Source: an uncultured bacterium (lineage in GTDB: Bacteria; Krumholzibacteriota; Krumholzibacteriia; LZORAL124-64-63). Taken from it: DNA of 64,000 bases. Each line of letters begins with the position of its first letter. The first letter of the stretch is position 1. The stretch spans positions 192,001 to 256,000 of the forward strand of contig CAVSZB010000007.1 in NCBI GenBank assembly GCA_963732385.1. The letters run 5' to 3'. Below the pieces are notes generated by a model. The model saw only the letters and a program-made list of their open reading frames with translations. It ran no database searches and was not told the origin of the DNA. Below are positions 1 through 64,000 of this stretch, piece by piece. Position numbers and translations under genes: made by a program.

Positions 1-430
1 GGGAGGCGCTGCGGCAGAGCACCGCGCCGCCCGACCCGGCCGGCGGCCGATCGCCCAGCGCCTGGCCGTGACGGATCGTCAGGCCGCTCACCCGCGAGCC
101 GTTGCCCTCGCCGTTCTGAAACTGCAGGCCGCGGTGCGGGGCGCGCCAGTCGTCTCCGGCGCAGTCGAGCACGCAGCGATCGGGATCGCCGCTGCGGGAG
201 CGCAGGCTGAGCGCCTTGCCCCGGAAGTCCAGATCGCGGTTGCCCTCGCCGGTGTAGATGCCGTCGTCCAGTTCGACCACGTCGCCTGGCGCGGCGGCGT
301 CGAGCGCCGCCTGGATGCGCGGCCAGGGGCCGGTGCCGTCGGGGGAGACGCGCAGGATCGCCGCCGGCGTCGCCCCGGCCTGGAACAGGCCGAGCAGCAG
401 CACGGCGGCTGTAAGGAGTCGCCGGCTCAT
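1..430 (-). CDS. Secreted right-handed parallel beta-helix (pectin-lyase-like) repeat protein, 5' part only (runs off the window)
   Basis: Not in the ORF track. Manual translation from ATG 430 gives MSRRLLTAAVLLLGLFQAGATPAAILRVSPDGTGPWPRIQAALDAAAPGDVVELDDGIYTGEGNRDLDFRGKALSLRS...VLDC...HRGLQFQNGE, open to base 1. It has a signal peptide and the IQAA/GxYTGxGNRDLDFxGK motif. The start overlaps the upstream stop (ATGA). Confidence 0.75.
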   Translation of the reverse strand, partial: MSRRLLTAAVLLLGLFQAGATPAAILRVSPDGTGPWPRIQAALDAAAPGDVVELDDGIYTGEGNRDLDFRGKALSLRSRSGDPDRCVLDCAGDDWRAPHRGLQFQNGEGNGSRVSGLTIRHGQALGDRPPAGSGGAVLCRSAS

Positions 431-2070
431 CGCGCCGCCTTCCCCTGGGTTGCCGGAAGAGCCTCGGCGGCGCCGGTGCCCTCGCGCAGGCGGTAGGCGG
501 CTCCGGGGCGGGGCAGGGTGACCCGTTCGGTCCGGCCGGACGGCCAGCGCACCTCGACGGTGAACGGGCCGGCTGCCGCGCCGATGCCGAAGTGCAGCGG
601 CTGGATGGCGCTCCCGAACGGCGTGGCCACGGAATCGACGCGGCGGACCTGCCGGCGGCCGTCGAGCGAGAGTTCCGCGGTCGCGCCGAGCGCCTGCGCC
701 GCACCGTCGGCGGGGGCCAGATCGAGAGTCACCCCGCGTTTATCCCGGCTCTGGTTGCGGTAGAGCACGAATGCGTCGCGCGGCAGCGGCGCATCGCCGC
801 CGCCATTGCCGGTCAGCAGATCGAGGTCGCCATCGCGGTCGAGATCGGCGGCCAGCAGCGACTCGGGGTGGCCGCCGGGCGGGCCGCCGCCACCCCAGCG
901 GACGGTTACGTCGGCGAAGTGCCCGGCGCCGTCGCCCCGCCAGATTCGGTTCAGGAGGCCGTCGGCTGGCTCGCGGCGGGCCACACAGAGATCGAGCGCG
1001 CCGTCGTTGTCGAAATCCGCGAGCAGGGCGGCCACCGGATCGCCGCCGCAGGCGAGTCCGGCGGTCGCGTCGGCGGGGATGAAGCGGGGGGCGCCAGGGG
1101 TCGATACGTTGAGCCACAACTCGACCGGTTCGCGTCGCGGCTCGATCTGAGGGTCCGGACGATGCAGCAACACGAGGTCCGCGTCGCCGTCACCGTCGAC
1201 ATCGCCGGCCGCGGCGTGGACCGGGACATGCGGCCAGAGCGCCGGTTTGAGCCCCGAAGCGACGGTGAGGTCACGCAGCCGAGCGCCGTCGTTCCACCAG
1301 AGCCCGCAGAATCCGGGGCGCCCGAGCGCGAGCAGGTCGGTGCGTCGGTCGCCGTCCAGATCGGTGGTGACGGCGGCGTGCGTCCAGGCGGAGCGGGCCC
1401 GCTCGTCCGGTCCGGGCGCGGGCCGGCCGGGCGCCCACAGATCGACTGCCGGTGGCGTCGGCAGGCGGCTGGTGGCGTCGTGCCAGGCGTGGCCGTCGAA
1501 TGCCAGCAGGCGGACCGCGCTCTGGTAGTTGAGCAGCAGCAGTTCGGGCCGCGCGTCGCCGTCGAAATCGGCCCAGAGCGCGCCGCGGCCGCGGCCGGTC
1601 GGATTGCCGGTGAGCGGATCGCCCGCCGCGGCGTCGCGAAAGCGCAGGGGGGCCAGCTGGACCCAGATCTGGCACCAGCCGAGGTCGGTGCCCTTCTCGG
1701 AGCCTCCGGCGATCCAGAGATCCCAGTCGCCGTCGCCGTCGAAATCGCACGGCGCCGCCGCGTGCTGGTCGCGCGGGCCGGACGGCAGTGCAGCGTCAGG
1801 CGGCGGCGGTGCAAAGCGCAGCCCGCCCCGGTTGAGACGCAGCTCGGGATGATCGCTGTGGAGCGACAGGAGAAGATCGGGCCAGCCGTCCCGGTCGAGG
1901 TCCGCCGGCACGGCGCCGTAGCTCTTGCCCGTTTCGGGCAGGTCGGAGTCGACCCGTCGGAACAGCTCGCCGTCGTCCGTCCGGCGGGCACAACCCGACG
2001 CGAGGGCGAAAATCGTCGCCAGCACCAGACCGCCGTGGACAGGCCACTTCCTCAAGCTTCCTCCGGACAT
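427..2070 (-). CDS. CRTAC1-family FG-GAP repeat lipoprotein with C-terminal ASPIC/UnbV domain
   Basis: Multiple DxDxDGxxD(L) repeats, C-terminal ALGA...LHFGIG...VEVRWPSG (ASPIC/UnbV), lipobox LASG-C. ATG 2070 preferred over TTG 2079. Confidence 0.85.
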   Translation of the reverse strand: MSGGSLRKWPVHGGLVLATIFALASGCARRTDDGELFRRVDSDLPETGKSYGAVPADLDRDGWPDLLLSLHSDHPELRLNRGGLRFAPPPPDAALPSGPRDQHAAAPCDFDGDGDWDLWIAGGSEKGTDLGWCQIWVQLAPLRFRDAAAGDPLTGNPTGRGRGALWADFDGDARPELLLLNYQSAVRLLAFDGHAWHDATSRLPTPPAVDLWAPGRPAPGPDERARSAWTHAAVTTDLDGDRRTDLLALGRPGFCGLWWNDGARLRDLTVASGLKPALWPHVPVHAAAGDVDGDGDADLVLLHRPDPQIEPRREPVELWLNVSTPGAPRFIPADATAGLACGGDPVAALLADFDNDGALDLCVARREPADGLLNRIWRGDGAGHFADVTVRWGGGGPPGGHPESLLAADLDRDGDLDLLTGNGGGDAPLPRDAFVLYRNQSRDKRGVTLDLAPADGAAQALGATAELSLDGRRQVRRVDSVATPFGSAIQPLHFGIGAAAGPFTVEVRWPSGRTERVTLPRPGAAYRLREGTGAAEALPATQGKAAR

Positions 2071-2205
2071 CGGTAGCAAGGCATAGCAAGCATAGAGTTA
2101 CGGGATCGGAGAAAACAACAGGCAATGTGACGTTCGTATCATGACATCATTATGACAAAATGGCGCTTTTATGACACGCAGGCCGGCGCTGGCCTAAAAA
2201 CACTC

Positions 2206-2233
2206 TTGCCAGGAGTAGCGGGACGGCTATATT
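2206..2233 (+). promoter_or_regulatory. sigma70-type promoter for groES-groEL
   Basis: TTGCCA (2206-2211)-N16-TATATT (2228-2233) in an AT-rich intergenic region. Confidence 0.55.
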
Positions 2234-2243
2234 GAGCCGGTGA

Positions 2244-2270
2244 TTGGCAGACGAGCACACCAAGTGCTGA
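2244..2270 (+). promoter_or_regulatory. Degenerate CIRCE (HrcA operator)
   Basis: TTGGCAGAC-N9-AAGTGCTGA versus consensus TTAGCACTC-N9-GAGTGCTAA: 13/18 matches with the exact 9-nt spacer, between the promoter and groES. Confidence 0.7.
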
Positions 2271-2313
2271 TATTGCCGTTCAAAATGCTGTAACGGGAAG
2301 GGAGGAGACCACG

Positions 2314-2601
2314 ATGAGCATGACCATCAAGCCGCTGGCTGACCGCGTTCTCGTCGAGCCGCTCGAGGGCGAGACCATGAAGGGTGGCATCATCATCCCC
2401 GACACCGCGAAGGAAAAACCGCAACAGGGCAAGGTCATCGCGGTGGGTCCAGGTCGCACGGGAGACGACGGCAAGCGCATCGCGCCCGAGGTGAAGAAGG
2501 GCGATACGGTGCTCTACGGCAAGTACTCCGGCACCGAAGTGTCGGTCACGGGCAAGGATTACCTCATCCTGCGCGAGGGCGACATTCTCGCCATTCTGTA
2601 A
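2314..2601 (+). CDS. groES: Co-chaperonin GroES
   Basis: [42 protein letters not shown]. Confidence 0.99.
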
Positions 2602-2673
2602 TTGCGCCGGCGCCCCCTGTGGGCGCAGCCGGCTGAATGACACGGGATCAGCGACAGAGCTAAGGAGTGATGA

Positions 2674-4308
<1,635 letters not shown>

Positions 4309-4334
4309 ACGTCGGGCCTGCGCGACGGAGGTAC

Positions 4335-4367
4335 AAAGGGCGGTCTCCCCCGGGAGGCCGCCCTTTT
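4335..4367 (+). terminator. Rho-independent terminator after groEL
   Basis: AAAGGGCGGTCTCC-loop-GGAGGCCGCCCTTTT stem (one G-U pair) ending in a U-tract. Confidence 0.85.
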
Positions 4368-4376
4368 CGTTGTCAA

Positions 4377-4504
4377 CTCCGCCCGGCGAGGGGCGGGGGC
4401 GCGTCCGCTCGCGCGGCCGCGCGTCCACCGCTCGCCGGCTGCGCCGGCGGCAGTGGTCGCGCGGATGCGCTCCCGGGCGCGCCCCCGCCCCTCGCCGGGC
4501 GGAG
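4377..4504. repeat. 128-nt palindromic element with perfect 27-bp terminal inverted repeats
   Basis: CTCCGCCCGGCGAGGGGCGGGGGCGCG (4377-4403) is the exact reverse complement of 4478-4504; the interior also pairs. Confidence 0.85.
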
Positions 4505-4618
4505 GCGATGGCGGAAAAGGCGGCGACGTTGGCAGAGGAGGCGGCCGTTGACACGGCGTCGGGCGTGGCGATGCAAGCTGCCGTTGGCGGGTGGGGCAGG
4601 ATGGCCTAGATTCTGGGC

Positions 4619-5752
4619 ATGCGCATTCTGCAGATCGGGAAATACTATCCACCCAGCCGTGGGGGCATGGAGACGGTGCTGCGCCTCATGTGCGAGGGGC
4701 TGCTTGATCGCGGGCACGAGGTGACGGCGCTGGTTTCGGGGCAGGGGTGGAAAGATCGACGGGAAATGATCGCGGGGCCGCGATCGGGGCGCGAGGGGCG
4801 GTTGCTGCGGGCCGGCACGTCGGCGACGTTCAACGGGCAGCCGCTCTCGCCGGGGTTGCCAAGGCTGCTGGCGGGGGTGCTGCGCGACGAAGCGCCGGAT
4901 CTCGTCCAACTGCATCTGCCGCATCCGGCGGCGTGCGCGGCGGTGTTGTGGGCGTTGCCGCGCGGCGCGGGAGTCGGGCCGGCGCTGTGCGTCTGGTACC
5001 ACGCCGACATTACAAGGCAGCGTCTGGGAGCATGGCTCGTGCGACCGCTGATCCGCGCCTGTCTCGGGCGCGCGGATGGTGTGGCGGTTTCGACGGCGAC
5101 GTTGCGCGACCGCTCTTCGCTGCTGGCGTCGCACCGGGAGCGGGTGCGGGTGATTCCGTTCGGGATCGATGCCGACAGTTGGACCGCCTCGACACCGGCT
5201 CCGGACGGGCCGTTCCTCTTCGTGGGGCGTCTTGTCCATTACAAGGGGCTGCGGCTGCTGTTCGAAGCGGTGCGGCGTACGCCGGAGGCGCGTCTGGTCG
5301 TGGTGGGAGACGGATCGTTGCGGCGCGGCCTCGAACGGCAGGCAGGTGGCGAGGGGCTGGCCGGACGGGTGCGGTTCGCCGGGGAACTGTCGGACGGCGA
5401 CCTCCGGCGCGAGATGGGGGAGGCGCGAGCGCTGGTGCTGCCGAGCGACGGCGAGGGGGAGACCTTCGGGGTGGTGCAGCTCGAAGCGATGGCGGCGGGC
5501 CTGCCGGTGATCTCGACGCGGCTGCCGACCGGCGTGGCGGAGGTCAGCCGCGACGGCGAGACAGGGCGGGTCGTGCCGCCCGGCGACGCAGCGGCTTTGG
5601 CGGCGGCCCTGGCGGAGATCCTGGCTGCGCCCGCAACGGCGCGCGTCTGGGGCGAGGCGGGCCGGAGGCGGGTCGGCGCGCGGTTCGGACGTGACATGAT
5701 GCTCGACGCGCTTGAGGCGTGGTACGCCGAAGCGCGCGCGGGCCGGGGCTGA
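4619..5752 (+). CDS. GT4-family (GT-B) glycosyltransferase
   Basis: MRILQIGKYYPP..GGME, FVGRLVHYKG, ETFGVVQLEAMAAGLPVIST (ExF-x4-E motif). Confidence 0.92.
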   Translation: MRILQIGKYYPPSRGGMETVLRLMCEGLLDRGHEVTALVSGQGWKDRREMIAGPRSGREGRLLRAGTSATFNGQPLSPGLPRLLAGVLRDEAPDLVQLHLPHPAACAAVLWALPRGAGVGPALCVWYHADITRQRLGAWLVRPLIRACLGRADGVAVSTATLRDRSSLLASHRERVRVIPFGIDADSWTASTPAPDGPFLFVGRLVHYKGLRLLFEAVRRTPEARLVVVGDGSLRRGLERQAGGEGLAGRVRFAGELSDGDLRREMGEARALVLPSDGEGETFGVVQLEAMAAGLPVISTRLPTGVAEVSRDGETGRVVPPGDAAALAAALAEILAAPATARVWGEAGRRRVGARFGRDMMLDALEAWYAEARAGRG

Positions 5753-5764
5753 GGAGACGGCGGC

Positions 5765-6592
5765 ATGGAATTCTGCTTTCTCGACGCCTGGCACGACTTC
5801 CTCCCGCGCGAGGGGGGGCACGTGGTGGCGATCTGCGGCGGGGGCGGCAAGACGTTGATGCTGGCGGCGGCCGCGGCCGCGCTGCGGTCGTCCGGGACGC
5901 CGGTCGCGGTGACCACCACCACGCGCACCGAGCCGCTCACCTGGCCGGGGCTGCGGGTGGCCCCGTGGGCGGAGGTGGTGCGAGGCGCGCTGCGGGACGA
6001 GCCGCTGCTGTTCGTGCAGGGCGGAGAATTCGTGGACGGCAAGTGGCGCGGCCTCGCGCCGGCGGAGGCGGACGCTCTGGGCGGGTTGCTGCCGCGGCAC
6101 GTGGTTCTGGTCGAGGCGGACGGCAGCGCCGGGCTGCCGGTGAAAATCCACCGCGACGACGAGCCGGTCTGGCCGGCGCGCACCTCACTGGCGATCGTCG
6201 TGATGGGGCTCTCCGCCCTGGGGCGGCCGATCGGGACGGTGCTGCACCGGCACGGACGGCTGCCGGCGCCCGAGCTGCCGCGCGACCCGGAGGAAATCTG
6301 GAACTGGGAACTGATGTTCCGCCTGCTCCACGGCGCGGACGGCTATCTGGCGCGCGTGCCGGCCGGCGTGCCAGTGGTGGTGGCGCTGACCCAGCTGGCG
6401 ACCTGCGCCGACAGTGTCGGCCTGTTCGGCTTCTTGGCGCGTGTGATGGACGAGGCCGGCGTGCCGCTCGTGGTGCTGGGTGAACTGGCCGGCGAGCACC
6501 CTCACCTGCGGACCACCTGTCGCCTCGACGGCGCCGGAGCGTCGGCCGCGCCGCCGGGCGACGGGATGACGCCGCCGGTCGGCGCGCCGTGA
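5765..6592 (+). CDS. yqeC: Selenium-dependent molybdenum hydroxylase accessory protein YqeC
   Basis: GGGGKT, VTTTT and VEADGSAGLPVK...EP motifs; clustered with xdhC and yqeB. Confidence 0.85.
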   Translation: MEFCFLDAWHDFLPREGGHVVAICGGGGKTLMLAAAAAALRSSGTPVAVTTTTRTEPLTWPGLRVAPWAEVVRGALRDEPLLFVQGGEFVDGKWRGLAPAEADALGGLLPRHVVLVEADGSAGLPVKIHRDDEPVWPARTSLAIVVMGLSALGRPIGTVLHRHGRLPAPELPRDPEEIWNWELMFRLLHGADGYLARVPAGVPVVVALTQLATCADSVGLFGFLARVMDEAGVPLVVLGELAGEHPHLRTTCRLDGAGASAAPPGDGMTPPVGAP

Positions 6593-7230
6593 GCGCGCGC
6601 GGCGATCAGGGCGTCATTCTGGCGCGGGGCGAGTCGCGGCGCATGGGGCGGCCGAAGGGACTCTGCCCGTCGGGTCTGCCGGGGTTGAGCTGTCTCCAGG
6701 CCGTTGCCGACCTCTACGCCGCGGCCGGGTGGCCGCTGGCGGTGGTGACTACCGCGTCGTTGGCCGAGCTTTACCGCCCCCTGCTGCCCGACGGTCCGCC
6801 CGTGTCCTGGATCACGTGCTCCGGGGGGGGCGACACGGCGTTATCGGTCGTGGCGGCGCTCGAGGCGTTGGGCGAAACGGCGACGCATTTCTGGCTGCAC
6901 CCGGTCGATCTGCCACAGGTCGCGCCGGAAACGCTGGCGTGGCTGGCGGCGGCGTCGCGGCAGGCGCCGGGCTGCGTGCTGGTGCCGGAGCACGCGGGCG
7001 TGCCGGGACATCCGGTGGTGCTGCCGACGACGCCGTTCCTGTCGTTGTGCGGGACGCGCCCCGACGGTCCGATGCGGCCCCTGCTGCTCGCCGCCGCGCG
7101 CGGGGAGGGTCTGGCGCGGGCGCCGCTGCGCAGCGTGCCGGTGGCCGACCCCGGTGTCATTGCCGACCGCGACACACCAGGGGATCAGGGGACGGACGCG
7201 CTGATTCCGTTCGACGAGGGGGACCGATGA
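6589..7230 (+). CDS. mocA: MocA/YgfJ-like nucleotidyltransferase (molybdenum cofactor cytidylyltransferase-like)
   Basis: ILARGESRRMGRPK, PVDLP, GHPV, DRDTP motifs; 4-nt overlaps at both ends. Confidence 0.75.
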   Translation: MSARGDQGVILARGESRRMGRPKGLCPSGLPGLSCLQAVADLYAAAGWPLAVVTTASLAELYRPLLPDGPPVSWITCSGGGDTALSVVAALEALGETATHFWLHPVDLPQVAPETLAWLAAASRQAPGCVLVPEHAGVPGHPVVLPTTPFLSLCGTRPDGPMRPLLLAAARGEGLARAPLRSVPVADPGVIADRDTPGDQGTDALIPFDEGDR

Positions 7231-8108
7231 AAGAGTTGTATGCGTTGCTGGCCGACATGACAGCCCGCGGCGAGGGGGGCGCGGTGGCGACCGTGATCCG
7301 CACCGATCGCTCGGCGCCGCGCCACGAGGGGAGCAAACTCATCCTGCGCGGCGACGGCACGCTGGTCGGCAGCGTCGGCGGCGGCGGACTCGAGGCGCTC
7401 GTCGTCACGGCGGCACGGGAGGCGATGGCGGATGGCAAGTGCCGGCATCTGCGCTTCGACCTGAGCGGGGAGCTGTCGGCCTGCGGGGGCGAGGTGGAGG
7501 TGTTCGTGGAGCCGCTCGTGGAACAGCCCCCGTGCTGGATCTTCGGTGCCGGACACGTGGGGCGGGCGGTGGCCCTTCTCGGGCGCGACCTGCCGTTCAG
7601 CTTCACGGTGGTGGATGACCGCGCCGATCTGCTGGCCGATCTCGCGCCGGCGCGAGGGTTGGCCGCGACCCCGGCCGATCTGGCCACCCACCTGCACCCC
7701 ACGCCGCGCACGCTGGTCCTGTGTGCCACCCGTGGCCATCGGCTCGACGAGGAGTTTCTCGAGGCGCTGTTTGCGCTCGAGCGGGACGCCGGCGTGGAAG
7801 CCGCCTGGGTCGGCGTGATCGGCAGCCGGTCCAAGGCGGCGCAGTTGCGACGGCGTTTTACCGCCGACGTTCGCTGCGCGGAGCGCTGGCCCCGCGTGGT
7901 CGTGCCGGTGGGGCTGGCGATCGGCGCTGAGACTCCGGCGGAACTGGCGTTGAGCATCCTGGCGGAGTTGCTCGCGGTAACGCGAGGCGTGCCGTGGCTG
8001 AGTGACCTCGCGGGTCGTCCGCTCGGCATCTACCACCAGAGCCGGCGCCCCGTGCCGTCGGCGGGAGCTCCGGGCGAGCCGTCCGACGCGGCAGGGACGA
8101 CGCAGTGA
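7227..8108 (+). CDS. xdhC: XdhC/CoxI family xanthine dehydrogenase maturation factor
   Basis: Likely start is ATG 7227 (ATGA overlap). SAPRHEGSK, GSVGGGGLE, CGGEVEVFVEP, FGAGHVG, TRGHRLD, IGSRSK, GLAIGAETPAELALSI. Confidence 0.92.
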   Translation: MKELYALLADMTARGEGGAVATVIRTDRSAPRHEGSKLILRGDGTLVGSVGGGGLEALVVTAAREAMADGKCRHLRFDLSGELSACGGEVEVFVEPLVEQPPCWIFGAGHVGRAVALLGRDLPFSFTVVDDRADLLADLAPARGLAATPADLATHLHPTPRTLVLCATRGHRLDEEFLEALFALERDAGVEAAWVGVIGSRSKAAQLRRRFTADVRCAERWPRVVVPVGLAIGAETPAELALSILAELLAVTRGVPWLSDLAGRPLGIYHQSRRPVPSAGAPGEPSDAAGTTQ

Positions 8109-8923
8109 ACCGGTCGGGCCCGGGTGCCGGGGGGATCTGGATCCAGGGTGCCGGCGAGCTGGCCAGCGGGGTGGCGGTGCGGCTGTGGCGCCGCGGGTAT
8201 CGCGTCGTGATGGCGGAAGAAGCCGCGCCGCGAGCCGTGCGGCGGCTGGTCTCCTTCGCCGAGGCGGTGTACGCTGGGATGCAGGACGTGGAAGAGGTGC
8301 CTGGCGTTCTCGTCGAACGCGCCGACGCGTTCGACGGCGCGGGGGGGCCGGTCCTGGTCGTGGTCGATCCGGCGGGGAAGCAGCTGCGATGTCTGTGTCC
8401 GGCTGTCGTTGTCGATGCCCGTATGACCAAGCGCCCTCCCCTGCCCCTGCCGGAAGGCCCGTGGCCGGTCATCGGTCTGGGCCCCGGCTTTCGCTGCGGG
8501 AGCGAGGCGAGGTTCGTGGTGGAGACACAGCGGGGCCCACAGCTGGGGGCGCTGCTGGCCGAGGGGGAGGCCGCCCCCAACAGCGGCGTGCCGGGCCTGG
8601 TCGGCGGAGAGGATCGGCGACGACTGCTGCGTGCACCGGCCGCGGGGCGTTGCGTTTCGCGGTTCCGGATCGGTGATCTGGTGGCTGCTCAGGAGTGCGT
8701 GGGGGAGGTCGATGGCGTGCCGGTGATAAGCCGTCTGGACGGCCGCCTGCGAGGTCTGATCCACCCGGAGGTGGAACTTTCTGTGGGGGAAAAGGTTGGC
8801 GATGTGGATCCCCGCGGTCTCGATGTCGATCCAACGCGGATCTCGGATAAGGCACTGGCGGTGGGGGGAGGCGTGCTGCTGGCGCTCGCGCGGCTGGGTT
8901 TTGAGCCGGCCGTTGGAGGTTGA
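8105..8923 (+). CDS. yqeB: Selenium-dependent molybdenum hydroxylase system protein YqeB (EF2563 family)
   Basis: GAGELASGVAVRL, VRRLVSFAEAVY, VVDARMTKR, IGLGPGF, VETQRG, KVGDVDPRG, ISDKALAVGGGVL. Confidence 0.9.
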   Translation: MNRSGPGAGGIWIQGAGELASGVAVRLWRRGYRVVMAEEAAPRAVRRLVSFAEAVYAGMQDVEEVPGVLVERADAFDGAGGPVLVVVDPAGKQLRCLCPAVVVDARMTKRPPLPLPEGPWPVIGLGPGFRCGSEARFVVETQRGPQLGALLAEGEAAPNSGVPGLVGGEDRRRLLRAPAAGRCVSRFRIGDLVAAQECVGEVDGVPVISRLDGRLRGLIHPEVELSVGEKVGDVDPRGLDVDPTRISDKALAVGGGVLLALARLGFEPAVGG

Positions 8924-8927
8924 CCGA

Positions 8928-8957
8928 TTGACAGAAGATCCGCACTCTGACTATGTT
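8928..8957 (+). promoter_or_regulatory. sigma70-type promoter for the TPR gene
   Basis: TTGACA-N18-TATGTT. The ORF-track ATG 8953 lies inside the -10 box, so the true start is probably downstream. Confidence 0.55.
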
Positions 8958-9030
8958 ACACGTGAATCGCGCCCGATCCGCACCGGTGCCGGTCGTGGCG
9001 GGTGTCTCCCGACAGCCCGGAGGTTCCGCT

Positions 9031-10305
9031 TTGCGCAGGCTTGAGACTGTTTTCCGTGTTCGTGGTGTTCTGCCGCTGCTGTGCGTGCTGTTCTCCGTCG
9101 CCGCGCCGATCCTGCTGACCGGCGATGTTGCGCGGGCCGCCTGCAGCGAGTCCCATCAGCAGGAGGCGGAGCTGGCCTACGGAACCGCCAGCGAGTTCCT
9201 CACCGCCGGCAGGTGGATTGCTGCCATTCCCTCCCTGGAGTCGGCACAGAGCATCTGCCCGGAACACCTGAAGACGATCGAGGCGCTGGCCATGGCCTAC
9301 CGCGAGGCCGGCACCGCCACGAAGGCTCGCGCCGACTCCCTGAAGACAGCCGGGGCGGTCTCTGTCGCCGCCGAGGTCGATGCACGCGCCCAGGCTTTCT
9401 ACGAGAAATCGAAGGCCGCCTACGTACGGCTCATCGCGCAGCGCGGCAAAGAGATCGAGGCGGAGGATCTCGTCGGGCAAGGGCTGACACTCGTACGGAT
9501 GAAGGACTACCCTGGGGCGCGAGCGTCGTTTCTCAAGGCCCGGGCTCTGGCACCGGACGACTGCCAGATCCTGTTCAACCTGGGGATGATGCACTATTCC
9601 GTGCAGGATTTCCGCGGCGCCGTGGCGGTCATGGAGGAGGGGCTGCAGGACTGTCCGGATCTCGCCGACAAAATCTATCCGCGTCTCGCCGACGCGGCCA
9701 AGAAAGCCGCGGACAAGGAGTCGAAGATCGGCAACACCGCTGATGCGGCTCAGTACAACGCCAAGTACCAGGAGTACGCCAAGGAGTCGGGCGGCGGCAC
9801 GACTTTTTCGCTCGCCGTGCAGAAGATGAAGACCGGTCTCTACGAGGAAGCGATCGTCCTCTGGCGGCAGATTCTGGCGGAGAACCCCGGCAAGCAAGCA
9901 GCGCGTCTGAATCTGGCCAAGTGTCTGCGCGCCCGGGGAGAGCATGAGCAGGCGGTAGCCGCGTATCAGCAGTTCGTTCAAACCGATCCGGGGAACGCGC
10001 GGGCTCTCGCGGAACTGATCGAGGAATTGACCCTGCTCAATCGCTGCACCGAGGCGCAGACAGTGGCGCAGGAGGCGGTTCGGCAGCTCACACCCAGGGG
10101 GCAGCAGCACCTCGGTTGGATCTACTACTACTGGGGCGACGCGCTTGAGTGTGGGGGCGATTTCTCCGCTGCCAAGGAGAAGTTCCGGCTTGCCAGCAAT
10201 TCCGGCGATCCGGAGGTCCTGAAGGTTTCGTCGCGCAAGATCGAGCGGGAGGACCAGCTGCTCGAGCGCGAGAAGAAGCAGAAGGAGCAGGCGGCAGGCG
10301 GCTGA
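9031..10305 (+). CDS. Exported tetratricopeptide-repeat protein
   Basis: TTG 9031 follows RBS GGAGGT. Signal peptide ending DVARA|A, then TPR repeats (ILFNLGMMHY, ARLNLAKCL, IYYYWGDAL). Confidence 0.8.
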   Translation: MRRLETVFRVRGVLPLLCVLFSVAAPILLTGDVARAACSESHQQEAELAYGTASEFLTAGRWIAAIPSLESAQSICPEHLKTIEALAMAYREAGTATKARADSLKTAGAVSVAAEVDARAQAFYEKSKAAYVRLIAQRGKEIEAEDLVGQGLTLVRMKDYPGARASFLKARALAPDDCQILFNLGMMHYSVQDFRGAVAVMEEGLQDCPDLADKIYPRLADAAKKAADKESKIGNTADAAQYNAKYQEYAKESGGGTTFSLAVQKMKTGLYEEAIVLWRQILAENPGKQAARLNLAKCLRARGEHEQAVAAYQQFVQTDPGNARALAELIEELTLLNRCTEAQTVAQEAVRQLTPRGQQHLGWIYYYWGDALECGGDFSAAKEKFRLASNSGDPEVLKVSSRKIEREDQLLEREKKQKEQAAGG

Positions 10306-10333
10306 GCCGCGGCCGCGGTGCTCTGATAACGGC

Positions 10334-10366
10334 CGCCCGCGGGCAGGTGTGCCCGCGGGCGCTTTT
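10334..10366 (+). terminator. Probable intrinsic terminator
   Basis: 12-bp perfect stem CGCCCGCGGGCA-GGTG-TGCCCGCGGGCG followed by CTTTT. Confidence 0.6.
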
Positions 10367-10414
10367 CGGTCGGCCCCAAGGAGGCGACCGGCCCGCCGGG
10401 GCCGGCACGGTGCG

Positions 10415-11566
10415 ATGTCCAGACTGGCCCTCTTGCCCACCTATCTCTTTGCGGAGATCGATACCGCGCGGCGCGCGGCGCTCGCCGCCGGACGCGACGT
10501 GGTCGATCTTGGCATCGGCGACCCCGACCGCCCCACGCCCGCCCCCCTCGTGGAGGCGATGGCCGCGGCCGTGCGGCGCGCGGTGAATCATCGCTATCCC
10601 GCCAACCCCGGGGGCACGGCGCTGCGGGAGGCGCTCGCCGGTTGGATGCAGCGGCGCCACGGCGTGACGGCCGACCCGGGCCGGGAGATCCTGGCGCTCA
10701 TCGGCAGCAAGGAGGGGCTGGGACACCTGCCGCTCGCCCTGCTGGAGGAGGGTGACGAAGCGCTGGTGCCTGATCCGGGCTACCCGGTCTACGGGCAGGC
10801 GACGTTGCTGGCCGGGGGGCGTCCGGTGCCATTCATGCTGAGGGCGGAACACGGCTTCCGTCCCGACTGGGACGAGCTCGAGGCCCTGGTTACGCCGCGG
10901 ACGCGGATCCTGTTCCTGAATTATCCCCACAACCCGACCGGCGCGACCGCCGATCCGGCGCTGCTCCGGCGCGCGGTGGCGTTCGGCGCGCGGCACGGGA
11001 TCGCGGTGGTCCAGGACGCGGCCTATCTCGAAGTGGCGTTCGGCGCCGCGCGGCCGGCCAGTCTCCTCGCGCACGCCGACCTGCGGCGCGACCGGGTGAT
11101 CGAACTGCACAGCTTTTCCAAGATGTTCAACATGACCGGCTGGCGGATCGGGTTCGCCGTCGGCAATGCCGGGCTGGTGCGCGATCTCGCGCGGGTGAAG
11201 GAGTCGCTCGACAGCGGTGTTTTCACCGCCGTGCAGGAGGCCGTGACGGCGGGGCTGGGCGAAATCTTCGACGGTCTGCTCACGGATGTTCTCGCCCCCT
11301 ATCCGCGGCGGCGCGCGCTGATCGTGGCGGCGCTGGAGGCCGCGGGCGTGGAGGTGTTCGCCACCGACGCCACCTTCTATGTCTGGGCGCGGGTGCCTGG
11401 CGGTGGATCCTCGCTGGATTTCTGCCGGAGACTGCTCGACGGACCGGGGGTCGTGGTCACGCCCGGCGTCGGCTTCGGACCGGCGGGCGAGGGGTGGTTC
11501 CGCATCTCCCTCACGGCGCCCGACGAACGGATCGCCGAGGGCGCTCAGCGGTTGCGGAGGCTTTGA
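10415..11566 (+). CDS. dapL: Class I/II PLP aminotransferase, LL-diaminopimelate aminotransferase-like
   Basis: LPTYLFAEID, DLGIGDPD, GSKEG, NYPHNPTG, DAAY, SFSKMFNMTGWRIG; ATG 10415. Confidence 0.75.
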   Translation: MSRLALLPTYLFAEIDTARRAALAAGRDVVDLGIGDPDRPTPAPLVEAMAAAVRRAVNHRYPANPGGTALREALAGWMQRRHGVTADPGREILALIGSKEGLGHLPLALLEEGDEALVPDPGYPVYGQATLLAGGRPVPFMLRAEHGFRPDWDELEALVTPRTRILFLNYPHNPTGATADPALLRRAVAFGARHGIAVVQDAAYLEVAFGAARPASLLAHADLRRDRVIELHSFSKMFNMTGWRIGFAVGNAGLVRDLARVKESLDSGVFTAVQEAVTAGLGEIFDGLLTDVLAPYPRRRALIVAALEAAGVEVFATDATFYVWARVPGGGSSLDFCRRLLDGPGVVVTPGVGFGPAGEGWFRISLTAPDERIAEGAQRLRRL

Positions 11567-11958
11567 TGGACCGCATCACGATCAGTGGAATCGATGTCTA
11601 CGCTCATCACGGCGTTCATCCGGCGGAGCGTGAACTGGGGCAGCGGTTCGTCGTGGACGTGGAGTTATGGACCGACCTCGAGGCGGTTGCCCGCTCCGAT
11701 TCGCTGCGTAGCGCCCTCGATTACACGGCCGTGCACCGTCGGGTCTGCGAGGTGGTGGCCGGTACATCCTTCCATCTGATTGAGGCTCTGGCCTGGCGAT
11801 TGTGCCAGGAATTGCTGACCGGGTTTCCGCTGGAGCGGGTGGCGGTCACCGTGCAGAAGCCGAATCCGCCGATCGCCAATTTTCTCGGCCGCGTGGCAGT
11901 GACGCTCGAGCGCGGACGGGAAACGCTCGCGGCGGACGGCGCGGCAGGCGCGACGTGA
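11566..11958 (+). CDS. folB: Dihydroneopterin aldolase
   Basis: YAHHGVHPAERELGQRFVVD, DYT, LIEALA, VQKPNPP; ATG overlaps the upstream stop. Confidence 0.95.
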   Translation: MDRITISGIDVYAHHGVHPAERELGQRFVVDVELWTDLEAVARSDSLRSALDYTAVHRRVCEVVAGTSFHLIEALAWRLCQELLTGFPLERVAVTVQKPNPPIANFLGRVAVTLERGRETLAADGAAGAT

Positions 11959-12512
11959 TCCCCGCCGCGGAGCCGGATCCGGTGGTGGAAATCGAGGCGG
12001 TCTACCTCGGGCTCGGCAGCAACCAGGGGGATCGTCTGGGACATCTGCGTGATGCCGTCGCCGCGCTCAGGCGCCATCCCGCCCTCGAAGTGACGGCCGT
12101 CAGTCCGGTGTACGAGACGGAGTACGTCGGACCGGGGGGGCCGCAGGACCTCTACCTCAATGCCTGCGTCGCCCTGCGCACGGCGCTTGCGCCGACGGTA
12201 CTGCTGGCCCTGCTGAAGGAATTGGAAGCGCGGCACGGGCGGCTGCCCGGCGGCCATCTGCAACCGCGGGCGCTCGACCTCGACATCCTGGTCCACGGCG
12301 CCAGGGTCGTCGATGGTCCGCTGCTCACGCTGCCGCACCCGCGCCTGCGCCAGCGCGCGTTCGTTCTGGCGCCCCTGAGGGAAATCGCTCCCGATCTGAG
12401 GCTGCCTGATTCGGGCGAGACAGTCACCGCCGCTTGTGCAAGAATCCGTGCCCGCAGCGGGCCCGCGGTGCGTCGGATAGGTGATCTCGGGTCGCCGGGG
12501 GGGGATCAATGA
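11955..12512 (+). CDS. folK: 2-amino-4-hydroxy-6-hydroxymethyldihydropteridine diphosphokinase
   Basis: YLGLGSNQGDR, SPVYET, YLNA, PRALDLDIL, LPHPRLRQRAFVLAPL; GTGA overlap. Confidence 0.95.
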   Translation: MIPAAEPDPVVEIEAVYLGLGSNQGDRLGHLRDAVAALRRHPALEVTAVSPVYETEYVGPGGPQDLYLNACVALRTALAPTVLLALLKELEARHGRLPGGHLQPRALDLDILVHGARVVDGPLLTLPHPRLRQRAFVLAPLREIAPDLRLPDSGETVTAACARIRARSGPAVRRIGDLGSPGGDQ

Positions 12513-13150
12513 GCGGCGTGCCTCCGTGGCGCTACATCGTGGTGGAAGGGGTCATCGGGGTCGGCAAGACGAGCTTGTCGAAGCTGTTGTCGGCTCGTCT
12601 GGGTTCGCGGCTGAATCTCGAGGTCGTGGAGGAAAACCCGTTCCTGGGTCGCTTCTATGCCGACCGCGCCGCCTATGCGTTCCAGACCCAGATCTTTTTC
12701 CTGCTCAGCCGCTACCGGCAGCAGCAGCAACTGTTCCAGAGCGAACTGTTCCGTGACACGGTCGTTTCTGATTACCTTTTCGCCAAGGATCGCATTTTCG
12801 CGAATCTCAACCTGAGCGATGATGAACTGGTCCTGTACGACCAGCTCGCGAACATTCTGGAGCAGCGCATCCTCAAGCCGGATCTGGTCATCTACCTGCA
12901 GGCGCGCACCCAGATCCTGATGGAGCGGATCCGCTGGCGCGGTCGCGCCTTTGAACGCGAGATGTCTCCCGAGTACATCGAGTCGCTCAACGGTGCCTAC
13001 AACTATTTCTTCCATCATTATCGTGAGACACCCCTGCTGGTGGTCAATACCAACGAACTGGACTTCGTCAACTCCGCGCGCGACTTCGACCAGCTCTACG
13101 AACAGCTCCTGGAGCCGTTCCAGGGCGCGCGCTTCTTCGCGCCGGCCTGA
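12509..13150 (+). CDS. Deoxynucleoside kinase (dCK/dGK family)
   Basis: VEGVIGVGKTSL P-loop, ENPFL, FQTQIFFLLSRY, PDLVIYLQA. Confidence 0.92.
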   Translation: MSGVPPWRYIVVEGVIGVGKTSLSKLLSARLGSRLNLEVVEENPFLGRFYADRAAYAFQTQIFFLLSRYRQQQQLFQSELFRDTVVSDYLFAKDRIFANLNLSDDELVLYDQLANILEQRILKPDLVIYLQARTQILMERIRWRGRAFEREMSPEYIESLNGAYNYFFHHYRETPLLVVNTNELDFVNSARDFDQLYEQLLEPFQGARFFAPA

Positions 13151-13176
13151 GGCGGCGCGGGTCGGAAGGGGAGGCC

Positions 13177-14085
13177 ATGAAGGGCCCGCAGACCCTCGAG
13201 GTGTTCGCCGCCCGCAAGCGACGCGGTGAGAAGCTGGTGCTGCTGACCGCCTACGACCTCGCCACGGCGCGCATCGCGCAGGAGGGGGGGGTGGACGCGC
13301 TGCTGGTCGGTGATTCCCTCGGCATGGTGGTGCTCGGCCACGATACGACCCTTCCGGTGACAATCGAGGAGATGCTTCATCACAGCCGCGCCGTGGCGCG
13401 GGCCCGCCCCGATCTTCCGATCATCGTCGACATGCCGTACGGCAGCTTCCACCTGACGCCTCAGGACGCCGTGCGAGATGCCCTGCGCCTGGTCAAGGAG
13501 GGGGGCGCCGTCGCGGTCAAGATCGAAGGGGGACGCGTTCGCGAAGGGGTCCTCGCCGCGCTGATCGCGGCCGAGATCCCGGTGATGGGGCACCTCGGTC
13601 TGACCCCGCAGTCGGTGCATCGGTTCGGCGGCTACAAAGTGCAGGGACGGGGCGCGGCCGCGGCGGCGCGCCTGCTCGAAGAGGCGCGTTTTCTCGAGGC
13701 GGCCGGCTGCTTCGCGGTGGTGCTCGAATGCATCCCGGCGCCGCTGGCGCGCCGGGTGACGGCGGCCCTGGGCATCCCCACGATAGGCATCGGCGCCGGC
13801 CCCGACTGTGACGGCCAGGTGCTGGTCTTCCACGACCTGCTGGGCCTGACGCCGGGCGTGTTGCCGACCTTCGTCAAGCGCTACGCCGATCTGGGCGGTG
13901 TCGCCGCGGAAGCGGTGCGGCGCTGGGCCGGCGACGTGCGCGCGGGCACCTTCCCCGGGCCCGAACACTCGTTCGCCGACATCCCGGCGAAGCCGTCGAC
14001 GGCGGCCCGGCCCCGCGCGCCCGCGCGGCGCCCGCGCGCCACCGCCGCGCGCGCGGCTCGCGGGCGCCGGCGCGCCAAGGACTGA
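13177..14085 (+). CDS. panB: 3-methyl-2-oxobutanoate hydroxymethyltransferase
   Basis: LTAYD, LVGDSLG, DMPYGS, VKIEGG, GHLGLTPQS, IGIGAG. Confidence 0.97.
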   Translation: MKGPQTLEVFAARKRRGEKLVLLTAYDLATARIAQEGGVDALLVGDSLGMVVLGHDTTLPVTIEEMLHHSRAVARARPDLPIIVDMPYGSFHLTPQDAVRDALRLVKEGGAVAVKIEGGRVREGVLAALIAAEIPVMGHLGLTPQSVHRFGGYKVQGRGAAAAARLLEEARFLEAAGCFAVVLECIPAPLARRVTAALGIPTIGIGAGPDCDGQVLVFHDLLGLTPGVLPTFVKRYADLGGVAAEAVRRWAGDVRAGTFPGPEHSFADIPAKPSTAARPRAPARRPRATAARAARGRRRAKD

Positions 14086-14091
14086 GCGGAC

Positions 14092-14970
14092 ATGGAACTC
14101 CTGCGCACCCGGGCCGATCTGGCGCGTCTGGCTCCGCTGCGGGAGCGGGGGGCGCTCGCGTTCGTGCCGACCATGGGCGCGCTGCACGCCGGACACCTGA
14201 GCCTCGTGCGCGCCGCCGCCGCGCACGGTGCCGTAGTGGTTTCGATCTTTGTCAATCCGACCCAGTTCGGACCGGGCGAGGATCTGGCCGCGTATCCGCG
14301 CGATCTGGAAGCCGACCTTGCCCTGCTCGCGCCGCTGGACGTGGCGGCGGTTTTCGCCCCGATTGCCGGCGAGATGTACGGGCAATCCGCCGGGGTGACC
14401 GTGCGGCCGGGACCACGGGCGGCGGCGCTGTGCGGCGCGGCGCGGCCGGGGCATTTCGCGGGCGTGCTGACAGTCGTCGCCAAACTTTTCCACCTGCTGC
14501 GTCCCGAGGTGGCCCTCTTCGGGCGCAAGGACGCACAGCAGTGCCTGGTGATCGACGAAATGGTGCGTGATCTCGACTTTCCGGTGCGTCTGGTGGACGG
14601 GCCGACTGTGCGCGAGCCGGACGGCGTGGCGATGTCGTCGCGCAACCGCTATCTCTCCGGACCCGACCGCGACCGCGCGGCCTGCCTCTGGCGCGGGCTG
14701 CAGGCGGCGCGCTCCCGGCTGATGGCGGGCGAGCGGGACCGGGCCACGCTGGAGGCGGCGCTGCGCGGTCCGCTGGCTGCGGTGGACGCCGTCGAATATG
14801 CCGAACTGCGCACGCTGCCCGACCTGGAGCGGGCGGACGTGGCGGAGGGGCGCATGCTGCTGGCGGTCGCCGCGCGCGTAGGGTCGACGCGGCTGATCGA
14901 CAATCTCGCCCTAAGGTTGGAACCGTCGGGCGTGGCGGAGTGCGCGTTGCTCGTGGACAGCCCGGACTGA
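14092..14970 (+). CDS. panC: Pantoate--beta-alanine ligase
   Basis: FVPTMGALHAGH, SIFVNPTQF, RPGHF, FGRKDAQQ, MSSRN, TRLIDN. Confidence 0.97.
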   Translation: MELLRTRADLARLAPLRERGALAFVPTMGALHAGHLSLVRAAAAHGAVVVSIFVNPTQFGPGEDLAAYPRDLEADLALLAPLDVAAVFAPIAGEMYGQSAGVTVRPGPRAAALCGAARPGHFAGVLTVVAKLFHLLRPEVALFGRKDAQQCLVIDEMVRDLDFPVRLVDGPTVREPDGVAMSSRNRYLSGPDRDRAACLWRGLQAARSRLMAGERDRATLEAALRGPLAAVDAVEYAELRTLPDLERADVAEGRMLLAVAARVGSTRLIDNLALRLEPSGVAECALLVDSPD

Positions 14971-14988
14971 CGCGCGGGCGCAGGAAGG

Positions 14989-15486
14989 ATGAGCGTGGAC
15001 CGGCTGTGCACCCCCTGGAGGTACGCCTACGTGAGCGGTCAGTTGAAGCAGGAGGGGTGTGTGTTCTGCACCCGACTGGGCGGGGATGACGAGACGCACT
15101 TTGTCCTGTACCGCGGACATAACTGGTATGTCATCCTCAATATCTACCCCTACAACAACGGGCATCTCCTGCTGGTTCTGAATCGGCACGCCGGAGGGCT
15201 CACGGACCTCGTGGCCGCGGAACTGACGGAGATGGGCGGTCTGCTGGCGGCGATGGAGCGGTCGTTGCGGCGGGTCTACGCCCCGCAGGGGATCAATTGC
15301 GGGTATAACGCGGGGGCGAGCGCCGGAGCCGGGGTGCCTGATCACTTCCATCTGCACATGCTCCCGCGCTGGGCCGGAGACACCAGTTTCATGACTACCG
15401 TGGGCGAGACACGCGTCATGCCCGAGGCCCTGCCGATGAGTTGGGAGCGCCTGCGTCCCGTGCTGGCGGAGGAGGTTCTCCGTTGA
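14989..15486 (+). CDS. HIT family hydrolase (Ap4A phosphorylase-like)
   Basis: PWR, CVFC, NIYPYNNGHLL, GAGVPDHFHLHMLPRW. Confidence 0.9.
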   Translation: MSVDRLCTPWRYAYVSGQLKQEGCVFCTRLGGDDETHFVLYRGHNWYVILNIYPYNNGHLLLVLNRHAGGLTDLVAAELTEMGGLLAAMERSLRRVYAPQGINCGYNAGASAGAGVPDHFHLHMLPRWAGDTSFMTTVGETRVMPEALPMSWERLRPVLAEEVLR

Positions 15487-15510
15487 GGGCGGCGGCGCCG
15501 GAGAATCTGG

Positions 15511-15539
15511 TTGGTCGCCTCTCGTTCCCGGCCTATATT
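15511..15539 (+). promoter_or_regulatory. Possible sigma70 promoter
   Basis: TTGGTC-N17-TATATT upstream of the DUF4321-like gene. Confidence 0.4.
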
Positions 15540-15592
15540 GACGCCCGGAACGGGGTTCTCAGGCGCGGGCGGGGGCCCGGGAGCGGGACGGG

Positions 15593-15856
15593 ATGAGGAA
15601 ATCTCTGGGGACGGTGGCGCTGACCCTGCTGCTGGGGGTCCTCATCGGGGCGATCTGCAGCGAGTTGATCGGCCTGTTCCTGGAAAAGGGCAGCGTCGCC
15701 GAGCAACTGTTCGTTCGCTATGTCAGTTTCGGCCCCGAGGCGACGAAGCTGGATCTGGTGATTTGCGAGTTGACCTTCGGCTTCCGGCTCCACTTCAATC
15801 TGATGAGCCTGGTCGGCGTGTTCGTCGCCTCGCAGATCCTTCGCTGGTATCGGTAG
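15593..15856 (+). CDS. Small membrane protein, DUF4321-like
   Basis: 87 aa with two hydrophobic segments and the LDL..LTFGF.L.FNL.S..G pattern. Confidence 0.7.
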   Translation: MRKSLGTVALTLLLGVLIGAICSELIGLFLEKGSVAEQLFVRYVSFGPEATKLDLVICELTFGFRLHFNLMSLVGVFVASQILRWYR

Positions 15857-15878
15857 CCCCTGCGAGAGGGAGTCCATC

Positions 15879-16097
15879 ATGCGCTTCTTCCCCGCCATTT
15901 TCGGCAATCTGGGGTGGCAGGAACTCCTGATCATCCTGGTCATCATCCTGGTGCTGTTCGGCCCCCGCCGCCTGCCGGAGATCGCCGACGCGCTCGGCAA
16001 GTCGGTGCGCAGGTTCAAGAGCGCGACCCGCGACGCGGAAACCGAGTTCAAGAAGGAAGTCGACGCCGCGACCAGGAAGCCTGACGACCCCAAGTGA
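15879..16097 (+). CDS. tatA: Twin-arginine translocase TatA/E subunit
   Basis: GWQELLIILVIILVLFGPRRLPEIADALGKSVRRFK. Confidence 0.93.
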   Translation: MRFFPAIFGNLGWQELLIILVIILVLFGPRRLPEIADALGKSVRRFKSATRDAETEFKKEVDAATRKPDDPK

Positions 16098-16158
16098 TTG
16101 CCCGCCGCGCCGGGCCGCGGCCGGCGGCGGCCGCGCGGCCGGTCCCCGGAGGGACGGC

Positions 16159-18441
16159 GTGAATCTGGCGCAACTCCTCGACCGCCTCAAGCGCGACGAG
16201 CGCTTTCTGCGCAATGTCACCCGGTGGGAGGTCCTGCCGCCCGTGGCGGGGGAATACGCGGAGTACCCGCCCGACCTCGATTCCCGCCTCGTGGACGTGA
16301 TGCGGCGCCGCGGCGCCCGGAATCTCTACGTGCATCAGGCGGAGGCGTGCCGCCTGGCCGCGGCGCAGAGGCCGTTCGTGGTGGTCACCCCGACCGCTTC
16401 CGGCAAGACCCTCTGCTACAACCTGCCGGTGATCGACGCGGTGCTGCGCGATCCGCAGGCGCGCGCTCTCTACCTGTTCCCGACCAAGGCGCTCAGCCAG
16501 GACCAGCTGGCTGAAGTGCACGGCATCGTGACCGACCTCGGTGCGGACATCCGGACCTGCACCTTCGACGGCGACACGCCCGAGACTGCGCGGCGCGCGA
16601 TCCGCAACAGCGGGCACATCGTCATCACCAACCCCGACATGCTGCACCAGGGGATCCTGCCGCACCACACGCTCTGGGTGAAGCTGTTCGAGAACCTGCG
16701 CTACGTGGTCGTCGACGAGGTGCACCAGTACCGCGGCGTGTTCGGCAGCCACGTGGCGAACGTGCTGCGCCGGCTGCGGCGCGTGGCGGCGTTCTACGGG
16801 GCCGATCCGCTCTTCATCGGCTGCTCCGCCACGGTGGCCAATCCGGGCGAGCTGGCCGGAGCGCTGGCCGGCCGGCCGGTCGACGTGATCGAACGCAACG
16901 GCGCTCCGCGCGGCGAGAAACACTTCATCTTCTACAATCCGCCGGTGGTGAACCGCGAACTTGGCATCCGACGGTCGGCTGTCAAGGAGACGCGCGCGAT
17001 CGCCGAGCGCTTCCTCGCCGCCGAGGCCCAGACCATCGTTTTCGCCCGTTCGCGCACGCGCGTGGAACTGCTGCTGACCTACCTCGAGCGGGCCGGCCGC
17101 CGGGTCGGCACTCGCGGCGGCGAGGTGCGGGGCTACCGGGGCGGATACCTGCCGAGTGAACGCCGGTCCATCGAGCAGGGACTGCGCGACGGGACGGTGC
17201 GCGCGGTAGTCAGCACCAACGCCCTTGAACTGGGCATCGACATCGGGCGGCTCGACGTCTGCGTGATGTGCGGCTACGCCGGGACGGTGGCCGCCACCTG
17301 GCAGCAGGCGGGGCGCGCGGGACGACGACAGGGGCTCTCCTGCGCCGTGCTGGTGGCCACGAGCGCTCCCGCCGACCAGTACATCGTGCATCACCCGGAG
17401 TGGTTCTTCGACCGCTCGCCGGAGCACGCCACGCTCGACCCCGACAACCTGGTGGTTCTCGCCAGCCACCTCAAGTGTGCCGCGTTCGAGCTGCCGTTTG
17501 GCGAAGACCAGGATTTCGGCGGCGTGCGGGTGGTGGAGATCCTCGACTATCTCGCGCGGCAGGGGGTGCTGCACCGGGCCGATGGCCGCTACCACTGGAT
17601 GACCGACACCTATCCGGCCGAGGATGTCAGCCTGCGCAGCGCGGCCCCGGAGAACGTGGTGATCATCGACCGCAGCGTGGCGGATGGGCGGGTGATCGGC
17701 GAGATGGATCTGTTCAGCGCCCAGGAGATGCTGCACGACGAGGCCATCTACATCCACGGCGGGCAGCCGTACCACGTGGACCGGCTCGACTGGGAACGGC
17801 AGGAGGCGTTCGTGCATCCGGTCCGGGTGGATTACTACACCGATGCCCAGCGCAAGACCGAACTGAAGACACTCGACTGCGAGGAGCGAACCGAGGCGCC
17901 GCTCGGGTTCCGTGGGCTGGGCGAGGTTGGTCTGGTCTCGAAGGTGACGGTGTTCAAGAAGATCAAGTTGGAGACGCACGAGAATATCGGTGCCGGACGA
18001 GTCCACCTGCCGGAGATGGAGATGCACACCACCGCCTGTTGGTGGGAACTGCCGGAGACGATGCACGCCGAACTCGGCGCGGACGGGCTCGATCTCGGTG
18101 ACGCGCTGCAGGGGCTGGCCCACCTGCTCGGCCACGTGGCGCCGCTGTTCGTGATGGCTGACCCAGCCGACCTGCGCACCGCTCCGATGGTCCGGTCGCC
18201 GTTCACCGACCGGCCGACCCTCTACCTCTACGACTCCGTGCCGGGCGGCGCCGGTTTCGCCCGGCGCATCTACGGGCAGCTCGCAGCGATCGGCGCCGCC
18301 GCGCGCGCGCACCTCGCCGCTTGTCCCTGCGAGGCCGGTTGTCCCTCCTGTGTCGGCCCGTCCGGCGAGAGCGGCGGCACGGCGAAGCGGGGGGCCGCGC
18401 GTCTGCTGGTCGCCTTCGGCGCGGACGGCCCGCGCGTTTGA
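16159..18441 (+). CDS. mrfA: DEAD/DEAH-box helicase with C-terminal DUF1998 metal-binding domain (MrfA/YprA/SftH family)
   Basis: TPTASGKT, FPTKAL, DEVH, SAT, TNALELGIDIG, QQAGRAGRR, LYLYD..PGG.G, CPCEAGCPSC. Confidence 0.88.
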   Translation: MNLAQLLDRLKRDERFLRNVTRWEVLPPVAGEYAEYPPDLDSRLVDVMRRRGARNLYVHQAEACRLAAAQRPFVVVTPTASGKTLCYNLPVIDAVLRDPQARALYLFPTKALSQDQLAEVHGIVTDLGADIRTCTFDGDTPETARRAIRNSGHIVITNPDMLHQGILPHHTLWVKLFENLRYVVVDEVHQYRGVFGSHVANVLRRLRRVAAFYGADPLFIGCSATVANPGELAGALAGRPVDVIERNGAPRGEKHFIFYNPPVVNRELGIRRSAVKETRAIAERFLAAEAQTIVFARSRTRVELLLTYLERAGRRVGTRGGEVRGYRGGYLPSERRSIEQGLRDGTVRAVVSTNALELGIDIGRLDVCVMCGYAGTVAATWQQAGRAGRRQGLSCAVLVATSAPADQYIVHHPEWFFDRSPEHATLDPDNLVVLASHLKCAAFELPFGEDQDFGGVRVVEILDYLARQGVLHRADGRYHWMTDTYPAEDVSLRSAAPENVVIIDRSVADGRVIGEMDLFSAQEMLHDEAIYIHGGQPYHVDRLDWERQEAFVHPVRVDYYTDAQRKTELKTLDCEERTEAPLGFRGLGEVGLVSKVTVFKKIKLETHENIGAGRVHLPEMEMHTTACWWELPETMHAELGADGLDLGDALQGLAHLLGHVAPLFVMADPADLRTAPMVRSPFTDRPTLYLYDSVPGGAGFARRIYGQLAAIGAAARAHLAACPCEAGCPSCVGPSGESGGTAKRGAARLLVAFGADGPRV

Positions 18442-18451
18442 GGGGGGCTCC

Positions 18452-19720
18452 GTGGATCTGGCCCGCCGCCTGGCCCAGTTCGACGCGCTGTTGAAGGGTC
18501 CGCGCTCCTCGGAAGGAGTTGGCGTTGCGGTGCCGTCGCCGGTGACGCCTGTGGATTCGGGCGCCGTGGCGCGCGTCGTGTCGGTGCTCGGCCTGACGGC
18601 GCGCGAGGTGACAGGTGGCGAGGCGTGGGCGTGCGATGCGGCGGAACCGGCCCCCTGCCCGCCGCCTGAGCCGGCCGCGCTGGCGGCGCTGGAGGCGCTG
18701 TTTGCGCCGCGGGGCGCCGTGGCGGCGCTGCCGGGAGCTGACGACGACGCGTCTGCGCCCCCCACCGTCGGCGGGCTCCTGCTGCTCGACACCGAGACAA
18801 CCGGCCTGGCGGGCGGCACCGGTACGGTGCCGTTCCTGGTCGGCTGCGCCTGGTGGGAGGAGGGGCTCCTGTGCACCCGGCAATGGTTCCTGCCGACGCC
18901 GGGCCGCGAGGGGCCGCTGCTGGCCGATCTGGCGGCGCATGCCAGGCGTTTCACCTCAGTCGTCACCTACAACGGCCAGACCTTCGACCTGCCATTGTTG
19001 CGCACGCGGGCGCTGCTGGCGCGGCAGCCTGATCCGGTGGCGGACCTGCACGGCTGGGATCTCCTGCGCGCGGCGCGGCGGTTGTGGGGACGGCGTCTGC
19101 CCGACTGTCGTCAGTCGACGGTGGAGGCGCAGGTGTGCGGGATCGTCCGCGACGGTGACGACCTGCCGGGCGCGCTGATCCCGCAGGTCTACTTCCGCTG
19201 GCTGCGCGCCGGCGATCCGGGCGACCTGCCGCGCGTCCTGGCGCACAACCGGCGTGACCTGAGGGGCATGGCCGCGATCCTCGCGGCGGCGGGGGAACGC
19301 GCCGCCGGTCTTGCGACGCTGCCGCCCGCCGGCGCGGTGCCGGCCTGGCCGTGGGCTGATCTCTGGTCGGCGGGACGGGTCTGCGAGCGGCAGGGACGGC
19401 GCGAACTCGCGGTGGCGTGGCTGGCCGTCGCGCTGGCGGCGCGGGATGGCGGCGCGCCGGAACGCTTCTTCGCCGATGCGGTGCGGATATTCAAGCGGGG
19501 CGAAGCGTGGGCCGACGCCGCGACAGCCCTGGCGGCGGCGCTGACGGCGGTCGGCGACCGCCCCTGGCTGCATCGGGAGGCCGCCATCCTCTACGAGCAT
19601 CGACTGCGCGACCTGCCGCGGGCCCACGCACACGCGCAGCGGCTCGGGGAGCCGGCGCGGTTGGCGCGACTCGCGCGCAAACTGGGCCGGAGCGGACCCG
19701 CGGCGCTCAACGACGCCTGA
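18452..19720 (+). CDS. mrfB: DEDD/RNase_H_2 exonuclease with TPR-like C-terminus (MrfB/YprB family)
   Basis: LDTETTG, TYNGQTFDLP, DLLRAARRLW, HNRRDL, C-terminal AILYEHRLRD; directly follows the DUF1998 helicase. Confidence 0.8.
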   Translation: MDLARRLAQFDALLKGPRSSEGVGVAVPSPVTPVDSGAVARVVSVLGLTAREVTGGEAWACDAAEPAPCPPPEPAALAALEALFAPRGAVAALPGADDDASAPPTVGGLLLLDTETTGLAGGTGTVPFLVGCAWWEEGLLCTRQWFLPTPGREGPLLADLAAHARRFTSVVTYNGQTFDLPLLRTRALLARQPDPVADLHGWDLLRAARRLWGRRLPDCRQSTVEAQVCGIVRDGDDLPGALIPQVYFRWLRAGDPGDLPRVLAHNRRDLRGMAAILAAAGERAAGLATLPPAGAVPAWPWADLWSAGRVCERQGRRELAVAWLAVALAARDGGAPERFFADAVRIFKRGEAWADAATALAAALTAVGDRPWLHREAAILYEHRLRDLPRAHAHAQRLGEPARLARLARKLGRSGPAALNDA

Positions 19721-19728
19721 TACCGTCC

Positions 19729-19759
19729 TTGCCAACGCCGCCCCGTCCGGTGTTACAAT
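19729..19759 (+). promoter_or_regulatory. Extended -10 promoter
   Basis: TG-T-TACAAT (19751-19759) with upstream TTGCCA (19729-19734). Confidence 0.5.
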
Positions 19760-19811
19760 ACGCTGGCGGCCGCGAAGCGTCGGCTCCCGACGCGCGGCCC
19801 GGGAGGTCGGG

Positions 19812-20249
19812 ATGAGCAGGGTGACGCGCGAGGACGGGCATCTCGTGGTGGCGGCGATCCGGGTGCTGGCGCATCGTGAAGAGCGGCCGCCGCGCCCCGA
19901 GGAGGTGGCGGTCCTGCTCGGCATGGCGCCCGAGGTGCTGCGCGCCCGCATGGCCATTCTGGCCGAGACCGGCGTGCTGGCGATGATCGAGAGCGCCTTC
20001 GACACGCATCTCGAAATCCGCGACCACCTGCGCCTGGAGGAACTGGAGGCGGGCGCGCAGTCGCGCGCGCTGGACGAGGACCTTGCCGACTTCGACCGGC
20101 GCCAGAAGGAACAGGCCGATAAGATGTCCCGCCTGTTCGACGAGGGGGATCACGAGCGACGCCAGGCGGAGCGCGTCCGGAAGATGGAGGAAGAGTTGCG
20201 CGACTTCCGGCAGCGGAAGCCGCGCAGTCCGTTCGCCGACGACGACTGA
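19812..20249 (+). CDS. Hypothetical protein (possible winged-helix N-terminus plus charged coiled coil)
   Basis: RBS GGAGG, coding-like composition; PEEVAVLLGMAPEVLRARMAILAETGVL resembles an HTH. Confidence 0.7.
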   Translation: MSRVTREDGHLVVAAIRVLAHREERPPRPEEVAVLLGMAPEVLRARMAILAETGVLAMIESAFDTHLEIRDHLRLEELEAGAQSRALDEDLADFDRRQKEQADKMSRLFDEGDHERRQAERVRKMEEELRDFRQRKPRSPFADDD

Positions 20250-20279
20250 CGGTGGCGACGCGATGGGCGCCGCCCGCTG

Positions 20280-22091
20280 TCAGCCGCCGCTGCGCGCCAG
20301 CGTGGAGCGGTTGTCGATGATCTTCGCCACGGTGGTCTGTTCCTGGTACCACGACTCCAGCAACTCGTACTGCCGCCGGCCCAGCAGTTGCGCGCGCAAC
20401 TGCGCGCGCTGCTGTTCGAACGCTGTTTCCGGCAGCGGCGATCGCCAGAGCGAGCGCAGGGCGAATACGCCGCGCGGCGTCTCCACTTGCGGTATGAGCT
20501 GGCCTGGCGTCGCCACGATGGCCGCCATGTTGAAGGCCGTGCCGAAGCCGACTTTCGCCACGTTGCCCGTCGCGGAGAAGGTGTCGGTCACCGCGTAGGC
20601 GAGACCGAAGCGTGACGCCGCATCGGCCAGCGAGGTGCCGGCCCGCACCGCGGCTACCGCGGGCGCCAGTCTTTGCGCCGCCGCTTCACGCAGTCGGCGC
20701 TGGCGCGCCTCGGCCACGATTTGGCTGCGCACCTCGTCGAGCGGCGCCGGCCCGGCCGGCTGGATCTGGTCGCATCGCACCGCGAAATAGACCTCGTCAT
20801 TCTCGAGCAGACCGCTCACCTGTCCCTGCCTGGCCTGGAAGGCGAACTGCGTTCCGGCCACGCTCCCGGGCAGGCCGGGGATGTCCTGCTTCGCGGAGAT
20901 GGGGGCCGTCGACTGCGGTTTCAGACCGCCCGCGGCGACCGCCTTGTCGAATCCATCTTCGCGCGCCTGCGCGAGAAACGATTCGACCTGGTCGGCCAGC
21001 GACGACAGGGTGGCGTCGCCCGCCTCTATCTTGAACAGGATGTGGCGCGCGTGCACCTGGGCCACCAGACCGTTCTCGCGCATCTGCTCGATCACCTCGA
21101 TCAGGTGATAGCCGAACGGGGTCTCGACCGGGTCGCTGATCTGTCCGGGCGGCAGGGCGAAGGCCGCCGCCGTGAAAGGCGCGACCATCTGATTGCGGTC
21201 GAACGTGCCGAGGTCCCCGCCGAGGTCTTTGGAGGGGTCCGTTGAGTAGATGGCCGCTGCTTCCGCGAAGGTGCTCTGGCCCGCTTCGATTTCGCGTTTG
21301 ACATCCAGGGCGAGCTGGCGCACCTCGGCCTTGTCCCCCTCGCTCGGCTGTTTCGGCCAGGTCACGAAGGTCAGCCTGACGCGCTCCGGACGATCATACC
21401 GGCCGCGGGTCGCCTGGTAGAGCGACGCGATCTCCGCCTCGGTCGGCTCCGGGCCTGCCGGCAGGTCGGCGGTGAGGGCCCCCATCCACTCGGCCACGGC
21501 GCGTCCCTGCTGGCGCAGCCAGGCGTCACGCACTTCCGCGTCCGAAACGACGGCGCGCGAAGCGATCATCTGCTGCAGCTTCTGCCGTGGCAGTGACTCC
21601 CGCAGGTAGGCTTCCACTCCGGACCAGTCGCGGTTGGGATTGTTCAGCTCGGCCATGTAGGCCTGCATGTTCGGCTGTCCGCTCTCGTCTCGGAACTGCG
21701 TCAGCAGTTCCTGCGGTGGGTTGGTGCGCAGGACGTCGAGGATCTCCTCGTCGCTCACGGACAGCCCAAGGCGCTTGATCTCCGCGCGTTCGAGGCGATC
21801 GCGCACCAGGCCCTGCCACAACTGTTCACCCGCGCTCGCGCGCTGGTTGGGGGTGAGCGCCTGCTCCTGGTTCTGCTGGCGCATGCGTGCCATGTAGTTC
21901 TGCAACGCCTGGTCCCATTCCAGAGCAGTGATCGGCGCGCCGTTGACCTGGCCCACCAGATCCCCGTTCCGGCCCCCTTTCTGGCCGCGTCCCTGGAAAT
22001 CGGCGCCCCAGGCCAGGAAGATGAACAGGATGAACGAGGCGGCGATGATCCAGTAAATGAACTTGGCCTTCGAGCGTAGCAGCTTGAACAT
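20280..22091 (-). CDS. ppiD: PpiD/SurA-family peptidyl-prolyl isomerase
   Basis: N-terminal TM anchor (MFKLLRSK..WIIAASFILFIF), SurA_N region, parvulin motifs GGDLG, MVAPFTAAAF, SDPVETPFGYHLI, ARHIL. Confidence 0.85.
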   Translation of the reverse strand: MFKLLRSKAKFIYWIIAASFILFIFLAWGADFQGRGQKGGRNGDLVGQVNGAPITALEWDQALQNYMARMRQQNQEQALTPNQRASAGEQLWQGLVRDRLERAEIKRLGLSVSDEEILDVLRTNPPQELLTQFRDESGQPNMQAYMAELNNPNRDWSGVEAYLRESLPRQKLQQMIASRAVVSDAEVRDAWLRQQGRAVAEWMGALTADLPAGPEPTEAEIASLYQATRGRYDRPERVRLTFVTWPKQPSEGDKAEVRQLALDVKREIEAGQSTFAEAAAIYSTDPSKDLGGDLGTFDRNQMVAPFTAAAFALPPGQISDPVETPFGYHLIEVIEQMRENGLVAQVHARHILFKIEAGDATLSSLADQVESFLAQAREDGFDKAVAAGGLKPQSTAPISAKQDIPGLPGSVAGTQFAFQARQGQVSGLLENDEVYFAVRCDQIQPAGPAPLDEVRSQIVAEARQRRLREAAAQRLAPAVAAVRAGTSLADAASRFGLAYAVTDTFSATGNVAKVGFGTAFNMAAIVATPGQLIPQVETPRGVFALRSLWRSPLPETAFEQQRAQLRAQLLGRRQYELLESWYQEQTTVAKIIDNRSTLARSGG

Positions 22092-22202
22092 CTCGGGGAT
22101 CTCCTCGGGGACAGGTCGCACACAGCCGCGTCGACGCGCGGACCCCCACCGGCGGCGCCGCGAAAACGGCGGGCCGGAGCGGCGGGAAAAATTCAGCTTT
22201 TC

Positions 22203-22232
22203 AAGATAACACGCTCCTGTCGGCCATCACAA
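22203..22232 (-). promoter_or_regulatory. Possible promoter for ppiD
   Basis: Minus strand TTGTGA-N18-TATCTT with an extended -10 TG. Confidence 0.4.
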
Positions 22233-22406
22233 GGGCGTTTCGGCGCGAAGTGAGCCGCCATTTCCCCCGACGGCGCGCCGTCGACCCCTTTCCCGGGTAA
22301 AACGGGGGCTCGCGCGCGGGTGGAATGCGGAGCCCGGCCCGCGGCTGGACGCCTCGTCTACAGCCTGCTAACGTGGCCGGTCGCATCAATCGCCAGGAGG
22401 TCCATT

Positions 22407-24350
22407 GTGCGCCGGTCCGGACAGCGACCGTTATTTATCGCGCTGCTGCTGCTGCTGGCCGGAGGCGCTGCGGCGCGCTCCGCGGGGCCGCCGCAGGCTG
22501 CCGCCGACAGTCTCGCCGCCGCCGCGCCCCTCTGGCCGCTGGACCTGCCCACCCGGTACCTGACCTCGAATTTCATGGAGTATCGCCCGGGTCGTTTCCA
22601 TTCCGGCATCGATCTCAAGACGGGGGGACGGACCGGCTGGGCCGTGCGGGCCGCCGAGGACGGTTCGGTGATCCTGCTGCGTGCGTTGCCGGAGGGCTAC
22701 GGGCGGGCGGTCGTGCTGGAGGGGCAGTCCGGGCGACGGTATCTCTACGCGCATCTCGAGCGTTTCGCCGACCGCCTGCGCGCTGCGGTGACGGTTGCGC
22801 AGCGCGCTGCGGGACGCTACCGCGTCGAGTTGGAACTGCCGCCTGGCGAGCTCACGGTGACGCGCGGGGAGGTGCTGGCGCTGTCGGGCCAGAGTGGCAC
22901 CGTCGGCCCGCATCTCCATCTGGAGGTGCGCAACGCCGCCGGTTGGGCGCTCGATCCGTTGCGGCACGGTTTCGCCGCGCGAGACACGATCCCGCCGCGT
23001 CTGCTGCGGGTGACGGCGCTGCCGGCCGCTCCCGACGCCCGGATCGAGGGGGGGCTGACGGCGCGCAGCGTGGCCGACACCGCCGGTCTGCCGGCCGAAC
23101 TGCCGCTGCTGCGGATACGCGGGGCGGTCGCCTTCGCGGCCGAGTGGGAGGAGCGCAGCGATCGCATGGGGCACCGGCTCGCGCCGCGGGAGCTGTGGGT
23201 GCGGCTCGACGGCGTGACGGTGTTCACGGCCGTCAACGACAGTTTTCCCTTCGCGCGGCAGGTGGAGCAGCGCCTCGAGTGGCTGGAAACGGCCGGGCGG
23301 CGGATGCAGTGGCTCTGGCGGCGGCCGCAGATCAGCCTGCCGGGGCGCGCCGGCGGCGGCTGGTCGCTGGCGGGTGGGGGGCTGTCGCCGGGCCGCCATC
23401 GGGTGGAGATCAGCGCCGCCGACGCCACTGGCAACACCGTTGCGGTGGCCTGGTGGCTCGATGTGGCCGACACGGTCGTTGGCGCCGACACGGCAGGGGG
23501 CGGCGGCTGGCTGACGGACGACGTGGCGGTGCAATTGCCGTTCGTGGCGGAGGGGAGGGCGCGCCGGCTGACGCCGTTTCTCGAGATCGCGGCCGGGTCT
23601 GACGGCGAAGAGGAGGCGTGGCCGCTGCTCGGGCCGCGTGACGCTGATCCGCCCGGCTGGCGGCGGCTTGTCCTGTCGCCCGGGGAGGGGACGCCTTTGT
23701 TCGCGCCGGCGTTCCTGTTCGCCGCGCCCGATTCGCTGGCGTGGGGGGAGGCGCGGGCCGCTTTGGCCGCACAGGGGCTGGCCGCGCTCGGGCCGGCCGC
23801 CTGGCTGCTGACGCCTGACTGGCCGACCTACGGCCGCCCCGTGGTCGCCTGGCCCGGTCCGCTGCCGGACGCGGCTGGCTCACGGGACGTGGCGGCCTAC
23901 CGCGAAAGCGCGCCTGGAGAGTGGCGCTGGGCCGGGCGCCTGCAGGGAGGGGGCGGCGGCGGGGACCAGAGCTGGTCGCTGGCGTTGCCCGGCTCCGGGC
24001 GCTATGCCCTGCTGCGCGACACGCGTCGACCCGAAATCGGCGCCGGGCCGCCCGGCGGGGTGGTGCGCCGCGCCGCTGTTCGCCACCGCGCGGGGATCAG
24101 TCTGCCGCGGTGGGAGATGGTGGCGGTGACGCTGGCCGACGGCGGTTCCGGCGTTGATATCGCCACGCTGACCGCCACTCTTGATGGCCGGCCGTTCATC
24201 GTCGAACCGGATCCCAGCCACGGGCGCGTGCTGGCGGAACTGCCCGACAACCTCGCGACGGGGCCGCATACGCTCGAACTGCGGGTGGCGGACCGGGCCG
24301 GCCTGAGCGCGCGGCGGCGTCTGGCGCTCCAGCTTGTCGCCGCGCGCTGA
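22407..24350 (+). CDS. Exported M23-family metallopeptidase with C-terminal Ig-like domains
   Basis: GTG after AGGAGG; signal peptide; FMEYRPGRFHSGIDL (HxxxD), YAHL, SGQSG..GPHLHLEVR (HxH). Confidence 0.85.
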   Translation: MRRSGQRPLFIALLLLLAGGAAARSAGPPQAAADSLAAAAPLWPLDLPTRYLTSNFMEYRPGRFHSGIDLKTGGRTGWAVRAAEDGSVILLRALPEGYGRAVVLEGQSGRRYLYAHLERFADRLRAAVTVAQRAAGRYRVELELPPGELTVTRGEVLALSGQSGTVGPHLHLEVRNAAGWALDPLRHGFAARDTIPPRLLRVTALPAAPDARIEGGLTARSVADTAGLPAELPLLRIRGAVAFAAEWEERSDRMGHRLAPRELWVRLDGVTVFTAVNDSFPFARQVEQRLEWLETAGRRMQWLWRRPQISLPGRAGGGWSLAGGGLSPGRHRVEISAADATGNTVAVAWWLDVADTVVGADTAGGGGWLTDDVAVQLPFVAEGRARRLTPFLEIAAGSDGEEEAWPLLGPRDADPPGWRRLVLSPGEGTPLFAPAFLFAAPDSLAWGEARAALAAQGLAALGPAAWLLTPDWPTYGRPVVAWPGPLPDAAGSRDVAAYRESAPGEWRWAGRLQGGGGGGDQSWSLALPGSGRYALLRDTRRPEIGAGPPGGVVRRAAVRHRAGISLPRWEMVAVTLADGGSGVDIATLTATLDGRPFIVEPDPSHGRVLAELPDNLATGPHTLELRVADRAGLSARRRLALQLVAAR

Positions 24351-24476
24351 GCGCCGATCGGCCCGCCTGCCGTCGCGGCGAAGTGGACGCGCGGTCGGGA
24401 GGCTGTTACAGTAGCGGCGCCCCGGCAGGAGGCCGGGGCCGCGTGACCGCGCGCATCCCGGCGAGGACAGCAAGGC

Positions 24477-27400
24477 ATGCCGCCCGACCGTTTCGTTCAC
24501 CTGCACAACCACAGCGACTACTCCCTGCTCGACGGGGCGATGAAGACGCGCGCCATGGCCGAGCGGGCCGTGGCGTGCGGCATGTCGGCGCTGGCGCTGA
24601 CCGACCACGGCAACCTCTTCGGGGCGGTGGAGTTCTATATCGCCTGTCGCAAGGCGGGCGTGCGTCCCATCCTCGGCATGGAGGCGTACATCGCGCGCGA
24701 TCGCCTCGATCGCACCACCGAGGAGGGGAAGCAGGCGCACCACCTCGTGCTGCTGGCCACCGATCTGACCGGCTGGCGCAACCTGATCTGCCTCGCGTCG
24801 CTCGGCTACCTCGAAGGGTTCTACTACAAGCCGCGCATCGATCACGACCTGCTGGCGGCGCACGCACAGGGGCTGATCGGCCTGAGCGCCTGTCTGTCCG
24901 GCGAAACCAGCCGGCGCCTGCTCCGGGATGATCTGGCGGGGGCGGTGAAGGTGGCGGCGCGGTACGGCGAGATTTTCGGTCCCGACCGCTTCTACCTCGA
25001 GATCCAGGATCACGGCCTCGAGCCGGAGGCCAAGGTGCGCCAACTGACGCCTCTGGTGGCGCGCGAGACCGGCCTGCCGGTGGTTGCCACGAACGACTGC
25101 CACTTCCTGCAGCGCGACCATCACCAGGCCCACGACATCCTGCTCTGCATCCAGACCAACCGCCGGGTAGAGGAGCAGAACCGGCTGCGCTACGAAACCG
25201 ACCAGGTCTATTTCAAGGACACCGGGGAGATGCTCGACCTCTTCCGGGACTGGCCACACGCCACCGAGAACACGCTCGCCATTGCGGACCGCTGTAACCT
25301 CGAACTGAAGCTCGGAGAGCTGCTGCTGCCGAAGTTCCCCATCCCGGACCGCTTTCCCGACGCCGACGCTTATCTCGAGCACCTGGCGCGCGAGGGGCTG
25401 CATGATCGGTATCCGCTGCCCACGGCGGAGGCGGAGGAGCGGCTCGCCTACGAACTGAACGTGATCCGCAGGACCGGGTACGCCGGCTACTTCCTGATCG
25501 TGTGGGACTTCATCCTGGCGGCCCGGCGGATGGACATCCCGGTCGGACCGGGCCGCGGGTCGGCGGCCGGGAGTCTTGTCTGCTACAATCTGCGCATCAC
25601 GGACATCGACCCGCTCCACAATCGCCTGTTGTTCGAGCGTTTTCTCAATCCCGAGCGCATCTCGATGCCGGACATCGACATCGACTTCTGTTTCGAGAAG
25701 CGTCCGCGGATCATCCAGTACGTCATCGACAAGTATGGCAAGGACAACGTTTCCCAGATCATCACCTTCGGCACGATGGCGGCGCGCGGCGTGCTCAAGG
25801 ACGTGGCGCGCACGCTCGGCTTCTCCTTCAGCGAGGCCGATCGTATCAGCAAGCTGGTGCCGGAGGGGCCGGGGGTGCAACTGGCGCAGGCGATCGCCGA
25901 AGTGCCCGGTTTCTCCGACGTGCGGGGCGAGTCTCCGCGCCACGACATGCTGATCACCAACGCGCTCATCCTCGAGGGACTGGCGCGCAACCCCGGCATC
26001 CACGCGGCCGGCGTGCTGATCACGCCGAGCGCGCTCATCGAGCACATCCCGCTCTACAAGTCGTCGAAGGACGACATCACCAGCCAGTTCGACATGAAGA
26101 TGATCGAGGAGCTCGGGCTGCTGAAGATGGACTTCCTCGGCCTGCGCACGCTCACCGTCATCGACAAGGCGCTCAGACTGGTGGAAGAGACGAAGGGGAT
26201 CCGGCTCACCGCGGAGGAGATCCCCCTCGACGACCCCGCAACCTACCGGCTGCTGCAGGAGGGGCGCACCGTCGGCATCTTCCAGCTCGAGAGCTCCGGC
26301 ATGCAGGAGCTGGTGCGCAAGATGCAGCCGAACACCTTCGAGGACATCACGGCCGTCAACGCGCTGTTCCGGCCGGGGCCGCTGGGCGCCGGCATGGATC
26401 AGACCTACGTCGACTGCAAGCACGGGCGCAAGCCGATCCGCTATCCGCACCCGGACCTGGCCCCGATCCTGGTCGAAACCTACGGGGTCATCCTGTACCA
26501 GGAACAGGTGATGCAGATCGCCAGCCTCATGGGAGGCTTCTCCCTGGGGGAGGCCGACATGCTGCGCAAGGCGATGGGCAAGAAGAAGAAGGATGTGATG
26601 GACAAGATGCGCGTCCTCTTCCTCGAGGGGGCGCAGGCGAAGGGCTATCCCGGCCAGACCGCCGGAGAAGTGTACGATCTGATGGCGAATTTCGCGGAGT
26701 ATGGCTTCAATAAGTCGCATAGCGCGAGCTACGCCGTGCTGACCCTGCGCACCGCCTGGTTGAAGACGCACCACCCGGCCGAGTTCATGGCGGCCAACAT
26801 GACCTCCGAGATGCGCAAGGCCGATCGCGTGACCGAACTGGTGGACGAGGTCAAGGCGCTCGGGCTGCGGATCGCGCCGCCCGACGCCAACAGTCCCCGC
26901 CCGGAGTTCTCGGTGCGTGGCGAGACGATCGTGTTCGGCATGGGGGCGGTGAAGAACGTCGGCCAGAAGGCGGTGGAGGAGATCGCCGCGGCGCGCGAGC
27001 GTCTCGGTCGGGACTTCCTCGACCTGTTCGACCTCTGCTCGACCGTCGAACTGCAGAAGGTCAACAGCAAGGTGCTCGAGTCGCTCATCCACGCCGGTGC
27101 CCTCGATGCGCTGCCGGGGCACCGTCGCCAGCTCGCCGTGAACCTGGAGCGCGCGGTCGCCCACGGGCACCGGCTGGCGCGGGACCGGCAGCAGGGGCAG
27201 TCGTCGCTGTTCGGCGGCCCTGGGCAGGGAGCGGCGGCGCCGGCGTTGCAGAGCGTCGAGCCGTACGATCCGCTGGACGAGCTGAGCCTCGAACGTCGGG
27301 CGCTCGGCTTCTACCTTTCGGGACACCCCTTCCACGAGTACCGCGAACTGATCACGGCGCTGCCGGTGGCGCAGGCGCGTGCGGTGGCCGGTCTGGGCGA

Positions 27401-28001
27401 GGGGGCCTGGGTGGAGCTGGCCGGTGTGGTCACGTCGTACGAAGAGGCCCGCGACCGCAACAAGCGCCTCTACGCGCGCACACATTTCGAGGATCGCACC
27501 GGCTGCATCGGCCTGATCGTCTACGCCAGCCTGTACGAGACCGCCGCCGCACTCGTGCAGGGCGACGCCATCCTGGTGGCCGGCGGCCGGGTGCGCTTCC
27601 GCTCCGACGGCAGCCGCGAGGTCGTGGCCGAGCGTCTCACCTCGGTGGATCAGGCTTTCGGCGACTGGACGCAGGAGGTCCTGGTGCGGCTCGATCTCGA
27701 CGCCGGGGGCGAGGCGGCCGTGGTGGCCCTGGCGCGCTGCCTCGAGACGCACGGTGGCGGCGTGCCGCCGCCCGGGGGGGGGGGTGTCCGCACGGCGCCG
27801 CTTTTGACCCTGATCCATCGCGACCGGCGGGAGTGGCTGCTGCAGGGCGTCCGGGGGCGGGTCGAACTCACGCTGCCGGCCCTGCGGGTGCTGCGTGCCC
27901 TGCCGGGGCACTGCGAGACGGTGCTGCGCTGCGTCCTGCCGCCTCCGGTGCCGCGGCGCGGGGGCGACAACGGCGGCCAGCGCCGCCGTCCCCAACCTTG
28001 A
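24477..28001 (+). CDS. dnaE: DNA polymerase III alpha subunit
   Basis: FVHLHNHSDYSLLDG (PHP), GPGRGSAAGS, MPDIDIDF, KMDFLGL, YGFNKSH; no intein visible. Confidence 0.98.
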   Translation: MPPDRFVHLHNHSDYSLLDGAMKTRAMAERAVACGMSALALTDHGNLFGAVEFYIACRKAGVRPILGMEAYIARDRLDRTTEEGKQAHHLVLLATDLTGWRNLICLASLGYLEGFYYKPRIDHDLLAAHAQGLIGLSACLSGETSRRLLRDDLAGAVKVAARYGEIFGPDRFYLEIQDHGLEPEAKVRQLTPLVARETGLPVVATNDCHFLQRDHHQAHDILLCIQTNRRVEEQNRLRYETDQVYFKDTGEMLDLFRDWPHATENTLAIADRCNLELKLGELLLPKFPIPDRFPDADAYLEHLAREGLHDRYPLPTAEAEERLAYELNVIRRTGYAGYFLIVWDFILAARRMDIPVGPGRGSAAGSLVCYNLRITDIDPLHNRLLFERFLNPERISMPDIDIDFCFEKRPRIIQYVIDKYGKDNVSQIITFGTMAARGVLKDVARTLGFSFSEADRISKLVPEGPGVQLAQAIAEVPGFSDVRGESPRHDMLITNALILEGLARNPGIHAAGVLITPSALIEHIPLYKSSKDDITSQFDMKMIEELGLLKMDFLGLRTLTVIDKALRLVEETKGIRLTAEEIPLDDPATYRLLQEGRTVGIFQLESSGMQELVRKMQPNTFEDITAVNALFRPGPLGAGMDQTYVDCKHGRKPIRYPHPDLAPILVETYGVILYQEQVMQIASLMGGFSLGEADMLRKAMGKKKKDVMDKMRVLFLEGAQAKGYPGQTAGEVYDLMANFAEYGFNKSHSASYAVLTLRTAWLKTHHPAEFMAANMTSEMRKADRVTELVDEVKALGLRIAPPDANSPRPEFSVRGETIVFGMGAVKNVGQKAVEEIAAARERLGRDFLDLFDLCSTVELQKVNSKVLESLIHAGALDALPGHRRQLAVNLERAVAHGHRLARDRQQGQSSLFGGPGQGAAAPALQSVEPYDPLDELSLERRALGFYLSGHPFHEYRELITALPVAQARAVAGLGEGAWVELAGVVTSYEEARDRNKRLYARTHFEDRTGCIGLIVYASLYETAAALVQGDAILVAGGRVRFRSDGSREVVAERLTSVDQAFGDWTQEVLVRLDLDAGGEAAVVALARCLETHGGGVPPPGGGGVRTAPLLTLIHRDRREWLLQGVRGRVELTLPALRVLRALPGHCETVLRCVLPPPVPRRGGDNGGQRRRPQP

Positions 28002-28027
28002 CACCGGGTTACGCCCGCGGGTAGATT
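27998..28027 (+). promoter_or_regulatory. sigma70-type promoter for accA
   Basis: TTGACA-N18-TAGATT overlapping the dnaE stop. Confidence 0.5.
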
Positions 28028-28084
28028 CGCGCTTTCCGGCCGCCGGCGGCCGGCCCCGGCCTGCCCAGAGGAGCGCCCGGCCAG

Positions 28085-29068
28085 ATGGACTGGAGCAAGA
28101 AAGGGCCCTGGCTCGATTTCGAGCAGCCCCTGGTGGAACTCGAGGAGAGGATCCGCACTCTTCAGGACTCCGCAGTCGTGCGTGGACTCGACGTCGGCGA
28201 CGAGGTTGAGCGTCTGCGACGGCGCGTCGAGCAGCTGGGGCGGGAGATCTTCGCCAATCTTGATCCTTGGCAGCGTGTCCAACTGGCTCGGCATCCGCGG
28301 CGTCCCACCACCCTCGACTACATCAGATACGTATTCGACAGCTTCGTGGAATTGCACGGCGACCGTCTGTTCCGCGACGATTCCGCCATCGTAGGGGGGC
28401 TGGCCGCGCTCGGCGAGCGGCGGCTGCTGGTGATCGGGCACCAGAAGGGGCGCGACACCAAGTCCAACATCCTGCGCAACTTCGGCATGGCCCATCCGGA
28501 GGGTTACCGCAAGTCGCTCCGTCTCATGGAATTGGCGGCGCGCCACGGGCGACCGGTCGTGACCTTCATCGACACGCCGGGAGCCTATCCCGGCATCGGG
28601 GCGGAAGAGCGGGGGCAGGCCGAGGCGATCGCGACCAATCTGCGCGAGATGGCGGCCCTGCCGGTGCCGATCCTCGCCTTCGTCACCGGCGAGGGGGGCT
28701 CCGGCGGCGCCCTCGCCATCGGCGTGGCCGACCGGGTGACGATGCTCGAGAACGCGATCTACAGCGTGATCAGCCCGGAGGGTTGCGCCGCGATCCTGTG
28801 GCGGGATCGCGCCAAAGCGCCGGAAGCGGCGCGCGCCATGAAGATCACGGCCACCGACGCGCTCGGTCTTGGCGTGATCGACCGCATCCTGCCGGAGCCG
28901 CTCGGGGGGGCGCACCGCGACCACGCCGGCGCTGCCGCCCTCATCCGCAAGGCGATTCTCGACGACCTGCCTGACTTCGAGAGCCGTTCGCCCGCCGTAC
29001 TGCTTGAAGATCGGCTGCAGAAATTCCTCGGTATGGGCATCTACGCGGAGGAGTCGCCTGCGGAGTGA
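28085..29068 (+). CDS. accA: Acetyl-CoA carboxylase carboxyltransferase alpha
   Basis: LDFEQP, ARHPRRP, ELHGDR, GHQKGR, PEGYRK, IDTPGAYPG, GEGGSGGALA, YSVISPEGCA. Confidence 0.98.
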   Translation: MDWSKKGPWLDFEQPLVELEERIRTLQDSAVVRGLDVGDEVERLRRRVEQLGREIFANLDPWQRVQLARHPRRPTTLDYIRYVFDSFVELHGDRLFRDDSAIVGGLAALGERRLLVIGHQKGRDTKSNILRNFGMAHPEGYRKSLRLMELAARHGRPVVTFIDTPGAYPGIGAEERGQAEAIATNLREMAALPVPILAFVTGEGGSGGALAIGVADRVTMLENAIYSVISPEGCAAILWRDRAKAPEAARAMKITATDALGLGVIDRILPEPLGGAHRDHAGAAALIRKAILDDLPDFESRSPAVLLEDRLQKFLGMGIYAEESPAE

Positions 29069-29082
29069 GGAGCCGGGACGGG

Positions 29083-29111
29083 TTGACAAGGAGGCCGCCC
29101 GCCTGTATGCT
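29083..29111 (+). promoter_or_regulatory. Near-consensus sigma70 promoter for the Trm112-porU cluster
   Basis: TTGACA-N17-TATGCT. Confidence 0.7.
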
Positions 29112-29288
29112 GAATCTCGCCAACCTCTTCAGGGATGCCTCTCGCGGGGTCAACCGGTCCGCGCGGGGGGTCCGCTTCGATTCTGCTCCCGATTCCCCGG
29201 AGCCGTCGTTTTTTTGCGCCCGCTCCCGACGTGTTTCGGCGAATACAGTGGATCGCCTGTATCGCGTTGGTAGTGGGGGAGGGATGTA

Positions 29289-29465
29289 ATGCTCGATCCG
29301 AAATTGCTCGAGATCCTGGCCTGTCCCCGCTGCCGGGGACCGGTGACGCCGCTAGCCGATCATTCGGCCCTCGACTGCCGCGCCTGCGGACTGCGCTATC
29401 GGGTCGAGGACGACATCCCGATCATGCTGATCGACGAGGCCCGGAAGCTGACACCGGAAGGGTGA
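29289..29465 (+). CDS. Trm112/YcaR-family small zinc-ribbon protein (58 aa)
   Basis: Not in the ORF track. Manual translation MLDPKLLEILACPRCRGPVTPLADHSALDCRACGLRYRVEDDIPIMLIDEARKLTPEG; RBS GGAGGG. Confidence 0.92.
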   Translation: MLDPKLLEILACPRCRGPVTPLADHSALDCRACGLRYRVEDDIPIMLIDEARKLTPEG

Positions 29466-29473
29466 GCGGCCGC

Positions 29474-32400
29474 ATGTGCATCTTCACGCATTTCGCGGCC
29501 GGCGCGCTGGCCGGCGCGGCGACCGGCAATCCCTGGGCGGCGCTGGCCGCCGGCCTCGCCTCGCACGCGCTGCTGGACCTTTTCCCGCACTACGATTTCG
29601 CTGACTGGCGGCACGAAGTGCTGATCGGGCTGGCCCCGCTCCTGCTGCTCCTGTTTTCGCCCTTCGCTTCCGCGGCGGCGGTGAGCGGCGGGCTGGCCGG
29701 CTGCCTCCCCGATCTGGAGAATCTCCTGCATAAAATCGGCCGGTTGAAACGGCGTCGCATGATCTTCCCGACCCACACCGGCCTGCTGCCGCACGGCGCT
29801 CGCCGCGGCCCCGGCAACCTCTGGGTGCAGGCCGCCCTGGCTGCCGGCTGTCTCGCCGCGCTCGCCCTGGTGGCGCCCGGCGTGGCGCGGGCCGCGGATT
29901 TCCCGTTCGCGAACGACGGTTCTCCGGTGCCGGTGGACGCCCTGTCGGTCGATCCGTCGGCCGGGGCGCCGCTCGCCATCGTCGGTCCGCAGCAGGCGCG
30001 TCTGCTCGCCGTCGGCGATGCCGCCACGCGCCTGGAGGTGCGGTTCCCGGTGGAACGGGAGCCGGCCGACTGGTCTGCGGTGTCGCCGAGCGGGGTCTGT
30101 TGGCGCGAAGCGGGCATGGTCGTGCGCGATGGTGAGGAGGGGACACGCTCCCTGCCTTCGTCCCACGCCTGGATCCTGGCGGTGCCGACTCTGGAGACGC
30201 CGGTCGTCGGCTCGGTCGACGTGGTCTGGCGGCGGGAGCCATCGACTCCGGTCCCGGCGGCGCAGTTGGTGACCGTCGAGGGGCCCCGTCTGTTCCGGGG
30301 AGTTCCGCTGGCGATCGTGCGGGTGATCGCGGAGGCGCCCGGCGGCGGTATTCCCGAGCGCATCATCATCGACCTGACGCATCCGCCGGCCGGGGAGCCG
30401 GCAGTGGCGCTGGCCGCGTCGGGTCGCGCCCGGACGACGGCGACCCGGCAGGAGCCGCGGCCTTTCGGCGCCGACGGTGTGCTCAATCCCGAACTTTTCG
30501 CACGCCTCACCGCCGGCGATGTGCTGCGCGCGCAGATGGCTCCGACCCGCGCGGCCGCCGCCCATCCGTTCGGCCTGACGACGCGCTGGGCGCGGTTCGA
30601 AGTGCAGCAGACCGCGGTGCATCGCATCACCGGATTCGATCTCTCGCTGCTCGGCATCGTTGCGTCCCAGGTGGACCCCGCCACCCTGCGCCTCTATCGC
30701 GGCGGCGGTCTCCCCGAGGCCGCCAATCCGGTCCTGCCCGGGAGCTGGCAGGAGGGCTGGACCGGGCTGAGCGAAGTGGCGATCTCCGTGCGCGACGATG
30801 ACGGGATCTGGGACAGCAGTGACGCCATCACCTTCTACGGGGTTGGCGGCGACACCTGGCGCGATCGCTACAGTGCCGAGGCCGGCCGTCTGGACCACTT
30901 CGAACACCCCGGGACCGGCTACGGCGTCTATTGGCTCACCTGGGAACTGCCCGGCCTGGCGAGTCCGCTGCCCGGCGCGCCGCGGCGGATCGGCCCGCCC
31001 ACGCCGGCGCCGGCGCTCGGGGCCCCCCTCGTCACCTCATGGCGCGCCCGGCTGCACCGCGAGGAGTCGTACGAGGACGCCGGCGGCCGTCTGGCCGACA
31101 ATTGGGCCTGGGACACCCGGATCCGCACCCTGCGCGATCTGACCTTCGACGCCGGTCTGGTGGTGCCTGACCAGCCGACGCGGTTCGTGGTCGACGTGCG
31201 CGGCTATCACCAGCGCTCGACTTTGGATGCCGTCCTGAACCGGGCGACCGCCTGGATCAATGGCGATGCGGCCGGCGCCGCCACCAGCAGCTGGACGGTG
31301 TACGCCGAGCGGGACAGCCTGCGGGTGCGCATCGTGGGGGAGAGCCCGGCCCTGCTCACGGGCGTCAACACGCTTCATCTGCGCAACGAACTTGGCGCCA
31401 CCGGCGGGATCGACCTCGTGCTGGACAGCTTCGACCTGCTCTATTGGCAGCCGCTCGTCAAGAGCGCCGCCACCGGCTTCGCCTTCACGCACTGGGGCGA
31501 CCAGGTCGCCGCCCCGGGCGACACGATCGATCTGCGGGTGACCCTGCCGGACCTGGGCGCGGTCACGCTGTGGGACGTGTCGGATCCCCTTGCCCCGTTC
31601 ATCCTGACCGGCGATGTCTCCGGAGGTGGCGCGCCGGCGCTGACGGTCGGTCTCACGCGTACCCCCGGGCAGAGCCGGCACTTCGTGCTTTGCGATGAGA
31701 GCGATCCGGTCACGCCGCCCGTGCGCGCCCGCCGCTTCCCCTTCGATCTGCGGGCGACCCTGGGACCGTGCGACTACGTGGTCATTTACGATCCGCTCTT
31801 CGCGACAGCGGCCCAGGAGCTGGCGAGTCTGCGCAATGATCGGCTGCCGGACGTGGCGGCGCCGTCAGCACGGGCCGTGAACGAGGAAGCGATCTACGAC
31901 AATTTCTCCGGCGGCCGGAAAGACCCCTGGGCGCTGCGCAATTTCCTGAAGTGGCTCTATCTGCGGGACGCCGACCCGCTCAACCCGACCACCGGCCGGC
32001 GTCTGAAGTACGTCTGCCTGCTGGGCGATGCCTCGCGCGACTACCGGAACTACCTGCAGCACGATCCGGCCTCGCAGCTCTACGACTTCCTGCCGACCAT
32101 CGTGCGGACGGTCTTTCCCGACCGCGCGATCACCGGCGACTATCACGATCCGTTCGCTACCGATGACGCCCTGGTCAGTTTCGACGCTCCGGCGCCGGGG
32201 CAGGTGCTGGACGTCCCCGACGTGGCAACGGGGCGGTTGACGGTGCGCACTGCCGCGGCGGCGCTGGCCGCCGTGCGGCTCATCCGTGACGCGCAGCTCG
32301 ATCCGGCGCCGGGCAACTGGCGCAACCGGGTGGTGTTCGCGGCGGACGACCTGAGCCACGGCGGTTCCAGCTACGAGACCGCGCATACCGTGCAGACCGA

Positions 32401-33964
32401 GGAACTGGTGAACGGCCTGGTGCCGTTGTCGTTGGACGTCGTCAAGCTCTACATGGTGGAGTATCCGAATCCGCCGGGCAGCGTGGCCAAGCCGGCTGCG
32501 CGTCAGGAGGCGAGGCGGCTCCTGAACGAGGGGCTGACGATCTTCAACTACATCGGACACGGTTCAGAGAACGTGCTGGCGGATGAGCAGCTGTTCCTGA
32601 CCGAGGACATCGCCTCGCTGGCCAACGGCGCCCGCCGCGGCCTCTTCATCGCTTTCAGTTGTGACGTGGGGATCTACGACAGCCCCGTGACCCAGAGCAT
32701 GGCCGAGACTTTCGTGAGTCCGGGAGCGGGCGGCGCGATTGCCGCCATCGCCGCGGCGCAGGTGACCTTCGTCTCCTACAATAACGAACTCTCCGCGGAC
32801 TTATTCCGGTATCTCTATCCTGGGCGGCGGGTGGATTCGGGGTATTCGCCCGGCAGGGCCCTGCTGCTGGCCAAGCGCGCCAGCCAGTACCTCGACAACA
32901 GCCAGAAATACCTGCTGTTTGGCGATCCGGCCCTGCGCCTGCCGCAACCGTCCGCCGGACTCGCCTTTTTGCCAGGCAGCGTTGATACGCTGCGGGCCGG
33001 CCTGCCCGCCGCGACCCTGGCCGATCTCGCCGGCGCCGGCGTCGATGCGGGCGCGGGGTACGACCTGCGGGTCGAGGAATCGCGCCGTGACCGCGTCATC
33101 ACCACGGTCTTCCCGTATCTGCGCTACTCCCTGCCGGGCGCCGCCGCCTTCCGCGGCGGGGGGATCGCGGCGGCGGATCCGTTGCGGGTGGCGTTCCGCA
33201 CACCGTCGCAGTTGCATTACGGGGCGCACGGGCGGGTGCGGCTGATCGTCGAGGGGCCGGACGGCCCGCTGGCGGTGGCGTCGGAGCTGCCGGTGGTGGC
33301 GGCGGCGAGCGGGCAGACGGACGACCTGGTCGGGCCGGCCATCGCGCTGGCGTTCCCGGACGGACGCTACCGGGTGCCGCCCGGGACGGCGCTCGGCGGG
33401 GCACTGTTCGATACCAGCGGTGTGAACGTGCTCGGCACCACGCCCAACAGCAGCATCCTGTTCGAACTCGACGGCAGCGACGTCCTCACGGACGTGACCG
33501 ATGCCTTCACGTTCGCTCCCGGCAGCTACACCGAGGGGCGGGTCGAGCTGGCGCTGCCGCTCGATCTGACGCCGGGCGCGCACCGGCTGGCGCTGTTCGC
33601 CAGCGATGTGCTCGGCAACGTCGGCAGCGACACCCTCGCTTTCCAGGTCGTGCCGGTCGGCAAGGTCGGTCTGGCCGGCGTGACGCTTTTTCCGAACCCG
33701 ACGCCTGGCGACTGCCGGCTCGTTTTCGAATTGAGCGAACCGATGACCGTGGCGTGGGACATCTACACCGTGGGCGGACGGCGCCTCTGGCACCAGCTCG
33801 AGGAGTTCACCACGGCCGGTCCCAAGATTCTGCGCTGGGACGGTCGGGACGGCGAAGGCGACGAAATCGCCAACGGCGTCTATCTTTACGTCCTGCGCGG
33901 CAGCCGGGTCGATGATCCCGGGCGCGAAGTGCGAGAGAAGGGCCAGATCGTGATCATGAAGTGA
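29474..33964 (+). CDS. porU: PorU-like C25 (gingipain-family) cysteine peptidase with N-terminal membrane metal-hydrolase-like domain and C-terminal FlgD/T9SS-type domain
   Basis: IYDNFSGG..DPWALRNFL, LLGDAS, TDD, DVATGRL, catalytic YIGHG and FSC, YLLFGDPAL; C-terminal FPNP..IYTVGGR..WDGRD..ANGVYLY. Start moved to ATG 29474 because Trm112 occupies the upstream part of the ORF. Confidence 0.8.
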   Translation: MCIFTHFAAGALAGAATGNPWAALAAGLASHALLDLFPHYDFADWRHEVLIGLAPLLLLLFSPFASAAAVSGGLAGCLPDLENLLHKIGRLKRRRMIFPTHTGLLPHGARRGPGNLWVQAALAAGCLAALALVAPGVARAADFPFANDGSPVPVDALSVDPSAGAPLAIVGPQQARLLAVGDAATRLEVRFPVEREPADWSAVSPSGVCWREAGMVVRDGEEGTRSLPSSHAWILAVPTLETPVVGSVDVVWRREPSTPVPAAQLVTVEGPRLFRGVPLAIVRVIAEAPGGGIPERIIIDLTHPPAGEPAVALAASGRARTTATRQEPRPFGADGVLNPELFARLTAGDVLRAQMAPTRAAAAHPFGLTTRWARFEVQQTAVHRITGFDLSLLGIVASQVDPATLRLYRGGGLPEAANPVLPGSWQEGWTGLSEVAISVRDDDGIWDSSDAITFYGVGGDTWRDRYSAEAGRLDHFEHPGTGYGVYWLTWELPGLASPLPGAPRRIGPPTPAPALGAPLVTSWRARLHREESYEDAGGRLADNWAWDTRIRTLRDLTFDAGLVVPDQPTRFVVDVRGYHQRSTLDAVLNRATAWINGDAAGAATSSWTVYAERDSLRVRIVGESPALLTGVNTLHLRNELGATGGIDLVLDSFDLLYWQPLVKSAATGFAFTHWGDQVAAPGDTIDLRVTLPDLGAVTLWDVSDPLAPFILTGDVSGGGAPALTVGLTRTPGQSRHFVLCDESDPVTPPVRARRFPFDLRATLGPCDYVVIYDPLFATAAQELASLRNDRLPDVAAPSARAVNEEAIYDNFSGGRKDPWALRNFLKWLYLRDADPLNPTTGRRLKYVCLLGDASRDYRNYLQHDPASQLYDFLPTIVRTVFPDRAITGDYHDPFATDDALVSFDAPAPGQVLDVPDVATGRLTVRTAAAALAAVRLIRDAQLDPAPGNWRNRVVFAADDLSHGGSSYETAHTVQTEELVNGLVPLSLDVVKLYMVEYPNPPGSVAKPAARQEARRLLNEGLTIFNYIGHGSENVLADEQLFLTEDIASLANGARRGLFIAFSCDVGIYDSPVTQSMAETFVSPGAGGAIAAIAAAQVTFVSYNNELSADLFRYLYPGRRVDSGYSPGRALLLAKRASQYLDNSQKYLLFGDPALRLPQPSAGLAFLPGSVDTLRAGLPAATLADLAGAGVDAGAGYDLRVEESRRDRVITTVFPYLRYSLPGAAAFRGGGIAAADPLRVAFRTPSQLHYGAHGRVRLIVEGPDGPLAVASELPVVAAASGQTDDLVGPAIALAFPDGRYRVPPGTALGGALFDTSGVNVLGTTPNSSILFELDGSDVLTDVTDAFTFAPGSYTEGRVELALPLDLTPGAHRLALFASDVLGNVGSDTLAFQVVPVGKVGLAGVTLFPNPTPGDCRLVFELSEPMTVAWDIYTVGGRRLWHQLEEFTTAGPKILRWDGRDGEGDEIANGVYLYVLRGSRVDDPGREVREKGQIVIMK

Positions 33965-34029
33965 CCGGTGCCCGGCGCGTGAGACTAGTCGGCGGCCGGA
34001 AGTAATCCCTGGATGGAGGTTCGAGGACG

Positions 34030-35058
34030 ATGAAGACGTGGAAGCTGATGGCGATGACGACTCTTGTGGGGCTGCTGAGCGCGGGCCCCTGCCTGGCCGT
34101 CTCCGGGGCCGGCGCGATTGCGCTCGAGTTCCCGATCGGCGCTCGCTACAACGCCCTGGGCGAGGCTGGCGTGGCCCTGGCCCAGGATGTCACTGCGGCC
34201 TGGTGGAATCCTGGCGGCCTGGCCTTTCTGCGGGATCGCGGCAAGTCGCATGATCTGCACATCATGCAGTCGAACCTCGCCGAAGGACTGGCGGACGACA
34301 TCGCCCTCTACTGGGCCGGCTACGCCAGTGGAGCCGGCAATAACAGCAACCTCGCCTTCAGCCTGACCTATCTCGACATGGGCGAGCAGGAGGCGACCGA
34401 CGAATCCGGCACGGTGACCGGAACCTTCGCGTCCTACATGTTCGCCTTCGGCGCGACCTACGGCGTCAAGCTGACCCCGAACCTCGGAGCCGGCATCGGC
34501 GCGAAGTACTTCCGCGACAAGCTGGCCGACGACAACGTGTTGAAGGACGGCCACGGCGGCTCCGGCTCGAGCTTCGCGCTCGACGCCGGCGTGCTCTGGA
34601 AAGTGCCGTCCTACCGGCTCAACGCCGCGCTGGCCGTGGCGAACCTCGGCCCCGGCGTCAAGCACGTGGATGCCGATCAGAGCGACCCGCTGCCGCGCAA
34701 GCTGACAGCCGGCCTGGCCTACAGCCTGTTCAGCAGCGAGGCCTCCGCGTTGCTGCTCGTGGCCGACGCGCAGGTGCCGCTTTTGAAGTGGAACGAGGAC
34801 AACGAGGACTACGGCGTCGGTTTCAACACGGACGAGAAGGTGTTCGGCTACGGCGCGGAGTGGTCCTACGTGCAGTCGCTGGCGGTGCGGATCGGCTACA
34901 AGGACGACTCCGCGGGCGACATCCAGGATCTGACCTGGGGTTTCGGTATCGATCTGGAGCGGTGGACGGGTGAGGGGATCACCTTCAGCTTCGCACAGGT
35001 GCCGCAGGCGAAGGATCTCGATCCGGTCAAGCGCTTCTCGCTGGGCTATCGTTTCTAG
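34030..35058 (+). CDS. porV: PorV/PorQ-family outer-membrane beta-barrel
   Basis: Signal peptide; LEFPIGARYNALGEAGVA..DVTAAWWNPGGL, DAGVLW, NLGP, PLP; C-terminal FSLGYRF; directly downstream of porU as in Bacteroidota. Confidence 0.8.
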   Translation: MKTWKLMAMTTLVGLLSAGPCLAVSGAGAIALEFPIGARYNALGEAGVALAQDVTAAWWNPGGLAFLRDRGKSHDLHIMQSNLAEGLADDIALYWAGYASGAGNNSNLAFSLTYLDMGEQEATDESGTVTGTFASYMFAFGATYGVKLTPNLGAGIGAKYFRDKLADDNVLKDGHGGSGSSFALDAGVLWKVPSYRLNAALAVANLGPGVKHVDADQSDPLPRKLTAGLAYSLFSSEASALLLVADAQVPLLKWNEDNEDYGVGFNTDEKVFGYGAEWSYVQSLAVRIGYKDDSAGDIQDLTWGFGIDLERWTGEGITFSFAQVPQAKDLDPVKRFSLGYRF

Positions 35059-35080
35059 GCGCGGTTTCCGCTGCCGGGGG

Positions 35081-35104
35081 CGGACGGGGCGCGGGCCCCG
35101 TCCG
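35081..35104 (+). other. Intergenic GC hairpin without U-tract (possible mRNA-stabilising element)
   Basis: CGGACGGGGC-GCGG-GCCCCGTCCG, a perfect 10-bp stem. Confidence 0.4.
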
Positions 35105-35120
35105 GTCGCCGGAAGGAGTT

Positions 35121-38100
35121 GTGAGCTTGCGACGTCTGCCGTCGTTCCTGCCGCTGGCGATCGCCCTGATGAGCCTGTGCGTGGCGGACATCGCGCGCGC
35201 GGCAGTTCCGGGCGCCCCCCCGCATCCGGTGGAGCGGGTGCCGTTCGTCAAGCTCGGCGAACGGTCGCCTGAGGCGGAGGCGCGGCGGACGCGCGAACTG
35301 GCGCGTCAGGGGGCCGTCGCGCGGCGACAGCAGGAATTGCATGCGACGCTGGGCCCGCACCGGGTCTCGCGTCGCGCCCTGGCGCAACTGGCTGCGCAGG
35401 GGCTCGGTCCCGCCAGGCTCGCGTACGGAGACGACGCCGGCGCGGTGGCGGCCGCGAAAGCCGGCACCGACACGCTGCGCGTGCTGATCGTGAGGATCGG
35501 CTTCGCGGCCGACCGCAGCGGCGATCTCACCAGCGTCACGACCGACGGCAACTTCCAGCTCACGCCCGATCCGGCCGTGCACATCGATCCGCCGCCGCAT
35601 GATCGGGCCTTCTACGAGTCCCATCTCTACGGCCTGTCGCAATATTACACCTTCCAGTCGGGGGGCCGGCTGGTCATCCGCGGCCGGGTTCTGCCGGGCG
35701 TCGACAATGACTGCTACCGGCTCTCCGATCTGGCCGACTACGGACCGGGCGCCGGGGGCGGCTGGACCATCGAGCGGCTCGAGTGGCTGGTGCGGGACAT
35801 GATCGCCGCGGCCGACACCGGCCTCGTGGCCGATGGCCTCGATCTCTCCGACTTCGATGACAGTCACCCGTTCACCTACGTAATCTTCGTGCATGCCGGC
35901 GGCGACTTGCAAAGCGATGTCAACGGCGATTCGCCCAACGACGTGCCGACCTTCTTCATCAGTCTCGGCGAGCCGGCCGCGCTGCGGGGGGGCGGTACGC
36001 TCTCCGAGTGCTCGGTCATCCCCGAGAGCACCACGCAGGACGGCTACCTCGGCAGCATCGCGGCCGCGCTCTACCACGAATTCGGCCACGCGCTCGGCCT
36101 CGTGGACATTTACGACACCAGTTCCGGCCTGCCCAGCGCCGGCATCTGGACGCTGATGGACGCCGGTACGAATCTCGCCGCGAACGTCGGCTTTCCGACC
36201 CCGACGCCCGGGTATCCCGACAGCATCGAAGTGGCCACGGTGACCGGCCTGCTGCCGCCGTCGCTGGGGGCGTGGGACAAATGGTTCCTCGGCTGGCTGG
36301 AGACCGAGACACTCGCCGGAGGTCCTGACGCCATACGGCTGCCGGCGGTCCAGATTCCCCGGACCAGCGACGAGTACCTGCGCTACCGGAACGCCGGTTT
36401 CGACCTCCAACTGACCGATCCGCAGGCGCTCGTGGCCGGCGTTTCCCGGCGCGAGTTCTTCCTGCTCGAGAACCGCTGGGTGCCGATGTCGGGCGCGGAA
36501 CTGCCGGAGCAGGAGGGGATCGGCCTGCTGCGCGATCAGCAGACCGGCGTCATTCTCTATCTCGCCGGAGACGATCCCGACGGCGATGGACCCGAGCCGC
36601 CCCGTAACACCGGCATGTACGACTTCTTCATGCCTGACGGCGGCCTGCTCGTCTGGCACGTCAACCAGCAGCGGATTGAAGCGTCCCTCGCGGACAACAC
36701 GGTCAATGCCGACGGCGACGGACTGCGGCTCGTCGAGGCGGACGGCATCCAGGACATCGGCGTGATCGATCCGTACGTGCTCGGCTTCTGGGGCACCTCG
36801 AGAGACCCGTTCCATGCCGGCAAGCCCGGTTCCCCCGCCACCGGCGTGGCGCTGGGACAGGAGGGGGCGCCGTCGAGCCGTGCGTTCGATCGGGCGTGGA
36901 CCGGGGTCACGCTGGCCGACATCTCCGCCAACGAGGCGCTGATGACGTTGACGGCCGGGGTCGATCCGCTGGTATCGTCACCCTCGCCGGAACTTCCGCC
37001 TTACGACGCGGCCGAGGCCGAAGCCCTCGATGGCGAACCGGGTCCGCGCGCCCTCGACCACGCGTCGGTCACGCCGTGCCGCCTGGCGACCCATGAAGCG
37101 CTCGTCTATGCCGACGCGCCGCGGCCAGACTGGGGCGACAGCACCTTCAGCGCCTGGGGCGCCACGCTTTTCGCGCTGCGCCAGGACGGCAGCCAGCTTG
37201 CCTCTCCCCCGCCCGGTCTGCCGACCGGCGCGGTCTATCGCTTCGCGGCGCCACTGTCCGGACCGCCGATCGCGCTGTCGGGACTGCCTGATGTCGAAGG
37301 CGATCTGGTCATCGCCGCGGCGCGCGACGGGGTCGTGTTGGCGCTGCGAGGGGTGTCGGACGAGAACAATGTGCTGGTCGACTGGACGCGACGGGTCGGC
37401 GCGAGCCTGCCGTTCGCCCCCGCTGTCTGCGGTGATTCGCTGCTGCTCTGCTGCGTCGCCCCCGACACCGTGCGGCTGCTGCGTCCCGACGGCACGGTTG
37501 GCCAGGCCGTGCGGCTGACGAGGCCGTCGGGGACGTTCGTGGCGCCGCCGCTGCCGCTTGCGCTGCCCGCGCTGGGCGGCGCCTGCGTGGTGTTCAGAGC
37601 CGGCGGCTGGCAGATCATCGACCTGGCGTCCGATCAGGGGTTGCCGTCGCCGGCCTCGGTTTCCGTGCCATACGATTTCCCGCCGGGTGACCAGGCCCCG
37701 CGGGCGGTCGTCATGCCGCGTGACGACGGTGCCACGCTGGTGATCTGCGGGCCGGGCGGCGAGTTGCGCGCCTGGCGGCTCGGACCGTCCGGCGGCGAAG
37801 TGACGCGCCTGCCGTGGCCCGAGACGTTGGACGGGGTGCCGGCCGGTGATCCGGCCGTGGCCGATCTTGACGGCGACGGGCGGCACGATTTCGTAGTCGC
37901 CACGCCCCGCCGCGTGCACGCTTTGTCGGCCGCAGGCGTGGCGCTGCGCGGCTTCCCCGTCCCGCTGCGCGAACTGTTCCCGCTGGCCGACAGCACCCGC
38001 TTCGCCGGACCCGTTGCCGTGCTGGACGTGAGCGGCGACGGCCGCGACGAAATCTGCCTCGTCACCGACGGCGGACACCTGATCCTGCTCGACGCCGAGG

Positions 38101-38672
38101 GGCGTCTGGTCACCCGCACGCCGTTCCAGTGGGGCGGCAGCGGGGCGTCAGGTCTGGCGGCCGGCCGGTCCGGCGAAGGCGCCGGGCGGGTGCTTTGGCT
38201 GGCCGAAGCGGGCGGGCGGACCGCGCCGCCGCTGGCGCGGCGCTGGCTGAGCGGACGGCTGGTCGGTTATCGCGTGGCCGATTCGGCGCTCGCCGTCCTG
38301 CACACCTCCGAGTGGCTCGGACCCGGCGGCGGCCCGGCGCGCGGCGGACCGCTGGGCGAGCCGCGCGATCTGGGGGCGTTGTCGCCCCTGCGGGTCGAGG
38401 TGGACCGGGTCGTCGTCTATCCGAATCCGGCGCGGACCTCACGCGTGACGGTGCGGTTCTACAGTGCCGACACGGTGCCGGCGCGCCTGGCGCTGCACAA
38501 TGTCTCGGGCGAGGTAGTGGCGGAGGCGATTGCCCCGGCCATCGCCGGCGTGGTGAACGAGTATGGCTGGGACCTGCCGCGGCTCGCCGGCGGAGTCTAC
38601 CTGATGCGCGTCGAGGCGAGCGGGTCGACGGGACGGAAGCGCTGGCTGACGCGGCTGGCCGTGGAGCGATGA
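35121..38672 (+). CDS. Secreted M6 (immune inhibitor A-like) metalloprotease with FG-GAP repeats and T9SS-type C-terminal domain
   Basis: Signal peptide DIARA|A; IFVHAG, HEFGHALGLVDIYD, WTLMDAG, AWDKWFLGW, EFFLLENR, GLLVWHV, VEADG; DLDGDGRHD; C-terminal VYPNP...GGVYLMRV. Confidence 0.82.
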   Translation: MSLRRLPSFLPLAIALMSLCVADIARAAVPGAPPHPVERVPFVKLGERSPEAEARRTRELARQGAVARRQQELHATLGPHRVSRRALAQLAAQGLGPARLAYGDDAGAVAAAKAGTDTLRVLIVRIGFAADRSGDLTSVTTDGNFQLTPDPAVHIDPPPHDRAFYESHLYGLSQYYTFQSGGRLVIRGRVLPGVDNDCYRLSDLADYGPGAGGGWTIERLEWLVRDMIAAADTGLVADGLDLSDFDDSHPFTYVIFVHAGGDLQSDVNGDSPNDVPTFFISLGEPAALRGGGTLSECSVIPESTTQDGYLGSIAAALYHEFGHALGLVDIYDTSSGLPSAGIWTLMDAGTNLAANVGFPTPTPGYPDSIEVATVTGLLPPSLGAWDKWFLGWLETETLAGGPDAIRLPAVQIPRTSDEYLRYRNAGFDLQLTDPQALVAGVSRREFFLLENRWVPMSGAELPEQEGIGLLRDQQTGVILYLAGDDPDGDGPEPPRNTGMYDFFMPDGGLLVWHVNQQRIEASLADNTVNADGDGLRLVEADGIQDIGVIDPYVLGFWGTSRDPFHAGKPGSPATGVALGQEGAPSSRAFDRAWTGVTLADISANEALMTLTAGVDPLVSSPSPELPPYDAAEAEALDGEPGPRALDHASVTPCRLATHEALVYADAPRPDWGDSTFSAWGATLFALRQDGSQLASPPPGLPTGAVYRFAAPLSGPPIALSGLPDVEGDLVIAAARDGVVLALRGVSDENNVLVDWTRRVGASLPFAPAVCGDSLLLCCVAPDTVRLLRPDGTVGQAVRLTRPSGTFVAPPLPLALPALGGACVVFRAGGWQIIDLASDQGLPSPASVSVPYDFPPGDQAPRAVVMPRDDGATLVICGPGGELRAWRLGPSGGEVTRLPWPETLDGVPAGDPAVADLDGDGRHDFVVATPRRVHALSAAGVALRGFPVPLRELFPLADSTRFAGPVAVLDVSGDGRDEICLVTDGGHLILLDAEGRLVTRTPFQWGGSGASGLAAGRSGEGAGRVLWLAEAGGRTAPPLARRWLSGRLVGYRVADSALAVLHTSEWLGPGGGPARGGPLGEPRDLGALSPLRVEVDRVVVYPNPARTSRVTVRFYSADTVPARLALHNVSGEVVAEAIAPAIAGVVNEYGWDLPRLAGGVYLMRVEASGSTGRKRWLTRLAVER

Positions 38673-38716
38673 GACCGGCGCGCCGGCCCGCGGCGCGCCC
38701 ACCGGGAGGACGGATA

Positions 38717-39652
38717 ATGTTGAACTGGCGCTCGGTGGCCCGGCTGGCCGCCATCTCGCTCATGCTGCTGGTCTGCGGGGCGGATCGCGTCGTGGCGGAC
38801 GCGACGTCCTCGCCGGCAACGACGGCGTCGCTCGCGCGCGCTGACTGGCTGCTCGATCGCCTGGCGACAGCACCGGGCGTTCCGGGCCTCGGCCGGCTGG
38901 CGGCGTTCGACCAGCAGGGCGAAACAGGTGGTGTCGGAGGTGGCGCCGCCGTGGCGGATGCCGGCGATGGCGGCCACCGCGGCGCGGCGCTGCCGATGGC
39001 GATGTCGTTCGTCCTGCCTGGCCTCGGCGAAGTCTGGCTCGGGCACAAGCGCGGTTACGCGCTGATGGCGATCGATGTGGCGAGCTGGATCGGCGTGGCG
39101 CACTACGCCAGCGAGGGCAACAAAAAGCGGGACGAGTACTACGCCTACGCCGATGCGCACTGGAGCGAGCCGAGACTCGAGGCGGCCTACGGCGACGTCA
39201 GTCTTTCAGGCACCTTCTATTTTGGTTGGACCGATTACCTCACGCTGCCTCTCTGGGTGTCCGCGGTGGACGACCGGCGTGAGTACTACGAAAATCTCGG
39301 CAAGTGGGACCAGTTCGTCTTCGGCTGGGACGACTTCCTCGATCCCCGCGAGTTCCTGGTCCAATCCGAATATACGAGCCAGGATCTGCAGGACCCGCGC
39401 GTCTCGACGAATCGCGAGACGTACCGCGCCATGCGCGAGGATTCGAACCGCCAGTTTACAAATCGGGACCGGCTCCTGTATCTTAATATGGCCACACGGT
39501 TGTTCAGCCTCTTCGAGGTCGCCTATCTCCAGGGTCTGTTGGGGGGCGGTCCTGCGAGGGATCAGCTCGCCATCGCCGGTCATCCGGTGACCCTGATCGC
39601 CGAGCCGGTCGGCTGGAGCAGCAGTCGTCTCGGTGTTTCGGTGGCCTATTGA
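38717..39652 (+). CDS. Exported/membrane hypothetical protein, DUF5683-like
   Basis: ATG after GGAGGA; signal peptide; MSFVLPGLGEVW motif; YYENLGKWDQFVFGW. Confidence 0.6.
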   Translation: MLNWRSVARLAAISLMLLVCGADRVVADATSSPATTASLARADWLLDRLATAPGVPGLGRLAAFDQQGETGGVGGGAAVADAGDGGHRGAALPMAMSFVLPGLGEVWLGHKRGYALMAIDVASWIGVAHYASEGNKKRDEYYAYADAHWSEPRLEAAYGDVSLSGTFYFGWTDYLTLPLWVSAVDDRREYYENLGKWDQFVFGWDDFLDPREFLVQSEYTSQDLQDPRVSTNRETYRAMREDSNRQFTNRDRLLYLNMATRLFSLFEVAYLQGLLGGGPARDQLAIAGHPVTLIAEPVGWSSSRLGVSVAY

Positions 39653-39678
39653 TCTGCCCGGGAAGCGAGGGACGGGGC

Positions 39679-40533
39679 GTGGCGAAGCAGCGAAGCGACA
39701 TCGGCGGGAGATCATCGACCATGGTTCTGTCGGTGATGCTGGCGCTGGTCTGCGCGGCGACCGCCGGCCCCTGTCTCGGGGCGTCGCTGGCGGAGCGCTC
39801 CGGCGGGACCGACGACACCGCCTGGCTGCGCGCCGAGCTGGCGGTGTTCGGCAGCGGCGCCAGCTCTGCGTGGCCAGCCGCCTCCCTGGTGGGGCAGGAT
39901 GTGGGCGGCGTGCGGACGTCCGGTCCTGGCCCGGATCGCGGCGATCTGGGGCGCAAGGTGACGGCCGGCCTGCTTTCGCTGGTGCTTCCGGGAGCCGGAC
40001 AGTTCTACAACGGGGACCGGCAGAAGGCCTATGTCTTTGCCGGCGTGGAGGCGGCGGTCTGGGGGTCGTATCTGACCTTCGACAATCAGGGAGACGGTCG
40101 CAGCGAAACGTATCGCGACTACGCCGGGATCTACGCCGGCACCCTCGTGGGCGATGCGCAGGATTCCTACTGGCGTTCCGTGGGGCGCTATCTCGACTCC
40201 GACGCCTACAACGAAGCGGTGCTGCGCGAAGCGCGGGCTTTCGAGACGGAGCCGAGCGGTCTGGTCGGGCCCGACCAGGCGTGGCAGTGGCGCAACGAGG
40301 ACCATTTCCGCGTCTATCAGGAGTTGCGGGCAGATGCGAGCCGCGCCTACAACCGGCGCGATTTCATGACCCTCTTCGCCGTCCTCAACCGCGTGGTGGC
40401 GGTGTATGACGCCGTGCGGCACAGCGTCGATGACAAGCTTAACGGCGAGGTGCTCGGCTTCAATATCGAGTTATCGGTCGATCCTTCCTTGCGCCGGCCG
40501 GCTACGGGATGCGTCGTTTCGCGCCGGTTCTGA
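39679..40533 (+). CDS. Exported/membrane hypothetical protein, DUF5683-like
   Basis: LSLVLPGAGQFYNG motif and C-terminal Phe; exact start uncertain (39649/39679/39721). Confidence 0.6.
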   Translation: MAKQRSDIGGRSSTMVLSVMLALVCAATAGPCLGASLAERSGGTDDTAWLRAELAVFGSGASSAWPAASLVGQDVGGVRTSGPGPDRGDLGRKVTAGLLSLVLPGAGQFYNGDRQKAYVFAGVEAAVWGSYLTFDNQGDGRSETYRDYAGIYAGTLVGDAQDSYWRSVGRYLDSDAYNEAVLREARAFETEPSGLVGPDQAWQWRNEDHFRVYQELRADASRAYNRRDFMTLFAVLNRVVAVYDAVRHSVDDKLNGEVLGFNIELSVDPSLRRPATGCVVSRRF

Positions 40534-41528
40534 CCGCGTTTGCGGTCGCCTGCTCTGCCGCCGCCCTCCTGCCCGGCTGCGTGCCGGCGGCGGGGGAGCG
40601 GTTCCCACGGGTGGTGGCGGAAGACGCGGCCCCGGCCCTCCGGCCCACGCTCGACTCCGGCCGGCCCGTGCCGCGGCGGCTCGATTTCCTCTACCTGTAC
40701 GAGAACGATCGCACGGCGCCCTACTATCCGCTCGAAGGGGTGGGAGCGGTCGCGTACGCGTCCGACGGCACGCTCTTCCTTTGCGACGAGAAGGGGGGAC
40801 GCGTGCACGGCTGTGTGGGGGGCACCGGCGAGTGGTTCCAGTTCGATGGCGGTCCCGAACAGCCGTTCCGTCCGGTCGACGTGCAGGTGGACGGCTTCTC
40901 CGTGCTGGTGCTGGACTACGGTTCGCGCCTGCTGCTGCGTTATGAGACGGGGGGCGCGCTGCAGGATCGGCTGCTCAGCTTCCGCAATCTTGACGCGACG
41001 CTCGATCGTCTGCCGGTCGCTTTCGACGTGGATCGCGATGGTCGGATCGTCTGCGCCGACGCCGGCGCGGAGCAGATCGTGCTGCTCGATTCATTCCTGA
41101 ACCTTTCCCAGGTGCTGGGCGAACCGGGGACACACCGCGAGCAGTTCCGCGCTCCCAGTGGTGTGGCTTTCCGGGACGACGGTGGTTTTGTCGTGGCCGA
41201 TCGCGGCAACCGCCGCCTGCAGTGGTACAACCGGCTCGGCTATTTCGAGGACGTGGTGGGGGGAGAATTCGATCCCCGCAATCCGCTGCTCACTCCGCAG
41301 GGGCTCGACACCGACGCGTACGGCAACCTGTTCGTGGCCGATCCGGCCGCCGGCGCCGTGCATGTGTTCGGTTCCGATCTGGTTCTGCTCTTTTCCGCCG
41401 GCTCCGAACTCGGGCTGCTGGCTGCGCCCCAGCAGCCGCTGGACGTGGCCGTGGGGCCGGAGGATCTGCTGGCGGTGTCCGACCGTGGCCGGCAGGCGGT
41501 GCTCGTCTACCGCATCGTCTACGACTGA
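40509..41528 (+). CDS. NHL-repeat (beta-propeller) lipoprotein
   Basis: Lipobox LLPG-C; FRAPSGVA..VVADRGNRRLQ, PQGLDTD..GNLFVAD, PLDVAV..VSDRG. Confidence 0.8.
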   Translation: MRRFAPVLTAFAVACSAAALLPGCVPAAGERFPRVVAEDAAPALRPTLDSGRPVPRRLDFLYLYENDRTAPYYPLEGVGAVAYASDGTLFLCDEKGGRVHGCVGGTGEWFQFDGGPEQPFRPVDVQVDGFSVLVLDYGSRLLLRYETGGALQDRLLSFRNLDATLDRLPVAFDVDRDGRIVCADAGAEQIVLLDSFLNLSQVLGEPGTHREQFRAPSGVAFRDDGGFVVADRGNRRLQWYNRLGYFEDVVGGEFDPRNPLLTPQGLDTDAYGNLFVADPAAGAVHVFGSDLVLLFSAGSELGLLAAPQQPLDVAVGPEDLLAVSDRGRQAVLVYRIVYD

Positions 41529-44500
41529 CGCTCCGGGGGTGGTCGACCGTGCGGATGCCCCCCCGGCGCGTGATCCTGCTCGCGGTTCTCGGACTCGGAC
41601 TTCCCGCTGCGGCGTGGGCCTTACCGTCACCTGCGGATCGCATTACGCCGGCCGACAGTACGGCCGCGCCGCCCGACAGCTCCCTCTGGCGCCGTGAAAC
41701 CGAATGGCACCTGATCGCGCCCGGTACGCCGGCGCTGCCGCTGGCGCATGGCCTGGTGGTGCCGGGCAGCCTGCGCGCCTGGGTCGGGGGGGCGCCCTGG
41801 CAGGAGCCGGAGGACTTCCGCGTCGCCGCGCGGGAAGGGGTCTGGCTGCCGCGCCGTTCGCTCGGCCCGGCCGGCGGCGATCCGGTGCGGGTGCGGCTGG
41901 TCTACCGCTTCCTGCCGGCGCCGCTGCCGGTCGTGCGCGAACTGCACGCGCCCGCGGCGGCGCCGCCGCCGGCGGGCGCAGACTCGATTCCGGTCGGGCA
42001 GGCGACGGGCCCGGTGGCGGCCGGTGCCCCTCCCGGGTCGGCGGCTGCCCTGGATCCGCTCACCGTGCGGGGGAGCAAGTCAGTGCGGCTCGCTTCGGGA
42101 AACCGGCGCGAACTGGTTGTCGACCAGACCCTGCGCCTGGCGATCGAGGGGCGGCTGACCCCCGAAATCACGGTGCGGGCGGCGTTGTCCGACGACAACC
42201 TGCCGGTCGTGCCGGAAGGGAACACCGAGCAGCTGCGCGACGTGGACAAGGTCCTGGTCGAACTGGAATCGGCGCGCTGGCGCGCCACGCTCGGCGACTT
42301 CGTGGCGCGGCGCGAGGGGAGCGTGTTTGGCGACTACCGCCGCAAACTGCAGGGGGTGGCGCTCACCGCCACGCCCGGTCCGGCGCGGGCGGATCTGCTC
42401 GCCGGCTCGCCCCGAGGCGTCTATCGGACGCTGCAGGTCCGGGGCCAGGAGGCCAACCAGGGTCCTTACCGTCTGGGCGCTGGCGAGGCCGGGCGGGAAC
42501 TGTTCATCGTCGCGGGATCGGAACGGGTTGCGTTGGACGGACAGCCGCTGACGCGCGGCGCCGACCGGGACTACATCATCGACTATGTGCGCGGCACGAT
42601 CACCTTCACCTTCCGCCGACTCATCACCGCCGAAACGACCATTGTGGTGGAGTTCGAGGAGGGGGAGGGGCCGTACGCCCGCACCGTGACCGGCGGCGGC
42701 GCCTCCGGAGATTTCACGCTGCCGTGGGGCGATGGTGTGCCGGGGGGGATGGGGGTGCGTCTCACCCGGGAGGGCGACGATCCCCAGCGCCTGCGCACCG
42801 GCGAACTGGGCGATGCCGACCGGGCCGCCCTCGCGGCCGCGGGCGACGATCCGACCCGGGCGGTTGCTGACGGCGTCGTCGAGACCGAGCCTGGGCAGGG
42901 GCACTACCGGCGCGAGGCGCTCCCCGACGCGGAGATCTGGGTGTACGACCCGGCCGGCGCCTACGAGATCAGCTTCTTCTACGCCGGCGCCGGCGTCGGC
43001 AACTACGGGCTCGATTCGCTCACCGTGGCGGGGGTGCGCGCCTACGGCTGGCGCGGCGACGGCGGCGGCAGCTACCGCGTGGGGCGGCCTTTGCCGCTGC
43101 CGGAGAGCCGGAGCGTCACGACGCTGACCGCGCGACTCGGCCGGATCGAGCAGCCGCTGCTGGCGGTGGAGTGGAACGCGGGTCGTCTGGATCGCAACGC
43201 CTTCTCCAGCCTCGACGATGCCGACAACGTCGGGGTGGCCTGGTCCGCCCGCGTCGCCCCGGGGGAGAGCGAGGTGCGCCTGGCTGGCCGGGAGCTGGGG
43301 CGGGTCGCGCTCGAGGCGTCCCACGAGAACCGCGACAGCCGCTTCCGGCCGTTCGTCCTGCACCGCGACCTTTTCACCTACGATCGCTGGGGACTGGCCG
43401 GCCGGGCGCGCCGCGCCGGCTTTCTCGAGGAGCGCGACGTGGAGAGCCGGGTCACCGGCACCTGGGTGGCGGGCGGCGAGACGCGGCGCGCTCGGGTGGC
43501 GGGCGAATGGGGACGCCTGTCCCACGGCGGTGCGCTTGACGCGGACCGTCGGTCGCTCGACGCCGGCTGGCTCTGGGGGAGATGGAACGGTGCGTCGCTC
43601 TGGGAACAGGCGTCGGCTGCCGACCGGCGGGATCCGCTCGCGGTCGAGCGCCGGCGGCAACGGCAGGCGCTGGTCTGGACCGGTCGCCTCGCGCGCCCCG
43701 GGCTGATCTACGAGGCTGAGCAGTGGCGCGACGCGGCGGTCACCGGTCCCGCCGCCGCGGGGGCCCGTCTGCGGCGCTGGGGCGGCACGCTCGAGGCGTC
43801 GCCGGGACGGTCGCTGCGCTGGCTGGCCGGCTTCGAGCGGGGGCTGTCCGATTCGCTACGCGCCGACGCCTGGCAGCGCGAGCGCGATGCCCGCACCTGG
43901 CGCGCGCAGCTTGCGGCGCCTCCGGTGGCGGGGGTGCGCGTGTCGGGTGAGGGGACCTTGCGCAGGCTCCTGGGCAGCGCCGGCGGCGAACAGACCACGC
44001 GGCTGGCGCGTCTCAACCTGGCCGGACTCTGGCCGCGTCTCGGCAGTGACTGGAGTCTGGAATACGGTGTGGACAACAGTCGGATCGAACTGCTGGACCG
44101 GCAGATCGTGTTCGTCGGGCTGCGGTTGGGGGACTACGATCGCGACGGCAATTTCCTGGGGCGCGGCCAGGGCGATTACAACGTTGTCTACGCCGGCACC
44201 GACAGCCTGGTCGCGACGACGGAGGTGAAGGGGAATCTTGCCTGGCGTCAGCAATGGCGGTTGCCGGACGGGGGCCGGGGCTGGGGCCGAGTCACCGCCC
44301 TGACCACGCTCGCCGTCCGCGGACGCAGTCGCGCCGATGAGGTGGGGCCGCTGCTGCGCTTCGCCTCCGCTGCGCTGTTCGATCCGGAATCGACCGTGCT
44401 GGGCGAGGTGGGCTGGCAGCAGGAACTGGACCTGCTGCAGGGATGGCAGGGCTGGGATCTGCGGCTCAAGCACGATTTCGCGCAGGCCCTCGACCGGCAG

Positions 44501-45014
44501 TACGCTGCCCACCCGGAGGACCGGTTGCGCCGGCTGGAGCAGGGCACGGTCACGCGGAGTCTCTCCGAACGCACCACGCTGCAGTGGCGCGCCGGACGCG
44601 AGGCGGAGCGGCGCGCCACGCGGTCAGGCTCCGTGGCGGGAGAGCGCAGCTACGCCGCCACGATCTGGCGCCACGAAGGGGAATGGTCGCTGCGGCCCGG
44701 CGCCGGCAGTCGTCTGGCGCTGGCCGGGGAGTACATCCGGCGGGACGACGCGGTTTCGGGCTGGCGGCAGCGGGAGTGGGCGGTGCGCCCCTCTGCCCGC
44801 TGGCGGCTGGAGCAGCGCTGGAGCGGCACCGTGGAGGCGCGCTGGGCGCAGGTCACCAGCGCCGCGCCGACCGGCGCGATCCGCCCCTATTTCTTCGCCT
44901 ATCCCGGCGTGAACCGGGACCTGAGTGCGCGGCTGGCCTGGGATCCCTCCGCGACACTCAGCGTCGCGGCTGTCTACTTCGGACGTCAACTGGGCGGGAG
45001 GGGGTGGCAGCACG

Positions 45015-51718
<6,704 letters not shown>

Positions 51719-51758
51719 ACCGGTCCGTCCGCCCACTCCGACGACAGGCGAAATCATC

Positions 51759-53363
51759 GTGAGCTCGCGACCGTTCGTCATTGGCGAGGAGGCCCTCGAC
51801 CTCGCGACCTTCGCGGCGGTCTGTGCCGGCGCGCGGAGCGTGGCGCTTGGCGACGGCGCGCGTGCCCGCGTGATGGCGTCGCTGGCGCTGCGCCGCCGGC
51901 TGGAGGCGGGAGAGGCGCGCGTCTACGGGATCAACACCGGTTTTGGCCGGCTCGCCGACACCGTCATCCCGCCCGCTCAACGCGCGGCGTTGCAGACCAA
52001 CCTCGTGCGCAGCCACGCCGTGGGCTGGGGCCCGCCGCTGACGCGGGCGGAGACGCGCGGACTGGTCTTCCTGCGCGCGCTCAGTCTGGCGCGCGGCTAC
52101 TCCGGCGTGCGTCCCGAAGTCGTCGAGCAGCTGCTCTGGCTGCTGGAGTGCGGACTGCATCCGTGGATCCCGTCGCGCGGATCGGTCGGGGCGAGCGGCG
52201 ATCTCGCGCCGCTGGCGCATCTCGGACTCGTGCTGTTGGGCGAGGGACATGTCCTGGGCGAGGATGGCCGCCGGGAGCCGGCCGCCGCCGCGCTGGCGCG
52301 GCACGGTCGCGCTCCGCTGCGGCTCGAGGCGAAGGAGGGACTCGCCCTCATCAATGGCACGCAGCTGATGAACGCGCTCGGCCTGCTGGCGGTGGCCCGG
52401 GGCGAGCGTCTGCTGCGGTGGGCGGTCGTGGCCGCCGCGCTTTCGGCGGAGGGACTCGAGGCGAGTGTGGCGCCGTTCGGGGCGCGCTACCACGCGCTGC
52501 GGCCGCATCCGGAGATCGCGGCCGTGGCGGCCGCGATCGACGCCCTGCTCGCCGGCAGTCCGATCGTTTCCGCCCACGGGGATTGCCCGCGCGTGCAGGA
52601 TCCCTACTCGGTGCGTTGCGCGCCGCAGGTGCTCGGCGCGAGCCTGGCCGCGCTGCGTCAGGCCCGCGTGGTGATGCTGCGGGAGGCCGGCGCCGTCACC
52701 GACAATCCGGTGCTGCTGCCGGAGGAGGGGATCGCCGTCTCGGGCGGCCACTTCCACGGACAGCCGTTGGCGTTGCAGCTCGATGCGCTGGCGGTGGCGC
52801 TGTGCGAGATCGGCAGCGTGGCCGAGCGGCGGGTGGCGCTGTTCATGGGGGGCAACGGGGGGCGACTGCCGCGGTTTCTCGCTGCCGCGCCCGGCCTCGA
52901 GTCGGGCCTGATGATCGCTCAGTATCTGGCGGCTGCACTGGTCAGCGAGAACAAGACCGGCGCCTTTCCCGCGAGTGTCGATTCGATCCCCACTTCCGAT
53001 GGCCAGGAGGACCACGTCAGCATGGGCAGCGTGGCGGCGCTGCGCCTGGCGCCCCTGCTCGATCGCGTGGAGGCGGTGGTGGCGATTGAACTGCTGACGG
53101 CGGGACGGGCGCTGCAGTTCATCGGCGATCCGTCCCGCGCGGAAGCGTGCGGACGCGTGGCCCTGACCATGGCGAAGGCGACCGCGGCGGTCCTGGCGCA
53201 GCTGGCCGCGACGGTCGATCTGGCGCCGGTGGACCGGTCGTTGACGGAGGACCTGGAGCGGATCTGCCGGCTGATCGGCGGGGCTGAGGCGGCCGGTTGC
53301 GCCACGGCGCTGGCCGCCCTGGCCGCCGGGCCCGACCTGGCGCCCGCAGTTCCGGCGGCCTGA
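51759..53363 (+). CDS. hutH: Histidine ammonia-lyase
   Basis: VYGINTGFG, GSVGASGDLAPL (MIO-forming ASG), KEGLALING, VQDPYSVRC, QEDHVSMG; adjacent to hutI. Confidence 0.93.
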   Translation: MSSRPFVIGEEALDLATFAAVCAGARSVALGDGARARVMASLALRRRLEAGEARVYGINTGFGRLADTVIPPAQRAALQTNLVRSHAVGWGPPLTRAETRGLVFLRALSLARGYSGVRPEVVEQLLWLLECGLHPWIPSRGSVGASGDLAPLAHLGLVLLGEGHVLGEDGRREPAAAALARHGRAPLRLEAKEGLALINGTQLMNALGLLAVARGERLLRWAVVAAALSAEGLEASVAPFGARYHALRPHPEIAAVAAAIDALLAGSPIVSAHGDCPRVQDPYSVRCAPQVLGASLAALRQARVVMLREAGAVTDNPVLLPEEGIAVSGGHFHGQPLALQLDALAVALCEIGSVAERRVALFMGGNGGRLPRFLAAAPGLESGLMIAQYLAAALVSENKTGAFPASVDSIPTSDGQEDHVSMGSVAALRLAPLLDRVEAVVAIELLTAGRALQFIGDPSRAEACGRVALTMAKATAAVLAQLAATVDLAPVDRSLTEDLERICRLIGGAEAAGCATALAALAAGPDLAPAVPAA

Positions 53364-53381
53364 GGCGGGAGGAGGGAGGCG

Positions 53382-54713
53382 ATGATGCACGCGGAGAACA
53401 ACAGCGCTGACCTGTGGCTGGACGTGGCGCGACAGCGCGCCGGGGCGACGGCAGGTCTGCTGGTGCACGGCATTGGCCAGCTCTGCACGCTGCATGATCC
53501 GGCGCTCGACGCGGCGGGACCGCGGCGGGGCGAGGGGTTGTCCCGGCTCGGGATCTTCACCGACGCGGCGCTCGCGGTGGCGGACGGTCGGGTGCTGGCG
53601 GCGGGGCCGGAGGCGGCCGTGCGCGAGGCGGTGGTGTGCTCCCCGGCCACGGTGATGGTCGACGCCGGCGGTCGTTGCATCGTGCCGGGCTACGTCGATC
53701 CGCATACGCACGCCGTCTTCGGGCGCTGGCGCCAGGACGAGTACGAGCGGCGGCTGCGCGGCGAGACGTATCAGGCCATTGCGGCCGGTGGCGGCGGCAT
53801 CCATGCGTCGGTGCGCGATCTGCGCGCGCGCGACACGGAGGAACTTGTCGCGCTGGTGGTGCCACGGCTCCGGGAAATGGTCACGCATGGCACTACCACC
53901 GTCGAGATCAAGAGCGGCTACGGCCTGACCCTCGCCGACGAGGTGAAAATGCTGCGGGTCGCGCGCGCCGCGGCCGGGGTCGCCGATTTGCGCGCCGTCC
54001 TGACCTGCCTGGCCGCGCACGAGGTACCGGCGGAGTTCCGCGACCGGCGCGCGGCGTACATCAGTCTCGTGGCCGATGAGATCCTGCCGGCGGTGGCGCG
54101 GGAGGGGCTGGCCGAACGGCTGGACGTCTTCTGCGAGCCGTCGGTGTTCACGCTCGCGGAGACCGAGCGGCTGGTGCGCCGGGGCGCGGAGCTCGGTCTG
54201 GCCGCCGTGCTGCACGCCGACGAACTGGAACCGATGGGCGGGGCGGCGCTGGCGGCGCGGCTCGGCGCGCGCTCGGCCGATCACCTCATCCGGATCGACG
54301 CCGCTGGAATCGCCGCCCTGGCGGCGTCGCGCACGGTCGCCGTACTGCTGCCGGGAACCGTGTTCACGCTCGGTCTGCGGAGCTACGCGCCGGCGCGCGA
54401 ACTGATCGCCGCGGGTGCGGCTGTGGCGCTGGCGAGCGATTTCAATCCCGGCAGTTGCCCGATCCTCTCGCAGCCGCTCATCCAGGCCATCGCCTGCACT
54501 CAGATGCGGCTCACGCCCGCCGAGGCCCTCACGGCCTGCACCCTCAACGCCGCGTGGGCGCTGGGCCGGCAGGACGAGGTCGGTTCTCTCGCCCCGGGCA
54601 AGCAGGCTGATTTTCTCCAGCTTGATGGCGGCGACTACCGGCTGGTGCCCTATCGGGCCGGCCACAACCCCGTGGTGGGGGTCTGGCGGGCCGGTAACCG
54701 GATCGGCCCGTGA
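53382..54713 (+). CDS. hutI: Imidazolonepropionase
   Basis: PGYVDPHTH, YQAIAAGGGGI, EIKSGYGL, DVFCE, HADEL, SADHL, ASDFNPGS. Confidence 0.95.
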   Translation: MMHAENNSADLWLDVARQRAGATAGLLVHGIGQLCTLHDPALDAAGPRRGEGLSRLGIFTDAALAVADGRVLAAGPEAAVREAVVCSPATVMVDAGGRCIVPGYVDPHTHAVFGRWRQDEYERRLRGETYQAIAAGGGGIHASVRDLRARDTEELVALVVPRLREMVTHGTTTVEIKSGYGLTLADEVKMLRVARAAAGVADLRAVLTCLAAHEVPAEFRDRRAAYISLVADEILPAVAREGLAERLDVFCEPSVFTLAETERLVRRGAELGLAAVLHADELEPMGGAALAARLGARSADHLIRIDAAGIAALAASRTVAVLLPGTVFTLGLRSYAPARELIAAGAAVALASDFNPGSCPILSQPLIQAIACTQMRLTPAEALTACTLNAAWALGRQDEVGSLAPGKQADFLQLDGGDYRLVPYRAGHNPVVGVWRAGNRIGP

Positions 54714-54744
54714 AGAATAGGCAAATTCAGGTCCTAAATAGGGC

Positions 54745-54771
54745 TTAACCTCCAGAGCGGAAGGGCGATAA
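54745..54771 (+). promoter_or_regulatory. sigma28 (FliA/WhiG/SigF)-like promoter
   Basis: TTAAC-N14-GGCGATAA versus consensus TAAAG-N14-GCCGATAA. Confidence 0.45.
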
Positions 54772-54853
54772 ATGGAAAGACCGTCGACCCGTCGGTCGTG
54801 GTCCTCAGCGCAACCATGGTTCGCCAGCTTCGCAGCCGCGGAGGATTCGATTC

Positions 54854-56467
54854 TTGTCCAAGGTGAGCAAGCTCAAGCAGGAAGCCTACCAGGCCGGCAA
54901 GAAGCGGGACTGGGACAAGGTCATGGTGCTCTATGAACAGATTCTCGAGGTCGAAAAAAACAACCCGTCGCTGATCAACGAACTCGGTGACGTCTGCCTG
55001 AAACGTGGCGACACGCCCCGCGCTCTCGAGCACTTCCTCTCGGCCGCCGAGAAGTATCGCCTGACCGGCCTGTTCAACAACGCGATCGCCATCTACAAGA
55101 AGATCCTGCGCTTCGACGCCGGAAACATGAACTCCCACTGGTATCTGGCCGAGTCGCGCGCCAGCCAGGGCATGGCCGCGGACGGGCTGGTCCACGCCCT
55201 GCAGTTCCTGGCGCCGGCGGAGCGGCTGAGCGCCGATTTCCGCGCTCCCTACGTCAAGCGGTGTGTGCGGATGCTCGCGCTGTTCGCCACCCAGCCGGAG
55301 GTCCTGTCGCGGCTGGCCGAACTGTTCCGTCATTGGGCGTTGCCGCTCGAGGGGGGGCGCGTGGCTCTGTTGCAGGCCTGCCTGGCGCACGCGGCGGGCA
55401 AGGTCGACGCGGCCCGCCAGGCGATCACGGAGCTGATGACCGAGCATCCCGATCTGGCCAATTACCCCGAGTACCAGACATGGCTCCGGCAGTTGGGCGA
55501 AGCGCCCGCCGTGACGGGGGATCCGGGCGCCGGCCATACCGAACATAACACGATCGAATTCGACGCCGCGCCGGCCGGCCTGACCGGCGGCGAACCGGGT
55601 TCCGAGCCGCTGCCTGATTCGCCGGACGCTCCGGCGCCGGGCGTCCCCGAGGCCGCAGACCGGGGGCTCGCTGATTCGCTCGGTCTGGTCGATCTGTGCG
55701 ACGCGGAGGATTCGGGCGGGGAGTCGGCCGGATTCCCCCTGGGCGAGCTGGACGACGCGGCGGGGAGCCGGGGGAGCGGCGGACTGCAGCGCACCGCGCG
55801 GTCGCGCCTGTTCGGCGAGGAGGAGTATCTGGGCGGGACGGTGCCCGAGGACGAGCCGGGGGATGAGCCGGAATCGTCCGACGACACCCGCTTCGAGATC
55901 GCCGTCGAGGACGTGCCGAGCTTCGCTGATCTGGCGAAGGAGCTGGAGGGCGAACGCGAGGTGCCCCGTCCGCCCGAGCCCACGGTCGATCTGCTGGCCG
56001 AGATCCTGGCCGAGACGGCCAGCGAGGACGCTGCGGGGGGTGGCCGGCAGGTCGAGACCATTGCCGACGAGATCGGCCGACAGGTGGGCGGAGAACAGGC
56101 GCAGGATCCCGAGGGTCAGTACAACATGGGCCTGGTCTACCTGGAGATGGAACTCTACGGACAGGCTGAGGAGTGTTTCGAAATCGCTTCGCGTGCGCCG
56201 GAATTCGCCCTGAGATGCTACGAGATGTGGGGCATCGTCCTGATCCGCCAGGCCCGGTACGAAGAGGCGGTCGATATCCTCGGGCGCGGGCTGCGTCTGC
56301 CGGCAGTGGCGACCGGCGATCTGCTCGGGCTGCTCTACCACACCGGACAGGCGTACGAGTTGGCCGGTCGCTCCGGCGCCGCGCGCGAGTACTACGAGCG
56401 CGTCTACCACACCTCGCCAAATTTCCTGGACATCGAGAAACGTATCGAGGCCCTGGAGTCGGTCTGA
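54854..56467 (+). CDS. Cytoplasmic TPR protein with acidic linker (SgmX-like)
   Basis: TTG after GGAGGA; N-terminal TPRs, Asp/Glu/Pro-rich linker, C-terminal QYNMGLVYLEMELY...LYHTGQAYE...NFLDIEKRI. Confidence 0.7.
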   Translation: MSKVSKLKQEAYQAGKKRDWDKVMVLYEQILEVEKNNPSLINELGDVCLKRGDTPRALEHFLSAAEKYRLTGLFNNAIAIYKKILRFDAGNMNSHWYLAESRASQGMAADGLVHALQFLAPAERLSADFRAPYVKRCVRMLALFATQPEVLSRLAELFRHWALPLEGGRVALLQACLAHAAGKVDAARQAITELMTEHPDLANYPEYQTWLRQLGEAPAVTGDPGAGHTEHNTIEFDAAPAGLTGGEPGSEPLPDSPDAPAPGVPEAADRGLADSLGLVDLCDAEDSGGESAGFPLGELDDAAGSRGSGGLQRTARSRLFGEEEYLGGTVPEDEPGDEPESSDDTRFEIAVEDVPSFADLAKELEGEREVPRPPEPTVDLLAEILAETASEDAAGGGRQVETIADEIGRQVGGEQAQDPEGQYNMGLVYLEMELYGQAEECFEIASRAPEFALRCYEMWGIVLIRQARYEEAVDILGRGLRLPAVATGDLLGLLYHTGQAYELAGRSGAAREYYERVYHTSPNFLDIEKRIEALESV

Positions 56468-56490
56468 CCCTCAGTCGCGGGTCCCGGCTC

Positions 56491-56519
56491 TTGTGGCGTT
56501 GCCGGCCATCCCCTAAGAT
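56491..56519 (+). promoter_or_regulatory. Possible sigma70 promoter (near-leaderless transcript)
   Basis: TTGTGG-N17-TAAGAT ending 9 nt before ATG 56529; no obvious RBS. Confidence 0.35.
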
Positions 56520-56528
56520 ACTCCGATC

Positions 56529-59036
56529 ATGCTGGACGGAAGCGCACAGGAGCGGACGCCGGGAGTGCTCCGCCGAACGGTCCTGCTCGGGCTCTTCGCC
56601 GGCACGGCGGTCGGCGCCGGTTTGCTGCTGGCCGGAATCCCCAACTGTGAACTGATGACCCTCCTTTGCGCGCTGGCCGGGGGCGTGCTCGGCCGTGGCG
56701 CCGGTGCGGTCGTGGGCGCCCTCGCGGTCACGTTCTACTCCTTGGGCAATCCGCTCGGTCCGGCGCCGCCCCCCCTGCTCGCGGCTCAGGCCGCCGGTTT
56801 GGCGATGGCCGGCTGGCTGGGCGGAGCCACGGCCGGCGCGGTGCTTGCCCGCTGGCGCGCCGGCAGGCGTCGTCACGCCTCCCTGCTGGCGCTCGGAACC
56901 GGCGTGGGATCGACGCTGTTCTACGACCTGCTCACGAACCTTTGCGGCGCGGCCGTCTTCGGTGTCGACTGGCGGGTGGTTCTGGCCGGCGCGATCCCCT
57001 TCAGCTTGGTGCATGTGGCGGTGAACGGCGTGCAGTTCCTCCTTTTGTATGCCCCTCTGCTGGCGCGTTACCGCCATCTGGCGCAAAGCCCGCTGCGCGG
57101 GGACGGCCCGACGGTCGTGTTGACGCTGCTGCTGGCCCTGGCGGTTGCGCCGGAAGCCCGCGCCGCGGCTCCGGCCGACAGCGCGGCGGTCATGCCGGTT
57201 GACGGCACGGTCGCGCCGCCCGCTTCGCCCGCCCCGCCAGACAGCGTGATTGTCGCGTCGGACGCCGACACCGTAACCGCCATTTTGCCCCTGCCGCCGT
57301 TCGCAGGGGCGTTCGCCACGACTTATGTGGAACAGCTCACGCTCGACACGGCCTGGACTCCGCTGGTGGACGGCGGGCTGGGCGGGCGGATCGTGCTGGC
57401 ACATGAGGCCGACACGTCGCCGTGGCCGGCGGTGTGGCGCGACGACGTGCCGCTGGGCGTCGGCCATCGCTGGATCGACGAGCCGTGGCTGGTGCCGCTC
57501 GCCGGCCAGGAGATCAGCACGGTTTCTTACGGTCTCGACGCGTTCGGAGGATTCGGCGGAGAGGTGCGTCTTTCGCCTCTCGACAGCCGGCCGCAGGAGC
57601 CGGTGCTCGAAACGCAGTTCTTCAAGGGGGGGCACGGCACTTATCTGCGCCGGCTCGCCTTCCGCACGCCGCACGCGCCCTGGCGCGCGCGGTTCGACTT
57701 CGAAGAGCGGCTCGACCGCGAGGGCTACGCGCTGTCGCCCGACACAGACCTCCGCTTCGCCAATCTCAAGACGGCCGGATCCGCGGCGCTGCGGTCGGGT
57801 CGGGGCGTGATCGAGCGCGTGCTCGACGACGGTTCGCGTCTCCGGTTCGCGGTCGAGAGCGTGCGCCGACACCGCACCGTGCTGCCGGCCACCGGCACGA
57901 TCCACGAGGAGGCGTGGCTGCAGCGCGCGGAACTGGGCTGGCGCGGCTCGGGCCGGCTCGGCGACCTGCGAGGGGCCGTGTTTGCGACCAGCGCGGACGT
58001 GCAGCGGGAACCGCCCGGGGAATCGGCCGAGTGGCGCCGGTTGGAGGTGACCCGGGAAGGGATTTCCGGCGGCCTCACCGGCGGCGGCGGCCGGCGCTGG
58101 CTCTCGGCGGTCGCCCTGGGCTGGCGTCTGCACGACACGGGTGCCGACGCGGCCTGGGCTGGCGCAGCGGGCGGTCCGGTCGACGGCGCCGGCGCGGAGG
58201 CCGCCCTGCAGGCCGGTCTGCGCGTTCCCTTTCGACGTCTGGCCGTCGTGCCGCGGCTCGTCTTCTCCTGGGCCGATCCCGGCGGCTGGCGGCCCGGCGG
58301 CGCCCTGACCGTCGAGCCTGGCGACGGTGGCTGGTGGCGGTTCGATCTGGAATCGGGGGGTCGGGCGCCGCGCAGTGACGAACTGTTGACGACCGACCGG
58401 GCTGAGGCGCCGGATCGCACGGTGCTGCTCGCGCCGAACCGCGATCTGGGCCGCGAGCGGGTCGTGCGAGCGGCGCTGGCGCTGCGGCGCCAGGTATGGG
58501 GAACCGATCTTGCAGCGACCGGGAGCCTGCGAACCCTGCGCGACGGCATTGCCTGGACCGCGGAGTCCGGCGCCGATGGCACGGGGCGCTGGGAGAACGG
58601 GCTGGACCTCGACGGACGCGTGCTGACGGCCGGTTTGACGCGCACAGTGCGTCTGGCCGGCCTGCTGCGCCTGCGCGCCGACGCGGTCTGGCGCTCGATG
58701 GCTGTGAGCAGCGGTGTCGCGCGGGGCGTACCGCCGGCGCGCGCGGCGTCGCTGGCGGTTGACTGGGAGCACAGTTCGTTTCATGGCGACGGCGTGTGGC
58801 TTCTCGGCTGGCGGATGGAGCGGACCGGCGTGTATGCCGATCCGTGGCTGCCGGTCGCCGGGTACACGCTGCCGGCGCGTGCTTTGCAGCATCTGCTGCT
58901 CGGCTTCCGGCTGGTCGGCGTGGATCTCCAGCTTGAACTGCGCAATCTCACCGACGACCGCCAGCCTGTTTCGGCCGGTGCACTGGCCGAGGGCCGCGAG
59001 GCGCGCTGGCGCCTCGGCTGGACCTTCACGCGCTGA
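56529..59036 (+). CDS. Fusion of an ECF transporter S-component-like domain (aa ~1-190) and a TonB-dependent-receptor/porin-like outer-membrane barrel
   Basis: N-terminus with ~6 hydrophobic helices (IPNCELMT, YSLGNPLG, TLFYDLLTN, AIPFSLVHVAVN); internal signal-like segment ending PEARA|A; plug-like DDVPL...GGEVRL; amphipathic strands ending WRLGWTFTR. Confidence 0.7.
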   Translation: MLDGSAQERTPGVLRRTVLLGLFAGTAVGAGLLLAGIPNCELMTLLCALAGGVLGRGAGAVVGALAVTFYSLGNPLGPAPPPLLAAQAAGLAMAGWLGGATAGAVLARWRAGRRRHASLLALGTGVGSTLFYDLLTNLCGAAVFGVDWRVVLAGAIPFSLVHVAVNGVQFLLLYAPLLARYRHLAQSPLRGDGPTVVLTLLLALAVAPEARAAAPADSAAVMPVDGTVAPPASPAPPDSVIVASDADTVTAILPLPPFAGAFATTYVEQLTLDTAWTPLVDGGLGGRIVLAHEADTSPWPAVWRDDVPLGVGHRWIDEPWLVPLAGQEISTVSYGLDAFGGFGGEVRLSPLDSRPQEPVLETQFFKGGHGTYLRRLAFRTPHAPWRARFDFEERLDREGYALSPDTDLRFANLKTAGSAALRSGRGVIERVLDDGSRLRFAVESVRRHRTVLPATGTIHEEAWLQRAELGWRGSGRLGDLRGAVFATSADVQREPPGESAEWRRLEVTREGISGGLTGGGGRRWLSAVALGWRLHDTGADAAWAGAAGGPVDGAGAEAALQAGLRVPFRRLAVVPRLVFSWADPGGWRPGGALTVEPGDGGWWRFDLESGGRAPRSDELLTTDRAEAPDRTVLLAPNRDLGRERVVRAALALRRQVWGTDLAATGSLRTLRDGIAWTAESGADGTGRWENGLDLDGRVLTAGLTRTVRLAGLLRLRADAVWRSMAVSSGVARGVPPARAASLAVDWEHSSFHGDGVWLLGWRMERTGVYADPWLPVAGYTLPARALQHLLLGFRLVGVDLQLELRNLTDDRQPVSAGALAEGREARWRLGWTFTR

Positions 59037-59099
59037 CTCCGGCGCCGCCGGGCCGGGAGCGCGCCGCGTCGGAGCTGGCGGCGAGTGCAAAGAGCGGCC

Positions 59100-59597
59100 A
59101 TGACCCGCCGGCAGGCCGCCGCCCTGCTGCTCGCCGCCGCGCTGCTGGGGGGCGGTCGCTGCGTGCGTCAGCTGTTGCTGGTGGACGCGACCGGCGCCTG
59201 GCGTGATCCGCTCCTGCTCGACCGCTTTCTGCCGCCCGACGAAACGGCGCTGCTGCCTGCCGGCGGCAGTGTCCCCGCGGTCAGTGGCGGTGGTTCCGGT
59301 GGGGGCACGGTCCCGATCCGTGCCGTGCCCCGCGCGGTGTTCAGCGGACAGCTCGACATCAACACCGCGCCTGCGGACTCCCTCGAACTGTTGCCCGGAC
59401 TCGGACCGGCGCTGGCCAGGCGCCTGGTGGCCGACCGAGCGGTGCGGGGGCCGTATCTCGCCGCCGGCGACCTGGAGCGGGTGAGTGGCATCGGTCCGCG
59501 GATCGCGGCCCGGCTCGCCCCACGCTTGCGTTTTGCAATGCCGCCTCCCGCCCGCCCCTCCCCGCCACCGGCCGCATCGCTGCCGGGCGCCCTCTGA
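59100..59597 (+). CDS. comEA: ComEA-family helix-hairpin-helix DNA-binding protein
   Basis: N-terminal TM; LDINTA..LELLPGLGPALARRLVADR...GPY...DLERVSGIGP. Confidence 0.85.
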   Translation: MTRRQAAALLLAAALLGGGRCVRQLLLVDATGAWRDPLLLDRFLPPDETALLPAGGSVPAVSGGGSGGGTVPIRAVPRAVFSGQLDINTAPADSLELLPGLGPALARRLVADRAVRGPYLAAGDLERVSGIGPRIAARLAPRLRFAMPPPARPSPPPAASLPGAL

Positions 59598-59630
59598 TCG
59601 GGCCATTCACGGCGGCCGGGTAAATGGCCC

Positions 59631-59657
59631 TCAAGTTGCGATCGGGCGCGTCGATCA
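59631..59657 (+). promoter_or_regulatory. sigma28-like promoter upstream of pilB
   Basis: TCAAG-N14-GTCGATCA, preceded by a hairpin at 59600-59630. Confidence 0.45.
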
Positions 59658-59803
59658 GACAGCAGACACTACAGGCAGGCCGTCCGGCGCGGCCCGGCGC
59701 CCCCTGTGCCACGGGAGGCGATGGGTGGTGTCATGTCGCGACGGTCGCCGGCGCGGGAGCCACTGTGGAAAGCGCCTACGCACGCCGTAAACCGGGGGCG
59801 AGC

Positions 59804-61507
59804 ATGAACGTCAGCAAAAGCCTGGTGATCAAAGACAAGATCGCGGGGCGTCTGCTCGAAGCGAATCTCATCAGCCAGGACGATCTGAACAAGGCTGTTG
59901 AGCTGCAGAAGAAGGATGGCGGATCGCTCGGCCTCTGCCTCGTCCGTGCCGGCGCGATCAGCGACAACGCCTACGCGGAATTTCTCGGCAAGGTGTACAA
60001 CCTGCCGGTGGTGAATATCGAGAAGCTCGAAATCAGCCGTGAAAGTCTGGCGCTGATCCCTGCCGACGTGGCGACGAAGTTCCAGGTGCTCCCGCTGCGG
60101 CGCGAGGGGCGCATCCTCACCGTGGCGATGTCGAATCCGAGCAACATCTTCGCCATCGACGACATCAAGTTCATCACCGGGCTTGACGTGCAGCCGGTGG
60201 TCTGCGGCGAAGCGTCGATCAAGCGCGCCATCGATGCCAACTACGACTCGGCGGACTCCCTCGCCGCGATCATGCAGGGCCTCGAGGCCGACATCGAGAT
60301 CGTGGAAGATGAAGAGGACGAGGAGGCGCTTTCCGGCCAGGAGTCGAGCCAGAACGCCCCGGTGGTCAAACTCGTGAACACGGTGCTGGCAGAGGCCGTG
60401 AAGATGGGCGCCAGCGACATCCACGTCGAGCCTTACGAGAAGCACCTGCGCGTGCGCTACCGCATCGATGGCGTGCTCGAGCCGATGATGGAGCCGCCGT
60501 TCAAGATGAAGAACGCCATCATCAGCCGCCTGAAGATCATGGCGGAGCTGGACATCGCCGAGCGGCGCATTCCGCAGGACGGCCGCATCAAGCTCAAGGT
60601 CGGCGACAAGAAGATCGACCTCCGCGTGAGCACTCTGCCGACGATCTTCGGCGAGAAGGTCGTGATGCGAATCCTCGACAAGGGGAACCTCAACATCGAC
60701 CTTGCCGCGTTCGGCATGGAGCCCAAGGCGCTGGACGACCTGATGCAGGCGATCGCAGCGCCGTTCGGAATGGTGCTGGTGACCGGCCCGACCGGATCCG
60801 GCAAGACCACCACGCTGTACTCCTGTCTGTCGCGCCTGAACACCCCTGAGCGCAACATCATGACGGCCGAGGACCCGGTCGAGTACAACCTCGACGGCAT
60901 CAACCAGGTGCAGGTGCGCGACGAGGTCGGGCTCACCTTCGCCGCGGCGCTGAAGGCGTTCCTGCGGCAGGACCCGAACGTGGTCATGGTCGGTGAGATC
61001 CGCGATCTGGAGACCGGATCCATCGCCACCAAGGCGGCGCTTACCGGCCATCTGGTGCTCTCGACTCTGCATACCAACGATGCGCCCAGTACGATCAACC
61101 GCATGATCGACATGGGCATCGAGCCGTTCCTGGTGGCTTCCTCGACGAACATCATCATGGCTCAGCGTCTCGTGCGCCGGATCTGCAAGCACTGCAAGGC
61201 CGAGGAGAAGGTGCCGCCCGAGTCGTTGTCCGGCGTCGGACTCAAGCCCGACACGGTCGTTTACAAGGGCCGCGGCTGCGATCAGTGCGGGGGCAACGGC
61301 TACTCCGGACGCCAGGGACTGTACGAGGTCATGCCGATCACTCCCGAGATCCGCGACATGATCCTTGATCGGGCATCCACCAGCGAGATCTGTCGCAAGG
61401 CGATCGAGCAGGGCATGCTCACCCTGCGCCAGGACGGACTGATGAAGATTCAGAGAGGCATCACGACCATCGAAGAGGTCCTGCGGGAGACCTCCGGAGT
61501 CGAGTGA
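59804..61507 (+). CDS. pilB: Type IV pilus extension ATPase PilB
   Basis: ASDIHVEP, LDIAERRIPQDGR, GPTGSGKTTTLY, EDPVEY, LRQDP..GEIRD, TGHLVLSTLHTND, tetra-Cys zinc motif. Confidence 0.95.
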   Translation: MNVSKSLVIKDKIAGRLLEANLISQDDLNKAVELQKKDGGSLGLCLVRAGAISDNAYAEFLGKVYNLPVVNIEKLEISRESLALIPADVATKFQVLPLRREGRILTVAMSNPSNIFAIDDIKFITGLDVQPVVCGEASIKRAIDANYDSADSLAAIMQGLEADIEIVEDEEDEEALSGQESSQNAPVVKLVNTVLAEAVKMGASDIHVEPYEKHLRVRYRIDGVLEPMMEPPFKMKNAIISRLKIMAELDIAERRIPQDGRIKLKVGDKKIDLRVSTLPTIFGEKVVMRILDKGNLNIDLAAFGMEPKALDDLMQAIAAPFGMVLVTGPTGSGKTTTLYSCLSRLNTPERNIMTAEDPVEYNLDGINQVQVRDEVGLTFAAALKAFLRQDPNVVMVGEIRDLETGSIATKAALTGHLVLSTLHTNDAPSTINRMIDMGIEPFLVASSTNIIMAQRLVRRICKHCKAEEKVPPESLSGVGLKPDTVVYKGRGCDQCGGNGYSGRQGLYEVMPITPEIRDMILDRASTSEICRKAIEQGMLTLRQDGLMKIQRGITTIEEVLRETSGVE

Positions 61508-61559
61508 TGAACTGGGCCGCGATCGGCCACGCGGTTACCCGGATATATGGAGGATAGTC

Positions 61560-62633
61560 GTGATCAACATGCGCGAATTGCTCGAGGATATGGTCAGCCG
61601 GGCAGCGTCCGATCTGCACGTCACCGCCGGCCTCGCCCCGCAGTACCGGGTCGATGGCGCCATCCAGGCCAGCAATTTTCCGACGCTGACGCCCGAGGCG
61701 ACCCGCCAGCTTGCCTACAGCATCCTGAACGATGAGCAGAAGAAGCGGTTCGAGAACGACAAGGAACTCGATTTCTCATTCGGCGTGCAGGGTATCAGCC
61801 GGTTCCGCGCGAACGTCTTCCAGCAGCGTGGTTGCACGTCGATGGCGATACGTCAGATCCCGTACACGATCCAGACTTTCGAGGAGCTCGGGCTGCCGCC
61901 GGTCGTGCGCATGCTCGTGAGCCGGCCGCAGGGGCTGATCCTCGTCACCGGACCGACCGGCAGCGGCAAGTCAACCACGCTGGCCACGATGGTCGACCAC
62001 ATCAACCGCAACATGGCGGGACACATCATCACGATCGAGGATCCGATCGAATACGTGCACCAGCACAAGAAGTGCATCGTCAACCAGCGCGAGGTCAACA
62101 ACGACACTGGCTCATTCCCGCAGGCGCTCAAGTACGTATTGCGCCAGGATCCTGACGTGATTCTGATCGGCGAGATGCGCGACCGCGAAACCGTCGCCGC
62201 CGCGCTGACCATCGCCGAGACCGGGCATCTGGCCATGGCCACGCTGCACACGAACAGCACCTACGAATCGATAAACCGCATCATCGACGTGTTTCCGGCC
62301 GAGCAGCAGAACCAGGTGCGGTCACAGCTGGCGTTCAGTCTTTCCGGCGTGATGACCCAGCAACTCATTCCGCGGGCCTACGGACGCGGGCGCGCGCTGA
62401 CGCTGGAGATCATGGTCTGCACGCCGGCGATCAAGGCGATGATCCGCGACAACAAACCGCATCAGATCTACGGCCTCATGCAGGCCGGTCAGAAGCACGG
62501 CATGCAGACCATGAACCAGTCCCTGTACCAGGCGTTCGTCAACAAGTGGATCTCGCGCGAGCAGGCGGTCAGCCGCAGTTCCGATCCCGCGGAACTGTTG
62601 CAAATGATGGGCGAGCCTGTAGGCGCGGTCTGA
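61560..62633 (+). CDS. pilT: Type IV pilus retraction ATPase PilT
   Basis: ASDLH, RFRANVF, GPTGSGKSTTLA, TIEDPIE, GEMRD, AETGHL, AIKAMIRD (AIRNLIRE-like), GMQTM. Confidence 0.95.
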   Translation: MINMRELLEDMVSRAASDLHVTAGLAPQYRVDGAIQASNFPTLTPEATRQLAYSILNDEQKKRFENDKELDFSFGVQGISRFRANVFQQRGCTSMAIRQIPYTIQTFEELGLPPVVRMLVSRPQGLILVTGPTGSGKSTTLATMVDHINRNMAGHIITIEDPIEYVHQHKKCIVNQREVNNDTGSFPQALKYVLRQDPDVILIGEMRDRETVAAALTIAETGHLAMATLHTNSTYESINRIIDVFPAEQQNQVRSQLAFSLSGVMTQQLIPRAYGRGRALTLEIMVCTPAIKAMIRDNKPHQIYGLMQAGQKHGMQTMNQSLYQAFVNKWISREQAVSRSSDPAELLQMMGEPVGAV

Positions 62634-62650
62634 GCGAAGGGGAGGGAGTC

Positions 62651-63865
62651 GTGGCAGCCAGCACCATGTTCGTCTGGAAGGGTCGGTCCCCCAAGGGAGA
62701 AATTCTTTCCGGCGAGTACGAGGCCACCGACAAGCATGAGGTTTCCGAATATCTCCGCAAGCGGCGGATCATCATCACCACGATCAGGAAGAAGCCGAAG
62801 AATCTGCGCTTCGGGCTCGGGGGGGGCGGCAAGGTCAAGGTGCGCGATCTGAGCGTGTTCACACGCCAGTTCGCCACCATGGTCAACGCCGGTCTGCCGC
62901 TGGTGCAGTGCCTCGACATTCTCGGGCGCCAGATGGAGAAGCCGTTCTTCCGCGCGACCGTGCAGCAGGTCATGCTCGACGTGGAGGGGGGCTCCACGCT
63001 GGCGGAGGGTCTGGGCAGGCATCCGCGCATCTTCTCTGACCTGTACACCAACATGGTGGCGGCCGGTGAGACGGGCGGTATCCTCGACACCATCCTGACG
63101 CGGCTGTCTCTCTACCTGGAGAAGGCTGACGCCCTGCAGCGCAAGGTCAAGGGCGCGATGACCTATCCGACCATCGTGCTGGTCGTGGCCGGCGGCGCGA
63201 CCATTTTCATGCTGCTGTTCGTCATCCCGGTGTTCGCCAAGATGTTCTCCGATTTCGGCGGCACGCTGCCGGCTCCCACACGCATCGTGATGGGGCTGTC
63301 CATCTTCCTGCAGCACTACTGGTGGGCTTTGGGTGGCGGGGCTTTCGGCCTCTCGGTCCTGTTCAAGCGCTATCGCGCCACGAAGAAGGGCCGCCTGCAG
63401 ACGGACAAGTTATCGCTGCGTATCCCCATCCTGGGCGACGTGCTGCGCAAGTCGTCGGTGGCCCGCTTCACCCGGACGCTCGGCACGCTGGTCGGGGCCG
63501 GCGTGCCGATCCTGCAGGGGCTGGAAATCACCGCCAAGACGGCCGGCAACATGGTGATCCAGAATGCGATCGTCGCGACCCAGAAGAGCATCAGCCAGGG
63601 CGATACAATCGCCGAGCCACTGCGCAAGAGCGAAGTGTTCCCGCCGATGGTGGTCCAGATGATCGGCATCGGCGAACAGACGGGCGCGCTCGATGAGATG
63701 CTCAACAAGATCGCGGACTTCTATGACGACGAGGTGGACACGGCGGTGGATGCGTTGACCGCGGCTATCGAGCCGATCATGATCGTGGTCATGGGCGTGA
63801 TGGTCGGCGGCATGCTGATCGCGATGTATCTGCCGATGTTCCAGATGGCCAATGTGGTCGGCTGA
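62651..63865 (+). CDS. pilC: Type IV pilus platform protein PilC (T2SS F family)
   Basis: GTG after GGAGGGAG; FTRQFATMVNAGLPL, AGETGG.LD, AMTYP, GEQTGALDEML, EP, AMYLPMF. Confidence 0.95.
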   Translation: MAASTMFVWKGRSPKGEILSGEYEATDKHEVSEYLRKRRIIITTIRKKPKNLRFGLGGGGKVKVRDLSVFTRQFATMVNAGLPLVQCLDILGRQMEKPFFRATVQQVMLDVEGGSTLAEGLGRHPRIFSDLYTNMVAAGETGGILDTILTRLSLYLEKADALQRKVKGAMTYPTIVLVVAGGATIFMLLFVIPVFAKMFSDFGGTLPAPTRIVMGLSIFLQHYWWALGGGAFGLSVLFKRYRATKKGRLQTDKLSLRIPILGDVLRKSSVARFTRTLGTLVGAGVPILQGLEITAKTAGNMVIQNAIVATQKSISQGDTIAEPLRKSEVFPPMVVQMIGIGEQTGALDEMLNKIADFYDDEVDTAVDALTAAIEPIMIVVMGVMVGGMLIAMYLPMFQMANVVG

Positions 63866-63866
63866 G

Positions 63867-64000
63867 ATGCCAGGCGCCAGCGATGCGGAGCTGGCGGTCG
63901 GGGAGACAGCAGCGCCGGCGGGGGCCCCGGGCCAGCTGCTGGCGCTGCGTCTGCTGTTCGCGACCTTCATGGTCGGCACCGGCATCGTGGTCGTCCGGCT
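63867..64000 (+). CDS. 5' fragment of a membrane protein, probably the PilS-type sensor kinase
   Basis: ATG 1 nt after the pilC stop; MPGASDAEL...QLLALRLLFATFMVGTGIVVVR runs off the window. The pilB-pilT-pilC-pilS order is known from Myxococcus/Geobacter. Confidence 0.45.
   Translation, partial: MPGASDAELAVGETAAPAGAPGQLLALRLLFATFMVGTGIVVVR

Follow-up and report, generated by a model that had tools for sequence, protein, structure and literature searches.

A PorU-like transpeptidase encoded behind a putative membrane metalloenzyme in Krumholzibacteriia: a probable two-protein polyprotein

FbcH, the cytochrome b/c1 precursor of Bradyrhizobium japonicum, is reportedly a polytopic inner-membrane protein followed by an internal signal and a second protein that is exported and cut free; its relatives are said to have separate genes. 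The locus described here would share with FbcH the single gene, the leading membrane protein, the internal signal and the exported second protein. It would differ in its h-region, which comes from the closing helix of the first protein and not from a spacer, and in its second product, a type IX secretion system (T9SS) transpeptidase bound for the cell surface; the two products thus probably end in different membranes.

A second comparison is offered by LtaS of Staphylococcus aureus, presented in PMC12260438 as a non-canonical substrate of signal peptidase I (SPase I). In LtaS, SPase I cuts where the membrane domain meets the extracytoplasmic catalytic domain, and the predicted site here lies at the corresponding place. 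By that account, LtaS is one enzyme that cleavage inactivates, whereas this chain unites two proteins of separate evolutionary origin, and the cut would set the functional form free.

The exported part resembles Bacteroidota PorU (NF033707; PDB 6ZA2; as described in PMC4560394 and PMC5445135) in its C25 peptidase, its His/Cys dyad, its C-terminal sorting-type domain and the porV gene directly downstream, and the genome, like the Bacteroidota T9SS genomes of those two accounts, encodes SprA and many CTD proteins. Unlike Bacteroidota PorU, it has a membrane domain in place of the simple N-terminal signal peptide and Gln in place of Arg722. The membrane domain, in turn, shares an N-terminal His, a Pro-Asp motif, an SHxxxD helix and a further His with YdjM (PF04307), Zn-dependent phospholipase C (PF00882) and DUF4184, which PMC8557891 gives as related, and it matches all three weakly. 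However, its SHxxxD block precedes the Pro-Asp block, the reverse of the order in YdjM, and it is only ~135 aa long, with no member at the cut-off and no structural match to a solved phospholipase C. A membrane enzyme and a sortase made as one chain, most likely cut apart, is a rare arrangement in bacteria; our literature search, which covered few subscription journals, returned no description of an enzyme-PorU fusion and no paper joining "Krumholzibacteri" with "type IX secretion".

The fused frame and its surroundings

The window (the whole 64,000-nucleotide stretch that was analyzed) holds the following features at this locus.

29083..29139, + strand: sigma70-like promoter (TTGACA-17-TATGCT), then a conserved leader motif starting GCCAACC (1 site vs. 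a mean of 0.0 in shuffled sequences)
29291..29466, + strand: 58-aa CPxC/CxxC protein, a conserved upstream neighbor (no Pfam family matched)
29474..29875, + strand: five-helix membrane domain, aa 1-134, unnamed family, putative Zn phosphoesterase (conservation, topology, predicted structure)
29816..29872, + strand: fifth helix, aa 115-133, the enzyme's last helix and the h-region of the internal signal (helix 115-133 of the AF2 model; homology to the standalone C-terminal helix)
29876..29893, + strand: c-region P135-G-V-A138-R-A140, with the predicted SPase I cut after nt 29893 (residue conservation)
29894..33964, + strand: mature PorU-like C25 transpeptidase, 1356 aa, with a C-terminal sorting-type domain (NF033707; phmmer to 6ZA2)
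31775..32941, + strand: peptidase C25 domain, aa 768-1156 (Pfam, E 1.9e-65)
34030..35058, + strand: PorV/PorQ-family outer-membrane protein, 3' of porU (NF033709, 186.5 bits; cut-off 90)

The frame at 29474-33964 (+) translates without a stop into 1496 aa. The translation contains all of the motifs quoted in an earlier note on this DNA (TH6, SH31-D35-PH39, PD80-E82, PTH101 and PH107). The basic stretch and the hydrophobic helix are there too, as is PGVARA, which spans aa 135-140 with its last base at nt 29893 and precedes AD. The frame is already open at 29135; a start there was rejected, as it is unconserved and would overlap the small gene at 29291-29466. The conserved start is the Met at 29474.

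This frame is a real, conserved fusion. Its junction is read through in 48 distinct N-termini from genomes and in 21 distinct junctions on metagenome contigs, and contigs of two public runs (X3 and X20), from relatives ~90% alike, bridge it with a net 6-nt insertion at the junction site that keeps the frame; the public runs covered little of the stretch (shares of at most 0.18). One junction-bridging contig came from an RNA library, which does not prove transcription. Within family f1 (Ca. Krumholzibacteriia), the stop of the standalone gene is absent from all 52 other genomes with the N-terminal domain, and the frame is open for at least 990 aa in 40 of them. It breaks at or after the junction in four f1 assemblies (G002, G123, G141 and G161) and likewise in two metagenome contigs (L180 and L199). 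Because accA is also broken in G002 and G141, the breaks there suggest sequence errors; that in G123 is a lone frameshift located in the linker.

The PorU part scores 416.5 bits against NF033707 (cut-off 420), and three fused orthologs exceed the cut-off (G124, 512; G171, 488; G142, 458). A phmmer alignment to Porphyromonas gingivalis PorU (6ZA2) has an E-value of 1.3e-32 and reaches near the C-terminus. The His and Cys described earlier as intact are indeed so: the predicted catalytic residues His1029 (nt 32558-32560) and Cys1063 (nt 32660-32662) align with the 6ZA2 dyad, which is kept in 62 of 62 PorU sequences. Arg722, conserved in Bacteroidota PorU according to PMC4560394, is replaced by Gln1096; only 1 of the 62 PorU proteins of the class has Arg at this position, and it is absent with or without the membrane domain. 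Because of this absence, we regard the protein as a PorU-like ortholog and not as an A-LPS sortase of the Bacteroidota type.

The setting is that of a PorU: porV is its neighbor, in fused, separate and domain-less genomes alike, and the genome holds SprA, 67 type A CTD matches as candidate cargo, and LpxC. Searches of G000 for GldM and GldN gave nothing and the controls were silent too, so the export route is drawn by analogy. The promoter-plus-leader pattern occurs at 32 of 46 f1 loci vs. 1 of 34 others, and the promoter likely starts a unit of small gene, fusion and porV; the leader had no match in Rfam. We take the 58-aa protein to be Trm112/UPF0434-like.

The internal signal and its predicted cleavage

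The earlier note had read the basic stretch and the h-region as a signal peptide appended behind the membrane domain. Both are present, but neither is separate. The basic stretch lies around the His101/His107 motif, and we assign it to the membrane domain because standalone forms carry basic residues at the same place; the h-region is the domain's own last helix. The AF2 model of the domain has five helices (pLDDT 96). Summed Lys+Arg frequencies are 4.44 and 1.19 in the metal-side loops vs. 0.42 and 0.68 on the other side. Because of this enrichment, the C-terminus of the domain is placed outside: the domain is predicted to be N-in, C-out, with the putative metal site facing the cytoplasm. Model and residue counts thus favor a periplasmic cleavage site.

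Among 48 N-termini, Pro135 (-6) is kept in 45, Ala138 (-3) in 41, Ala140 (-1) in 45 and Ala141 in 38, whereas Ala occurs at the neighboring positions 137 and 139 in only 11 and 10. The 21 metagenome junctions agree, with Ala at -3 in 15 (plus Val in four), Ala at -1 in 19 and Pro at -6 in 20. The pattern at -6, -3 and -1 is position-specific, and the linker behind it varies in sequence and length. Two marks of an SPase I-processed polyprotein are present, an internal h-region followed by conserved small residues at -3 and -1 and one frame for two proteins that relatives encode separately, and the genome encodes SPase I. We consider a cut after Ala140 very likely; it would yield the two ancestral proteins once more. 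An export signal at this place would escape N-terminal signal predictors.

Separate, fused and lost: a probable origin of the arrangement

How might such a chain have arisen? In four sister families (f3, f7, f8 and f9), the domain is a separate gene with its stop at codon 133-137 (19/19 loci). By eye, a start overlaps that stop in 18 of the 19; a PorU homolog follows in 17, the remaining two running off the contig, and this PorU carries its own signal peptide. In a tree of AccA, PorU and PorV, the fused forms fall in one f1 subclade (FastTree 0.998, with 19 of 81 loci left out for truncated or broken genes; SH-aLRT 92, with a further 12 close relatives and all families except f1 and f6 left out). 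Three domain-less genera are nested inside this subclade. On the smaller tree, an arrangement holding the fused rows together was rejected (p-AU 2e-5), which argues that the nested lineages lost the membrane domain again. In one of them, G017, residues resembling aa 83-93 of the domain lead directly into a helix that shares helix 5's Trp-Cys-Pro spacing and has Ala at -1; this remnant apparently serves PorU there as an ordinary N-terminal signal peptide. By profile, the relic scores weakly (best of 84 frames, E 1.3), and the motif that gauges its rarity was composed once the relic had been seen. Coupled genes, fusion through a last-helix export signal and apparent loss leaving a signal peptide form an unusually complete natural series for the rise and resolution of bacterial polyproteins.

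We therefore think it likely that the frame encodes a two-protein polyprotein cut by SPase I, a suggestion of the earlier note that the separate genes, the conserved c-region and the tree support well. In the ancestor, translation of porU would have been coupled, through an overlap of stop and start, to that of a gene for an inner-membrane protein of ~135 aa with five helices, and PorU would have carried its own signal peptide, as in the sister families. In one subclade, a short deletion may have joined the enzyme's last helix to a signal-peptide c-region. The membrane domain would now insert N-in, and helix 5 would open Sec export of the 1356-aa PorU; after the presumed cut, a 140-aa enzyme of ancestral size would stay in the inner membrane. 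By analogy with Bacteroidota, the free periplasmic PorU would presumably be exported via SprA by means of its C-terminal domain and would work with PorV as a cargo-anchoring transpeptidase. The fusion would turn coupled translation into fixed 1:1 synthesis, and the membrane domain would be accessory to T9SS sorting, not required for it.

Several other readings deserve weighing. The earlier note's alternative, a sortase permanently tethered to the inner membrane, we judge unlikely. A regulated tether, in which the chain remains uncut for some time and slow or conditional cleavage holds PorU at the periplasmic face of the inner membrane, has a precedent in LtaS, for which PMC12260438 describes the SPase I cut as a control step, and a multi-helix N-terminal domain could slow cleavage. 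It is nonetheless improbable, given a c-region of the textbook kind for efficient cutting, the use of a freely exported PorU by most relatives at this locus, and the retention of the C-terminal sorting domain and porV. We think even less of the idea that PorU comes mainly from an in-frame start near codons 91-96, with a long signal peptide and an incidental read-through product. Codon 91 is ATG in 33 of 64 read-through N-termini, G017 appears to begin there, and the window frame has TTG91 and ATG96; yet 26 of the 64 have no ATG, GTG or TTG at codon 91, a position that is simply hydrophobic in standalone forms, and the full-length enzyme, whose ligands are fully conserved, must come from the fused chain because no stop follows the domain. 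Overlapping genes fuse easily, the domain is dispensable, and the origin may have been neutral; still, a neutral fusion or an assembly artefact is highly improbable, since the cleavage motif has persisted as the PorU N-terminal regions diverged to ~35-40% identity, and dozens of genomes and independent contigs rule out a frameshift or assembly error.

The membrane domain and its possible lipid-anchor role

Nine residues of the domain are conserved across 130 sequences: His31, Asp35, His39, Asp80 and His101 are invariant, and His6, Asp41, Glu82 and His107 are at least 90% conserved. These His/Asp/Glu residues are putative metal ligands of the phospholipase C/YdjM superfamily type. The earlier description as YdjM-like holds only loosely. 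Sub-threshold Pfam matches to YdjM occur in 43 of the 130 members and to Zn_dep_PLPC in 19; the best YdjM match has an E-value of 0.00056, those listed score 13-19 bits against a gathering score of 29, and the protein of this locus had no YdjM match in the Pfam search. Residues ~50-105 match YdjM profile positions 7-64, while the counterpart of the late SHxxxD block lies at residues ~20-45 (hhalign, 22 columns, probability 26%). Membership in YdjM was rejected on score and because the order His, Pro-Asp, His..His, SHxxxD is not kept; since the blocks come in swapped order, we treat the domain as a separate, unnamed family.

Searches of solved structures by sequence gave nothing under E 0.5, and fold searches matched no solved fold, which shows neither a new nor a different fold. 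In the ESM Atlas, the top clusters are unnamed (0.91-0.94) and the nearest named ones are YdjM (0.77/0.76), a lead only. A single-sequence fold of aa 1-370 was unusable (pLDDT 39), and viral contigs yielded no confirmed relative. From the ligands and the sub-threshold matches, hydrolase activity is predicted; we give roughly even chances to a multi-zinc phosphoesterase acting at the cytoplasmic face on a lipid phosphate ester, e.g., a polyprenyl-phosphate-linked envelope precursor or a glycerophospholipid.

Does this enzyme make, trim or recycle the lipid or lipid-carrier-linked acceptor of this non-Bacteroidota PorU, the fusion having been selected for that? Such a partnership, hinted at in the earlier note and compatible with cleavage, is not established, and we consider it doubtful. 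The domain accompanies porU, as a coupled gene or a fusion, in five families; the near-absence of Arg722 hints at a different acceptor; and PMC12704123 links the T9SS of P. gingivalis to lipid A dephosphorylation. Distant relatives sometimes lie near envelope genes: 80 metagenome loci, several of them duplicates, include spoIIP (14), murJ (2), a WecA-like transferase (3, two with exosortase EpsI) and glycosyltransferase/epimerase clusters (4). However, many other neighbors are unrelated (hrcA, dnaJ, lepA, topoisomerase), the members next to an exosortase are divergent, most of them without the late histidines, and the family occurs widely (1606 clusters at 50% identity) with no T9SS context. 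Moreover, searches found no such domain in entire families, and in nested genera, that retain porU-porV: all 34 tested genomes without it retain a strong PorU match, in the same accA-porU-porV locus where the contig allows. Arg722 is missing regardless of the domain, and the predicted metal site is cytoplasmic. A three-contrast scan of 1356 PorU columns for co-variation with the domain gave one weak column and none convincing. Position 852 (Asp in 24 of 25 domain-less PorU; Asn, Lys or Arg in most domain-bearing ones) was dropped as evidence, having been picked post hoc from the 1356 columns, reflecting two or three events and failing that scan.

A fuller version is more speculative still: a motif-swapped putative zinc enzyme might supply or recycle the lipid-linked acceptor of a reduced, non-Bacteroidota form of type IX sorting (SprA, PorU without Arg722, PorV, no recognizable GldM/GldN), with the shared-helix polyprotein fixing equal synthesis of anchor-processing enzyme and sortase across the envelope. 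The locus points, in any case, to a widespread unnamed family of putative membrane metalloenzymes and, beyond Bacteroidota, to a T9SS-like sorting whose PorU differs in its active-site region. Database entries label the fused proteins just PorU, C25 peptidase or hypothetical.

The fused frame and its distribution

The fused protein occupies a single open frame whose translation contains every motif quoted in the earlier note. The portion after residue 140 scored 416.5 bits against the PorU model NF033707, slightly below the cut-off of 420, and could be aligned with P. gingivalis PorU (6ZA2; E 1.3e-32) almost to the C-terminus. Upstream are accA, preceded by a gene that we take to be dnaE-like, and a 58-aa CPxC gene, presumably Trm112-like; downstream, a PorV-family gene is followed by an M6 protease bearing a C-terminal sorting-type domain (CTD) of type A, a likely sorting cargo.

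29083-29139: sigma70-like promoter, then about 7 nt on a conserved motif beginning GCCAACC
29474-33964 (+): fused gene, 1496 aa; membrane domain (aa 1-134), then PorU-like sortase
aa 768-1156 of the 1496-aa protein (+): Peptidase C25 domain (Pfam E 1.9e-65)
35121-38672 (+): M6-family metalloprotease immediately following porV; FG-GAP repeats, type A CTD

The promoter and GCCAACC motif occur in 32/46 loci of f1, the family of the window's genome, with or without the membrane domain, and in 1/34 other loci. The leader stretch holding the motif had no match in Rfam; the motif is possibly an operator or leader element.

Searching 208 genomes of the class with a profile built on residues 1-134 found the domain in 99. 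By family, leaving out the window's genome (G000), it was present in f1 (52/90), f3 (35/43, one a weak fragment in G112), f7 (7/8), f8 (3/13) and f9 (1/1); the same search found none in f2 (0/7), f4 (0/23), f5 (0/12) and f6 (0/10). An open frame of at least 990 aa was present in 40 of the 52 f1 genomes. Eight of the remaining 12 matches reach a contig edge or are split between contigs, and in G002, G123, G141 and G161 the frame crosses the junction and breaks further on; accA is also broken in G002 and G141. The break in G123 (L071) is a single frameshift in the linker after the cleavage motif, leaving a 1340-aa PorU frame that is otherwise intact and lacks a signal; it represents either a sequence error or a re-split. 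The stop codon of the standalone gene was present in none of the 52. When longer forms were sought, 27 proteins came up; one is partial, and the other 26 are 1470-1508 aa long and carry a C25 domain. Among 80 metagenome loci there were 21 distinct read-through junctions (L199 breaks past the junction, and L180 diverges ahead of helix 5), and contigs from two public sequencing runs (X3 and X20) span the junction and carry a net gain of 6 nt at the site. Read-through in so many genomes, metagenome contigs and the contigs of two runs confirms the fusion claimed earlier: it is real, and it is confined to one clade.

In f3, f7, f8 and f9, all 19 loci with the domain have a stop at codon 133-137. 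In 18/19 this stop overlaps a start codon (as judged by eye). The next gene in 17/19 is a PorU homolog that carries an N-terminal signal peptide of its own; the other two leave the contig. The ancestral arrangement is two coupled genes. The fusion is the derived state, since the wider membrane family consists almost entirely of standalone proteins of 130-145 aa (best 150 of 1606 clusters).

A shared helix and a predicted cleavage site

The basic stretch and h-region described earlier both exist, but the former belongs to the conserved loop of the membrane domain, and the latter, a hydrophobic segment, corresponds to the final helix of the standalone protein and is not a separate element. Relative to the standalone form, the addition specific to fused forms is the c-region. 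Among 48 distinct read-through N-termini, which include kin and hence are not independent, the counts are 45 for Pro135, 41 for Ala138, 45 for Ala140 and 38 for Ala141; Ala occurs at 137 in 11 and at 139 in 10, and positions 142-153 average about 8. Because adjacent positions contrast and the linker varies freely, these alignments indicate selection for a signal peptidase I (SPase I) site.

The AlphaFold model, built from 130 sequences (pLDDT 96), places helices at 3-17, 20-35, 45-60, 67-87 and 115-133. Lys+Arg values were 4.44 and 1.19 in the ligand-bearing loops vs. 0.42 and 0.68 in the others; in the predicted topology, this concentration places the ligands on the cytoplasmic side and leaves the C-terminal end of helix 5 outside, where a cut would have to occur. 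A cut after Ala140 would yield a 140-aa membrane protein, near the standalone size, and a PorU with Ala141 at its N-terminus. The genome encodes SPase I, SprA and LpxC and has 67 CTD matches. We consider it quite probable, with cleavage predicted from comparison, that the fused chain is a polyprotein split by signal peptidase. In this predicted mode of processing it resembles FbcH, and internal-signal polyproteins are already known as a kind; the novelty lies in which two proteins are joined, in the helix that both use and in the complete series from separate genes through fusion to loss. S. aureus LtaS is alike in the place of SPase I cleavage (PMC12260438, in the part available), and the usual export signal of T9SS cargo and PorU is a classical signal peptide, which SPase I removes (PMC5445135, likewise in part).

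The membrane domain and its relation to the sortase

No curated family matched the membrane domain. Across 130 family members, His31, Asp35, His39, Asp80 and His101 are invariant, and His6, Asp41, Glu82 and His107 are conserved in at least 90%. The proposed kinship to YdjM-like membrane hydrolases held only loosely: weak matches were found to YdjM (43/130), Zn_dep_PLPC (19/130) and DUF4184 (7/130), but residues ~50-105 align with the early YdjM profile and ~20-45 with its late SHxxxD block, so that the motif blocks are swapped relative to YdjM. A fold search of the domain model against solved structures gave no match. YdjM has been linked with phospholipase C through profile comparison (available portion of PMC8557891). 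Our preferred reading, given about even chances, is that the domain is a multi-zinc phosphoesterase whose substrate is a lipid phosphate ester on the cytoplasmic side. Modest support comes from the neighbours of distant members: in 80 loci, several of them duplicates and with many other neighbours unrelated, spoIIP lies nearby in 14, murJ in 2, a WecA-like transferase in 3 (of which 2 also have exosortase EpsI) and glycosyltransferase clusters in 4. In L212, L217, L218 and L231, divergent members follow PrsT and/or WecA-like genes, with EpsI in two loci; these surroundings are, by gene content, a putative second protein-sorting context for the family. In spore-former-type loci (a subset of L157-L174, L216 and L234), the family lies 3' of gpr-spoIIP and 5' of lepA or hrcA.

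Does the domain make or recycle the lipid anchor for the sortase, as the earlier note suggested? Its long linkage to porU, and then the fusion, argue for co-expression. However, an obligate role is opposed by the domain-less genomes, all 34/34 of which (20 f1, 14 other families) gave a PorU match at E ≤1e-83. The 28 such loci read keep porU in its accA-porU-porV surroundings as far as the contig allows, and in 25 a plain signal peptide can be seen before it (by eye). The His/Cys dyad is present in 62/62 PorU of the class. Arg722, described as conserved in Bacteroidota PorU (PMC4560394, part available), is found in 1/62, whether or not the domain is present. In P. gingivalis, the T9SS is linked to lipid A via LpxE (PMC12704123, in the part available), an unrelated PAP2 enzyme. 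A scan of the alignment gave no convincing PorU columns tracking the domain. We regard the anchor role as unlikely.

At the Bacteroidota Arg site (aa 1096, nt 32759-32761), 61/62 class PorU have Gln, Glu, Thr or another residue. Column 852 is Asp in 24/25 domain-less PorU and Asn, Lys or Arg in most domain-bearing ones, a post hoc observation resting on few events.

The sorting system and loss of the domain

In an AccA+PorU+PorV tree of 62 of the 81 loci, f1 comprises one clade without the domain and another in which all fused forms group with three domain-less genera. In a 27-row subset, the latter clade received an SH-aLRT of 92, and constraining the 15 fused rows together was rejected (p-AU 2e-5), this group having been defined by trait after the first tree had been seen. 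Because the domain-less genera are nested and the joint grouping is rejected, the membrane domain was lost again subsequent to fusion. The nested genome G017 (L037), which upstream of porU lacks the small CPxC gene as well as most of the domain, has ahead of PorU a stretch resembling aa 83-93 of the domain (not significant by profile alone; best of 84 frames, E 1.3). The helix that follows has helix 5's Trp-Cys-Pro spacing, with Ala at -1. It appears from this likeness to be a leftover of the fused signal, now probably serving as PorU's ordinary signal peptide.

The window's genome has its main SprA on contig C4. GldM and GldN models matched nothing in the whole genome, the controls being silent too; possibly this T9SS lacks the known motor and ring. 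Beside the main SprA, a second SprA-like fragment lies in the window:

41222-45046 (+): 1274-aa frame; SprA match short and weak (E 3.6e-7), C-terminal barrel possible

Elsewhere in the class, locus L058 (G047:C85:55881-63600) carries two full porU copies in tandem.

Follow-up and report, generated by a model that had tools for sequence, protein, structure and literature searches.

The fused gene and its surroundings

The window analysed here, a stretch of 64 000 nucleotides (C7:192001-256000 of host genome G000, which is 95.8% complete), contains a single gene in which an apparent ECF S-component (below, S) is joined to a predicted outer-membrane barrel (Table 1). Its translation runs through 835 amino acids without an internal stop, includes every motif that the first-pass annotation had quoted from it, and has a coding-like third-position G+C content (0.80–0.92) in all parts of the gene. 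A Pfam scan identified a hutI-like amidohydrolase gene and a TPR gene as the upstream neighbours and a helix-hairpin-helix gene as the downstream neighbour, past which lie three genes that are probably pilB, pilT and pilC. As had been remarked at the outset, neither ECF A/T genes nor a riboswitch adjoin the fusion: the neighbours include no ECF A or T gene, and Rfam gave no match at the locus. A promoter and terminator scan found none above chance. The low-G+C stretch at 2–4 kb of the window is groEL, and is unrelated to the fusion.

Among 8000 candidates scored, 26 full-length homologues were found (792–904 aa, 35–91% identity); one homologue, 77% identical, is labelled by its source as Candidatus Krumholzibacteriia, which is thus the likely class of the host. 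Contigs of relatives from two studies span the joint with in-frame gaps only (X1 record 3, positions 56876-57334; X2 record 18, positions 56826-58174). Contigs from RNA libraries cover the fused gene, with small word shares in all runs, a coverage that does not in itself demonstrate transcription.

The first-pass annotation had proposed looking for the fusion in other genomes, and it is present there. The locus was read across the joint in 29 genomes of the host family, and in 27 of them the S and barrel profiles match a single frame; the two exceptions are frameshifted, G123 after the hydrophobic segment and G140 inside S. These counts are direct reads; frame length alone (≥750 aa in 54 of 62) is a cruder proxy for the fusion, which miscounts G140 at the least. 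That S and barrel are two genes in most other families, with only one TGA separating the in-frame pair of G059, could suggest that the joint was created by an assembly or sequencing error; however, the occurrence of this fusion in 27 genomes at 35–92% identity, together with the independent contigs, makes the probability of such an artefact negligible.

Table 1. Features of the fused gene (positions in the window) and putative genes of the ECF module (positions in the host genome)
Feature	Position	Strand	Evidence
Whole fused gene, 835 aa	56529..59036	+	translation; 26 full-length homologues; single frame in 27 host-family genomes
ECF S-component of six helices (aa 12-186), sequence resembling CbrT	56562..57086	+	model pLDDT 93; S-component folds; 6FNP sequence match
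Basic stretch closing helix 6 (aa 178-195); n-region of putative internal signal	57060..57113	+	net positive in 67/67 fused proteins; R180, G191
Short hydrophobic h-region, aa 196-207	57114..57149	+	sequence; model helix 195-204; hydropathy peak at 196
c-region PEARA, putative cut by signal peptidase I after aa 212	57150..57164	+	A-x-A; learnt motif; enrichment across homologues
Low-complexity unconserved linker, aa 213-255, predicted mature barrel N-terminus	57165..57293	+	pLDDT <50; length 26-135 aa; D-S/T-hydrophobic triplets
Plug domain, aa 256-350, divergent	57294..57578	+	model; Pfam Plug in related barrels, not this protein
Predicted 22-strand outer-membrane barrel, aa 359-835	57603..59033	+	Foldseek PfeA, BtuB; 37-row profile BtuB
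Divergent EcfT, between asd and truA	C8:407139-407765		Pfam E 4e-5
Putative fused two-domain EcfA-A' ATPase, before pyrR	C7:987785-989440		Q-loops of EcfA and EcfA' type

The S-component, its ECF module and its substrate

The AlphaFold2 model of the whole protein (mean pLDDT 80) places six helices within aa 12–185, and the N-terminal domain modelled alone reaches a pLDDT of 93. The top 15 rows of a fold search with this model are all S-components (Z 10.1–15.7), the nearest being FolT, ThiT, PanT and RibU (Z 14–15.7), in agreement with the S-component fold first ascribed to this part; Foldseek with the same model gave no match under E 0.001. Pfam ECF_trnsprt matches aa 18–174 weakly (E 8e-4, under the curated cut-off) and matches 22 of the 26 aligned homologues. 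The sole PDB match of a 22-row S profile is 6FNP (ECF-CbrT; E 6e-8, profile positions 4–174), and a P-N-V motif in loop 1 is common to the S family and CbrT. The S profile finds one member of this family in the host genome.

The first-pass annotation had likened S to BtuM, a solitary S-component that works independently of ATP. According to PMC6072759, BtuM co-localises with btuB and functions without an ECF module, and searches of the host genome with Pfam CbiQ, the Pfam ECF ATPase and NCBIfam families gave nothing over threshold for EcfT or EcfA. However, a phylum-wide search gave weak CbiQ matches in relatives, and by way of these a divergent EcfT was located in the host genome, with a Pfam score of 23.6 bits, just below the 25-bit cut-off. 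The genome also encodes a candidate EcfA-A' ATPase in which the two domains are fused, far below the NCBIfam ECF cut-offs; its assignment is based on co-occurrence and on Q-loops of the EcfA and EcfA' type. Such Q-loops occur in most of 20 orthologous ATPase loci, the second loop in all 20.

Both genes follow the distribution of S. Across 208 genomes of the phylum, EcfT and S are found together in 129, S only in nine, EcfT only in five and neither in 65. For EcfA-A' and S in 91 host-family genomes the corresponding numbers are 60, two (S only), three (ATPase only) and 26, and 23 of these last 26 have a BtuC-type permease. The genomes are kin, so these tallies overstate independence. From the co-occurrence we infer that S, EcfT and EcfA-A' act as partners. 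The module genes lie apart from the S gene, as in group II ECF transporters, and PMC5997447 reports that CbrT of L. delbrueckii does not transport alone, without its ECF module. Furthermore, no cysteine is conserved in the 22-row alignment of S, and Cys40 is limited to the host genus among 26 aligned rows. Since EcfT and EcfA-A' are in the genome and track S across relatives, the solitary reading fails, and we regard it as highly improbable.

As to the substrate, a BtuC/FecCD-type permease (E <1e-30) is present in 58 of the 208 genomes, namely in seven of the 138 with S and in 51 of the 70 without it; S alone is found in 131 genomes and neither in 19. A profile search did not find this permease in the host genome, which has ten B12-binding-domain matches. 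The permease clusters with a binding protein and an ATPase. Because S and the BtuCDF-type permease are nearly exclusive, the ECF module most likely fills the role of BtuCDF, although, the genomes being kin, the swaps may amount to a handful of independent events. None of the BtuC cut-offs is reached by the permease, and FhuB is the top-ranked family for one of the two permeases tested, which makes heme or an iron complex possible. The best PDB match of the binding protein is a B12-binding protein, with iron and heme binders close behind.

S might instead import heme, another tetrapyrrole or an iron complex: the permease that S seems to replace, and its binding protein, score about as well against heme and siderophore families, and CbrT is not singled out by the fold search (6FNP chain E: Z 8.2, 125 aligned residues, 132 residues in the entry). 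We nevertheless consider such a substrate unlikely, since CbrT is the only PDB sequence match of the S profile, PduO adjoins the permease cluster in G046, and the best match for the barrel is BtuB. Cobalamin, named as a possibility in the first-pass annotation, comes out as the likeliest substrate by the CbrT match and the near exclusion with the BtuCDF-type importer; S quite probably takes cobalamin or a related corrinoid, and replaces the BtuCDF of relatives.

The barrel, the joint and the forms found across genomes

In the model a plug (about aa 256–350) is followed by 22 strands, counted from the list of the model, up to aa 834. The top Foldseek matches are PfeA, E 1.5e-25, and BtuB, E 6e-25, TM 0.77 by target, and the best 50 listed are all TonB-dependent transporters. 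A 37-row barrel profile matches E. coli BtuB first (E 1e-17), then BtuB1 (6e-11), with the next receptor at 5e-6, and the C-terminal part is thus a TonB-dependent-transporter fold, as originally proposed. Of 16 related barrels scanned, 11 contain a Pfam Plug match, whereas the 835-aa protein has none; NCBIfam has no match for this protein (P0001), hence no curated BtuB score. A TonB-box pattern was found in one of 42 fused, none of eight barrel-only and none of 18 split proteins, a pattern that also missed the receptor used as a control, which is led by a riboswitch. TonB genes are present in the host genome. An atlas feature search gave clusters with Porin_10 (PF14121), Plug and TonB barrel at 0.97, a lead only; Pfam Porin_10 has no match in the fused protein, its homologues or the related barrels scanned, and no functional paper on it was found.

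The barrel is present in 198 of the 208 genomes of the phylum and in 123 of 125 good ones, almost always as one match, and it is retained in 61 genomes without S. The single cobalamin riboswitch of the host genome precedes another receptor, a propeller-like gene and PduO; a cobalamin riboswitch of such kind occurs in 55 of 61 host-family genomes, with the same second receptor behind it in 14 of 15 loci fetched. Rfam detected no riboswitch at the ecfT and ecfA-A' loci or at five split loci, as at the fusion itself. The first-pass annotation had read the gene as a two-membrane vitamin-uptake system, possibly for B12, in one frame. The part of that claim concerning S stands, cobalamin being the likeliest substrate. 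The part concerning the barrel is less certain: the barrel is near-universal and kept without ECF parts, and a separate receptor is led by the riboswitch, so that a dedicated one-gene B12 route is no more than a possibility.

At the joint the model has a seventh, short helix (aa 195–204) within a low-confidence stretch (aa 187–255). R180 is invariant and G191 almost so in 26 aligned rows, and a net-positive stretch and a hydrophobic core follow helix 6 in 67 of 67 fused proteins examined. These are features of a Sec/signal peptidase I signal, namely a basic n-region, a short hydrophobic core and small residues at -3 and -1, and the signal-peptide-like character first noticed at the joint holds across the fused proteins. 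The segment is internal (aa 178–212), unlike the N-terminal signal of TonB-dependent transporters.

The cleavage motif was scored in three ways. A plain A-x-A count is near chance (27 of 43 family fusions, 22.3 expected), and a matrix learnt from unfused barrels, which recovers A-x-A-Q, scores the fusions weakly (mean z 0.56 in the host family and -0.08 in other fusions); in this protein the learnt motif puts the best cut site after aa 212, with p 0.12 for that protein alone. Small-x-A-Q within 18 residues past the core occurs in 18 of 42 family fusions (2.8 on shuffling), in eight of 19 other fusions (1.0) and in 12 of 40 unfused barrel controls (1.8), a count over related rows that was chosen after the two weaker motif tests. 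The near copy P0002 was left out of the learnt matrix, of the Small-x-A-Q count and of the linker distances, and L025 out of the Small-x-A-Q count; of 18 non-family rows only the core ends, and no distances to the plug, entered the analysis.

The distance from hydrophobic core to plug varies from 26 to 135 aa in 42 family proteins (median 58) and the linker is unconserved; in P0132, P0174 and P0175 the Pfam plug starts within about five residues of the core, so that the linker there is too short to cross the periplasm. D-S/T-hydrophobic triplets, the O-glycosylation motif of Bacteroidota, occur 4.1 times per 100 aa in linkers versus 0.22 in barrels; their genome-wide enrichment is modest (0.49 versus 0.18, with a crude classifier) and serves as a lead only. 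The joint therefore looks like the barrel's own signal peptide, with cleavage likely and predicted after aa 212. The motif is retained while the linker is unconserved and nearly absent in three fusions, which speaks for a signal that has been kept and is cut, more than for a tether across the periplasm; between the two outcomes first envisaged, cleavage is much better supported than spanning of the envelope.

Of 34 genomes examined outside the host family, 33 encode S and barrel as neighbouring genes and one (G039) has them fused. Fifteen split loci were read, with junctions judged by eye: in 12 the stop of S overlaps a potential start codon of the barrel, two overlap further, and in G059 the barrel is in frame behind its single TGA. 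The two genes are thus adjacent and probably translationally coupled in split genomes. The barrels of all 15 split loci open with a signal-like segment, and so do those of eight barrel-only genomes read in the host family, each at its N-terminus. The S profile has 1346 matches at E 0.001; the best 150 representatives taken from these include 34 further proteins of >700 aa. Of these, 15 resemble the host-family fusion and 19 are of other types; several have Pfam Plug or TonB-barrel matches, and similar fusions occur in KSB1, the label of two clusters. In P0167, S is fused to a different, canonical receptor, which has kept a methionine-led signal. In a quick LG+G4 tree of 59 barrels, which has long branches and does not resolve the direction of events, a single clade of all split rows is rejected (p 0.0008), and at least two fusion or fission events are thus implied. 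The eight barrel-only rows nest inside the fused family, but their placement as sister is not rejected (AU p 0.43), so that a fused ancestor which lost S is only one possible reading.

Interpretation and comparison with known systems

The reading that we consider probable is that the gene encodes a precursor of an ECF S-component and a BtuB-like barrel which is cleaved, with S being driven by ATP through EcfT and EcfA-A' and likely serving cobalamin. The first 190 residues would be inserted into the inner membrane as an S-component, a fold taken from the model. The C-terminus of S-components is cytoplasmic. The Sec signal peptide of the barrel, here in mid-chain, would lead the other 620 residues through to the periplasm. 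Signal peptidase I would cut near aa 212, and BAM would assemble the plug and barrel in the outer membrane. S, the separate EcfT and the fused EcfA-A' would together form an ATP-driven ECF importer, a partnership suggested by co-occurrence, and the fusion would set a 1:1 synthesis of the two proteins. The barrel resembles BtuB and belongs to the core proteins of the phylum; it may be a second, unregulated corrinoid receptor or have another role. That it feeds S is slightly less likely than not.

The barrel could instead serve housekeeping or a different transport, with the fusion a tolerated by-product of coupled adjacent genes, cleaved into products that share no substrate. The near-universal presence of the barrel, its persistence where S is missing, the place of the cobalamin riboswitch before the second receptor and not at the fusion, and the absence of a TonB-box-like motif in 41 of 42 fusions all agree with this. 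Against it, the barrel profile matches BtuB and BtuB1 far above other solved receptors, S and barrel are adjacent or fused in 34 of 34 non-family genomes examined and in KSB1, P0167 carries S on a different receptor, and the TonB-box pattern that failed in the fusions failed in the control receptor too. We see in it a substantial possibility, somewhat doubtful on this evidence.

Alternatively, the chain might stay uncut, with helix 7 as an anchor and the linker spanning the periplasm, so that the barrel is tethered to the inner-membrane carrier. One frame is conserved in the whole host family, the median core-to-plug distance of 58 residues comes to about 20 nm when fully extended, and the cleavage motif is weak in many single proteins. 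However, the h-region is short, the motif is kept as often as in unfused barrels, the linker is unconserved, varies in length and all but vanishes in three other fusions, and many genomes have the split or the barrel-only form. According to PMC10368641, transport involves toppling of the S-component and its departure from the ECF module, and a tether would be expected to hinder both movements. We therefore hold an uncut chain to be rather unlikely. The same low standing applies to the proposal that the precursor is uncut or cut late and that a TonB-independent barrel, tethered to a toppling ECF carrier, is used to pull cobalamin across both membranes.

The cleaved precursor that we favour is a conserved and recurring one made of known kinds of parts, and its combination is a variant. 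The first-pass annotation knew of no described example, and searches of the open literature gave neither a description of a fusion of S-component and barrel nor an internal-signal precursor of an outer-membrane protein. If cleaved as predicted, this would be a natural bacterial precursor that serves both membranes with one product each, and it would show that a barrel embedded in a polytopic protein can be released and processed by Sec, signal peptidase I and BAM. PMC6072759 points to a gap in knowledge: some two-membrane bacteria have a BtuB-type receptor but no BtuCDF to move cobalamin over the inner membrane. A candidate answer is an ECF importer of the CbrT kind, exchanged for BtuCDF across the phylum. 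The barrel itself is a near-universal, single-copy outer-membrane protein.

ECF-CbrT of Lactobacillus delbrueckii (PDB 6FNP) shares with the present system the sequence family of S, a separate module of EcfT and EcfA/A' and, by prediction, the substrate cobalamin. In contrast, the host of the fusion is a two-membrane bacterium, its S is extended by a seventh, signal-like helix and an outer-membrane barrel, its two ATPases are fused, and its module genes lie at three loci. BtuM (PDB 8OVV) has the S-component fold in common (Z 10.8), and its gene likewise accompanies that of a BtuB-like receptor in a bacterium with two membranes. It is, however, solitary with a cysteine as ligand (PMC6072759), whereas the host has an ECF module and an S without conserved cysteine. 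BtuB and the other TonB-dependent transporters (PF07715 and PF00593) have the plug and 22 strands in common with the fused barrel, for which E. coli BtuB is the best profile match; the fusion differs in its internal signal, its divergent plug and the lack of a detectable conserved TonB-box-like motif, and the fused barrel differs from BtuB in having no riboswitch and in being a near-universal single copy in its phylum. A precedent for the precursor is FbcH of Bradyrhizobium japonicum, a precursor of cytochrome b and cytochrome c1 with a cleaved internal signal, in which a polytopic inner-membrane protein is joined to a second protein in the way proposed here. Both products of FbcH stay in the inner membrane as parts of one complex, whereas the second product of the present gene would be an outer-membrane barrel.

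Linker and plug residues of the fusion

D-S/T-hydrophobic triplets are in strong excess in the linker (window 57165-57293) and in the homologous linkers; this triplet is the O-glycosylation motif of Bacteroidota, and on this pattern the predicted mature N-terminus of the barrel may be glycosylated. In the plug, His313 (window about 57465) is nearly invariant in the fusion alignment and aligns near the plug apex of BtuB, which contacts cobalamin; His313 is a possible metal ligand.

Split, frameshifted and S-less loci

In genome G059 (L021:5036-7540) a single TGA and three bases lie between the S-component and barrel genes, both of which are in one frame. The fused gene is frameshifted in three loci, L072 (G123), L074 (G140) and L086 (G141), through either assembly error or decay. 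The 96% complete genome G171 (L153) contains the barrel without the S-component, together with a BtuC-type permease, in a genus that otherwise has the fusion; this is likely to be a separate swap of the S-component for the permease.

ECF and riboswitch loci of the source genome

EcfT and the fused EcfA-A' of the source genome both score below curated cut-offs, which miss them; together they represent an ECF module within a two-membrane phylum. At the cobalamin riboswitch locus, the propeller-like secreted protein has a FlgD Ig domain, and in 14 of the 15 family loci fetched the riboswitch precedes the same TonB-dependent receptor.

Features of the source genome (G000) and the window
Feature	Position	Remarks
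Cobalamin riboswitch, then TonB-dependent receptor, propeller-like secreted protein, PduO	G000:C7:1215495-1220017	L116, L041
EcfT, divergent	G000:C8:407139-407765	L115; gene order asd-ecfT-truA
EcfA-A', fused	G000:C7:987785-989440	L130; before pyrR
Ligase-like, DinG-type helicase, hutH- and hutI-like, ComEA-like and pilus genes	window 46603-54713 and 59085-63865	Ordinary neighbours; three named by Pfam, the remainder by sequence reading
groEL	window 2677-4308	Low-GC stretch; named by sequence reading

Other S-component fusions

In the P0167 cluster (KSB1), the partner joined to the S-component is a canonical receptor that carries a CarboxypepD_reg domain, and the fused protein keeps a methionine-led signal; this fusion looks like a recent, independent event. 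Proteins P0030-P0034 comprise, in order, a CbrT-like S-component, a signal-like segment and a prenyltransferase-type alpha-alpha toroid domain. Their joining design is the same as that of the 835-aa fusion, but the exported partner is the toroid domain rather than a barrel.
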